From: Patellaria atrata CBS 101060
Taxonomy: Eukaryota
DNA: 64,000 nucleotides
Assembly: GCA_010093705.1 (NCBI GenBank)
Contig: MU006090.1
Location: 1,267,817 to 1,331,816 of the forward strand
Reading direction: 5' to 3'
A program made the position numbers and the translations under genes. Below the pieces are notes generated by a model. The model worked only from the letters and a program-made list of their open reading frames with translations, searched no databases and was not told where the DNA came from. Each line of letters starts with the position of its first letter. Position 1 is the stretch's first letter. This document shows positions 1-64,000 of this stretch, piece by piece.

Positions 1-438
1 ACGGTATGTTTATGCAGCGGGATGACGGGAGTTGTTATCAAGCTAGACCAGGATCTATCTGGTGTATCCAGGGCAAAAGCTTCCATATCTTGTGGCTTGT
101 GTGAACAGATGAACAGCTAGAACTAGGGTAGCCACATCCTAGTTTCAACATCCACTCTACCTGGGCTCCGTCTCGCTGCTTACGGTTGCTGAGGATTTCT
201 TATACTGAACATACTTCACGTTACGAGTCGTCTGACTTCATGTTACTCTCCACGATGAGCATAGCGTAGAGGGAATCTGTATTCCAAGGTCTCACGGCGT
301 TGTGATGCTCCATAACCTCCCAGCACACGTCCTCGCATTGTAGCACCGCAGTCAATCCAAGTCACTTCAGTATATCGGAATTAAGGACATCAGATGATAT
401 GGGCAAGCTCTGGCCCCGGTGGACAGAGGACCTGCACT

Positions 439-1501
439 ATGCCGATCACGGACGAAGAAGTAGCTCTAGCAGCAATTACATCGCTAGCTGCATTTGACGA
501 CAACCAGAAGAGAGCCAAAATGCACATCGACGAGATACTAAATGATGGGAACCCGTTTGTGGACATACACAAGCTATTTGCGCTCTACAATACCCTCTAC
601 TTCCGTTCTCTGCTACTCCCCAGCGTTGAGGTTAGCTGGTCCAAGAGACTAACGCTGTGAGCACTACCTGATACACTACACATGGGGTTATAACAATAAT
701 TAATAGCAAAAAGCTGTGCAGGAATCTGCGAGCTAGTCAAAGACAACCAGGGGAAATACAGACGAGTACGTTTGAAACTCTCTGAGCCGCTGCTAAAATA
801 CAGGCCGCGAGAGGATACTATAAATACCCTACTACATGAGTAAGTATCCTACATAACCCAAACACCCAGCAGAAATCCCGTCATTCAAATTTTCTACATA
901 CTTTCCCAATTTAACATCCCTCAGAGCAATCCACGCCTACTTCTTCATTACCACCACTGTGGCCCATTCTCGCGGCGACGATGGCACTGGGCATGGCTCT
1001 GGATTTCTCCTTCTCGCAGACGCAATCAACAGCCATGGGAGCTATCTCATAACCGTCTATCATACATTCCATGACGAGGTCGACAGTTATAGAACGCATA
1101 TCTGGCAATGCAACGGACCATGTCGGACACGACCTCCCTACTTTGGGTTGGTTAAAAGAAGTATGAATCGCGCACCAGGGAAGAGCGACTCATGGTGGCA
1201 GAAGCATCAGGAAGAATGTGGAGGGGCATATACAAAGATCGCAGCCCCTGAGCTGACAAAGGAGCAGATCAAGGCCCTGAGCGCGAAAGAGAGGGCCGGG
1301 CGACAGAAGAATAAGATCGATGGTTGGGTGAAAAAGAATTTAGTAAAAGTTACTGTGGAATCGGCGAAGCGTACCCGTTCCCTTAGCCCTGGGAGGAGTG
1401 CGGTGGCTCACAAGATTGCTGTGGTTGCATGTCCCATATGCGATGCTACAGTTGCGGAAGATAAAATCAATGAGCATCTCGATACTCCCCATTCTCCCTG
1501 A
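439..1501 (+). CDS. SprT-like (Spartan family) DNA-dependent metalloprotease with C-terminal UBZ-like zinc finger; 3 exons (439-656, 714-839, 925-1501)
   Basis: Spliced product reads LFALYNTLYF...VEVSWSKRLTLCAGIC...LSEPLLKYRPREDTINTLLHEAIHAYFF (HExxH split by intron 840-924), then HGSGF, YRTHIWQCNGPC, PPYFGLVKRSMNRAP, WWQKHQEECGGAYTKI and a CPIC...INEHLD tail. Confidence 0.9.
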
Positions 1502-2615
1502 ATCCGTCTTAGATTGGTTGCTCTACGGCCCAATTACGTCCTAACGACAACAGTTCACCTCCTGATCTCGGAATACCTTGCACACACACCAAGGGAATAC
1601 ACATTTCGCGTAAAGGGTTGATGCCGTATGATACATACGTTGCATAGGTTGATCATGCACTCCATTATGAGGGCGCTTTCACTTTATGGTGCGATTCCAA
1701 TGCAAGGAAGAACTGCCATCTATCTGTACATCACAATAAAAGCCGAAGAGGCAGCAGATTCGGTTGCAACCTAAAAGCATTGTGCGTACAGCAACCGTAC
1801 AACCACCTAGAAATCCTCGTCGTAACGGAGCGAAAGATTCTAAGTTACGGTAGTGGTACAACATATATACCACAGTCGCCGACTCTCCAGAATATAGTAT
1901 ATCCGACTTAACGAAGCTTCGGGAAATTCTGGAGGTATTGAGGGGCTCTGCGAATAAATAGTACTTTGATAACCTGCGGATTCGCGAAATCGTACCGACC
2001 GTTGCATTTTCCGCATTTTAAGCGTTTGTGAATAGCCGTCCCTGGTAATTCGTACTTTCACTCGTACACGAGTATTTTGCCTTTCTCCTTCCTGATGTCA
2101 CCTCTACTCATCTTATAGCAATATATCTTGTCGACCGTAGATAGGAAGTTCCACATTGTAGCATTAGATCGTTGATGGGACATTATCTTTAATTTTGCAC
2201 ACTCCATAACTCCATCGGAATAGGACTCGAAATCACTCTACTTCCCCTACACCTCAGGCTCCTGAATGATAAATCGATCGAGCGAGCATAATGACACAAC
2301 TCTTCTCTATCGTATGTAGCGAGTACAGTAAAGGAGCATATCCTTTCCTTTCTCTCACTGAAGGAGTAAAGTTAAAAATTGATGAGCGGATTAGCATTGT
2401 AGCGAGTGTAAATGTGTAGCTGAGGCATCCCTTGAAGCCAAGACCGGATATTCGAAGCTTTCCATTGACTACTACTTGTACTGTACACCTCAGTACCCTC
2501 CACTACCTCCACTACTATATAGCGCATGTAGCTCTCTTCTCCTAAAAAACCGTATGATACATCCAATTCTTTGAATCTCTCTACCGCCTGAACTTACAGA
2601 CTTCAAATTGACAAC

Positions 2616-3856
2616 ATGGGGGCCTCAAATCCACCAAGTAATGAGCCTTCCAGGAGCTCCACTCCGACTACTGCAGCTAATTCTAGATTTACTTCGCAGC
2701 AGGCGACAGCAGAAGACGTTCTAAAGTCGCAGACAGTTGGTCTTGTAAACCTCTCCGAGTTTCGCAAAAGACGAGCCGAAGCTATAGAGCAGAAAGCGAC
2801 TGAAGCCTTCTCTACACATAACGATTCTGGGTCCAGTACTCCTCGCGACGGGTAAGTTAGAGCTATCCTCAATCTCCAGGTCATCACTGATGTTCAAAGT
2901 ACAGTGCATCAACCCCTCAACCGAAAAAGAAGAAGCGCAAAAATGTGAACAGAGGGAAACTGTCTTTTGATTTGGATGAGGAAGAAGAGGGCTCGAGCAC
3001 GTCAGCGGCACCAACCCCAAGATCGAATACTCCGGACGATAGGGGCTCAAAATCTATCACTGCGGAGGAAGAAGAGGCTACGCTACCGAGACGCCTGGGT
3101 CCAAATTCTAACGTCAAATTCGTACCTAAAGCTGTGACAAAATCTGCCCTCCTTAAAGAAGCACAAACAAGAGAGCAGCTCCGCAAGGAGTTTCTCGCGA
3201 TGCAGGAAGCAGTTAAAGCGACCGAGATAGTCATACCCTTCGTCTTCTTTGATGGTACGAATATACCCGGGGGAATGTGTAAACTGAAGAAAGGAGATCA
3301 TATTTGGCTCTTTTTAGACAGAGCAAGGAAGGTCGGAGCGGAGACTGGGGTCGGCGGCGGAGATAAAAGTAGAAAGGATTGGGCTAGAATTTCAGTCGAT
3401 GATCTTATGCTTGTTAGAGATGAGATTATCATTCCACATGTGAGTTACTACTGTCTCTTTCCCTAGTTAAAGCTGACCCAGGCTCAGCATTACGAATTCT
3501 ACTACTTCCTTATCAACAAGACGGTGGGTTTCAACGGCCGGTTATTCAATTATTCACCTGATCCCACAAGCACTACTATTTTACCAACGGATAAGTCAAC
3601 CAATCTTACAGGCTATGATCCACTGTCCAGACCAAACAAGGAAAAGAAGAAAGCCGTAATAACAGCAGTTGACTCGGAACTTGAAGGGTTCAAGGATGAT
3701 CCAACCGCAACGAAAGTAGTGGATAGGCGGTGGTACGAACGCAACAAGCATATATATCCTGCAAGTGTATGGGAGGAGTTCGACCCAATGAAAGATTACA
3801 GTAAAGGGCTACGGAAAGATCAGGAGGGCAATGCTTTCTTTCTCGCTTCGAGGTAG
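2616..3856 (+). CDS. XAP5: FAM50/XAP5 family nuclear protein; 3 exons
   Basis: [89 protein letters not shown]; introns about 2852-2904 and 3439-3488. Confidence 0.92.
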
Positions 3857-4082
3857 AAGTTTGGAATTCATTAAAAGGAAATATGAATTCCTATCAACTG
3901 TTAGGCTTGCGCTAGAAAAAATGTGTTAAGTTGGAACGATACGTTAATCGATGCACGAAACTAGCGCTGTACACGTGATCGTGGGCGTGCCTTCCGTCTC
4001 TTCTTCTCTTCTCTTCTATGTACGCGCAACCCCTCACTTTTCACTTGATATTGCACTTCCATTCCTGTCAGACCATCTCAAC

Positions 4083-5403
4083 ATGCTTCTCGATCAAATG
4101 GAGTCTCCGCTGAAATGTAACGTTCTTCGTTGTCGTTCCCTTGTGACTGAGCGTGCCGTCGTGACTACATGTTGGTGGGTTTATGACCATCTTCACACAA
4201 ATTCATACCTATCGCTAATATAAGTCGAAGCCATATATTCTGTCTTGCATGTTCAGATGATATGGGCTTGTCAGGATCTAACAATCACAACCGCACTTGT
4301 CCCAACTGTAATAGTCCATTGAACCAACCAGACGATGCCGTCGTTACTCATCTCAATCCATCAGAGGATTACAAAACTAGCGTGCTAGCAGGATTACCAC
4401 CTTCCATTGTGATGGAGATTGCCGGCAGAGCCTTGAGCTTTTACAGCTATCAGGTAACTCATGAAGTGTTAGTATCTTTCACACTGTCTCGGACGTCTCC
4501 AGTCTAACATATTCGCTCAGAAAGTATCAAGAGCATATCATCAACAGCCTCTCAGACAAGCACGCCACCTTGAATGCCCAGGTGGACACGATGATTTACG
4601 ATGCCAACTCGGCCATTACCAGTCTCAATGATAAACTGAATGGCTAGTCCATACTCTTCTCTAACGACATCCAAATGCTTACTTTAGCTTACAGGGCTCC
4701 AGCTTGAAAAGAAGAACTTGGAGCAAAGGAATCATGAACTGGTGGAAGCCTACAAGGAGAAGAGCAAAACCCACTCTCAGACGCAAAAAATGTACCAGAA
4801 CCTCAAGGCTCAGGTCTTAAACTCACAAGCTGCGGCAGCCGCAACGGAAGATATAGAACATCACCTGCAGACGGCGACTGCTCAGCGTTTCACAGATCGG
4901 ATTGGGCTTGGTGTTATAGGCACTTCAACGTATCCTCAACCTTCTAATATTCGGGAATTACACAGTCGTGCTAGGCAATCTCCTATATCGCAGGAAAGAC
5001 CTTACCGTAACGTACCAGATATAACTGGTTCGTGGAACAGCCAGTCTCAAGTACCCAGGACCTTCAGCTCTCGTGAGAAACCTGCTCGTCCCTTACCACG
5101 GAGTATCACTAACGTCTATTAGAAGATGCCCCAATTGGTCTGTCATCAACGCCGTCGCAACATCGTACTCGTCTTCCCGTTTCTCAGTTCAGCTCACAGA
5201 GGAGTGGCGGGGTGTCTCCAATTGCAAATACAACCCGTCGACCGCTGGGCAATCTCGACCCAAACATCCCTCCGCGGCCCAATGCGAACGGGTACGGTCT
5301 GAGTGCTGGAATGAAGGTTGGCAACCAGCCCCAGAATCTGCTGCGTCGAGCTCAGTTCGGAGCTCAGGGACTCGGTGGCACTGAACATCTAAGTGGTCGC
5401 TGA
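4083..5403 (+). CDS. HEI10: HEI10/CCNB1IP1 meiotic RING E3 ligase; multi-exon
   Basis: LKCNVLRCR...AVVTTCCHIFCLAC...RTCPNC...LNPSEDYKTSVLAGLPPSIVMEIAGRALSFYSYQ followed by a coiled coil and low-complexity tail; start may be 4083 or 4098. Confidence 0.88.
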
Positions 5404-5926
5404 GTTGATTGATACATCGTACTGCACGGTTCGGTGGATGCAAAGGCTTCTGAACTCGCTCGCGCAGAACTTAAGGGGGGTATGCTCTTACATGTATATA
5501 GTTTAAACTAACTGCACATAATATTGGGGTCTCTACTATCCCGCCGAGTTGAGATCAATTCGCACCATGATCGATCGTGACAGTGACCTAAGCTTTAGAG
5601 AAGCCCTAGTGGGTCAAAAGTCCAGATCATACATACGTAACGCGTACTCGTTCATTGGAGTAGCATCGTAAATATGAGGCGCAAACAATCCTAATGCTTT
5701 TGCAGCTACGTACTCTCGGGTCGTCTTCCTCCGGAAGTACTTCATATGCCATCAATGCTGTGACCACAACCCCACCAGCTCTCCCTTAAATACATTTCAA
5801 ATCATCAGCATCGCAGCAGGCTACTTTACGTATAAGAGTCTCATCAACGCGCCCGTAAGACCAACCTACGTAAATCGAAATACGCTAAAGCCCAGCCGCG
5901 AAGCGTTATAACCCCCATCCTCGCAA

Positions 5927-8487
5927 TCATTTCCGGGTCCGCGACGAGCGGGTAGTAGGCGGAGGCGGCTCGAACGCATCGTCATCATCAGATATCTCAT
6001 CATCACTCTATCCACAAATTAGCAAAGGAAACACCCTTATTTTGGAGCGAAAAAATGTAAGATTTCACACATACCGGCTCCTGCACCCTCCTCCTCGGCG
6101 CCAACTGACTCCTCTGCGTCGGAGCCTGCGAGAAATCCAACTTCGCCTGTTTCGCTGCGGGCGCTCTGGCAGGAGGTGCACGTTTAGCGGGCGAGGCCGT
6201 CCGTCTCGATGCCGATTTCGTGGCCGGTTTGGCGGCAGCTTTGGACGTAGCTTTAGAGGCGGATTTCGCCGGCCCCCTTTTGGGCTTGACGAAGAGGGCT
6301 TCTTCGCTTTCTTCGTCGTCGTCGTCATCGATCATGATGACATCGTTGTCGTCCTCTTCTTCGTCCTCCGATTCCTCGATTATTTGTTTCTTGCCCCTGC
6401 CTCCTTTCGCTGCAGGTTTCGCTGTAGGCGCTTTCTTCACGGCGACAGTGGTAACAGCTGTCTTGCGGGTTGTTGCGGCGGCTTTGCCTCTCCCTCGAGC
6501 GGCGGCTGGTTTGGGGGCTATGGAACCTAGGTCCTCGTCCTCGTCCTGCTCGTTCTCGCCTTCAGAGTGGATGAGCGCGCCGGGATGATCGGACCAGTTC
6601 CCATCTATGTCGGTATCCCAATTATCGGGGTTGGGTTTCAGCCTGGACCGTTTCGTCTTCTTCAAATGGCCTGCGGCGAAGAGCTCTTCGAGTTTCGACC
6701 TGTATTCCTCCATTTGCTCTGCGATGTCTGCCTCTTCTACTGCGTCCACTTGTAGTAGATGTTTGATTTGGCTTGACAGACTCTCGTTCACGAAGGTCTC
6801 CATGGCATGCTTGTCGTCCTTGTCGACGAACTGGCTGACTGCATCGCCGAAGGAATTTTGGGGGAGGATCGTGAGTGACTGCGCTGTAAGAAACTCCCGC
6901 ACGAGCCTTTCGACTTTAACCGTGTCGAGAGCAAGCTGTTCCATGATCGATTGCTCCGGAAGCTCTGCTCCGGACTTACTCTTTCGCGTAGCCCCGGTTT
7001 TCTTGCGGTAGAATTGTACGACGTCGTTCACATTCGCCACTCTCCCGACAAAGCGGTTGGAAAACCGCTGTGGATTTTCGCAATCATACTTGCCTTCGGG
7101 TGCGGAATATTCAACTCGAAGCCGAACTAGGGGAAGAGGAGGCTCTGACTCCTCCCCGCGGCCATCCCCTTGTGTTTCACGCCAATCCGTGTTCGCTTCT
7201 TCAATCAGATCTTCGACAATTTTCATGAGCTGGCGAGTAATTTCAGTACGGTTGTTCTCTTGTTTCCACAAGTCTTTGATGCCACGCGTTTCCGAAAGTA
7301 CAATCTCCTTCATGACGAAGGGTCGGACAGTCTTCAACCGGATCGCTTCATTCCTAAAGTCTTTACCAGTTATACTGAGAATAGCGACATGCTTGGAGAC
7401 GGCTTCCCCTGGCATTAGTGAGGTAGCGACGGATGAACCCGGTTGCATGACGTGAAAGCCCTTCTCAGGGTTGTATCGCGGTTCTATTAAGCACTCATGC
7501 TCGTGACCCCAGAGTACAAAGTCTATGAACTCGGGAAGAAAACTCTCAGGTAAGTACCCAGTCTCCGTATATGCATGGCTACTCCTGTTAGACTTGGAAA
7601 CTGGACTTCGTCGCAATGCTTACTGATTCTGGTGAACACTCATCAAGTTGAACCAATCATTCTTCTGCGTCTTCGGTTGAAAAAATTTGACCTTCCCGTC
7701 ACGAAATGTGCGGAAGAGTCTCTCGTCTCTAACGTTGCTCATGCCGTATAATGCTAGTTTGGTTTTCCCTTTCTGTAGTAGAACCGGTTTGATAGCAATA
7801 TTGTCTGACTCAGGGGTCCGACCGTAGTAATTGATTAGCCCAGATACCTGGAGGAGATCCAGAGCAGCTAGATGGCCTTCCTAACAATCATAAACTGTCG
7901 GTTCGCATATATAGAAGAAGTAACTTATTCGGATGGTGAACATACCCCTGAAGGATCATCATGGTTTCCGTGAATTGAGAAAACGGGTATTGCGACATTG
8001 ATATCAGGATCCTCGTAATTAAGGTGATTAAAAGCTCTAACCATTCCGATACCTATTAGCCGTCTGTAGGGCCCATGAAGCTCAAATCCCCCCAATCCCA
8101 TGCTCTTTCCAACCCCTCCCTCAAGAAGTGTACTCACCCGGCAAATACCTCCGACGGATCCCCCAGCATCTCCAGCTCGCACGGCTTCTCTCCCAAGCAG
8201 TTCATCCTCAGACTGCGCATGACCTGATACATGCTCTTTCTACTCGGCTTATTCTCGTGAAACAGATCACCAGCTAGCAGCACCATGTCTACGTCGCGCT
8301 CTTTTGCGAGACACATCACTTCGTGGAAGCTCCTCCAGCTGTCGTCGCCGCGGATAGGATCGCGCTCATTGAAACCCACATGTGAGTCGGTCGCTATGAG
8401 GATACGGATGGTATCTGCTTCTGGGAAAGAATTAGCTACGAGTGCGACGGAAATTACATTTATTTATGTACCTGTAAAGTCCGGCAT
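5927..8487 (-). CDS. MRE11: Double-strand break repair nuclease Mre11; multi-exon
   Basis: [82 protein letters not shown]; terminal exon [16 protein letters not shown]...RK*. Confidence 0.97.
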
Positions 8488-8850
8488 TGCGATGGTTTGA
8501 TCTGTGGTATGTTTAGGGCAGAGTAGATGAGAGGATATAAGGTATTTATTGAAATTGGGAAAAGAAAGAAGTTTCAAGGCAAAGTATAAAAAGGGACTAT
8601 AAGCATTGAGATCAGGCACCCACACCCGACACCTTTGTCAATGTATCCCTATATTTACCATCTCTATCTATCTTTGAAGACACTAGCCTCGTCTTGTAGG
8701 CAGCTCTCCCCGCACGCGAAGACGCTAAACGCGATGTCACACCTCTCGGTAGATCCCCGAGTTTCAGCCGACAAATTGATGCTGTAGAATTAACGATTTC
8801 CATCTACTTTCACACCGAGAATCACTGTCAACTATTCATCTGTCGGCCCA

Positions 8851-9403
8851 ATGCATCTAACACGCGCTCTCCTCGCGCGTTCCGTCTGGAAAGGTAAACT
8901 TCCCCCGCACACCACCCCCCAGCTTCGCTAAAACTCCTACTCAGGACCGCATATTGTCCCGTAGGTGACACCCCCAAAACCGTCAAGCACATTGAGGTTC
9001 TCCCAAACCCATTAACTTCCTCCAATCTCCGTATTTCGTTTCAACCAACCATCGATAGTCTTCCAATCCAACGTCCCAAACCCGGCCAAAGGATTCCCCC
9101 GATCCGGACGCAGGCTCGCGCAGCCACCATCCTACCGAATTTCGTGGGCCTGAAGTTCCAAGTTCACAATGGGAAGAACTATGTCGATATTACTGTGACG
9201 GAGGATATGGTGGGGCATAAATTGGGGGAGTTTGCTATGTGAGTTTTCCTCCTTTATTTAGGGGTTGGGTGTGAGGGCGAGGACAAGGAGTGGAAGGTGG
9301 AAAGGGGAGGACAGAGTCGTTTTTAGTGGAGATGTTTATGAGGGCTAATAGTGGTGATAGGACGCGGAAGAAATTCACGTACAAACAGACGAAGAATAAG
9401 TAA
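8851..9403 (+). CDS. RSM19: Mitochondrial ribosomal protein uS19m; 4 exons including a 16-nt micro-exon (8945-8960)
   Basis: Manually spliced: [94 protein letters not shown]19 signature GHKLGEF. Absent from the ORF track. Confidence 0.93.
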
Positions 9404-9767
9404 AGGATGTCGGGAAGAAATGGAAGACTTGGGAAATGGGCCATTATTGCGAAGGTATATTCGTATATTCGCGTGAGAGGGTTGGTACGCAGGTGGCGAG
9501 TAGATGGGTTGAGATGAATTAGGAAGAGGCACCGTTACAAATAGTTGCATGACACGGTGTTGGAATACCATAGATGAACTTTTGTAACCCTATTGTACAC
9601 TACAAGATGGTGGATTATACCCATTGATTCAAGTCTCTTGCAAGAGATGATTCCAGACTTGTCTGCTCTGGACCTTATTCCCACAATTTCTAACGCCATA
9701 AAATGCATAATTTCTCAAATAGTATCCTTCTGAATATTCGAGCCCGAATCCCAAATTCGCGTTCCCA

Positions 9768-10618
9768 TTACCGATAGAACTCACCCCTCTTAACATTAAC
9801 CCCATACTCTCCCACCGCCATCCCCAAGTCCTCCATCGTCAACACCGTCCTACCCTGTCCACCACCCTGCCCACCACCACCAAACCCCGGTCTCTGCACA
9901 CCCAAATTACTCTGTTTCCCCGCCGCTCCCTTATCCTGTCCAGCAGTGGCACCCGGTGGCGCCAAGGTCGCGGCCACCGCACCACCTAGTCCGCCCATAG
10001 GGTTATTGGAGGTCGTGTTTGAGGAGCGAATGCGCGAATATTGATATGCATCCGCGGCGATGTCCGCAATAAATTTTTGGGTTGCAAGAGCGAGGAGACG
10101 TGCGAGGGGGAGAGGGGTGGCGGGGGGTGGCGGGAGGCCAGCGAGGGTGAGGTAGTAGGATGTTACTGCGTCGGGGATCTATATCAGAGAATTAGCATTA
10201 GATCTCACAACTCCTTTTTTCAACCCAATCAACTGAGCTTCCTATCACACTTGCAAAGTATAGGTCCATGCATCGCAGTGTGCCAGTCGCAGGCCGCATA
10301 TGCCCAGCGTAAAGGAACATCGACACGTACAATCGGCGCATACTCATCCATCTTTCCCAAGAATTCCCTCAACGTTGCGTCTTTCTTTACTGGAATGCGC
10401 GCCTCAAGCGCCTGGCTCGCACTTATGCCCTCCGGGAGTCCCATAGAATCACCACCCGTCACCGTTCCTCTCCTCAGTGCATCACCCGCGCCATCAATCT
10501 GCGGAGGCGCCTGCTCGTTCACCATCGGGTCGATATCCGGGTCCAGCTGGATGTCTTGGACGTGGTGGTCGGGATCGGGTTGTGAGTTAGCGTTGGTAGA
10601 TGTGGTCGGGTCGGCCAT
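9768..10618 (-). CDS. TAF10: TFIID/SAGA subunit Taf10; 2 exons
   Basis: [24 protein letters not shown]...[25 protein letters not shown]...[26 protein letters not shown]. Confidence 0.95.
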
Positions 10619-11162
10619 GTCTGAGGTAGTAGCTGTCGGGTCGCGTGTATGCAGGTGGTGTTGCTTGGTAAGAGGTTGCTTATTGGTAGACGAAAGTCAG
10701 GTGAGTAGTACGAGGTATGGAGTATATTGATTTCTTGGGATCCGGGGATAACGTATTTTCTGGGGATAAGGGGTGGTTATTGGATGGAGAGGTGAGGTAC
10801 GTAGAGGTCTTGAGGTTGGTGATGCTCCGAGGTTGGGCCGGCGGAATGTCTTCTGTGCTTCCTTGTGAATTGACAGCACATGAAGAGCAATGACTGCTAT
10901 TGAAAAATCATAGGCAATGATAATCAACATACAAGCAATCCATGGTATCAGTCATCATCTTCATTACGTTACGTACAACATGCGATCTACTCGGTGGCCT
11001 GAAGCCGGGTATCTATCCAAACAAACACGACTCCGTGCCCGCTTGTCCGCTGTGGAAGAGAAACGCTATCCAAAGTATTACCATCAAATCATAGTAACAA
11101 AACATAGGAATCTTCGTTATCAAGTTTACTTGGTTAGTCGGCACTCTGCAGTACCTGTTAGT

Positions 11163-13621
11163 TCACGGTCTAGGGTGCTGACCTGAAATACGGTCGTAAT
11201 CATAAGGGCTATTTTCACCATGCTGATGGTGATGTGCGTGAAGAAACGCTTGCTTAACCGCTTGTCTGACATCTCCAGTCGGCTGAGGTGCAATCTGAGA
11301 GTACTGAGCGGGGTTCATGTTGGCCGTGGGTACTCTCTCTACAGTATGCCCATGGTGGTTAGGTGGAGACAATGTACCACTCCCATCAACACTGTGGCCA
11401 CTCTGATCCTCTCGGAGTTTGCTTTCCTGGAGTTGCCTCTGTGCCTCTTCGCGAGCTAGGACATTTGGAGCTCTAGTCCTTAAATCGCCAGTGACTCCTT
11501 GAAGGTAGTAAGGGACCTCAAGCTTGCTTTTCAGGAAGAAGAGCTTCAGATTGCGCGCTTTATCTTTGAGCTGGACCTGGTTTCTGTCCTTAAGAACCTC
11601 GCTGATAGAGCCACCAGCGCCATAGAGGGCGAGGATCTGGCTCCAATGTGGTCCTTTGACTCGATCCACTCCATCCATGAGAGCTCTCTCCTCTTCCTCT
11701 GACCATGGACGTCGCTGGCTAGGTACTGTGGACTTTCTACCATTCGGTGGCCCCTTGGCTTGTGCAGCGGTACGTGCACGTTCATAAAGTACCTGGGTAG
11801 GTTCGCTCTGGGTGGGTGGTACTGGGGGTGCATCCAGCATCCCTGGAATTGTATGGTATGCCGATTGTCGTGGTTGACTGAATTCTGGGTACATGGTAGG
11901 ATTTTCGTCCTGTTCTAATTTGATATTAGGCATTACTATCTCTTGAGGTACCGCAATAGTAGCACCGTGGTTGATTTCCGCTTGGTCATAGCTCAGACCC
12001 GTCGATTCCGTTGAAAGAGATGGTGCATAGTTGTCGACATAAATGGATTCGCCAAAACGAGGAAGGATTTGTTGCTGTGGAGCAAGTTCTTATCAGTCGA
12101 TTGTTCCGAATTCCCGCATAAGACATACATGTCCGAGGACGAAAATTTATACGAGTTATATTACTCACACAATTCCCAAGTCGCTCTAAAAAGACCATCC
12201 AATTATATGTTTTGGCCAAAGAATCTAGTGTACCTCGTGTATCCTGTTCGGCGAGCAACTGTTGTCGACGAATACTAGCTTGAGCTAGGAAAGAATGTTC
12301 GACATTGTTGAGTTCTAAGCTAGGGTGTCGTGCGAGGAGGTGAGACGGCAAGTTTTTGGGGAAATAAGCACAAATAAGTTGTTGCTTAGATCTATTACCA
12401 GCGTACATTGAAGATATGTAAGCTTGTGTCTTTAGTTCCAGAAGGAGAGCACCCTGCAACTGTGATAAGAATGTCCCGGGACGCACAAATATCTCCAGGA
12501 ACCGGTCATGCAGCTCCCAAAATCCGATATGATTGCTGCCGAAAATACAGGAAACAAATGTCGCTACGTTGGCCTTATGTACTGATTCTACATGGTCTGG
12601 TCGGGTTATATTGAGTGCTCGTGGCTCTATGAAGTTCTCGTTATCACGGGTGTATGGTTTCTTGGTGTCTTCGAACAGAGTCCTCATTGCGGCGTAACTT
12701 TGTCCAGCAAGTGTTCGAGAGTCTGTTACTATTGCCACGATCTCCTGGAATGAACCTTTCGACAATGTAGCGAGGATATGATCGGCCTTATTCAGAACAT
12801 CAGCATGAGGAATAAATGAGGGAAAGAAAGCTGGTCACATACAGCTTGATCTAGTAGAGGTAAGTTCTGAATTATATATGATAAGCTAGCATCGTCAGGA
12901 ACAGGATTCACAGTCGTTTGTGCCGTTGTAGCATAATAGTCATAGCCCAGTTCGGGACTATTGGAGGAAACGTGAGTAGAGTTGTAGTTAGAGGGAAGGT
13001 GAGGAGAGGTATAAGAAGGTCTCTCTGTGAAGGTATGTGATTGCTGGGAGGTTATCTGGTAAGAATTGGGCTGTGGTGACGGTGAAAAGGCCTGATCTGT
13101 TACGTCTCCATATGATGGATTCGCATGTCCCAAGTTGGTAGTCGCATAATGCCCGGGGTATCCTGACGCTGGCTGGTCGTATTGCTGTTGCTCATACTGC
13201 ACCATGAATTGATCACTGACTCGTTGCAAGTGATCGGCATACACTGGTGGTGCAGAGGGAAGACCTGTAGGAACGGATACTAGGGACATCGAGTCATTTG
13301 CTTTACTTGAAGTCAGGATGCGCTGCGATGCAGTCCGTTTGAGAGGCTGGTCTGGATTTCTCAGGACTTCTCGTGAGCCGCGTCGTCTCTTCGACGGCCT
13401 CGAGACGATAGCAAAAGTATTAATCGAAGAATCGTTGTCCGAAGTTGAAAATTGCTGCGCTTCAGCAGGTCAGCACGCACATGACAAGAGGGCTGAAGCC
13501 GGGCGTGGGAAGCGTCCACTACAAGTTGCGCGGCACAGTTGAGAAGTTGATAGTATGGGTTAAGATAGAAAAATAAACTTGACTTACTGCGATCTTGAAC
13601 AGAGGTCGGGTTTGAAGGCAT
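11163..13621 (-). CDS. TBF1: Tbf1-like telomeric-repeat-binding factor (TRFH-like region plus C-terminal telobox Myb domain); about 4 exons
   Basis: [32 protein letters not shown]...[22 protein letters not shown]yb domain; KANVATFVS and [12 protein letters not shown]; short first exon [11 protein letters not shown] (13621-13588) with GTAAGT donor joins an ATG-less open frame upstream of 13289. Confidence 0.85.
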
Positions 13622-14621
13622 CGCAGATAGTATGCGAAGACTTTCTGCCCTACGTTAGGGCTGATAAGGGAGATTGTAGGGCTGAACAAAGTTGGGAGAG
13701 AACGATTGTCAGCTCATACAGACTATAGTAACCTTGCTGAGAGCCTTGCTTTTCCCATGCCGCTTTTCTTCTTCGCTACCCCACGGATGATTGAAAACGT
13801 CATCCCAAAGCTAATTGCACTGCCCCTATGTTATATGAATGTTATTGTAGTGTTGGCTATTTTGCGCGTGTATGTCACGTTGTCAGACGCTTCTTCTACA
13901 TATCCATTTTGGGTGCACACCATAATCGGATGGAGAAATGAGCGCCGAGCGTCATAAGGGACAGTTGTGCAAATAGAGAAGGTGTTAGCAACTCGCCGAC
14001 GGAAGTCAATTGTATTGTTAGCTTCGTAATGATAATAATAACGCGACTAAGAAACAGCCAAACCCGCCCCTGTAATGCGAAGCTGACCCGGTGATTTCAG
14101 CCTGACGAGCTAGACGGCTGTAGATTCTTCTTGGTAATACCTTCAAAACTTTCCATCGACTGAAACTGTATATCGATCTCTCTACTATTACCCATCTACG
14201 CAGGATGGAAACTGACATAGGGTATAAAGCTCAACGCGCATAGAAACTTGAACTTTTGAATCTAAGATTACCGTCCCCTTAATCCAAAGACTTTCGCCAT
14301 TCACACTCCTAGACCCTTCCGTTTTGGTCCGAAATGTCTGACAATAACTCCGTAGTGTGCCATTTTTCGTGTAACCGTAAGGATCTAAAAGTCCACGAAT
14401 TGGTTTCAAGCACCGTTTGACCAATCGTTGTTGAACATGGTAGAACGTAGCAGTGAGCTTTGCAACTTGTACCTGGCAGCTTCAGCATGCCGTGACGGAT
14501 CGGATCAGCTTTAACCAGAGAAGATTTGAATCTCAACGCTCGTGTTCACCGTTTGAGTCTGGCCACAGAGGGATGTTCTTGCAAATTGGTGCCGTGGTCG
14601 TAATAAACAATGAGGATAAAA

Positions 14622-14837
14622 TCATGGTCGACTCTTTCCTAGCGAGAATATGCCGGATCTCCTTTGCGATGAAGAAGATGTAGATGATGTCGGACTTGAT
14701 AGCTGTCGGGTTCTGTCGCTGCCAGATGACGAGCGGCGTCGCGTTTCTGCTAGGATGTCTTCCAAACTGACATTGCGGTCTGAATAGATCGGTTCTCTCG
14801 AGGTGTCGAGGTGCTCAGTAAACTTTGAAACCGTCAT
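14622..14837 (-). CDS. Small (71 aa) Ser/Arg-rich hypothetical protein
   Basis: Intact ATG ORF in good context (ATCAACATG), MTVSKFTEHLD...NVSLEDILAETRRRSSSGS; only plausible gene in a 2.8-kb gap. Confidence 0.5.
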   Translation of the reverse strand: MTVSKFTEHLDTSREPIYSDRNVSLEDILAETRRRSSSGSDRTRQLSSPTSSTSSSSQRRSGIFSLGKSRP

Positions 14838-16443
14838 GTTGATATATGTATTCGCCGATGAAAGATGAACCGATATGAGAATTCCCTGCTTCTAGTAGAG
14901 TCGAGGTCCGCGATGTCAATTTGAAGACTTGATCGAAGGAGAAGATATCGCGAATACTATGTGGTGGTAGTAGAGACTTGTATATGTTTAGGGGCTCAAA
15001 GAGAAACTAAGAGCTTTGCTATGTAAGGCCAAAACGACAGTTCTGGTGAAACTGAAGCTTCCCAGCTTCACTGCGCAATGAGTGTCAAAGAAGAAGTAGA
15101 CACGCGATATGAAAGGTACACAGAACATAAGGAACGGAGCGGACCCACACAGACTTTTGTATCTCCTTGTGCTCCTCTCACGGGACTGCTCCGCTATGGC
15201 TCTATGGGGCTAAGAGAGCGGATGGGCAAGCCACCAGGGCACCGCGTAGAGGGTTTGTCAATAATGGGAATAAAATTGGCATGTCGTGGTTGGGCAGGCA
15301 GGCAGATTGGAGAGCTAGTGGCAGGGTCTTACTCGAACGGCTCATCCTGTCATCCAACAACGGAGCGATTCGGGCACCGGTTTCTAGAGGCATGTGAGGG
15401 TCACGGAGGGTGTGGAGTTAAGGGTTTGTGGAGAGACCTGGACGTGCATGAGGATCTATTTTTGCACATCATCAAGGGACCGTTCCGAGGTGACCAGGAT
15501 GACGAAGGTGGGTGGAAGCATCTAGGCTTGCAGAGATGTGCAAAAGTCTGAAAAGAAGAGGGAAAAGACGGGTGATGATCAATCCTCCGCTTTCGCGAAC
15601 GCTGTTGCTGGTCAGTCTCTGCGGAAGCCGAGACCTCGGTTTTGCCACCGAAAACCCTTTACGGTAGTGGAATACATCCGTTTTCTTTGACCGTCCGATA
15701 CCGTTACAACTAATAATACTGCAGTATTAGTACTGTACAGTAAACGACAAGGTAAGGTAGAGCTCGATAGAAGGTACTAATATGGCCGGCATCGAGAAAG
15801 AAGAACGATCTTCAACTACCTGTGCTACCTCTAACCGAAGCGCGGGAAGATCCTCACTCCATACACAAATGCATGTCCATAACAAAAGGACAGATTCGAG
15901 GTATGCCGAAATTCGCCGCTTGCTTCTTTGTGATTTTGTCCCTTCAGAGCAAGCCGTACAGGACGGACCCCTTGGACTATCGGGTCTCGATCAACAATGC
16001 GCGGACGCATGTCTGAAAGCGAAAGCCCGACATACTGCTTAACTTTGCCATTGACCTAAAAGGGCTGCGTCTCTGCGAGGTGATCTTTTGGCCAAAGACG
16101 GTATGCAATATTGATGCTAAAACCAGTGAATGCAGCGCGCCAAATAGAACCTGAGAGTATAACCAAAATCCTGTCAACTTCTGCATTATCAGGTGCGTAC
16201 ACTGAATAGATTGCAAAGTTCCGTATTATACAACACCAACCGTCATAGAGCGTTATGGTCATGTTGGTCGTAAGTTTGGCCGACTTTACGCTGCATCGCA
16301 AGCCATCTGAAACACCGCAGGACGCTTGGAGACGTCATCGAGAAGATGACTTGTACGAGCGTACGACTGACTGCGCGGCCTCTTTTTTCGTACCTTCTTA
16401 GTTACCTATTATTAGGCGTCACGGCGTCTGAATATTTCATCCT

Positions 16444-18232
16444 CTAGTAACTGCCACCACGACCGCGTCCTCTGCCTCTATGGCCTCCTCCACCTTGGCG
16501 TCCCCTACTTCCACCCTTACCAAAAGATTTCCCGCCACGATTGTTCATCCGTTGGTGTTCTGTTCGAGGTCCGGCTTTTAACCTCGCAGCAATATCCTCT
16601 TCGCTGGAATCGAATGCATTTTTGATTTGTAATAATTCGCAGAATGCTTTCGTCTGAGGATTGTTATACTCACGTGGTTGCTGAGATACTTTTGGAACTT
16701 GCGTTGGATCGTAAACTGGAGCTGTCAGCTCAAAGTTCTGTGGAATGACCATCTTCCCACTTTTAACAACGTTCTGTTCAATCCACTCCTCTTGCTCTAT
16801 GATGAGTGATCTATAAGTGGCTTCGTCCTTAAGAGGAGGAACACGCGCGTCAGGATCTCCAAGCTGTAGTTCATTGGCAAATACTCGTGTGATCGCGAGC
16901 CATTCTTTGTCATACTCCAACTGGACTGGACTTTCGCCGTTTGGGCTTCCCTCAGATATACTGGCAATCTCGAGAATTTGGAGGAAGTTACGCCTCGGTA
17001 AGCATTTATCCAGAGCCAGAAAACGGGTAATATCGTTTGTGATATCCAGTGGTGGCGACTGTGGTTGTTGTCGTGGTGTTACGGCACTATCCGGATTTAG
17101 TGGATACGCAAACGATTCTGGTAATCGTGCTCGAATCTCCTCTGGAATATCACTACCCACGCTCGCGTCTTTCTTTTGGTCGGCGTTTACGTTCTTAACT
17201 GAATTACCTTCGTTGAGGGCTAATTCGATCTCATCTGGATCCGATATAATCTGGAATTTCTCGGGAATAGTGGGTTGGTTGGGCTCATCATCGTCCATCA
17301 TGTCAAGGTCGATTTCGTCCTCGTTACGAAGGAAAACTTTGTTTGAGGATTCCTGTGGTGCCGGTGGAGCTCCTTTTGGCTGTCTTAACACGTTCCCGTG
17401 GTTAACCACAGCGGAGTATTTTATGTGTAAATGTGCGCTAAACCAATATGATGGACGAAGACGCTCGAGGACTTGTTTTGCGGCGATACTCCCAAGTTGT
17501 CCCTCCCTCGCGTCAGCTTCAAACAAGCTCTTTTTCCGAAAGAGGTCACGATAGTCACCTTTCCACTCTACACCTTGGGGCCAGTCATGGCTGATACCGA
17601 CATCCACCTGAGTTCGAAGTTGTAACAATTTCCTCACATCCAGTTCTCGAACATGGTATGTGCTTTTAACATCATGAGAGCTGTATGGAAGTCTCTCATA
17701 GTGCGGTTTCCTATAGTTGTAGCCCTTCCAGATTCCACTGAGGCCAGCAATCCGTAATGGTCCTACTCGAATGACATTGGCTGCGCCCACATAGAAGATA
17801 TTTGGGGCAACCCAGCCACCATAGTATAATTCCCAAAGGTGGTTACTCGCTTCATGATTCCCACCGACAAAAATTGTAAGGTAGGGAGCCTTGCGTGCAC
17901 CGGAATAGTATTCATGAAAGTCGCCCATTTCGCGATATTTCATGGGTGCAGACATGCAATTCAGGTCGTATGCGTTCCGAACGGCCTATTCATGTTACTG
18001 TGTATTCGGGAGTTAAGTATAAGGTGGAAGTGCGTACCTGGAAATCCCCACCTATGATGAGAATATCAATTCCCGGCCATCCGTTGATTTCGCAGGTCTT
18101 GTCAATTGAAGCATAAATCGAGTCAAGTTTTCCGTGGCCCTAATACAAGAATTAGAATATACCTCAAGCTTTGAAATTGGTCGTACGAACGCAACCTTCC
18201 ACAGCCACTCTAAGACTTCGGTTGTTACCCAT
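16444..18232 (-). CDS. DBR1: RNA lariat debranching enzyme Dbr1; 3 exons
   Basis: MGNNRSLRVAVEGC|GHGKLD...LIIGGDFQ|AVRN, GGNHEASN, DVGISHDWP, YWFSAHLH, TRFLALDKCLPRR; RGG tail. Confidence 0.97.
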
Positions 18233-18590
18233 CGTTGATATTGAAGCTCACACCGAAAGGTTGCGAAGTCACCAGATGCTAGGTAGAAATTGAATAGATA
18301 TGCATGAATTTTTGTAGTAGAGCGGAGGTAGGAGCAACCCAGATTTTCTCTAAGTGATAGCTTAGTTAACGGTCAGCTTGCATTGCCGTAGATGTGAGGT
18401 GCAGCTCGGATTGAGTCATAGGAGATCCTGAAGCTTCAAGTTTCAATAATGCTAGATAATCACAAGCGAGACATTTCTTCATCTCAAATCTCACCACACG
18501 TCCTCCCGCCCCTTCATCTACTCCACCACTTATGATGTTTTTACCCTCCAATAAGGGATGATAATCATTCCTAGTGAATTATCCACCAAT

Positions 18591-19256
18591 ATGACATCTC
18601 CTGGGCCGAAGATCTCTTCTGAGGCAAAGAAACGCATGAATTTCCTGCATACTTCAGCACAATTTCTTGCATTTAGCTCCCCAGCCACCGCAGCTTTTTT
18701 GGGGTCTCAATGTGATCAGTACATTGAGACTAATAATATCACACTTAGGGATGATGAACATGAAGCGCGCCGAAGAGATACTTGCGGAGCTTGCGGTAAT
18801 ATCATAGTTTCCGGAGTGTCTAGTTCCATACACAAACGGACGATATCAGGACATCGGTTGAAAGATAATATGAGCTCAAAGAGTCCAAATCTACAAGGCC
18901 ATCTTGGAACGAAGGCAACGAATGTACTGACTTATCAATGCCCCCGATGCAATCGAAACTATAGACAGGTATATCAGAGCATGGTGCCTAAGGCCACTAA
19001 GACGAGCTTGCCGACTACTCGTGTCCAGATGGAAGATGCACCAGGAAGGGTACAGTCTATTACGGAAGACCGCTTAGGTAGCAGCAATTCGGATATCTCG
19101 ACTGCAACTACAGCCAATGCAAATAGTAAGAAGAGGGCTAAGGCGAGAAAGCAGGGAGGTCTGCAGGCTATGCTCGCGAAGAGCAAAAGTGATGCATCAA
19201 ATTCAGGAGGAAGCTCCGGCTTTGGTCTAGGTTTCATGGATTTCATGAAAAAGTAA
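18591..19256 (+). CDS. RNase P/MRP subunit Rpr2/Rpp21/Snm1 family zinc-ribbon protein
   Basis: RMNFLHTSAQFL, RRDTCGACGNIIVSG, LTYQCPRCNR (two CxxC), basic tail NANSKKRAKARKQGGLQAMLAK. Confidence 0.8.
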   Translation: MTSPGPKISSEAKKRMNFLHTSAQFLAFSSPATAAFLGSQCDQYIETNNITLRDDEHEARRRDTCGACGNIIVSGVSSSIHKRTISGHRLKDNMSSKSPNLQGHLGTKATNVLTYQCPRCNRNYRQVYQSMVPKATKTSLPTTRVQMEDAPGRVQSITEDRLGSSNSDISTATTANANSKKRAKARKQGGLQAMLAKSKSDASNSGGSSGFGLGFMDFMKK

Positions 19257-20510
19257 TGAATTCCACGACAAAAGACCGTTAATTCCTCTTTCGGATACAG
19301 AGGGCATCGGATTTTTGAGCATACTCTAATGAAGGAGTCAAAACTATCAATCCGTAACGCATTCAGATACCTCTAAGAATTCTCAAGACTCACACTCAGT
19401 AAGAGTCAATCAGGTGTGGAGCTCACACCACATTATGGGGCTCTCATCCGGTTGTTCTACAGTACCGCTTTGAATGAAGGGGCCGGATGTCGGGCCGGAG
19501 GAGGTGTCTCTGTATCGGATGGGTCCTCCGATACTTGGGTCCACGGTGGGAAGGTCGGCTGACTGCTGTCTCCTTGCAACGTCCTCCTCACCGCTACCCT
19601 ACCCTCTTCACCGAAGACGACGACAACGACACCACGCGAGGGCGTTTCCCCAACGCCTTTCTCCCAGGCCGAACAACAGGGCTCTTCATCTTCATTTTCA
19701 TCGTCGGAGCGAGAGGACGACGATGGTGGTGGAGGAGGGAGAGGAGGGATGGGAGCAGGAGGAGCAGCAGCGGGAGGGAGGATGAGAGGCGTTGCTGTTG
19801 CTGCTGTTGCTGCTAATGCTGCTAATGCTGCTGCTACTGCAGCTGGTGGTGGTGCTGTTACATCGACACCCCCTTCCAAAAAGGGTTAGAGGTTAAACAA
19901 AAGGGAAAGTCGAATTAAGTATACCTTACACACCCACTTCCCGGTGGTCATAATATAGTATCCGGATTTTATTACAGATTTGAATGGTCAGGTACTGCTT
20001 CTGTGCTTCATATTCGTGCTCAGACACGTCTTCAGGTACGGCTTAAGATACGTGCTCAGTCAGATACGGCTTCAATTTCAGCTATACTAACGTTTAGATT
20101 TGGTACCATGAAATAATACTTTTATAGCTTTGCACGCCCTTGGCTCTTAAGGTTCCCAGCGAAAAGTTCGACTACCTCTTTTGGCTATAGTGTATTGTAA
20201 TTAGCTATGGTTTTTAACTCTATCGCGAAATATATGTAAGCCCTGGTCGCGGACATTAGATAGAAAGAACTAGAACTCGTTCTTCTTGTTTCTAAAAGTG
20301 CTTGAATCCTCAAATCATTCTTAAATGGTTACTCCGTAAAAATCATGACACTTATTTTAAAATCATATCAGGTAATAGAACTAATAGATACTAATAAGAA
20401 AATTACCATCTCGAGTAGAGTAATTCCCAAGGCCTTATTGTTTCTACAGCAGGTACTATAGAAAAAGTTTGAGCAAACACCTAAAAAAAAATAAAATGAG
20501 AAAAAAATAT

Positions 20511-20598
20511 TTCGGATACCGGGAGTCGAACCCGGCTCTACCCGGTGCAATCCATTATAAATGAAAGCGGGTGATGCTAACCGATACACCATATCCGA
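20511..20598 (-). tRNA. tRNA-Glu(TTC) with a 16-nt intron
   Basis: Minus strand: TCGGATA acceptor pairs with TATCCGA; anticodon arm ACCCG-CT-TTC-A-[TTTATAATGGATTGCA]-C-CGGGT; T arm CCGGG-TTCGACT-CCCGG; followed by T-run terminator. Confidence 0.97.
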
Positions 20599-20804
20599 TT
20601 AACGAGAGCAGATTTTTATTTACGCTTATAACTTTTCTGTGCAGTGACCCTGTTTACCTGACAATGTAATGTGCATGGCTAGTTCTTGGGACAAGCTAAT
20701 CATTATTGTATACGTGTATAATCTTAATAATAGCTATTTATCGGGATAAATAACTCTAAATCTAGTAAAGTAGGGTCTAATATTTATATTTTCTTAATTT
20801 AACT

Positions 20805-21116
20805 TGTCACGGTTTGGTATTTACATACACACGTCCCGTGAACACGTGATCTTATCTCATCAGATAAGATCCCTTGGCATAACTGTCACGTCAACGATCC
20901 TTCGTAGCCTGTAGATAACTGTGACGATGTCACAGGTTATCATTTCCTACTTTCCCTTATTAATAGTAGTCGCGCCGAGGTTCTACCGCTACGTGCTTTA
21001 TACTAGTGGATCGCGCGATAATAACTTTTTCTTTCCTTAACTTAATCTCTTTACCTGTAGTTAGGTTATACTAGTTGCAATCCAATTCGATTCTCCACAG
21101 CCGCTACGCCGTCACA
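20805..21116. mobile_element. Putative solo LTR (about 312 bp)
   Basis: TGTCAC...GTCACA termini; TAAC direct repeat one base outside each end (20800-20803, 21118-21121); internal 10-bp inverted repeat GATCTTATCT/AGATAAGATC (20848-20871); GC-richer than AT-rich flanks. Confidence 0.55.
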
Positions 21117-21169
21117 ATAACCAGTTCTAATATATTCGTTAATACTCAATATTGTTAGTTTATCTACTA

Positions 21170-21877
21170 TGTTGACGTGCCCTTACATAACTTTATTTAA
21201 TATTTTTCTATAAAAGCGAGCGATATTAATGTTACGGCCACAAGTTGTAAGAACATGCAGTTGTCGAGTGAGGGGAAGGGAGAAGGACCACTCGGGGAAA
21301 CTGCGGGTGACTCTAGCGAGCAGGGTCACGTGACTTGGACGTTTGGACGTTCGGTCGTGGGAGGCGACCATACGACCGAACGACCACTAAATTGAACTGT
21401 GAAGGATAGGAATATTTAAGGACGGTCTTTCCCTCATGTATTTAGATTCTTCGTAGTTATTCTCACCATCAATCTTACCCATAAGATTTGGATGTTACGG
21501 TCTTGAACTTGACTTCACTTGTTACGCTGTCTCTATACAGTACGTCTTGTCTCATTGTGAGCGTTACCTGAAGTCAAGGAGTCAGCAAGTTGTATCGTCA
21601 ACTTGAAGTGCCTTTGTTATACGTATCCTATCACTTTGCCAAACCTACCCTAGTGGTTGACCACGTTAAGTGAGAAGCCAGGCGCGCTTCTAGACTTATC
21701 CTGTTCTGTCCCGATAAGTAAAGACTCCCGTTGTAACAATTAATTAATATATATTTGATTATATGTTTATTTTTAATTTATAGTCTATAAATATATAAAT
21801 AATATTTTAGTATACATAATTATATACTAGTTTTAACTATTTATAAGGCTAGATAATTAGTATACCGTTCCGTAACA
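21170..21877. mobile_element. Possible older, AT-rich (RIP-degraded) solo LTR interrupted by the 21230-21738 element
   Basis: TGTTGA...GTAACA ends with ACTA on both sides (21166-21169, 21878-21881); very AT-rich interior. Confidence 0.35.
21230..21738. mobile_element. Solo LTR (509 bp)
   Basis: Perfect 6-bp inverted termini TGTTAC...GTAACA with perfect 5-bp target site duplication ATTAA (21225-21229, 21739-21743). Confidence 0.8.
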
Positions 21878-21994
21878 ACTAGATAATTATTTAAATAGTA
21901 AAGAAATAATAGTTTCCTTTAATTTTCCTAGTAAGCTTTAAAGATTTAAAATAAGAACTAAAGATACTCTTCTTTTCTTAAGACTCTTTAAGAC

Positions 21995-22183
21995 TGTCAC
22001 AGCGAGTATCTTCGATACGTGGCATAGGTCAAAGCAGTACTCAATTGACTAAGAACAACAAGTTGAGGAGAGGACGCTATTTACAATCAGGGGAGAAATA
22101 TATTCCTTTGCCAAGGCTCGGGCCGACTATCTATCCCGTGGTAGCCCGAGCCGCTGTTGCGATCATAGATCCAGATCGTGACA
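21995..22183. mobile_element. Solo LTR (189 bp)
   Basis: Perfect inverted termini TGTCAC...GTGACA with perfect 5-bp TSD AAGAC (21990-21994, 22184-22188). Confidence 0.85.
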
Positions 22184-22489
22184 AAGACTATATCTAGTAT
22201 ACTATGCAATGTTATATGTACGTGCAGATGTACACCAATGCGAGGGGGAACCTTGAGCTGCACCTTCAATCGATAAGCGACACCCCACTACTAGCCCCAC
22301 GTCAGGGCAAAAAAAGTTTTGTCGAAACCTAAGGTACCTAAGATTCGTCATACACCAGACCGTGAAGTGGTCCTTGCGGTCTTTCCATAGCATTCTGCAG
22401 AGTTATATTATATATACTTCCATTCCTCTCAAGTACCTTCCTCAGACCGGTCGTTAGCTACCTCCGCATAAGATTCCTAAAACCAAACA

Positions 22490-24077
22490 ATGGCCGCGCA
22501 CCACCACAGTTTGGCTCTGGACCTCTTTGAGGATATGAATAGGAAGGTGGAGGAGGCAAGTAAAGACTTCGCTGAAGGAGATGGAGATACAAAGATCGTC
22601 GAGGAAATAGAGAGCTTGTGCATGAACTGTCATGAGAACGTAGGTTCATCTTCCAAACAGACCGAAACAAAGGGTTGATCAAGATTTAGGGTACAACTAA
22701 ACTGTTGCTGACCAAAATACCTTTCTTCCGAGAGATTGTGATAATGTCATTCGACTGTCCTTCTTGCAATTTCAAAAACTCGGAGGTACAACCAGCTGGT
22801 CAGATTCAAGAGAGGGGATCCAAGTATATATTCAAGGTGGAAAATGTTCAGGATATGAGTCGGCAGATTATCAAAAGCGATACCTGCATTCTCAGGATAG
22901 AGGAACTTGACCTCGAAATACCTCCTGGGCGAGGCCAGCTTTCGAACGTTGAAGGTATCATAAACATGGTTCAAAGCGATCTCAGCGAGAAACAAACCGA
23001 AAGGAAAGAAGTTGTCCCAGAGATCTATGAAAAACTCCAGATCGTTATAGGATCACTGGTCAAGATGGTATCTGGCGAGAACTTTCCATTTACTATCACT
23101 GTCGATGATCCTGCTGGAAACTCTTGGATTGAGCCGTCTACAAGCGATAAGAAGGGGAAGTACTCCCACGTTCATTATGCACGGAGGACGGAACAAAACG
23201 CTGCACTTGGCTTAGCCGATACTACTGGGGAAGAGAATGGAGGGACAATACGTCCGGAGTATCACGCTACCGAGCTATACCCACAATTGCCAGCTAACGC
23301 TGTCCCTACCGCTATGGACCAGGACCAAGACGAGATTGTGGAGAACCAAGTCTATAGTTTTCCAGCCAGTTGTCCGGGATGTACGAAGCACTGCGTTACG
23401 AACATGAAGATGGTTAACATTCCATACTTCAAACAAGTGGTGCTTATGAGCACAGTATGTGACCTTTGCGGATGTAAGTTATCCCAAGTTTGGATTTGAA
23501 AACAGACACTTATTGTGCTCATTTAGACCGGAGTAATGAGGTCAAAACCGGCGGAGAAGTGCCGGAAAAGGGACGCCGTATTGCCTTGAATGTTAGAAAC
23601 CCGGAAGATCTCGCTAGAGACATACTGAAATCTGAGTCCTGCGCCATGCAGTGCCCGGAGCTCAATCTAAACGTCACACCTGGAACTCTTGGTGGCCGCT
23701 TTACCACTGTGGAGGGCCTCCTAACCCAAGTGCGGGACGATCTTAGGGCTTCAATCTTTGACACAGATGACGTTGAAGCAGTTGGAGGTGACTCTATGGA
23801 TACGGGGACCAAAAAGAAGTGGCAAACATTCTTCTCTGAATTAACGAGTGCCATCGAGGGGAGAAAGGTGTTTACTATCATACTAGAAGATCCACTTGCG
23901 AGTAGTTATGTACAAAGCTACACTGCGCCCGATCCAGATAGTCAGCTCGAAGTCTCGGATTATGATAGGACCTGGGACGAGGAAGAGGATCTAGGCTTAC
24001 ATGACATCAAGGTGGAAGACTACGAGCAACCTGAAGCTGGCGAGAAGAAGACGGAAGAGACCACGGCTGAGAGATGA
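22490..24077 (+). CDS. ZPR1: Zinc finger chaperone Zpr1; 3 exons
   Basis: IESLCMNCHEN|GTTKLLLTKIPFFREIVIMSFDCPSC, TVDDPAGNSWI, CPGC...IPYFKQVVLMSTVCDLCG, GTLGGRFTTVEGLL. Confidence 0.97.
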
Positions 24078-24705
24078 TCAAACCTACGCTAAGCATACCT
24101 ATGGGTGTTCTGCATTGCGCGTTGATGAAAGAGGTGGACGATGGCAATAACTTTACGTCTCAATCTCCCTCAGAGCATTTTCCAAAGGGCTTAACATCGC
24201 CGAGATTAGAAAGAGAAAGAGAAAGAGTCAAGAGTGGATTACCTACCAGTGCATTATGGAGCGTTATCGAATCATAGAGAGCATTGGGCGACCGTACGGA
24301 TTTCCGTCTGATTATACTCTATTGGGAAATATCTGCATTTTTCGTCGAACGTCTTGGTCGTGAGATCAGTTCAGACTAATGCGGGGGCAGGGGAAGATGT
24401 CAAGTCTGAGCTGCAGAGCTGCAGTTGGACTTCCAACCCCTTGTTAGTAAGCATATTCAAGACGTTCCAACTAGGAAGCTTGCATGTTAGTAAGGTACTG
24501 AGCTAGCCTCAGCGACACCATAATGTCGCTGTTTACTGTTTCTCAGATGATAGCTACAGTTGCTGGAAATTTCAAACCCGCTGAATAGCATTTTTCGCTA
24601 CCTTAGCTACGTCGAACAAGCCGACTGGATATGCACGTCTCCCACCTTAGAAATTACAGTGCGCTCTGACTAATGATGATGCCCTTTACACGAGGACTTT
24701 CTGAT

Positions 24706-25466
24706 TCATTCCGCTAAAGGATTCGCATGTATAGTGACCTCTTGGATTGCGATTCTCTCTTTTGGCCTCCCTTTTGCATCGTTTGGAACTGCTTCTATGG
24801 CGTCTAGAACTTCCAATCCTCCAATAACCTTTCCAAAAACCGTGTTCTTCCCATCTAGATGAGGAGCGGCCGCATAGGTAATGAAGAATTGACTACCGTT
24901 GGTGTTGGGCCCCTTGTTAGCCATACTTAGTATGCCACGCGCATTGTGGCGAAGAGCAGGACGGAGCTCATCTTCGAATAAAGTTCCGTAAATCGATGTG
25001 CTGGTCTTGGACTTGGGGTCCGAAGCTGGAGAGCCGGTTTGGAAGATGAAATTCGGGATGTTGCGGTGGATTGGAGAGTTGTTGTACGCAGACGAGGCGC
25101 AGAGGGCCAAAAAATTCTGGGAGAGTTTGTTAGAGTACGGACTTTTAAAATAATCTGGGGTTGAAGTAGGTTCCTATATATATGTTTAAAGCAAACATTT
25201 TGTGTTGTACTCACCTCTGTTGTTTTTGGAACGCTTTCGCAGAATATTTCGCATTTGATATCACCGAGGTTGGTGTGAAGCTAAGGAGAGATAATATGTA
25301 ATTAGCATGATGGGAACCTTGACTGAAGTGTGCTAAGCATTAAGTCATATTCATTATTTGATAAAGTAGAGTCAATGATGCTTCTACATAACGAGTTGCA
25401 CCCAAGATGAGACCGTTGAGCTGCGATTGTACGAAAAATAGAAACTAGCCTTACCGTGACAGACAT
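24706..25466 (-). CDS. Cyclophilin-type peptidyl-prolyl isomerase, PPIL3/Cyp10-like; 3 exons (first exon 12 coding nt)
   Basis: MSVT|LHTNLGDIKCEIFCESVPKTTE|NFLALCAS...LSMANKGPNTNGSQFFITY...HLDGKNTVFGKVIGG...VTIHANPLAE. Confidence 0.93.
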
Positions 25467-26395
25467 CGTGGAGGGCCAATATGGAGAATTGCATCTCCAA
25501 ATTCGGAAATAATCCTCACAGTAAGTAGATCGCGGGACCAAGTAGCTGAAGAAGGATTACCCTACTGTGATACTGGCACTGACTGGCACGAACTGGCCCA
25601 CAATCGGGTTCTTCGCACTGCTGTGTACAGAGAGCGGGACGAATGAGAGAAAGGCAACGCGGCGTGAGCACTACCCGCTGAGCAGCCCATCTGTAGCCAA
25701 TTCGAACGTCTCACAGATAGAGGGCCAGCCCCGTGGCCCTGCGAAAAGTGTGTGAGGAGCTCTTTGCCTAATTCTCCTGCACTCTATCTACATTTAATGC
25801 TATCAAAGATTCAACTGCGGCTGTGGTGACACTGTCCATTCCCAGTACTGTAGTCCACCTACCGTACCCTATAACCCCTCTAACCCTAACTTCAACTTCA
25901 TACACAGCCGAATCAAGCAACTTGCCTTACTTACCTCAAACAAGAATCGCTATCCCTATAACTTTAGTGGCAATTCCTCATACCTGTTTCCTTAACCTAC
26001 CAGGTCTTATCCTCTCTTTTGCCATCTGGCCTACAATCTACCCGTTGCTGCGGCCACCATCACCTAAACCCCGCCAGAACTTGAACGACAAATTCCACTG
26101 TCATTAAAACTGCTAGCACGACTTACAGGTTCGCGCCCAGCCTCGCGTTCCCTCGAGCATAGTCGCGCAGGAGGTAGCAAACCTCCAACACACGATCCGA
26201 CATCCTCCTGCGCCCCCTCCTCTCACGCGTTCAAACCGCACGACGATCATAACCCATTCGCGCACCGCACGCACCCGTTCCGCACTCGAGCTTAGGGAAA
26301 GGACAGCAAGAGCCTGGCGGAAGAGTGACGGCTGAGGAGCTCCAACAAACTCATGCCGTCCCAACAGCTGGCTCCAGACATCAGAAGAAGATAAG

Positions 26396-27831
26396 ATGGC
26401 GGCGTTTGTGCGGGTCTCCGGACCGCCAAACAGTAATTTCTTGGTGGGATATCCTGGCATATCTGCAACATTGGTGAGTACGTTGTGTAGGGGACGCAAT
26501 TTCAAATCCTACTTTCATCTATGCTCGTTTCCATGCGCTGTCAAGCATTCATGACGTCTGAACAGTGTGCGCGCTGTTCTTCAAGTGACGCTCATTGATT
26601 GCAATGATGATTACCAAATGTGATGCTAACCTTTGAATTTCGGATGATAGCCACGAATAGAAGGTAAGGTCGAGGTCCGACCTTCGGCAGGCGTTTCCGC
26701 TGCTGTCAACATATCTCTCGTGACGATTTCCCTCCAGAGACGAGAGACCATTCATCCCTCAGCTGACTCCGTTACCAAAAGGCATCTTGCAGCTCCACGC
26801 AAGGAGATTGCAGATATTGTGGGGAAGGAAATGCTGTTATATCGATGTCCCCACGGCAAAGATTCGGAAAGCGTACTCGCCATGGACCTACCGTTTGTGA
26901 TATTCATTCCTTACGGAAGAGGTGGAGAAGAGATTGCGCGAAGAGTACCTCCAGCGAGTCTACAATTGCCTAATCGCACAGCAGAAACTTTCTATGAGTT
27001 GGTGGTGACGTTACAGCAAGGGCCGTCAGAGCAGAAGAAATATGCTTTTCCAGTACCTATATCGAGATACGATACCTTATCTACGTTTGGCATGTATAAC
27101 CGCCCTGAATCAGCAGAGCGCGTTACGGACCATCTCGTTACATTAGGCATATCATTACCGCGCTGGTCGTACGGTCCTTTAGATCCAGTATCCGTATACA
27201 TCAGATTATCCCCGAACGCCGAATGGATGAAGAAGGCCAGCAAAGTGACGATTCAAAAGATTACAGTAGGAATAGATGAAGAAATAACCTATAATCACGA
27301 AGGCGATGAACCAACACGTAAGGTCAAGCAAATAGCGAAAACGCAGCAGCCAGTTGGAGTAAAGATGCCAGAAGCAGGCTATTTCACGAATTTAGGTTTG
27401 GTCTTTCCAGCGAAAGATACCAGAGATAATGATGGAATTATTCCGAGGGGCAAAAAGGAGTTTCCGATGTATGCAGTGAATGGATTTACGACTACTGGAA
27501 CGTTGTATAAAATTGAATATTCGCTAACCGTGAAGGTAAGAAACAGATGATTTGATCTAACTATCCCAGTTCAAGCTAACATATGCAGGCAACAATGTCA
27601 GGCGCCCGTGATATCGTACTCCGCCAACCCATTGTGGTATGTCCATACGACCATGCTGGCTGCAAAGAAGAAATGGAGGCAATCGAACAAGCCGCGAAAG
27701 ATGCTGCACACGTAAGCCCGGATAATCCCATGCTACCAGCAGCGCAAATTATCAAAGCCAACGAACCTCATGGATTGAAAGCATTGGGAGTAGCAATCGT
27801 CGGTGGACAGAAGAAGCCGTTGATTGATTGA
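26396..27831 (+). CDS. Arrestin-fold family protein; 3 exons
   Basis: MAAFVRVSGPPNSNFLVGYPGISATL|PRIEGKVEVRP...LPFVIFIP...PPASLQLP...ETFYELVVT...LPRWSYGPLDPVSVYI; introns 26474-26650 and about 27536-27589. Confidence 0.75.
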
Positions 27832-28562
27832 AACCGTACAGTTCATCAGGATTGTGAAACATCGTTCTGCAGGCGGTTATGACCGTCATATTCTGTACAA
27901 AGGATAGAGGAAAATTACCTTCAAGATCATGTGCGGCCAGGCGGCACAGGAACCAGCAATTACGCATTCACGATAAGATGAATTTTCTTGGATGGGAAAG
28001 GGTCTAGGGAAAGGCGTACGCTGGTGGATATGATACGTTTTGCGCAGTATGTGTAAAGCAGTTATACTAACAGTGCGGATTTACAGCTGACCACTTCTCC
28101 TTTTTGTTTTTCTTGGAGTCTCGGTATGATATGCTCCGCAAGGGATTGGCGTACGGATCTGCTCGTATGCATTGTACGGAGTTGGGGGAACTTTTTGGCT
28201 TCATCATGATTTCACTTCTACTTCGATCTCTACATTGTCCGCATATTGGATATGCCTGATTTGGGAATCGGGTGTTCAGCGAAAGGTTAGTTCATACCGA
28301 CCGTACCGTTTGGAGCTCCTGTTCGGGTACCGGCTGACGGTTGGCGTATAGCGGTGGGCTTGTTTTCCGTGTATGGCATCATCAGAACATACAGACTATA
28401 GCATGCAATTCACAATACTCAACAATATCACTTCTCAAAGCTGAGGAAATGGCTAGCTTTAGGTCTTCGTTCGCCCCTGTACACTTCATCTGTCGCTACT
28501 CCAGGTCGAGGCAATTCAGGAGACACAACCGTACGTGATTGAGCTTACTACACCCCTACCCA

Positions 28563-28872
28563 TCACTGCGGCTTCGGACGCAACGCCAGATTAATAGAAT
28601 GAGACTCCTCCCTGGGCTTCTCTACCGTCTTCTCTTCTCCGGCTTTCGTTCTCGTCTTCTCCTGAATCGTCCCGTCGACCATGGCCTCCAAGCTCTGGTA
28701 ATGAGGACTATCGACCCCGAAGGTATTACGAGCGTTGCGGAGACTGGTGAGTAGCTAGACAACAGATGAGTCGGTGGACTCGTTTTGTAAAAAAGATGGG
28801 ATATATGCACTTGGGGGAATAGGGGTTACTTACTGGAGCAAGCCACTGTTCTTCTTGGTCTTGTGGTGGCAT
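28563..28872 (-). CDS. Small (76 aa) spliced hypothetical protein
   Basis: MPPQDQEEQWLAP, GTAAGT intron 28833-28755 ending TAG, then LLTSLRNARNTFGVDSPHYQSLEAMVDGTIQEKTRTKAGEEKTVEKPREESHSINLALRPKPQ*; alternative in-frame ATG at 28950. Confidence 0.55.
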
Positions 28873-29234
28873 GGTTGTAGATGGCGGATGGGATGGGATG
28901 GATGGAGGAGGTGGGCCTGTTGTCCGGATTAATAAAGGGCCATTGTTCATGGTTGTATCTTGCTGTTGGCGGGTATGGAAAGCTAACCTTTTGAGTGATA
29001 TGCCTATTTAGAAATCTATGTTAAACGTTATGGCCCTAATTTGACTTAACTTAAGATGGAAGCACCAGACCCTGCCACGTTAAGAGACATCCCGTAGGGC
29101 TAACCGAGCAGATAAGGATTAGGTTAGTGTCTTGGCACTATTCTAACTCCTATTGGAACTATTTCTATAAACACTTACGGAGATAAATACTTACGGAGTA
29201 CACTAAAAGTAATAAGACTACAAAGATATTGAAA

Positions 29235-30973
29235 TTAGAACACGGTAAACGACTCTAAGACATTCTTCGCCCGATCATCATACGCCTCTCCATCCATTAC
29301 ACCGTGAATATAGCATTCGCACAGAAATCTAAACGCTTCGCTGTCGTCGACGACAGTCTCCCTAAGCATGAAAGGCACCTCCCCTCCTGAGAAGATGCAG
29401 ATTAGATCTGCTTCCGCGAGCTCTTCGTGTCCATGACCCAAGTAGCCCTTTTCAGTCACGAAGATATCTTTATCCTCTATGATCGTGCCGATTTTACGCG
29501 CGATCTCTTTCCACGCTTCTGGGGGTATTGTGTGTTGTCCACCGTCCGCGCCATGCAACGCGCACTCACTGAACTCTCCGAAATACTAAGATCTGTAACC
29601 CTCGCTGATGCGAGGGGAGAGAGCGCTGCGATCTGCAGTCAGAGTGCGGAAGTACGCGATCCAGGATGGTTCGCCGCTGAGGGGATATGTTTCAGAGCTT
29701 ATGGCATCCCTGGCTAGCCGTTGTATGATTTCAACAGTAGTATCCTCAGGCGGTCTTAAGACTGCCTTTATAGGGATAACACGCTGCACGGTATCGAGTC
29801 TTGAACCCTCCAACCGTATGGAATCTGAATCGTGCTCCACGGTTACTTTTGGCCTGCTCGACCCAGCGGCTCGAAATAGATGCGTAGGCTTGAACCGGTA
29901 ATAGCGCTGCAGGAAGCCTCCACCCCACTTCGGAAGTGTTCAGTCAGGCACAAAGAAAGGGAGAGAAAGTTTCGTTGACGCATGATGCCGTCCGATGAGC
30001 GTAGACAAATTCGAAGATCGGGCCGGAATTGCAACACAAATTTCGAGAAATCGGTGTATACCCTTTCTACGTTGTGTGCGTAATTGACTTTAATACTAGC
30101 GGCTAAGGCGCGATTTGCGATTCCCCGAAGGGAGTATATCTTATCTCGTGGGTCAGTAGCACTTCTATCGCGTGAGTCTAGAAAAGAGTCAAGTCTAGAA
30201 CCTCTGGAGCGTCGACGTCTCTGTCTAGATAGACATCCCTCCAATGGCCAATATATGCTAAATTGACTGTGGATGCCGAAAAGGGATAAAATCCGGAACC
30301 AGTAAGACGTCGAGGAGCGTTCTGTATCTTGTCGAAGTCTAGCGATAGGTGTCCACACTAGAGAACGACTGTCCTTGCCACAACGACCTCTTGGATAACC
30401 CACATGCGCATAAAGTACGTTCGATCAATAAATAGTTTAATTGCCGCCCGTCTTTCCTCAATTTCATGTTGGATTTGGCCGTACGTTGCGCTACCATCTG
30501 GAGTACCATCATCCTGTGCAAATCTCTCCCAGGTGTCGAATGCAATAGTACTAAGATGATCAGGTTCGCCAATCCAGGCAAGAATTCTGCTTGCGTTGGC
30601 GTATATGTCTCTCATCAACATCACTTAGTGCGACTTCTCGGCATTGTCTGCTTGATTGATACGCACAGTATCGACCCATAATTTCTTAGTTGGCCCATAC
30701 TTTTTTGGTCCTGTCTGATTTGCTTCAGTGCGGTAAATAAATTTTGCGAAAGGGAGAACGTTTCTTCTTGATTTTCACATGGCCTAAAATTATATTTGGA
30801 CCCCACGTATAGGAGAGAGCTTCGTAGTCGATTGCATCTTCAAGGTCACATGTGTTCATAGTCACTTGAAGTGCGATACTAGTAGTATCTGTTTCGACAT
30901 CCTCAAGATTCAGTTCCAGGAGATGGAAACATGGACGCTCATCTGTGAGAGGGAGCTGCTTGTAAAGATCCAT
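29235..30973 (-). pseudogene. HET-domain (heterokaryon incompatibility, het-6-like) pseudogene
   Basis: HET motifs DYEALSYTWG, SQNLFTALKQIR, WVDTVCINQ, LMRDIYANASRILAWIG, YFMRMWVIQEV, ATDPRDKIYSL, FVTEKGYLG, ECYIHGVMDGE spread over three frames with in-frame stops (30625-30627, 29586-29588). Confidence 0.9.
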
Positions 30974-32009
30974 TAACAATAATATTTCTTACATTCCCTA
31001 CATCTTGTGCTCATAGACTTGATTCAAATATGACGGGCACATGTATAGGTTCAAGGGAATGAGGCTCAAAATCAAAGGCGGGCAACTCGTACCTAAATAA
31101 CCCTTGTAGACACCTCCTGATGGGATGGTGAGGTATCTAGAGCCTTATCTTCCATGCTTGGTGATAGCTGAACTGTGATATCGCTTAACAATACCTGAAC
31201 CGGCCCTTGGCGAATCAGATGGGCTGTTTTGGGACTTCTAGAAAAATTTCTGGTATTAGAGAGGCAATTTCGTGCCTCGTTGGGGTTTTGAAGCAACTAT
31301 GGACTGTGAGGCCGAATATTGCTGCCTACTCCCCCTTATGGTCCTATATTTTCTTGTTAACTTTGCCTCTAAAGCCATCAGTCTGCCTTAGAGAGTTTAG
31401 TAATGCAGTTTCGAATACGCGGGAATGGTCCGATAAGGCTATGAAGTCTTTGTGATGATGCTGAAGCCTAATGGATACAAGGCTGCAGAATGATATGATA
31501 GTCGCCAAGCCCAGCGTACCCCCCAGTGGTTACCCAAATCCGTGGTTGCACTTACGAGCCCTGGGTCACGAATTTTCCCGGCATACGGAGATACTTGGCC
31601 GTATAGAGGTGTCGATGTATAGATTCTAGTGTTTAATACCACCGTCGCTTAGGCGCGCTTATCAGTCGCAGTCTAAGCTTTAGTACACCCTCCGTTTTAC
31701 TAGTCATCTTAGCAGTGACTAAGGATTACTATATCTCGCTGGATGTCGTTTCTGTGGCTACAGTTAGGTAGAGACCGACCGTGTTCCACCTTTGACTTTT
31801 CCTTTCCACGGCGGTAGAGACGTTATGATAGGAAATTATGTTAGCGGATGTCTCTTCTTCGTCTGCAGTATGAGAACGAGCCTTGTCGATAACAGCATAT
31901 GTGAAGCATGTCGGTGAGAAAGTTACTTATCCCCTCGAGAAAGTCTTCAGCAAATGCGTCTTCTGTCTCATAAGGTCCTGGACTCGTATGTGCATTGTGT
32001 TCTAGAGGA

Positions 32010-32077
32010 TTGACGGAAGCGTGAAAGTTGACGGAAGCGTGAAAGTTGACGGAAGCGTGAAAGTTGACGGAAGCGTG
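32010..32077. repeat. 18-bp perfect tandem repeat (TTGACGGAAGCGTGAAAG), about 3.8 copies
   Basis: Units at 32010, 32028, 32046 and a partial unit at 32064. Confidence 0.95.
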
Positions 32078-32577
32078 GTGTTAAGCTTCGTACAGCCGTG
32101 GATCAGGTGGCATGCAATTCTGATACCTTCTTATGACTTACAGTAAACGGTATAAGTCCAACGCAAGGATTGGAAAACGTTCAAACGGAAGACAGAACTC
32201 TCTAGTGTTCGACATTTCTCTCATTTCATATTACGTTTCTTTCAGATCTAAGGGAAGATTCATGAGAGGGTACTGGAATGACCACAAAGCGCGAACGAAA
32301 TAGCATGATATAATAGATAAGATATACTTACAAATCAGATTATGATAAAGGATTTCGGAATATCGAAGCGAGGTATTGGTGAAAGAGAATTATAGAGACA
32401 GTAAAACAGTTATCCATATAGAGTATTATTACTAGAACTATAGTGCTCTAGTCCCTCGCTTAGCGACCGAAAAATCAACGTACAAGTACAGTCATTGGAC
32501 GAGAACTACTTACCTTTCCTGCCTTTCTCGTACCTTCAGAGCTCATGACCTTTCGATGTTTTATGATATCTAGCACT

Positions 32578-33924
32578 ATGTCCGACATAGACGAGGACAG
32601 TATTCTACCAATCGTTAACAACACCGGTGAAAATGAACTCGAAGACGAAACACAGGATTTCAGATTCTTAGCAAGCTTCTCGTAGGTATGATCTCCACTT
32701 CTCGCAATTACTGCTAATACGACTCCCAGGTCATCGTCAGTCAAGATACCCAAACGTGGTGAAAAGGACTTCGAATCTCATGGCACCTTACACCAAACCT
32801 CCGTCCTGGAGGCATCCCGCACGGCAATGCACGAGGTGCTCTCTCAGCAGCGCATACATAACCCTAGGACTCATGTGATTGGGACTTATGTTCCAGAGCG
32901 GAATATGGCATATGTACTGCAAGAGAAAGGAAATGTATTTAGGACTATTGGCACTAGGAGTGGTGACAGAACCTGGCTATTGCCCGAGGAGGCTTTGTAT
33001 CTAGTCGAGAGGGGAACACTGGACTGCCGTTGGCCTTTTGAACAATCCATATCCCCCGATACCAACGATGAAGATGTAGAGGGGGAGTCTAAGGGAGTGG
33101 GCACTGAAGGGGACCAGAGCGAGAGCGGTATTCCAATGTCGCTTCAAGGCGCATATGCCGCATTCATCGGTACCGAAATCAACGTCGGAGGTAAACTCAC
33201 CCTCGAACGCTACGCCGTCTACAGCAACCTAAAACGTTTGGGTTACCACGTCCTCCGAGCTTCAACATTTGATGGGCCTCTCATCCCTCCTCCACCCGCG
33301 TCCTCCCTTACGAACTGGAGGTGGCCCTGGCTCTGGAACCTCGGACCCTTCCACGATCTATGGGATCGACTGTTCACCCCTCGCAGATTCAAGCAGGGTC
33401 CCCTCGTCACATATGGTCTCTACAGAGACTGGGCCTCCGTCTACAGAATGCTACATCTAATCCCGCGGCACGACCCCCGATCAGTTCCCATCCCACCTAG
33501 CCAAAAACCTCATAGTAACACCCTAGATGACCCCTACCACATCCACTATCACGTCCACAAGCCCGCTCCGGCTTTTCGCAAATCATCTCCGGGTCCACCA
33601 GACTTCCAGATCTGCGTCATCGATGCGCGCGCCACCCCCTTTCCTTCCTTAGCCCAATTGGAGGGGCTGTTAGCGGCGGCACCGTTGCAAGAGCCGAAAG
33701 GAACGCTCTATTTTAAGCTGAAGCAGGGGTGGCGGAATGTTCTCTTAGCCGTAGTGGATAATGGCATTGTGAGTTTTATGAGGGTTTCTGAAGCGGGGTT
33801 TGGGGAGGAGAGGGTATTTAAGAGCATTGGACGCGGGAGAGGTGGGAAGAGGGGAAGAGGTGAGAGAGGAAGAGGAAGTAGAGGGGGAAGGGGAGGAAGG
33901 GGACGGGGGAATAATGGGGGTTAA
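32578..33924 (+). CDS. SEN54: tRNA-splicing endonuclease subunit Sen54; 2 exons
   Basis: EDETQDFRFL|...IPKRGEKDFESHGT...LEASRTAMHEVLS, WLLPEEALYLVERG, MSLQGAYA, YAVYSNLKRLGY, FRKSSPGPPDF, VLLAVVDNGIVSFM. Confidence 0.92.
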
Positions 33925-34312
33925 ATACTCAAGTTGGAGGGGGAGGACTGGTTAAGGTCATGCGAAGATGAATGGGTGAGCGTATTTTTGCATTGGAGAG
34001 GAGTTATATACCCGGGATTTGCATTTGGAAGCCTTCAAGCTGGCATATTCCTCCTATAAGGCCGTCATAGCCCTCACTCAGTCTGAAAACCAATGTCATT
34101 GATTTCGAGGGAAAGTAAATGTCAGTGAAACTTGGTAAAGTCCGCACAATATATTATGCAAAACAGGTATCCTCGCTAGTCCTAATTGATCGGATCAAAA
34201 TATTCCAGAATCCTCCATGAATAAATGGACAAGACGCCGATTTATGCAAATCTCAACCTCGAGCCCCTTTCTCCTCTTCGTCGCTCTTGACACTTTTACC
34301 CTTCCACCTCAC

Positions 34313-35050
34313 TTACCAGAAATACAACAACATCAAAAAGCAAAAGGCAATGAAGCTGCCTAGTATGATTCCATCCCTCCTCTTCTTATTGCCAATCCTC
34401 TGCATCAGCGAGTTAATTCCAGGTACCATCCCTACCGCACCTCTCATCCTTCGTTCAATATTCCCCAACGTCTCCCTCTGGAATCCGAAATTCTCATTCA
34501 CCGCATACGCCTGCGCCAGCACATTGTCAATGACGCCGTGCGAGCGATCGATGCGGGCCCGCTCGTCGAGCATGTAGTCGCCCTCTTCGGCCTCCGGGTT
34601 GGAGGCCCGGTAGGACTCGATATCGTTCCGCACGCTCCCGAGGAGGTTGGCCTTGTCCCGGGCGTGGTTGATGGATGACTTTAGGGAGTTGAGTTGGGCG
34701 TTGTGCTCGCGCAGGATTTCGCGGTGTCGAGTTAAGTTGTTTTGTTTCAGGGAGGAGGATGAGAGGTCGGCCGAGGAGTCGAGGAGACGGGTTAGCTGTG
34801 AGAGGAGGGTGGTGCGTTTCTCGAGGATTTCGTGGAGTTGGGATTCGGTTCTTTGCTCTTCTTCGGTGGGCTGAGGGGGGATGTTGGTCATGGAGGCATA
34901 TTGGGAGTAGGTGTGGAAGAGGGTCTCTGTCTGCGCAGATTAGTATACGTGATAGCAGATTGAGAAATAACAATGGGAGCGGCGAACCTGGGTTTCTAAT
35001 GATCTAGCCTGTTGGCGCAACTGCGCCCATCCTCCACCAGTGGACGACAT
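34313..35050 (-). CDS. GOS1: Golgi SNARE Gos1; 2 exons
   Basis: MSSTGGGWAQLRQQARSLETQ|TETLFHTYSQYAS...NNLTRHREIL...SNARE motif, KKRRDGIILG and C-terminal transmembrane helix. Confidence 0.93.
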
Positions 35051-35327
35051 TCTTATGGGTATGCTAGAGAGGAATGAAGTCGCAGTGACATTACGATAGC
35101 ACCAGTTTGATGGTTGAACAAACGCAGATATCTCACGTGCAAGGATTCCGTCGGACGTCTAACTTCGGGATCGGAAAAACCCGACTTAGCGAAGGACGGG
35201 TCTGTGCGCAACACACCGAAGCACCACCACATCCAAAACCAATTTTCGCGATTTCAATATCTCCAACTAACGACGACATTCCGATCCACGACGACACGAC
35301 AACCCATCCCTTTAATACCCTTTCAAG

Positions 35328-35933
35328 ATGGTGAGAATGCACTATAATCTAGATTGGAGCTTTAGGACAATTGCTGATTAGATGGTGGGGAAACAGTCGT
35401 CCGGAAAAGTCAAAGCAGGCCAGCTCTGGGGCAAGTCGAAGGAAGACCTCAAGAAGCAACTCGACGACCTAAAAACCGAGCTTGTCACTCTACGAACGCA
35501 AAAGATCTCCGGTGGTGCCGCTTCGAAACTCACAAAGATGTAAATATCCCCAAATCCTGCAAGCGAAAAAGCCCCCGAATAAATTCCACATTGAGAACCT
35601 TATCACACGACACCTTCATCCACAACTACAAGCACGCTCTGAACTCTTCCTGCGGATATCGGATTAGATAGAATGCTAATGGTGTGATTTTACAGTCACG
35701 ACGTCCGCAAATCCATTGCCCGCGTCCTCACCATCATAAACGCCAACCAACGCGCACAACTCCGACTCTTCTATAAGGGCAAGAAGTACACCCCATTAGA
35801 CCTGCGTCCAAAGCAAACTCGCGCTATTCGTCGCCGTCTCAGCAAGCACGAATCATCCCTCGTCAGCGAGAAGCAAAAGAAGAAGCGAACGCACTTCCCG
35901 CAGCGGAATTTCGCCGTAAAGGCTGCTGCATGA
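35328..35933 (+). CDS. RPL35: 60S ribosomal protein uL29 (L35); 3 exons, first coding exon is the ATG only
   Basis: [97 protein letters not shown]...[12 protein letters not shown]. Absent from the ORF track. Confidence 0.97.
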
Positions 35934-36234
35934 GGAAGACTGGACGGAGGGGTATGAGTGTGGAGGATATTGAAATGGGGAGGCAAAGAATTCCCATTGC
36001 ATTTTGCATTTCAGGTCGCTCTGATAAGAGGGGAAGCGATTTCGTCATCTTGGGTCCAAGGGCGTCCATTGTATCTTACACATCGAAAAAGAAATGCTCA
36101 TGATTGATAATTAAGGTCTCTCTCCACGTGATGTGATGCTTTTAACCCGCTTTCTTCGTGATCGTATAGCTCGGGCATGCATGGATATAGGTCTACAATA
36201 CTCTTACACACAAGCAAACTATACGATTGCACAA

Positions 36235-37311
36235 TTACAGGCCGACCGCCATTTCCTTCTTCACCTCTCCTTTTTGGATATTAGGCTCCTCCCTCACAAT
36301 ACCCTCTTGCTGCAAACCTGTCTTCTTAGATGCATCTACCGTCTTTCCCGCATCCTGCAGCAATGCCTTCAACCCCCTAACCAAAAACTCCTTCTCATCA
36401 TCTTGAGCATCCCCGCTGCCCGCCCATCTAATCTTACAATCTTGATCGATGAGATACACATACCCGACGAGCGGATTCAAATATCCAATATCCAACCTCA
36501 GCCGATCCGTAATCCCCTTCTTCAACATGAAATACTTATCATGCCTCTCCTTCTCCACTAAGCGTCTGATCCTCCCGGCCGACATCCTCAAAACGAGCCA
36601 CTTGACCCAATTCTCCTCCACATTGACATCAACCCTCTGCGTGACATCCCCATATTTCGCCAACAGCTCCTCGACCTCCGGATTCTGCCTCTCCCCCCTC
36701 CCTACAAACGTCCCCACCTGCTCATCCGCCCAATGCTGCGAGTACAAGCACAACACCGTAATCTTGCCCCTCAGCACAGGCGTCGTATCGCGCTTCTTCC
36801 CGCGCGACGCCAGCGTGACCCCGTGCAAGTTGGGGAAATACAGCGCATACGAGGAGCGGAAGATGCGCGGGTTCGCGAAGAACGACTTCCCCCGGTGGTG
36901 GCGCAGGTCGGCGTAGTCCTGGAAATAGCTCCGCGTCGCTTCACGTGCGAGCTTGTGCCGCTTCTCGCGGATCTCGTCTTCGCTCAGCTTCTTCCATACG
37001 ACTTCCTTCTCCCCTGTGTTTTGGCCGGCGCGCGGCGGGAATTGTTGGCCTATTGGCCGGCCGAGGACGGAGGGGGTGAAGTTGCCGCCTTGGGGCGTCG
37101 GGATTGGAGGGCGTGGACCGGGGTTTGGACGTAGGTCTTTGACTTTGCGGTTGGGTTTTGTGGGTTGGGCTGAGGTGGGAGAGGAGAACATTGGTGTGGA
37201 GGTGAGGAGACGTGCGTGTTGGAGAGATGTCCGGGAGGGACATTGAGGGTATGATGCTATTCGATAGCATGTCGAGAGAGTGGTTTGTAGGGGCTTTCGT
37301 GGTTGAAGCAT
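36235..37311 (-). CDS. ATP10: Mitochondrial ATP synthase assembly factor Atp10
   Basis: Presequence-like N-terminus, LGRPIG, GKSFFANPRIFR..ALYFPNLHGVTL, VNVEENWVK, VGYVYLIDQDCKIRWAGSG; upstream in-frame start at 37419 also possible. Confidence 0.92.
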   Translation of the reverse strand: MLQPRKPLQTTLSTCYRIASYPQCPSRTSLQHARLLTSTPMFSSPTSAQPTKPNRKVKDLRPNPGPRPPIPTPQGGNFTPSVLGRPIGQQFPPRAGQNTGEKEVVWKKLSEDEIREKRHKLAREATRSYFQDYADLRHHRGKSFFANPRIFRSSYALYFPNLHGVTLASRGKKRDTTPVLRGKITVLCLYSQHWADEQVGTFVGRGERQNPEVEELLAKYGDVTQRVDVNVEENWVKWLVLRMSAGRIRRLVEKERHDKYFMLKKGITDRLRLDIGYLNPLVGYVYLIDQDCKIRWAGSGDAQDDEKEFLVRGLKALLQDAGKTVDASKKTGLQQEGIVREEPNIQKGEVKKEMAVGL

Positions 37312-37538
37312 TGTTGTGGGTGATTTGATGAATATCTTATTACTCTTTTGGGGTGATGTTGCGGAGCTCGGGAGAGAAGTCTTGGAAATTTTGGGATGAC
37401 ATCGATAACAGAGATCCACCCCTCAGCTTTCAAACATCACCGCCAACATCAAGATTTTGATAACAGCGAATTATACTGGCTGAGCACGAAACTGGGAATC
37501 ATAAAAGACATATCAAAACCCCGAAAAAATATCCCCAA

Positions 37539-37991
37539 ATGTCCGCAGACGCCCTTCCAATAACCCCCGCTCGCTTCGCCGCTGCCCTCCCCGACCTCTC
37601 CCTCGCCTCCCTCTACGCCAAAGCTGCCGAACTACGAAACAGCATCGCACACCTACAATCCTCGAATTCCCAGTTAGAGCCCTTTGCGATCGATGGCGAC
37701 GTCGACTGCTATGAGGCCATACAGGAGAACAAGGTTGTGATTGAGAGGATGTTAGAAAGGATTGAGTTGCTGAAGAGGGAGGTTGAGGAGAGGGGAGTCA
37801 GGTGGGTTGAGCCGGGCGAGGGGAACAAGGAGGAGGATGTGAATGGGACCGCTGAGGGAGGGGATAGGGCGGCAGAGGGCCGCGAAGGAGGGGAGACGAG
37901 AGCGGATGGTGCGGGAGGGGCAAGAGAAAGGGAGCAGCGGCAGAATGGCGAGAGTCAGCAAAGGGAGGAGGATGATGGAGTATTCCTGTGA
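37539..37991 (+). CDS. Tma17/Adc17-like small coiled-coil protein
   Basis: PITPARFAAAL..LS...L.....ELRNSIAHLQSSN..L and AIQENKVVIERMLERIELLKREVEERG resemble the Tma17/Adc17 pattern (recognised from memory). Confidence 0.65.
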   Translation: MSADALPITPARFAAALPDLSLASLYAKAAELRNSIAHLQSSNSQLEPFAIDGDVDCYEAIQENKVVIERMLERIELLKREVEERGVRWVEPGEGNKEEDVNGTAEGGDRAAEGREGGETRADGAGGAREREQRQNGESQQREEDDGVFL

Positions 37992-38677
37992 AGCTGAGAG
38001 ATGGCATCTCTGACTACACAGATCTTGTAAGAGCCTCAAATAAGGGGTGGATGAGCCCCGATTGTGTTCTACACTCTCCGGTCCAAACGAGGCGCGGCAG
38101 GAGAATCTTGATGATAAACGACAAAACAGGTGTGCTAGCTCAAAATCTAAACTGCAGAATGTCGCGACCTGCCATATTCAGGGAGAAGAAATGTTAGGTT
38201 CTCTGGAGCTGGGAATATCTTTCTGCATGTATGTATCTGCATTTCTAGACGGGAGCTCATTACTGACCTAATCTAGATGCACAACTGTCTCTCTCCTCGT
38301 GAATGCTTTGCTATTGGTTTCGTACCACCCGGTTACAGAGTTAGTAGTGACGACAAATTTCACAAAAGCAATACTTTGGCTTGTACTTAGGTAAGAATTG
38401 TTGATGGTTAGGGGTACAATTGGGGAGGGTTATAACTTACTAGAAATAATAACTATATCTTTCTGCCTATCACTAAATCCTGTGTTTCAACATTGCCTAA
38501 CAACTACTTCTAGTATATCGTCTCCAGTCATCCCAGCCACATCAACTTCCACCACGTCCTCATCCGCATTCAATAGAAGGTCAAAAAAGAGAAAAGAAAA
38601 AAAAAAACAACCATAAATATATAGAAAACCAAAAACAGAAAGTGCGGAGATTTCTCTTTTCATTTTTTTTTTAAAAT

Positions 38678-38799
38678 AAAAAGGTTTTTCCGCCGTCGTG
38701 ACTTAAGTTGGTGTTGACGGGATTCGAAATTAGACTGTAAGGAAATTGGATAGGATAGCCCACAAAGGAGAAACCGATAGCAACTGCACCACGGCGGAA
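38678..38799 (-). ncRNA. Candidate Pol III-type structured non-coding RNA (tRNA-like ends, long hairpin)
   Basis: 13-bp closing stem (38688-38700 with 38787-38799, one mismatch), A-box-like TGGTGCAGTTGC, B-box-like TTTCGAATCCC, T5 run just downstream on the minus strand; family not recognised. Confidence 0.5.
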
Positions 38800-39270
38800 C
38801 GGGAGAGCGGTCACTGCGAGGTGAATATAAAATAAGGACTTATCGCGGGATTGGGAAGTGAGGTGTGAGGAGGCTTTTCCTCCGTGGTTGTACGCTTTCT
38901 GTACACACAACGGGATACCTTGTTATTTCGCTATCCTTTCTTTCACGTGTCTATAGGGCTAAATCCAACCACTTATTTAATCATAGGCGGACGGGAAGAT
39001 AGTGACAACGTGATAATGGAGGGACTTCTATGTCTCTACAAGTTCTATTTTCATACAATATCATACCCCTATCCACATCTAAATGCCCCCTGCATCACTG
39101 CTTCATATCTCTAACCACACTGGGTATATCGGCCTCTCTCATCTCTCCCATGATAGCCACCTCTCACTTCCCCAGTAAATCCGTGCAAACCAAAACGCCG
39201 CCGCTATGTTCCATCGCATCATTAACAAAAGCTAGAATAACCAAAGGGTAGCCAACTAAATCGAAGATGC

Positions 39271-41593
39271 TTACAGCTCCCAAGCCCCATCCCCTTCTAT
39301 TTCAGCCTCTTTCCCGCTAAATTCCTTCTCAATATCCTCCGGATCAATCGTACTAACGAATGCTCGTCTAACGAATGTGAACCACACCTTAGTCCCCTTT
39401 CTATGTTTCTTATGCTTTTTCTTTTTCTTCTTCTTCTCTGCTTCCACGTTCTCATCCCCATCCGCTTCAGCTTGAGCCTCAGTATCGTCATTCCCGCTGT
39501 CATCACCACCGTCTTCCGCATTTGACTTTATTTGGTTATCGACCTTGAAAGCTCCAATCTTACTCGCCAACTCAATATAACTCCTCACTGTTAAATCCCT
39601 TAATCCATACACCTTATCCTTCCTGGTATCATACTCGACTTCAAATTTAAACGACTTTGGATGGTGTTTCTTATGCTTCCCCGGCTCCTTCCCGTGGTGT
39701 TTACCCTCCCTCCATCGCTGCCCAGTAAGCTCATTTTCGGCTTTGGACTCAGCTAGGTCGGAGAAGTTGGTTAAAGAGTACTCAGATGAGAAGTCAGGCT
39801 GAGGAGGGGTATTATGGAAGTCGTTATTGATGTATGTCAGATTGGCAAAATACTGAGTGTAACTGAGTAGGGAGAGTGTTTGGGGTGAGTAAGCGGGTCC
39901 GGGAGGTGAGGATTTGGTAGGTGGTGAGGGGACGATGAATTTGTGCTTCCTAGGTCTCTTTCCCTTCGGTCTAGAGTGCTTTTTTCTGTGGGCGAGGGAA
40001 TCCGGATCTTCGTCTATGTGAAGATCGTTCCGGTCGGCGTTCACGTTCCGCTGGATTAGAGGAGCTTGAGGTAATTTCGGAGATGATGCCAGGCGTGGTC
40101 GTGAAAGAATGACATCCTCGAGGCCGGTGACGTTGTATTCGAAGATGCGGTAGGTAGGGAAGTAATTTGGGACGACACTTGGTGAGACATGGGAGACGCT
40201 GTAGCGTTCGGCATGTTCGCCCCCGATCTTATCAAGAAACTTCTTTCTTCTCTCTCTTTTGCCACCTTTTCTAAAGTATTCAAGGAATGATTGCCAAGGC
40301 GATAAGACCTCCTTTTCGTGTAACTTTGGTGGGTCAGGGAGTTTGGACCATATCTTTCTAAGATCAAGGAGATAATCGCTTGCACTGGCAATAGATATCA
40401 TGTCCTCCTTAGGGGTACGCTCAGTTTTCAGTGTCAACCCGTCCCCAGGCATCATACCATCTCTAACCGACTTCTTGACTTTGTGGAAATCCTGTAACAT
40501 GAAGTGATCGATGTTCATGTGTCCGTAGAAAGTGCCAATGATAATGTCCCGATACTGGTGCATCCAAAGTGTATATTTCTGCCAGCAAGTTTCGTCCCAA
40601 CTCTTCTTATTCTTAGTCCTTGCTGGTGGTACATGGCCAATGAGCAAAGCCTTCATACCTCGGTCACGTAGAAACTGTAGCTGAATGCGCAGCCATTCCA
40701 TATGCTCATATCCGGGTTCTTTCCTATCTGCACATCCATCCGTTGCAGAGTTTGAATCGAAGAAATATCTGACCACGTCAGCATTAGACTACCTACACCT
40801 TCAGATGCCTACTCACAATGTGTTCAAACTAAAAATAGCCAGTTTGTCCGGAATAGCCTCGACATAAAACCATCCACCCCTAACAAACTGATGCCTCTGC
40901 TCCTCCGGAATAAAATTCTTCCAGATATGCAAATACTTCTCCGTCCACTTATTCGGCCCCTGCGAAAAGATATTGTGCGGCAAGATGTCATTGTTTCCAA
41001 ACGTCGGCACAATCGGCACGATGAAGTCATTCGTCGGATCTGTATCATTGATATTGTCCTGTTTGCCAAACACTCGTACAAACTGCTCGACTAGCATCTC
41101 ATTCTGCTCCACTACCTGTGTTTCGCTCCGTGGTATGTTTTCATCGTTATCATGCCGTGCCGAGTCACCGGTCCATAGGACGAAATCGATGCTGTCTTTG
41201 ACCTCCTTGTCTAACCAATCGAAGACGGCGTCGACTAGTTTGAGGGGAGTGTCGCAACTTGACGTCTCTGCGCCAAAGGCTCCTGCAGGGCCGGACCCTC
41301 GATGACAGGCATGGTTCGCATCGGTCGAGGAGTGTTTCTTGTAGTACGGATCCGGATGAACATCTAGAATACCCGTTGAGGTTAGATATGAAACTTTAAG
41401 AGATACCTTAAGTATAACTACCCGTGATGTGTAGAAATCTACCGTGCAACTTTCTCTCACCCCGCGTGCTCGAAGCTCCTGTATTTCCAACTCTGGTCCC
41501 TGACGTTGTTGGTGGCTCGCCAAAACCATCTCCAGCTGTAGCGCAAGTAGCGGTAGCCAGGTATAGAAGAGCTACCTCTGTTGCAAGCCGCAT
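39271..41593 (-). CDS. PPN1: Vacuolar endopolyphosphatase Ppn1; 3 exons
   Basis: Signal-like N-terminus, LHGRFLHIT|DVHPDPYY, FVLWTGDSARHDND, FGNNDILPHN, LLIGHVPP, YGHMNIDHF, SPSVVPNYFPTYRIFEY. Confidence 0.95.
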
Positions 41594-42271
41594 CTTCTAA
41601 ATAAACAGAAGAGATATACTTTCGTATGAGAGAAATGCACAATCAAAAAGGATCTGAAATGTCAGCAGCCATCAAGGTGTACAGTTAGCAGGTGTGTCAC
41701 TGTGACGCTAGCACGATGAGCACGAGTCGTCAATCGACTTGTGATTGGCCAACCTTTCGTCCGGAGAATCCTTTTGCACAATTATTCTGGCACTTTGAGG
41801 ATTTGAGGATAACATGGACATAGGTAGTAATGATTGTATATCAAAAGGACTTTAGCAAGACATCGTGGAGGAGAGGGTATTCAAAGTATAGATAATAGTC
41901 TTTTTTAACTACATCCCCTTTTTAACTATCGCACAGCTAAATACCGCGCTACGTAGCTATGGACAGAAAAGACAGAATGAACATGATGATATGTCTCGAA
42001 AGGCCAACTTCCAAACCTGGCTCTTCCTTGAACAATCAGCGCCGCCAAATGCTGAATGATGCACACGCTCTCCTATGGACCGGACATGTATATCCCAGAA
42101 AACTCCTCCCGATGTGTAGACGTGCCCACCTTACTTGTAGAAACCCAGGACCAAGACCTGGACCCAAAGACGCCGATGCTATGCTCAAATGCCAGAAACT
42201 CATGTCATACCGAAGAGCGAACACTTCTATGATGAATGCATGAAACATCAAGCGCTGCTAAAACTTTCATA

Positions 42272-45200
42272 CTACGCCCCTACTTTTGATGCAGCGGAGC
42301 TGCTTTGACCGTTGACGTTCGCTCCCTCGTTTTTATCCACTTTAACCCCTTCTTTCGCCATCAAGATATCATACATAGTCTTCAACTGACTTCCAGGAGT
42401 ACCTTTCTTAGGCCAATGCTTGCTAATATAATCCCTAAAGTACAGTTAGCACGAGATCATAGTAGCGAAGTGTCCTTCAACCTACCAATATTGGTCTTCT
42501 GATATGGAACTCCCCTCTCGAAGTCTACTCTTGATGTAGTTCCCGATGGTGATCATGCATTTCTTGAGAACCGTGAGCCGTTGCTTCTGATCCGGAATAC
42601 GCGCTTTCGATGCACGAGAGACCTCCTCTAGAGAGGCGCGAACCGGTTTGAAAACCCTTGCTAGATGATCGTCCATAGGGGATGACACAGTTATATTGGA
42701 ATTCGACCGGTGGTGTTGAGCATGGGAGTGTTTTGCTTCACCGTCAGCGCTAGGTTTACGCGAAAGTTCTGGAGAACCATGAGCTTGAACGCGGCGGTCC
42801 ACACTATGTCGATGTTCGCTGTGGCTTGAAGAGCGGTTTCGAATCTTATCATGCTCGTGAACTCTACGTATCGTGTTTGGGGCGGGGCTGGCGGAAACGC
42901 TGCCAGACTTTTCCGAACGCCGATGCGGATTGGCCCACTTCTTATTATTTCGATGGTGATTTTCAAGCGCCCTCTTTGCCGCGATGTTTGTGCCGTTACT
43001 TGTTTTATCCTTCAGAACACTTAAAAGATAATTTGCCCTACGGACAAGGTGCACAGCTCCTGGAGACTTCGCGTTCTTTTCTTCAGCCTTGCTGCGTTCC
43101 TCCTTTTTGTCTACGCGATGCTCTTCAAGGAAGAACTTATCAGTCATACCAAGCTCGGGGTCATCGCGGATAGCAGTCCAGGCACCGTAACCATGTTTCG
43201 AGATGCCCACGCAGAGCATGCCATCTTCTCGAGCACCCCAAGGGCATGAATAGTGCGCGGGTTTCGAAGCTTCGGGAATTCGAAAGTTGCGCCAATCAGG
43301 TGTTGCTTCAGTTACCTCTTTAAGCATTTTCATCTCCATGGTCCGCTCCACGATGGTCTCTGCATTAAGCCGTTTGACACCTTTCCAGTCAAACAAAACA
43401 GCTTTCTTGTCTTTCTTGGTAAGAGCCTTATTCGATTCTTTTACCATTGCTTCCATCCGCTCTTGGTCCTCTTTAAGGAGCTTCTGACTGTGTGTGATGA
43501 CTTCTCCTATAGTAGCTTTCAACAAGTCCAGATCCCGTCCGACCAATTTCGCATCTTTGATCATCTCCTCGCCACGTTCTTCGATTGATCCATACTTTTC
43601 ATGCGCTCTGATCAGGTTTCGGATTTCCTTCTCGCTCATTGGACGTTTGGGATCGTTGTCTGGGCCAGAATCGTCGTCGGATCCAGTGACGTCGGCAGCA
43701 TGTTCAGCTGCGAGATCACGAGCGCGCTTCTTAGCAGCTCTCTGTTCTCGTTCGTCATCACCCGCAGCTTTACGCTTCCGGGGAGCGTTCTGCTCGATAA
43801 CGGCTGCAAGGTATTTCTCATCGTCCTTGCGCTTCTCTTCTGCTTTGATGGCGTCAAGTTGATCCTTGGGGATTATGTCGTCCCATTCGAGATCAAGTTT
43901 GACATCGGTGTACTCGAAACTCTTAAGGAATTCTTCACCACCATCTGCAGTGATCCCTTCTGGTTGCTCTGTCTTGTGTTCCTCGGCGTTCTCAAGAACC
44001 GCATCAATATCTAATTCCTCTAAGCGCTTCTGATTGCCGCTTTGTTCGAACATTTTCTGTCCACGTCGCTTGAGGATACGAGATATGTCTTCAGCCGAGT
44101 TCGGTTCTGCAACACTGCGACCTGCTCTTGCGACACGGTCGGACAATTCTTTATCCGTGTCGGTAACACCGCGTTGGATGGTAATGAACTCAAGCATGAG
44201 TTTGTTCCGTGCACGTTCCAGGACCTCCTCTTCAACTGTATCTTTTGACACCAATCGATAAATGGTTACGGGGTTCTTCTGACCAATACGGTGGGCACGT
44301 GCCATTGCTTGCAAGTCAGCTTGCGGATTCCAATCAGAGTCGAATAAGATCACGGTATCAGCTGTCATCAAGTTGATACCAAGACCACCGGCACGTGTGG
44401 AAAGCAGAAAGCAGAAATCATTGCTGCCAGGAGCGTTGAAATGGTCGATAGCCATGCGGCGAGGTCCAGCGGCAATCGTACCATCTAGTCTCTGAAATTG
44501 ATATCCGCGAAGTTTGAGATAATCGGAAAGGATATCTAACATCTTGACCATTTGGCTGAAAATGAGAACCCGGTGGTTGTCTTTCTTTAGTTTCAACAGG
44601 AGCTGATCAAGGAGCATCATCTTCCCACTACTTGTGATCATCGATTTGAGCTGGTCGCTTCGTGAAGCATCCTCTCCAATTAATCTTTCTTCGGCGTTGG
44701 GGAACATATACGGGTGATTGCTCGCTTTCTTGAGTTCCATCATGATGTTCAGTAGGGAAGTTTTCTGACTCCCTTGGTTGAGGGCAGCATAATTCCTTGT
44801 GAGGATATTCTTATAGTATTCGAGCTGGACATCAGATAACTCTACGCGGATGATCTTTTCTGTCTTAGATGGTAGATCATTCTCCACTCTCTGCTTCGTA
44901 CGGCGGATCATATAAGGTTTGATGGCATTGGTGAGCTCCGCGATTTTCTGACTGGCAGACTCCGATTGAAGATCGATTTCCTCGTCCACGTTGATCTTGC
45001 CTGGCATTAAAAAGTCCATAAGGGCGGAGAGTTCTCCTAGCGTGTTCTGCATAGGAGTACCAGTAATGAGAAGGCGACTGGATGCATTGAAATCCAAAAG
45101 TCTGCCGTAAAGTTGAGAGTCACGATTTTTTAAACGATGGGCCTCATCAACAGCCAAAAATTGCCATTTCAGCCTTGACAACCAACTGTAATCCGACAGA

Positions 45201-47077
45201 ATATATTCATATGTAGTCAGTAAGGCGTTGAACCTAATCTTCTTGGGGTTGTCATCGACTAGTAGTTCATATTCTTGGATGATCTTCCGAGCTTCACCTT
45301 TGCCATTGTATACCACATAGTTGAGATCAGGAGTCCAATTGTTGAAAGTTTCTGCCCAGGCTGGCATTGTGGATAGAGGCACTACTACCAGGAAAGGTCC
45401 TTGTTGGCCTCGGTCATGACGCAGCCAGTTAAGGAACGACACGGTCTGTACAGTTTTACCCAGGCCCATCTCATCCGCTAGTATAACGTTCTCGCCTCTA
45501 CACCAATGATATGCAAGGAAATTTACGCCTTGGATCTGAAACTCCCGAAGATCACCATGTTTGATATAGGACGGTTGCGTCTTGAAGTTGGTGTATTTCG
45601 ACCGCGTAGCGAGGATAGATTCCTTAGCGTTAGACGTAGGCAGCTTCGAGGATCGGTCGAGGTAGCGGTCAATCTCTGTCTGGGCGAGTTCACTGACAAG
45701 TGGTTCTGCTTCCCAAGTACAAGAATCATAGAAGAGGCCTTTCCACTTGACATAATATTCTGTGCCTTCGTCACCGTCACGAGTGCCAATTACACGCTCG
45801 ATCTGCTGGTTTTCAAGAACAGAATCGGCTATTGTTTCTCGATCAAGAATCCACTTCTCTTTCTCCTCGGGAGGAACTTCAGGACTGTGTCGCATTTGCC
45901 AATCTCTCAACGCTATTTTACGAAAGTAATTCTCCAACCGCCGAAACCCACGATAAGAGGTGAGGTTCTCCCAAGTCTCCCAAGTTGCGTGATAGTGAGC
46001 ACGATCTTGCCATTTGATGAGGAACTCGAGATCATGCTTTGTAGGTTCCACCTCTTCGTCTGTATAGGTGTCCTTTGGGCGGTGGTGAAGAACTATATCA
46101 ATAGCAGGGGTAGTGTCATCAACCGCGTAAGACGCATAGTTAGGTGTGGCATAGGCCTCATCCTCTTCAAAGGAATCGCCGTCATCTTCGTTGTAGTTGG
46201 CTACTTTGGCAGCGCGTCGTGTGGAAAACCGGACCTCGGCTTGCGAAGGAGGTGCTAGGCCTGCTGCAACTTGGAGTTGCCGGCGCTTTTGCTTCTTCGT
46301 CGGAGCATTTCTGCGGGCACCGACGTATCCTTCGGAGTCGGAATCGGAGCCTGTACTTGAAGGAAGAGCCGGCGTAGGTCGTTGAGATGCTATAAGATAC
46401 TCCCGTCAATATATTATACTCGGTTCAGGGGTTAAGGGATGATCTACTTCTGGTAGGGGCCGTCGTCTTGCGTTTCTTACGGTTATGTCCTCCAACAGCA
46501 TCCGAGCCAGAATCTTCCTCATCGCTGCTTTCAACCTAAATGTATGTTAGTGAGATAATGACCTATGAAGAAAGGAGTACTGACAACTCGGCGGTTGGGT
46601 CTGGCACGTCCCTATCATGCGGAGTTAGTGATGAAGAGCTGTGTGGCAAGTGCGACCTACACTCCGCCTCAGTCCATAGAGCTCTGGATTCTGTAGCATG
46701 TAATCATCCCCTTCTACACTTGCTTTCCTCTTTGACGGTCTTTGTGACTCCGAGGACGACGACTCGTCCACTTGCGGGGTATCCGAAACGGCTGGCGGAG
46801 GAGATTCCACATCGTAATCGGCGTCCTCCTCTCCTTCAGCATCTTCATCCTGCGAAGACGGTGGTGTGCCCAAATCTTGTACATCGTTATCACCTGTCTG
46901 TCCTTGGCTCTCCGTCCTTGACGATGTGTTTTCGGCAAGGGCTACATCCCCAGCATCGGAGAGCTCACTTTCGCTGTGAGAAGGGGGTGCTACGCCGTTG
47001 GTAACGTGCGTAACGATAGATGGCTGATGGCCATTGGTTAAAGCATTGGGTGATCTTGGAGCGGGATGAGAGGCCAT
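42272..47077 (-). CDS. CHD1: Chromodomain SNF2 helicase Chd1/Hrp3; multi-exon including a 27-nt exon (46585-46611)
   Basis: NPELYGLRRS, two chromodomains, ILADEMGLGKT, VDEAHRLKN, FDSDWNPQADLQAMARAHRIGQ, SANT/SLIDE-like region PGAVHLVRRANYLL; last exon ends KVGA*. Confidence 0.97.
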
Positions 47078-48128
47078 GAGGATGGACCCGGCTAGTATCA
47101 GATGATGGTCAGCTTAAGAAGTTATGCCGTGGTGGACTCCAGCTTGTCAGAGAAAGTGTCATGATATCGGAACGGAAAGGCGACCCAAAATCAAAGGAAA
47201 GCGACTCATAACAATCTAATACACTGAAGTAAACAAGGTCCGACCGTAATATCAGACGCTTGATGGAATGAGAAGAGCAGTGATGAGAAGTCACTATGAG
47301 AGACAATGGGGTGAAAAGGAGGATAAAACGTTGACAGAACACTCTCCAGACTTTCTATAAGGCAGTATCATCTTTCTTATCAAGGAAAAGGGTATTTGAC
47401 AATGATATACATCGATCTGGGATGCGACCTGATGGACTTGATACAACTCGAAGCGGCACTGCACAAGACCGTTTGCCGGTGGCTTGAGGAGTGACAGAAC
47501 AGAAAATTCACTGTACTCACAGGCCATGGCTCAAAAGCCTTCGTAGGTTTGAGTTGCGGTATTGTGTCTAATATGTGTGGTGGGTAGGGTATGAAGGTGC
47601 GTGTGAGAGATGTTGAAGAGAGTGCTCGCTCACGGCTACGGATTCATCAAAGCGGCCAACGCAGGCGGAAGCGCAGCATACGCTAAACTCAATATTGACC
47701 GCCAAGAATTTTCAATGCCTCAGTCAAAACTCCAACTGCAATCCATGGATCACATTCAGGTTATTCAGACCATTGAATATTGTTATGGTCACGTGCAAAC
47801 CCCGTTCGACTTTATCTGGATGTGTTTCTCAATATGCGAACTGTGCCTTGACATTCATATCTTTGACTTAGTTCTCAATCCCTTGTCCTTTATGATTATA
47901 GGTTTATTTCTATATTTTATATCCCAAATACCTTAGACTCGGATTAAACATTTGGAGTGCTATGTTCATTCATGATACTCAGTTATAAGTGGGAATATCT
48001 TATTACTCACGAAGGATTTCATGTCAGAGAACCTTCTCAAAAAAGTCTAATATCACAAGTGGTCATTATCCAAGCTACTGTACTGTAATAAACAACTCTT
48101 TCTAACAATCATACCACGAGAAGCTCCC

Positions 48129-51100
48129 CTACTGGACAGTACTTTCCTCACTCTTCTTCCCTATGCTCTCCTCGCTCCGTACACTCTTCTCCTCGTCTAC
48201 AGCACTACTGGTGCTTGGGAGCGCGTGTTTTATTTCTTTCCTACCGTTGGATTTGTAGTAAAGTAGCACGTCACCTCCACCACGCCAGATGTGGGTTCGA
48301 ATGGTGGCAAGAGTCATCGTTGTGGGAACCCGCTAGTTGAATACGAGTCAGCCGGAAATTCTACCAGTGAATTCTTCAATAACTGAGATGACAAGACTTT
48401 GTCAGACATACCTGATTCTGACAGTATAACTCTAGATATTCTTCCGGTCTCAGCGCACCGGGGTCCTCCTTCTCAGGTTGAGGTTCAATGCGCTCGGCTA
48501 CATAAGAGAGGATCTTCCGCGCGCGTAGCATACGATTAGCATTGAGGCGATTATTCCTACTCGGGTTAGTAAGAGGTAATGGGATGAAGTGATGGTAATG
48601 GTTCCGGGAAGGGGGACTGTGGAGTCATACCCATCAGTAGCTATGGCTGGCAGTTGACCTTGCCACGGTTCAAGAAGAAAGGAGATCTTGACAATATCCT
48701 TCAGTGGTATAGTATTTCTCAGCAGAACATCACCGAGCCACATAGGTGCAACTTTCTCCACGAGGTCAGCCTGCATACCCACTGTTCCGACCTCGCCCTC
48801 GAACAAGTCCGATACGCCGCCAGAATCAGGCCGATCTTCCTGGATAAGTATGGTCGTATTTGGTGGTAACTTTAAGACTGGGGTCTCATTAGGAAGACTA
48901 GGTGTTATGCTTGACACGACATTCTGCATTGCTTCCAACTGGTCTTCATATGCGTACCGGATTTTCTGAATAGTACCAAACAAGTTATCTTCGATCTGTC
49001 GCTCGTCCGTCTTGGAAGATTGAGAGTCAGAGTCCTGTGACTTCTCATCCGCCACAACTGGTTTGGGTTGCTCGATGGTTTGTGTCTTTGTGAGACCTTT
49101 CATCTTGAATGACATTTTGAATTTCTTCCCGAATAAGGCGTTACCCTCCTTTGTAGTTTCTTTGTCTACGTCAACGGGTGACTGGGGCAATGCTTCCTGA
49201 TGCACGGTACCCCCAGGGGTAGTAGCAGGTTGTGGGACTGGGGGAGCTGAGAAGTAGTCACCCGATGTCCTTGGATGACTCTGGCTATACTGTGTACTAG
49301 TCCTTTCTAGAGTCGCACCCTCTTCGGCTGTTGAGGCGAGAGTGGTGCCAAATTGTGTCGTCGAGGGAGTCGGTATATAGCCTGGTGTCACGACTCCTAT
49401 CGCCAACCCAGGAGTAAGGAGAGGAAAGCCGTTGGTTGCCTTTATAGTAGATGCAGACGTAGGGCCCGACCCAGCATCCTTCCAGCCGTTGATATCAGCA
49501 TGTGGAATCGTGATGTTGCCAGGAGCATTGGCGCGCTGAAGTGACTGTTTCGAGCTGTTCAGCAGCCGCGTTCTGAAGGCTTCATCCCTTTTGATTTCTT
49601 CGTCTACCAGATTCGCGAATAAATAGCGGAGTACCCACTTTCCCATAATTACTAGAGATCATTAGTCTTCACACCGAACCTGTCCTGTTCGAGTTGAACT
49701 TACTACGCTGATCTTCCCTGAAATCGATATTCTCCTGCAAATCCAGTTCATCGGCGTACATTTCTGCGTCAAAACAATGATTTTCTTCTAATACACAGCT
49801 TAAGCTTCCAGTACGCGTATCCACGGATACCCAATGTGCCACTGATTCGGTCGTATTGACTTCGGGGATCACATCGTCTAAATGACGCTTTCCGAATGAT
49901 CGGATTGGTACGCACTAAAACGTTAGTTGCCTTTCAATCGATTATTCAGAGTCATTTACCTTGATTAAGTCCCAAAGCATAACTTCTCCAGCAGTATCAC
50001 AAGTAAGCACTTGTCTTCTATTGTTCAACATGAAATGCTTAATCAAACCATTCTGCCCTTCAATGGAGAAATCTGGTTGAGCCCTATAGGGGACGATTAC
50101 ACTTGGTTCATTGTCGAGTAATACTTCTGACGGCTTTCTGTTACCTAGAGCAGCACGGAATGCAGAGTCTCCATCCCGCGACTGGTATATAGGGTATGGT
50201 GCGGTGTTTGAAAGCCTCAAAATACACTGTGGTGGGAGCTCTTTCTTCGAGATATCATTTGGCGGAGACTGGGCGTGCGTTGTCTGGATTGAGGGATGTC
50301 GTGAAGGATTTGTTCCCGATCTTGAGCGATAATAGCTGTAGAATTCTGGTAATCGAATATCTTTTTCAAAATTGACATCAACCCAACGGTTGATACTGGA
50401 ATTTGATGTTGCCGTCCACAAATATGACCCGGACTGGATGACCTTGTTGACGCCTTCATGCTCCTGGAACAAAGCAATTGAGAGACCCTCATCCACCTCT
50501 GCGCATCCCCTAGTGTCCGTTTTAGCTACTAGACCAGACCGATCGCTGGAGTAGAATACTGATAGATCCGGACGGTTCGAATAGAGCGACCAAACGCTGT
50601 CGTTGTGCATAGTAAGTGTGTGCATACATCGACCGGCAGTCATACACCAAACTTTAACCGTTTGATCCGAAGAGGCCGTTATTATGTTATCCCCATCTTG
50701 TGTAACTAAAACATCTCGAATATTGTCTGTATGGCCAACAAACTTCGTTATTTGCTTGCTGGACCTGGGATCCCATACCCTCACTATGCTCTCCGGTCCA
50801 CCAGAAGCTAGAATGGAATTCGTGACAGCCAGGCCGTATACTGAGCCTTTTGAGGAGTTTTCATCCTCCCCAACTGCTATCTCCAATCTCTTTCCGGCAC
50901 CACTCAAGTCCCACAAGGCTATCTTTCTGTCAAGCCCTCCGGACGCAACCCAGGTCGAGCCGGGACTAGGAGTGGCTAGACACTTAACATAATCGCTGTG
51001 GAGCCCGATTGTTTGAGGGGGCCTCACTTCTTGAGCATTTGGTCGCCATACTTTGACTGAAGTATCTGATGACGCTGATACTAAAGCATTTGCGTTGTCT

Positions 51101-51503
51101 GCTAGAACAATATCATTGACCCAGTGAGTGTGAGCTTGGACCTGCTGTCGAATGGTTGTTTTAGGTTCCTTCACGGGACTTTTACCCTTGGAGGTATCGT
51201 CGAATACATTGTTCGTCCCCGAGTTTAGGTCAAGATGCAAGTTCCACGCGCATATAACACCGTCACGACCACCAGAATAACTAACGTTCAATTAGTCCGA
51301 GTATTCGTTCGAGTGGGAGGACGTACAGAATGGAATTGTCTGGGTCTACGGCAAGGCCATTTACGCCCAGTCGATGACCGCCAGCTGAGTTCGCAAGAGG
51401 TAGGACTATCAATAAGACAATAGCGTTAGTAGATTGTAAGCAGATTCAAAGACAAGGGCTGTTCCCAACCATAGGATATCCTCTGGCGTGCCTTTCTAGC
51501 CAT
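48129..51503 (-). CDS. WDR48/UAF1 (Duf1/Bun107) WD40 deubiquitinase cofactor; multi-exon
   Basis: [11 protein letters not shown]..., [87 protein letters not shown]. Confidence 0.93.
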
Positions 51504-51973
51504 GCCACTTCACTCCGCAGTGCGCAGGCATAAGGTGGGGTAAGAAGGTTGCTATCGAAAGAACGGCGGAGAGCTTTGAGACGGAAAGGTATATGATGGT
51601 TCCATCTATATGTTGCACGGAGAGGAAGGATAAGCTTGACAATTTCGTCTATCAGGAAGTACTTCAAGTCGCTACGGCATGTAGCGAACTGTGAACCTTA
51701 GTTCCAAATACCCTTGGTTACAATCATGTGTAGTAGATACTTATTCAATCAAAACCTTCGATGTTTTCTCACTTTCTCACATGGCACAACAGAACTACGT
51801 AAAGTAGGCAAAGGTGCATATCGGAGAACCTAATGCGAGCTATCGCCCCCGCGGTCTCCCAGTACCCTTCTACCGGGCAGCGTTATGCGGACGTGAAATT
51901 CTCCCACCCAATCAATTATGGTCAGCTACTAATACAAGCCCTATAAGCTACCTTATGCCAATCCTTCCAGAAC

Positions 51974-54455
<2,482 letters not shown>

Positions 54456-54838
54456 TTAGAATCAAAAGTAGAGAATGGAGGAGAGGAAAGATATGAGGTG
54501 CAACCAAGATAGGAAGAAAGTCTTAGTCTTGAATCTTGAGATGGCAGGTGTCGGCATTGAATAACTGCATTGATGGTCTGTCAAATATGCCAAGGCGTTG
54601 ATAGATCGGTACGTCGGCAAGTCTAACGATGCGCCGAACCGACTTCCATCGGATGATTTTGCCGAGTCGCGTCACAAGCGCGTGTAGTGCGTCATTGTGA
54701 CATGAGAAGAGCACTGATCGTGCTGGAGAAGAGCTACAGGGCATTCGGCTATGATTTATTGATTCTAGAGGCGACCCTAAGATAACCTCTATTGACCTCT
54801 ACAAACCTCAACAATCTGGATCATTCTTATCGAACAAC

Positions 54839-55186
54839 ATGTTGGGTATTCGTGAGCGTTCTTCCTCCCTAATACTGCAACCGAGGACCACTCTTTCAAG
54901 TATAAAGCCCACTTCGCAACATACACACCTACGCTACCAGTGTTACTCATCCTCACAAAACACGCAAAAGACTGAATCATCCGAGAATATAGTGAGCAAA
55001 GACGCCGCCACGGCCGAAAGCAAGATGAAGCAACGCCTGAAGACGCAAGCGGAGGTAGACGAAGAGCTACGATTGAAGATGTCTGGCATAGCTGGGGATG
55101 GTGGCGATTCGGGCGTGGAATATGAGGACGGCCAACCTGTTTCCATGAAAAGGAGCGTGAAGAACAACATGTTCAGATACATATGA
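54839..55186 (+). CDS. Small hypothetical protein, probably mitochondrially targeted
   Basis: Ser/Arg-rich presequence-like N-terminus and protein-like C-terminus GDGGDSGVEYEDGQPVSMKRSVKNNMFRYI; divergent from CEF1. Confidence 0.7.
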   Translation: MLGIRERSSSLILQPRTTLSSIKPTSQHTHLRYQCYSSSQNTQKTESSENIVSKDAATAESKMKQRLKTQAEVDEELRLKMSGIAGDGGDSGVEYEDGQPVSMKRSVKNNMFRYI

Positions 55187-55887
55187 TACAGAGGGAGTGG
55201 AGATCACAACATGAGCAGGCTTCCTCCCTACGTTCATAGGGTTGGGACTCCTACATCGATGTAAAATACATCCCACTTCTAGCATATTCGCGCAGAGCTA
55301 TGGTTGTCTACACACGTCAGTCTTCCCAGATTTCCTTTTCCCCCGAGGAGCTGCCATCAGTTCCCGTATGGAGGATCCAGCCTTATACTATACAGTGCAG
55401 TCGACCAGAATCTTTTCATGTAACGGAGCGCAAAATCCGACATGCGATACTTGTACCTCTTTTGAACTTTGGGTGTAAAATCCTAATTTGCTGGATTCTA
55501 TGCCGGGTACACAGTGTCTCTATAAGCTGGGTGATCGTTGAGCATATGGCCACTTAAGGGTCGTTTTTCACGGAGGACATGAAATTCCTCAGCGATCTTG
55601 TGCGGCATGTTGTATACTAGAATTTATGATATTAATATGAAGTAATGAGAACAAATAGAAGGCATGCCTTTGCTAATTGAGATTGATGAAGCGATAAATT
55701 ATGTCTTGCGTTATAGTAGATATGCTCCATTATGCTCTCTCCGCTTGGCGGCAGCTCCCGTCAGCTGCGGGTCGGCTATCAGAGCATGTCATTCCTCTAT
55801 TCCTCTTCAAACTATTTCTTTTTATTTTCTCCGCCTCTCGACCTTCATACTCACTACCTCATCACTTGATAAAAGGATCGGGTCTAT

Positions 55888-57809
55888 ATGGCTACAGCTG
55901 CAGTTCTTACGACTAATGGGGTACTCCCAGTTCCAGCATCCGCCACCCAAAAGTCTGCTCCCGCAAATGGTACACCTCGCGGTTCGACCAACAAATCTGA
56001 CTCTAACCTCCCCCCTCTACGATCCAAAGTAGTCCTGCGTAGACTTGCCCCAGGGATTACTCAAGGAGAATTCGAGGCAGCTTTGGGTGAGGAGTGGAAG
56101 CTCGGAGCTGGAAAAGTAGATTGGGTTACCTTCAAGCCTGGCAAAATCTCTAAGGAGTGCGGTTTACCCATATTCCCCCTCGAGACACATTTACTGATAT
56201 CCACAACAGCCTTTCAAAGCCCTCCAAACCGTCGCGAGCTTATCTACGCCTTACAGATCAAGCACACCTTGCGGCTCTTTCGGACAAGGTCCGCCAAACG
56301 CCATTCCAGGATGCGCGCAACAGCTATCGAGACTCTGCCTTGATCGGGCCACCCTCGCTAGAATTCGCACCCTATAGCAAAGTTCCAGGTGGAAGACGCA
56401 GGAATGATGCACGTCAAGGATTGATCGACCAAGATCCTGAATTCAAAGAATTTCTGGAGAGCTTGACCAATCCTGTTGCCAGGCCGTCAACCACAGAATC
56501 GAACGCAGAGCCTAGCGCGCAGGAAGAGAAAGTTACTACAACACCATTGATTGAACATCTACGGGAGAAGAAGGCGCAAAAGGAGAAGGAGAAAGCGGCT
56601 AAAGCTGCTGCTGCCAAAAATCCACCTAAAGATGATAAGACCACAGATAAGAAAATAGTCACTAAGGGCAAAGAACCTGCTACTCCCTCGGATAAGGGCA
56701 AGCGTCTGAGCAAAGCCGAAAAAGCAGTAAAAGATGCGGCTATCAGAGTTCTCAGTAAAGAAGCAGGTCCCAGCAAGGAAACAGCTTCAACTCCAGCTCC
56801 AGCGCCTGCTACCGCTGAGAAGCCTCCAACAGTGCCCACAGGTCCTGCAGCAGAGAAGAAGCGAGAACGTGGAAATTTTAGCGCCGCAGCGAGGATTCTA
56901 CAGAGAGACCTAGGAATCGGTCCAGCGGCTGGACGACGGGGAAGACGTGATGCTACTCCTACTACTCCGGCAACAAGACCGACACCGGCCGCGGAAGCTG
57001 CATCCACGCAAGCAGAACCATCTACACCGAAGAGTGTCCCTTCAGCGCCAGCATCATCAGAAAAAGCCTCTACACCCGGATCCAGCCGTCCCCCGAAGAA
57101 AGATACCAGACCCACCCGAGCCGAACGGCGCGCGCACAAAGCTTCCCTCGCGGAAAGAACTAACAACAACTCACCCGCTCCAGCAGAGTCCAGCACGGCC
57201 GCAACCAAAGCCCCAATAGCCCCCACAATTCTCAAGAAACCCCAACCCGCTCCATCACAACCATCGAAAGGGTCAGCAGCCTCTAAAGCCGCACAACCGT
57301 CCCAGACAACCACCCCATCCCATTCTACATCAACAGCAGAACAAACTCCCCCCCCTCAACCTCCCACCGCAACACCCCCAACAGGCCCCTCAGCCTCCTC
57401 CCCCACCCCCCGCACCGCCTTCCTCAAACACGCAAACCCTTCCCAAGGCATCACCGAGCCCCTCATCCTCGCCGCTCTGTCCGTCCACGGCACCATCGCC
57501 GCCGTCGAAATCGACAAGCGCAAGGGCTTCGCGTACGTCGACTTCGACACCCCGGAGGGCCTGCAGGCCGCTATCAAAGCCAGCCCCATCAAGATCGCGC
57601 AGGGCGCCGTGCAGGTGCTTGAGAAGCGCGAGAGGGTCCATGGACGCTTGGTACCTGTTGCTGGGGGGAGGGGCGGTGGGGTGTTTAGGGGGAGAGGGGG
57701 ACGTGGGGGACGAGAGGGGAGGGGGAGGGGTGCGGGACGGGGGCCTGTGGGAGGGAGTGAGGGGGAGAAGGGGATTGTGTCGGAGGCGGGACCAGAGGCG
57801 GGGACGTGA
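55888..57809 (+). CDS. UPF3: Nonsense-mediated decay factor Upf3 (Smg4/UPF3 RRM-like domain plus C-terminal RRM and RGG tail); 2 exons
   Basis: KVVLRRLAPGIT, KPGKISK|..KPSKPSRAYL, PPSLEFAPY, QGLIDQDPEFKEFLESL, TTPLIEHLREKK, AFLKHANPSQGITE...KRKGFAYVDF. Confidence 0.92.
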
Positions 57810-58979
57810 GAGGTGGGAGTGGTTGGTGTGCATTCGAATGGTCTGGTTGATGGTATACCGGTGCGGTCTTGCACCGTTGAAGTCGGCGGTATTAAGCATC
57901 GGCTTTGCATACCTAACAGTCCAGCGTCGGCCGCGTTGAACGATGAGGGAATAGTCTACATGCACGTCTTTAGGAGCTTGGAGATACCTAGTAGCGATGG
58001 TCCCGGCCGAGGGTGACGGAGAAGAGCATCAGATAGTAAGTATAGTTGCACACTGCGAGGGACAAGGACGGGTCGAGTCGGGTCGGAGAAAGTCATCAGA
58101 ACACCGCTTCAATCTCATAACTCACGATACTCTTATCATGAGAGAACGTCAAGCAAGGGAGGGACAGACAATAGCAGAGCAGCATATTCAATTCCATGTA
58201 CTATCATAACCAACCCGACTATAATCACCATCACAAATCACATCATCACCCCATCCTCCTACTACACACTCCCATCCCCGCTCATTACACCCCTTCCCAC
58301 CGAAACGAGCGCTGAAGCCAAGTAATAATAGCAGCAACAAGAATAGAAGCACGAGAACGGTAGATAGAGAACAAGATAACAGAAAGCAAGACAATCATCG
58401 CTTCCGAGAGGGGATCGCCGCGAGGCTCAAACCTGTATTCAACTTTTCCAACTTTTCAATCTTTTTTTTTTGTGAGGGAAGAGGAGGCAGTCTTTGATCT
58501 GTATTCCCCAACCCCGGCAGGGGGTGACGAAGAGGCTCATCATTCTCCTCTGTGAAAAAACAATCATGCAACAGTTTTGAAACCTAGAGGTAAAAGATGT
58601 CCGATATCTCGCTTTGGGGGTATCTGGTGGAAACATACAGGACAGATAGACATGCGGAAGGGGGAGAGAGTTAAGAGTAGGGGGGTATAAGCATGAGGTG
58701 GAATATGTAAAATGATTCGAAAACACAAAGAGTTCGAAGATAAGATTCGGCCGTGAACGTCGTCGCTTGAATGAGTTTTCCTTGTGCTTACTCGCTTGCT
58801 GCTGATGATGATGATTGAAAAAGTAATCGTGGAAAAAAAGAAACGTATGCGAAGTGAGACAATACCAATGCACGCAAAAAGCTATCATTCCATCCATAAA
58901 AACCAAAATGCTGAAATGTGACCGAAGAAAATAATAAGGTGAAAAAAAATGTAATCCTAAATCTGGTATAAACAATTTC

Positions 58980-61900
58980 TTAGATCATTCCGCCGGGTTG
59001 GACGCCCTGCTGGATATAATCCGGCGGCATGTTTGCCCTGATCTCCTTCGGATGTCTATAACCGGAAAAGCTCTTATTCTCCGGCGGGATGACTTGCTCC
59101 ATCAACGGTGCAATACCATTTGCCGGCGGCGGAGGTGGTGGCGGCGGCGGAGGAGGGATGGCATCGCCGGAATTAGGGACGTAATTCGGACTTCTCCGAG
59201 CGGGTTCATACACTGTGGCCGGCAATCCGACATCCGTTTCATAAGGGGAGGGGCTTGTGGTCACGTGGGGGGTGGCCGGGATGGGAGGAAGGTTTGTCTC
59301 GTAAGCTGGTGGGCTATGGGTGGAGTCCAGAGATGGCTTTGATCGAGAGCGAGATGTGCTACGCATGCGTTCGGTGACGCTTCGTAGACGGCCGCCAATG
59401 CTGTCGCTTACACTACCACGGCCACGTCGATGATTGATAGAAGGCGTGCCTGTAGGAGTAGGGCCAATCTCTGTCATAGGAGTAGGATTCCGGTTCTCGT
59501 CAATGGCGATGTTGATCATGCCTTGAGAGTTCACCTGTTGATGACCAGGAGTGAACATAGTAGGTGGTGGCGGAGGAGGTGGCGGACCAGCTAAGTGTGC
59601 CAATTCAGCAAGCATGGGTGGTGGCGGACCCTCGTCTTCTGGGTCTCCGATGATGATGATCTGATTATCAGCGAGCGTCTCGTCGATACTGGCAACAACT
59701 GCCGGAGGTGTCATCCTCCTTGTATTGATTTCAGCAGATATCTTGCGGGAGTGGTGGCTCTTTTGGCTGTTGACTGAGCCGCGTCGGTGTTGCATACCGC
59801 TCATTTTCTCAGGAGGAGCAGATGCAGCTCGGGCTGGACCCCTCGTGAATGGCTGACCATAGACGCTAGATGGCAAAAGGGGAGCGATATCGTCAGTGTC
59901 CATTGTTCGTTGATGTGAAGCTTGCTGTGTAGCGTTATGCTGAGCTAGGTTTTCTGGAATAAGGGGAACAGCGGGGATGTTATCGCGTTCATCAGGATCA
60001 GAACTCATGTACCTAGGGTGACGCATGGCTCTAGGTGTAGCAGGTAGACCAATTGGAGGCATCATATTCCTTGACCTTGAACTGTGTCGACCAGCAGACT
60101 CCGGATCAGCGGTCTGACTGCGATTGATGCGCTCCCCATAGCGGGCCATCGCTTCCGGATCCACTGTCTGGCTGCGCGAGATCCGGTCCGAATAGAGACT
60201 AGAAATGGTGGGGAATGTCACAGAATCGGTATATGAGCGGACACTAATCGGAGAGCGCGCATTGATTTCCTCGGGATGGGGGATAGCTGGAGCGGATGGC
60301 CTTCGAGCCAAAGACAACCTGCGTTGTTCCAAGTCACGAGCAGCTTGCTCCTTTCTTGAGATCTCTCTACCTGCCCGATCATCTATCTCCACCCTAAGAG
60401 TAGGTCCTCTGTTGGATCGGCGGCTAATTGTACTCTCCGCTGGTGACCGATCCCGGCGTGTGCTCTGAGCCCGCTGATTAGGGCGACGACTCTGGGAGCG
60501 ATCTCTACGGCTAGGGGACGGTCGACGACTTCTGCTACGCTGTCGTGCATGACTGCGAATAGCTTCATCGTCGTAAGACTCAGCAGTCATATCCTCATCT
60601 GTCATTGCAGCAGGAGAACGTGGAGAGCTCTGTCCTGAACGTTCTCCTCTGACTCGGCTTCTCGTTCTTTCACCCACTGGACTAGCTTGTCGGCTTGCTG
60701 CTCTACTCAAAACTCGATCTCCAATCTTACTGCTAGATCTCGCTTTCGATGTACCCCTCCCAACTCTACTACGACTTCTAGCCCTATGTTCCGCTTTTGG
60801 TACTGATTCTGTGGGCGAAGTGATTTGATAATAGCGCTCGTCATCGAAGGTTTCAGTATCAGTGTCCTTGTTTTTGTTCACATCTTCTGGTGACATTGGA
60901 ACTGGGGAAGAAGGTGACCTCTTTGCCGGTCGAATGTATCGCACTCCAGAGCGCCCTCGAGAATCTCCAGGTCCAGGTTCACGTAGACGGCTACGAGACC
61001 TTCCATCCCTGCCTTGACTTTCTGCGCGGTGTCGGCTTTGAGCACGTTGCGTCTTTGCGTGTATATTGGCTTCCTCAAGACTGTTAATGTAATTATCAAT
61101 GTTGCGGACTTTCGTGCTCTGAAGGCTGGCACCGGTCAAGGGCGGACTAAGTTCGGATGTTGGTAGTCCGTGGGCGACAACGACCTCCTCAGACATGTCA
61201 AGCTGGAGCCCTTGTGGCTTTCTATCCCGGGATGCTCCTCGCATGCGAGACCTTTCCCTCTCTTTCTCCTTCAGAGCTGCGAAAACACCATGTGCTGGGG
61301 ATGGCAGAGCACTTGATTGGATGCTCGCCGCTTCGGAAGGTTGATATACTGACGAGCTGAGGGTTGGTAGCGATTCTGCAACGCTGTGGTGAGAAGATGT
61401 GTGAATCTGAGGTAAGGGAGGAATTTCAGCTGAAGCATTTATAGCTGTAGTCGGGACCGGGGTCTCGAGTGTCTCCCGATCGGTGTCAGCTCGGGAGGGA
61501 AATCGCCTTCTCCTTGAAAATGCACCTGGTGTTGCTGTTCTAGCAGAAGATGGATCCCTCAGTCCACGGGATCTATCTCTGCCCCATGCTCGATTCCCAC
61601 CTCCCGGGGAAAGTGCTGACTCTGCAATCGGCGTTGGGGCTACATTCATTGGAGTGCGCTCATCAGTTGTAGACAGTAGTTGCGGTGCTGCTTTATCTCC
61701 AAAGTTCGTTATCAGCTTGAGAGATGAATTCTTTGCGGCAAGACGGTTCGGAGGACCGGCCGAAGGAGGCGACAAAGGCGGACTAAGAGCCCCAAGGAGT
61801 GACTGTTTCTGTGCGGAGTAGACCGCATCTTGCGCTCTCGGTGAAAACCAAGGTTCTGAAGACTCGATACTCGTGCAAGAAAAACATCTGACGGCTAATT

Positions 61901-64000
61901 CGGGCTGTCCTTGTGCTACGGCAATTTCTCCCCATTTCCGGACGAGGTAAGATTGACGCTGCCAATCGGTGGGAAATATGAGGCACGTTAGGAGGACCGC
62001 CTCCATAAACATCTTTTGGGAGACATAGACCTCAATAGCATCATTCTGTTCGCCGAGACCGAGCAGAATAGCTGCAGCCGGATGTATGTCCCCTTTTTCC
62101 AGTAGTCTTTGCACAAATGCTTGGCCAACCTTCTTCTGAGAATCAGCACCCATGGAGCTGAGTGCTAGAAGCATCCAGTCTGATGAAGTCATGGATTCTG
62201 ATCCAATCATAGAAGCCATTAGATCTGCACCCATATCTCCCAGCCATTTGGAAAGGAGAACACCGCTTGCGGAACCTGGAGTATGCCGGGACACTAGCTA
62301 GAGATTAGTACTATCAACCTAACAGTTTACAGGTCTCTTAACTCACATTCATCACGAATGAGCGACTCAATGTCATCATCCCATCCAAAAACAACGCTGA
62401 GCATCTGGCGGCGCAGATCATCAGGACTTCGCTGTTGACCGTAGGATGGAGTCTTGAAGACCACCTCGCTTAACCTAGCCTTTACGAAGGGAAACAAATC
62501 CATTGCCTCCAGTTTCTTAGCTTCGTCAGGACTCCTGAGGATTTCCTTCCTCAATCCTGACGAGGCATACTTTGAAGATGTGGTAGATGATACAGACCTA
62601 ATTGAAATACTCTCATGGCCACTCCGCAAGGAAACACCAGAAGAGAACATGGTCCCTTCGCTACCTGAGACGGTAGAAGAGGTTGAAGACATGGTAGGCT
62701 TTTCCCAGCGATTGACTTCGCGCTGACGACTGCGTGAACCGTGTGATGATCGCGAACTCACAGAGGATGCTCGACTGGAAACAGGACTCAATGGAGCAAG
62801 TCGGTCACGTCTTTCCTCCTCTAGAGCATCCATCTCCTGGGCTATCTTCTGAAGCGGTGACATAGCACCCTCGTCTTCACTACTCTGTTCAAGGTATAAT
62901 GGTAGAGCAGGGGCAACAACTGGAGCGGCTTTACTTGACGCAGCGGTTGTCTGTTCTTTTCTTTCCTCTATCGAGTTAGGAGGAGACGGTGGGGCATTGG
63001 CAGGCACATGTTGTGCAGATGCAACCAACATTGGATTGCTGCTCGGGTTCACGTCATACTGTTGAACTGTATGATTCCTTCCGAGAGTAAATAGTGTCGC
63101 TGTTGGACCATAATTGTTGATAGCAATAACGCCATCAATGGTTGGTATCGTTTCGAAAGTGACCTTCTTAGTCCGCACATCCCAAGATAGGGTTTGCCTG
63201 TTGATTAGATTAGTAAACCGCCCATGATGCACGCTACTACGCTACAGCCCGAATACAGTTCACTTACCCCTCAGTGTATTGAATGATTCGACCATTCTTA
63301 GACCATCCGAACCAGCATGGTCCGGGTTCCCTATGTTCGGTTCTGTTCAATACTCGAATGATGCTGGGCGCATCTGTGTGAGGAGCTTTGGGGACACTCC
63401 AAACCCTAAGGTCACCGTCTAACGTTTGCGCCGCCAACATCTCAGATTTCTGTTTTGAGGATGTCCCATGCCATGCAAGAGCATTTATTGGCGAAGGTGC
63501 CCTTGTCGTAGTGAGAGTATTCAAAATAGTGAACGAAGGTTGTAAACCTGCAATCAAAATAGAGCCATTCTGATATCTGAATTCCAAGTTAGGATATAGT
63601 AACAGGGGGAAAGGCAGGACCTTACCCTATTGCAAAGGTTCGACAATCCGCTGAAGGTGCTAAAGCAGTGATAGGGTCGAAAATTGTTCTAGCAGATATA
63701 TGTTCTGAAGTCTGTGGTTCGAACAATATCACGTTACCCTGAGAGTTACCTGCAATATCATTAGCATCCCCACAACGCAAGAATTGTCGCAATTGAGAGG
63801 AATAAAATCAATGGGGCTCTTACCAAAAGCGACATTGCCGTTTTTCATCCATGCTGCAACTCTAATATGTTCATATGAAGCAAAACGGGCGATTTCGTCG
63901 CCGGTGAAAAGATCCCAAACAATTGCAGTGCTCCCTGTGTCATAACTGACAACCAATCTTCCTGAGCCGCGCTCACTAACATTATCCACATATATAAATG
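58980..64000 (-). CDS. Large fungal WD40-repeat protein with helical (Gemin5-like) middle domain and long Arg/Ser/Pro-rich tail; 5' end outside window
   Basis: LVVSYDTGSTAIVWDLFTG, DGDLRVWSV, LSWDVRTK, GDIHPAAAILLGLGEQNDAIEVYV, C-terminal YRHPKEIRANMPP; four GT-AG introns between 62.3 and 63.8 kb. Confidence 0.8.

Follow-up and report, generated by a model that had tools for sequence, protein, structure and literature searches.

A 113-nt hairpin with tRNA-like ends, read on the minus strand in a gap between two convergent ORFs, is a member of a dispersed family with at least five copies in the genome, located at distinct single-copy loci. We consider, with moderate confidence, that the copy found in the window (the whole 64-kb stretch of DNA that was analyzed) would be a decayed representative of a SINE-like Pol III repeat that derives from a tRNA and is low in copy number, an interpretation drawn from comparison of the sequences. 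The family is multi-copy, small and dispersed, its copies have a non-tRNA interior in common, and the boxes of the paralogues are better than those of the window copy.

The gap that harbors the element lacks any ORF of at least 80 aa between positions 38039 and 39271 (~1.28 kb according to the ORF list). It is bounded by the end of the gene of a 150-aa protein at 37991 on the plus strand and by the end of a 501-aa ORF at 39271 on the minus strand, hence converging 3′ ends. GC content ranges from 0.35 to 0.49 in the gap versus 0.43 to 0.64 in the flanking genes, in agreement with an earlier reading of this locus made from the letters alone (hereafter the sequence-only reading), which had described the gap as gene-free and AT-rich. 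A Pfam search of the neighboring proteins returned a sole match, ATP10, for 36238-37419. A homologue search with the 150-aa protein revealed no close relative, the best others being 51-71% identical over 59-100% of the query; its named homologues come from Xylographa, Loxospora and Pleosporales. Within the gap, the hairpin with tRNA-like ends is real, extending from 38798 to 38686 on the minus strand (TCCGCCG ... CGGCGGA, read directly), and each of the motifs previously described is present at its place when the minus strand is read. The element and its parts are the following.

38798-38792, minus strand: TCCGCCG, 5′ end of the hairpin (sequence reading)
38692-38686, minus strand: CGGCGGA, 3′ end of the hairpin, then A (sequence reading)
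38791-38781, minus strand: A-box-like TGGTGCAGTTG, at position +8 (sequence reading and motif search)
38729-38719, minus strand: B-box-like TTTCGAATCCC (sequence reading and motif search)
38682-38678, minus strand: T5 run, a possible Pol III terminator (sequence reading)
38835-38826, minus strand: TATA-like TTATTTTATA, −37 to −28 from the first T of the hairpin (sequence reading)
38787-38799, minus strand: 5′ arm of the closing inverted repeat, 13 nt (inverted-repeat search, pair I8)
38688-38700, minus strand: 3′ arm of the closing inverted repeat, 13 nt (inverted-repeat search, pair I8)
38709-38790, minus strand: inner body in tRNA register, 82 nt, GGTGCAG ... CAACACC-A (by eye)
38696-38708, minus strand: 13 extra nt of the 3′ arm, with no counterpart in paralogue record 2 (by-eye comparison with its overhang)
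38738-38771, minus strand: core common to four other contigs, the matches reaching at most 38718-38785 (contig alignment)
38680-38827, minus strand: candidate full repeat unit, 148 nt, if an 8-mer found in both flanks is a target-site duplication (flank word search)

The search for copies relied on DNA contigs from two sequencing runs (X1 and X2, from one sample of one study, which may be the source of the reference assembly) aligned on positions 36000-42000. A home contig of 15.5 kb with a depth of 321.9 spans the whole 6 kb with no differences and no joints, which indicates that the runs are DNA of the source organism. Seven X1 records were obtained at the locus: the home contig, two at an unrelated segment (39407-39442), and four that match only inside the element, as listed below.

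Record 2: contig of 23875 nt, depth 322.9, matching 38718-38771 with 4 other letters
Record 3: contig of 28833 nt, depth 320.3, matching 38732-38771 with 1 other letter and TTT inserted behind 38745
Record 4: contig of 24335 nt, depth 323.2, matching 38738-38785 with 7 other letters
Record 5: contig of 9370 nt, depth 331, matching 38739-38771 with 3 other letters

In these four records the core match covers 33-54 nt at 85-97% likeness (1-7 other letters), the flanks are unlike those of the window on both sides, and the depth (320-331) is about that of the home contig; the overhangs in X2 are the same as in X1. The sequence-only reading had proposed an undescribed Pol III RNA; as a single undescribed gene it does not survive the finding of at least four further dispersed copies in the same genome, and that interpretation is only partly supported. 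No second copy was detected within the 64-kb window by blastn-short or nhmmer. Local alignment of the element with the rest of the gap gave marginal scores, reached in the four comparisons by 6, 90, 142 and 21 of 200 shuffles. A metagenome scan with an A-box/TCTCC/B-box pattern yielded eight loci, all unrelated and none a family member: seven carry nearly the same tRNA, canonical in appearance and with a long extra arm, and the eighth is a GC-rich chance match. Likewise, a literature search with four short motifs of the element found nothing related by title or abstract, among the matches listed.

Several other segments of the region deserve mention. Positions 38872-38889 on the minus strand, ~80 nt upstream of the hairpin, are identical at 15 of 18 positions to the 3′ end of the element (ACGACGGCGGAAAAACCT), a likeness that may be due to chance or mark where an older tandem copy ended. 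On the plus strand, the 14 nt at 38308-38321 are 93% complementary to 38770-38783 (inverted-repeat pair I4) and correspond to the element's TTGCTATCGGTTTC with one transition, in opposite orientation, where a rough estimate gives ~0.3 such cases expected by chance. In X2, the assembly of 38074-38561 breaks into short contigs and low-depth variant contigs occur there (7-24 versus 330-500, with 3-4 other letters; records 9, 12 and 14), which may be minor variants or sequencing error near A/T runs. The 36 nt at 39407-39442, inside the 501-aa ORF, match another contig with 5 other letters and a 31-nt contig of depth 1750 (records 6 and 7), probably as a coding repeat of low complexity.

None of the motifs individually exceeds chance level and only the fold stands out; considered alone, the element is barely above chance. 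B-box-like sites with at most 2 mismatches number 27 in the 64-kb window versus 31.4 expected. The closing arms, 92% complementary over 13 nt, form the window's only GC-rich 13-nt inverted repeat of its kind and are nevertheless within chance range: such repeats with at most 1 mismatch and a spacing of 40-130 nt occur twice in the window versus a mean of 4.0 in 20 block shuffles, and once versus 1.85 when a GC filter is applied. The predicted RNA fold is an irregular hairpin with a minimum free energy of −30.1 kcal/mol and a z-score of −2.72, and 1 of 200 shuffles folds as well. It reproduces the long irregular hairpin proposed earlier, including its AGUUG/CAACU and CGG/CCG pairs. A chance hairpin with chance motifs in an AT-rich spacer would agree with the frequency of each motif alone, but it is in effect refuted, and we regard it as highly improbable: chance does not explain the element, given that four further contigs of this genome carry its core at 85-97% likeness, together with related flanking motifs.

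We next consider the relation of the element to tRNA genes and to known RNA families. Using Rfam 15, cmscan gave no match at the gathering threshold for the whole 64-kb window, and no tRNA (RF00005) match at E up to 10 for 901 nt and 138 nt around the element, where weak chance-level matches only were seen. ARAGORN found a sole gene in the window, at 20511-20598, and none at the element. With introns allowed, it reported no gene in the 301-nt minus-strand stretch 38900-38600 at default, -ps80 or -ps70 settings; at -ps60 it called only a tRNA-Arg(gcg) of 75 bases, rich in AT, which occupies 210-288 of the stretch and lies downstream of the element. The absence of a tRNA or Rfam match indicates that the element is not a working tRNA. 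By ARAGORN and Rfam it lacks a D, anticodon or T stem and thus has no cloverleaf, so that two points of the sequence-only reading hold: the interior does not fold as a tRNA, as no ARAGORN call falls on the element and RF00005 does not match it, and the element belongs to no known family, none of the three cmscan runs having assigned it to one. Other candidates were considered and dropped, namely a tRNA with a long canonical intron (TCTCC has no anticodon-stem partner), a selenocysteine tRNA, a plus-strand tRNA, and a snoRNA (C/D or H/ACA boxes were not seen by eye).

The gene at 20511-20598 on the minus strand, 88 nt long, encodes a true tRNA; it contains a 16-nt intron and has a TATA-like run upstream and a T7 downstream, and Rfam did not report it at gathering score. 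ARAGORN assigns it to Asn(att) without introns and to Ala(tgc) with introns (intron 33/34), and a canonical 37/38 intron placed by eye leads to anticodon TTC (Glu). TGGTG followed by TATCGGTT forms a contiguous 13-mer in this tRNA at 20577-20589 (minus strand), which in the element (38775-38791, minus strand) is split by CAGTTGC; this likeness may point to the type of the parent tRNA, or chance may account for it.

The paralogues were compared with the window copy by eye from their overhangs (30 letters per contig end, among the rows listed), using a 5′ consensus of three contigs that has an agreement of 0.66 and in which copies may be mixed. The 5′ overhangs contain TGGTG(C/T)AGTTG. The 5′ consensus consists of a 7-nt arm and then TGGTGTAGTTGG, and the 5′ side of record 4 of a 7-nt arm that differs from the window's by transitions only and then TGGTGCAGTT. 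On the 3′ side, two overhangs carry ACAGTCTA, three bases, and then GTTCGATTC or GTTCGAATC (a GTTCGA(A/T)TC box), after which come 5 + 7 nt ending in CACC-A or CGCC-G. In record 2, the 3′ side reads CCCG, 8 bases ending in CACC-G, directly CGGCGGAA, five more bases and a T7 located at the place matching the T5 run of the window. As read from these overhangs, homology covers the whole hairpin including the T run, beyond the core. In every visible copy the pyrimidine-rich core is present and just 3 nt separate the core stem from the TTCGA loop, which leaves no 5′ strand for a T stem. This shared non-tRNA interior indicates that the family spread after cloverleaf loss and does not consist of independently decayed tRNA genes. 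The recurrence of the A-box-like, B-box-like and T-run features in the paralogues makes a tRNA-derived, Pol III-type origin reasonable. The suggested tRNA origin is inferred from short motifs and their spacing read by eye, and cmscan at E up to 10 on the 138 nt detected no homology.

The copies differ at positions expected to matter for a promoter. The base before TTCGA is T in the window copy versus G in two paralogues, and the A-box region reads AGTTGC in the window versus AGTTGG in the 5′ consensus (TGGTGCAGTTG followed by C versus G). The window copy is thus a worse match than its paralogues to the A- and B-box consensus motifs, and looks like a more decayed member of the family at Pol III promoter positions; judging from its sequence, it is probably weakly transcribed or silent. 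Indels of 3, 4, 13 and 14 nt separate the copies, stem regions included. Among these are the TTT inserted behind 38745 in one copy and the 13 nt at 38708-38696 that are absent from record 2.

Both types of difference bear on a less likely possibility, namely that the copies are working Pol III genes forming a family specific to this lineage. Each would give a long-hairpin RNA of ~110-130 nt derived from a tRNA, which RNase P/Z and Dicer might process into small RNAs resembling milRNAs. Two bases kept in the paralogues, the G that precedes TTCGA and the second G in AGTTGG, are lost from the window copy, and the indels reach into stem regions, which argues against this possibility. On the other hand, the A-box-like, B-box-like and T-run features recur, with T5 and T7 at the same relative place in two copies, a TATA-like run lies upstream as it does at the true tRNA gene at 20598, and the fold of the window copy has a z-score of −2.72. 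The 3′ arm of record 2 would also form a perfect 13-bp stem (at most 16 bp with G-U pairs) against a 5′ arm like that of the window, and milRNAs made by Pol III, one of them from a tRNA precursor, are reported in Neurospora (PMC3547838). A related reading, which we judge unlikely, is a family of at least five Pol III genes, specific to a poorly sampled lineage of Pezizomycotina, in which compensatory changes between subfamilies would maintain the stem, the outer stem being GCCG/CGGC in one case and TAGT/ACTA in the other. The tRNA would then have been remodeled into a hairpin by leader-trailer pairing, and the RNA could be a small-RNA precursor or another structured RNA.

The spacing of the 3′ half suggests how two registers may coexist in the element. 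After the TTCGAAT loop come 5 + 7 + 1 nt that end in CACC-A, spaced as at the 3′ end of a tRNA, and the same arrangement is found in three paralogue overhangs. By eye, GGTG at 38790 pairs with CACC, and the ends of the inner body pair at 5 of 7 positions in the window and at 6 of 7 for two paralogue combinations. Given this inner tRNA-like register, the outer TCCGCCG/CGGCGGA pairing would be that of a leader against a trailer. In record 2 the trailer comes directly after the discriminator, and, provided that its 5′ side is like that of the window, the stem would run without a break for as many as 16 bp. The 13 extra bases of the window copy (38708-38696) resemble the 3′ acceptor strand, as though it had been duplicated and had then diverged. 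In the window copy, CACCAACT is the exact complement of 8 bases in the consensus 5′ arm of the other copies, which may point to a duplication or to the trace of an older trailer.

The ends of the unit were examined in the flanks of the window copy and of record 4. Over the 5′ arm and the 10 nt upstream of it, record 4 and the window are identical at 21 of 26 positions, and all five differences are transitions. The outermost 7-mer of record 4, TTCACCT, recurs in the window at 38825-38819, 14 nt further upstream than if it were collinear; the leader of the window copy has probably gained 14 nt by insertion. This likeness upstream of the arm indicates that the repeat unit begins upstream of the hairpin (38798). 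The longest word common to both flanks is the 8-mer TTATTTTA, at 38835-38828 and 38679-38672, in AT-rich flanks where 20 of 500 shuffles share an 8-mer. It is a weak candidate for a target-site duplication around a 148-nt unit, 38827-38680. If so, the putative TATA box would be largely duplicated AT-rich target, and two bases of the T5 run would belong to the target as well, with the same weak support. Inside the unit we found no A-rich or LINE-like tail: it ends in the T run, and an A10 run lies beyond the candidate duplication. Dispersed copies with target-site duplications were one of the outcomes that the sequence-only reading had named as contrary to its own proposal; the copies exist (at least four further), and the flanking duplications are weakly indicated.

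These ends are also informative as to how the copies may have spread. Relics of a tRNA pseudogene could have been distributed by segmental or ectopic duplication at the DNA level together with their flanks, without being mobile. This explanation, which we find rather unlikely, accounts for the homology of record 4 upstream of the tRNA-like start, for its differences in the 5′ arm and upstream being transitions only, for the low copy number (at least five), and for the weak same-strand echo of the element's 3′ end at ~38889-38872, whose score is reached by 6 of 200 shuffles. However, the shared part is very short, the contigs diverge within tens of bases and have single-copy depth, so that insertion of a short unit fits better, and blastn and nhmmer found no second copy in the 64-kb window. 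An inserted short unit could instead be a MITE or foldback DNA transposon, with the 13-nt arms as terminal inverted repeats and the tRNA-like motifs incidental. A 113-nt unit closed by a 13-nt inverted repeat, of a size typical of MITEs, in a multi-copy and dispersed family, would be in line with this. It is nonetheless quite unlikely in our view, as homology with record 4 does not stop at the arm but extends upstream for 10 nt or more, probably for 27 nt, no direct repeat adjoins the arms (CCCG and AAAC lie directly outside them), and the candidate 148-nt unit has no inverted ends.

We therefore favor the SINE-like Pol III repeat. Several observations run against it. Two or more copies seem to retain the closing stem, others possibly with a different sequence, which would not be needed in a neutral retroposon. 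There is no LINE-like or A-rich tail and the duplication is weak, an 8-mer being shared in 20 of 500 shuffles. Neither sequence homology to tRNA, at E up to 10 on 138 nt, nor a copy outside this genome, in the metagenome scan, was found. A tRNA origin, Pol III transcription, retroposition and decay of the window copy are the inferred components of this model. The family would have descended from a tRNA gene, through an ancestor in which the internal Pol III promoter of a tRNA with its A and B boxes, the pairing between the 5′ and 3′ ends and a terminator T run persisted. By then this ancestor would have been without pairing in the D and T stems and would have contained a pyrimidine-rich core of foreign origin. 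Its spread was most likely SINE-like: a LINE-type enzyme would have reverse-transcribed a Pol III transcript, running from the internal boxes to the T run, and inserted the product into AT-rich DNA. The copy that came to lie in the convergent 3′-3′ intergenic gap of the window would later have undergone substitutions in both promoter boxes and gained extra bases in its leader and 3′ arm. According to this model, the hairpin would be the legacy of tRNA acceptor pairing, lengthened by a complementary leader and trailer, and duplicated AT-rich target may by itself account for the "TATA box" and for some of the "terminator".

More generally, a fungal spacer sequence that looked convincingly like a new Pol III gene belongs to a small repeat family, which calls for caution regarding promoter-like motifs observed at one locus. 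The resemblance of the element to tRNA genes and pseudogenes (RF00005) comprises 7-nt complementary ends, TGGTG.AGTTG at +8, the TTCGAAT loop followed by 5 + 7 + 1 nt, and an upstream TATA-like run with a downstream T run, as at the intron-bearing tRNA gene 20511-20598; unlike them, it has no D, anticodon or T stem and no ARAGORN or RF00005 match. Fungal MITEs such as guest of Neurospora and mimp of Fusarium, which measure ~100-200 nt, carry terminal inverted repeats and are dispersed, resemble the element in these respects, whereas homology in the present family passes the inverted repeat and no duplication adjoins it.

In Neurospora, milRNAs made by Pol III are reported, milR-4 coming from a tRNA precursor (PMC3547838). 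Like the milR-4 locus, the element may be a Pol III unit combining a tRNA-like part with a hairpin; unlike it, the hairpin here is itself the tRNA-like part, is multi-copy and is known from sequence alone. If the copies were working genes, a tRNA would have turned into a multi-copy hairpin RNA gene in fungi, which bears on the origin of Pol III-milRNA loci. AfuSINE2 of Aspergillus fumigatus is tRNA-related, 140-493 bp long, present in 1-5 copies and flanked by direct repeats of 4-14 bp (PMC5063351). No likeness was seen by eye between the element and the AfuSINE2 sequences given in Table 1 of PMC5063351. AfuSINE2 also has a long tRNA-unrelated body (PMC5063351), in contrast to the element, which measures ~113-148 nt, ends soon after the B box without a tail, and has ends that pair into a 13-bp stem, unlike those of AfuSINE2. 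The two are alike in their low copy number and in gene-rich insertion. The tRNA-related head of AfuSINE2 with Pol III A- and B-box-like motifs (PMC5063351) has a putative counterpart in the element, and its flanking direct repeats of 4-14 bp have a possible one in the candidate 8-mer. If it is indeed a tRNA-derived short repeat, the element would thus be a compact, tail-less, hairpin-forming addition to the few SINE-like elements of filamentous fungi.
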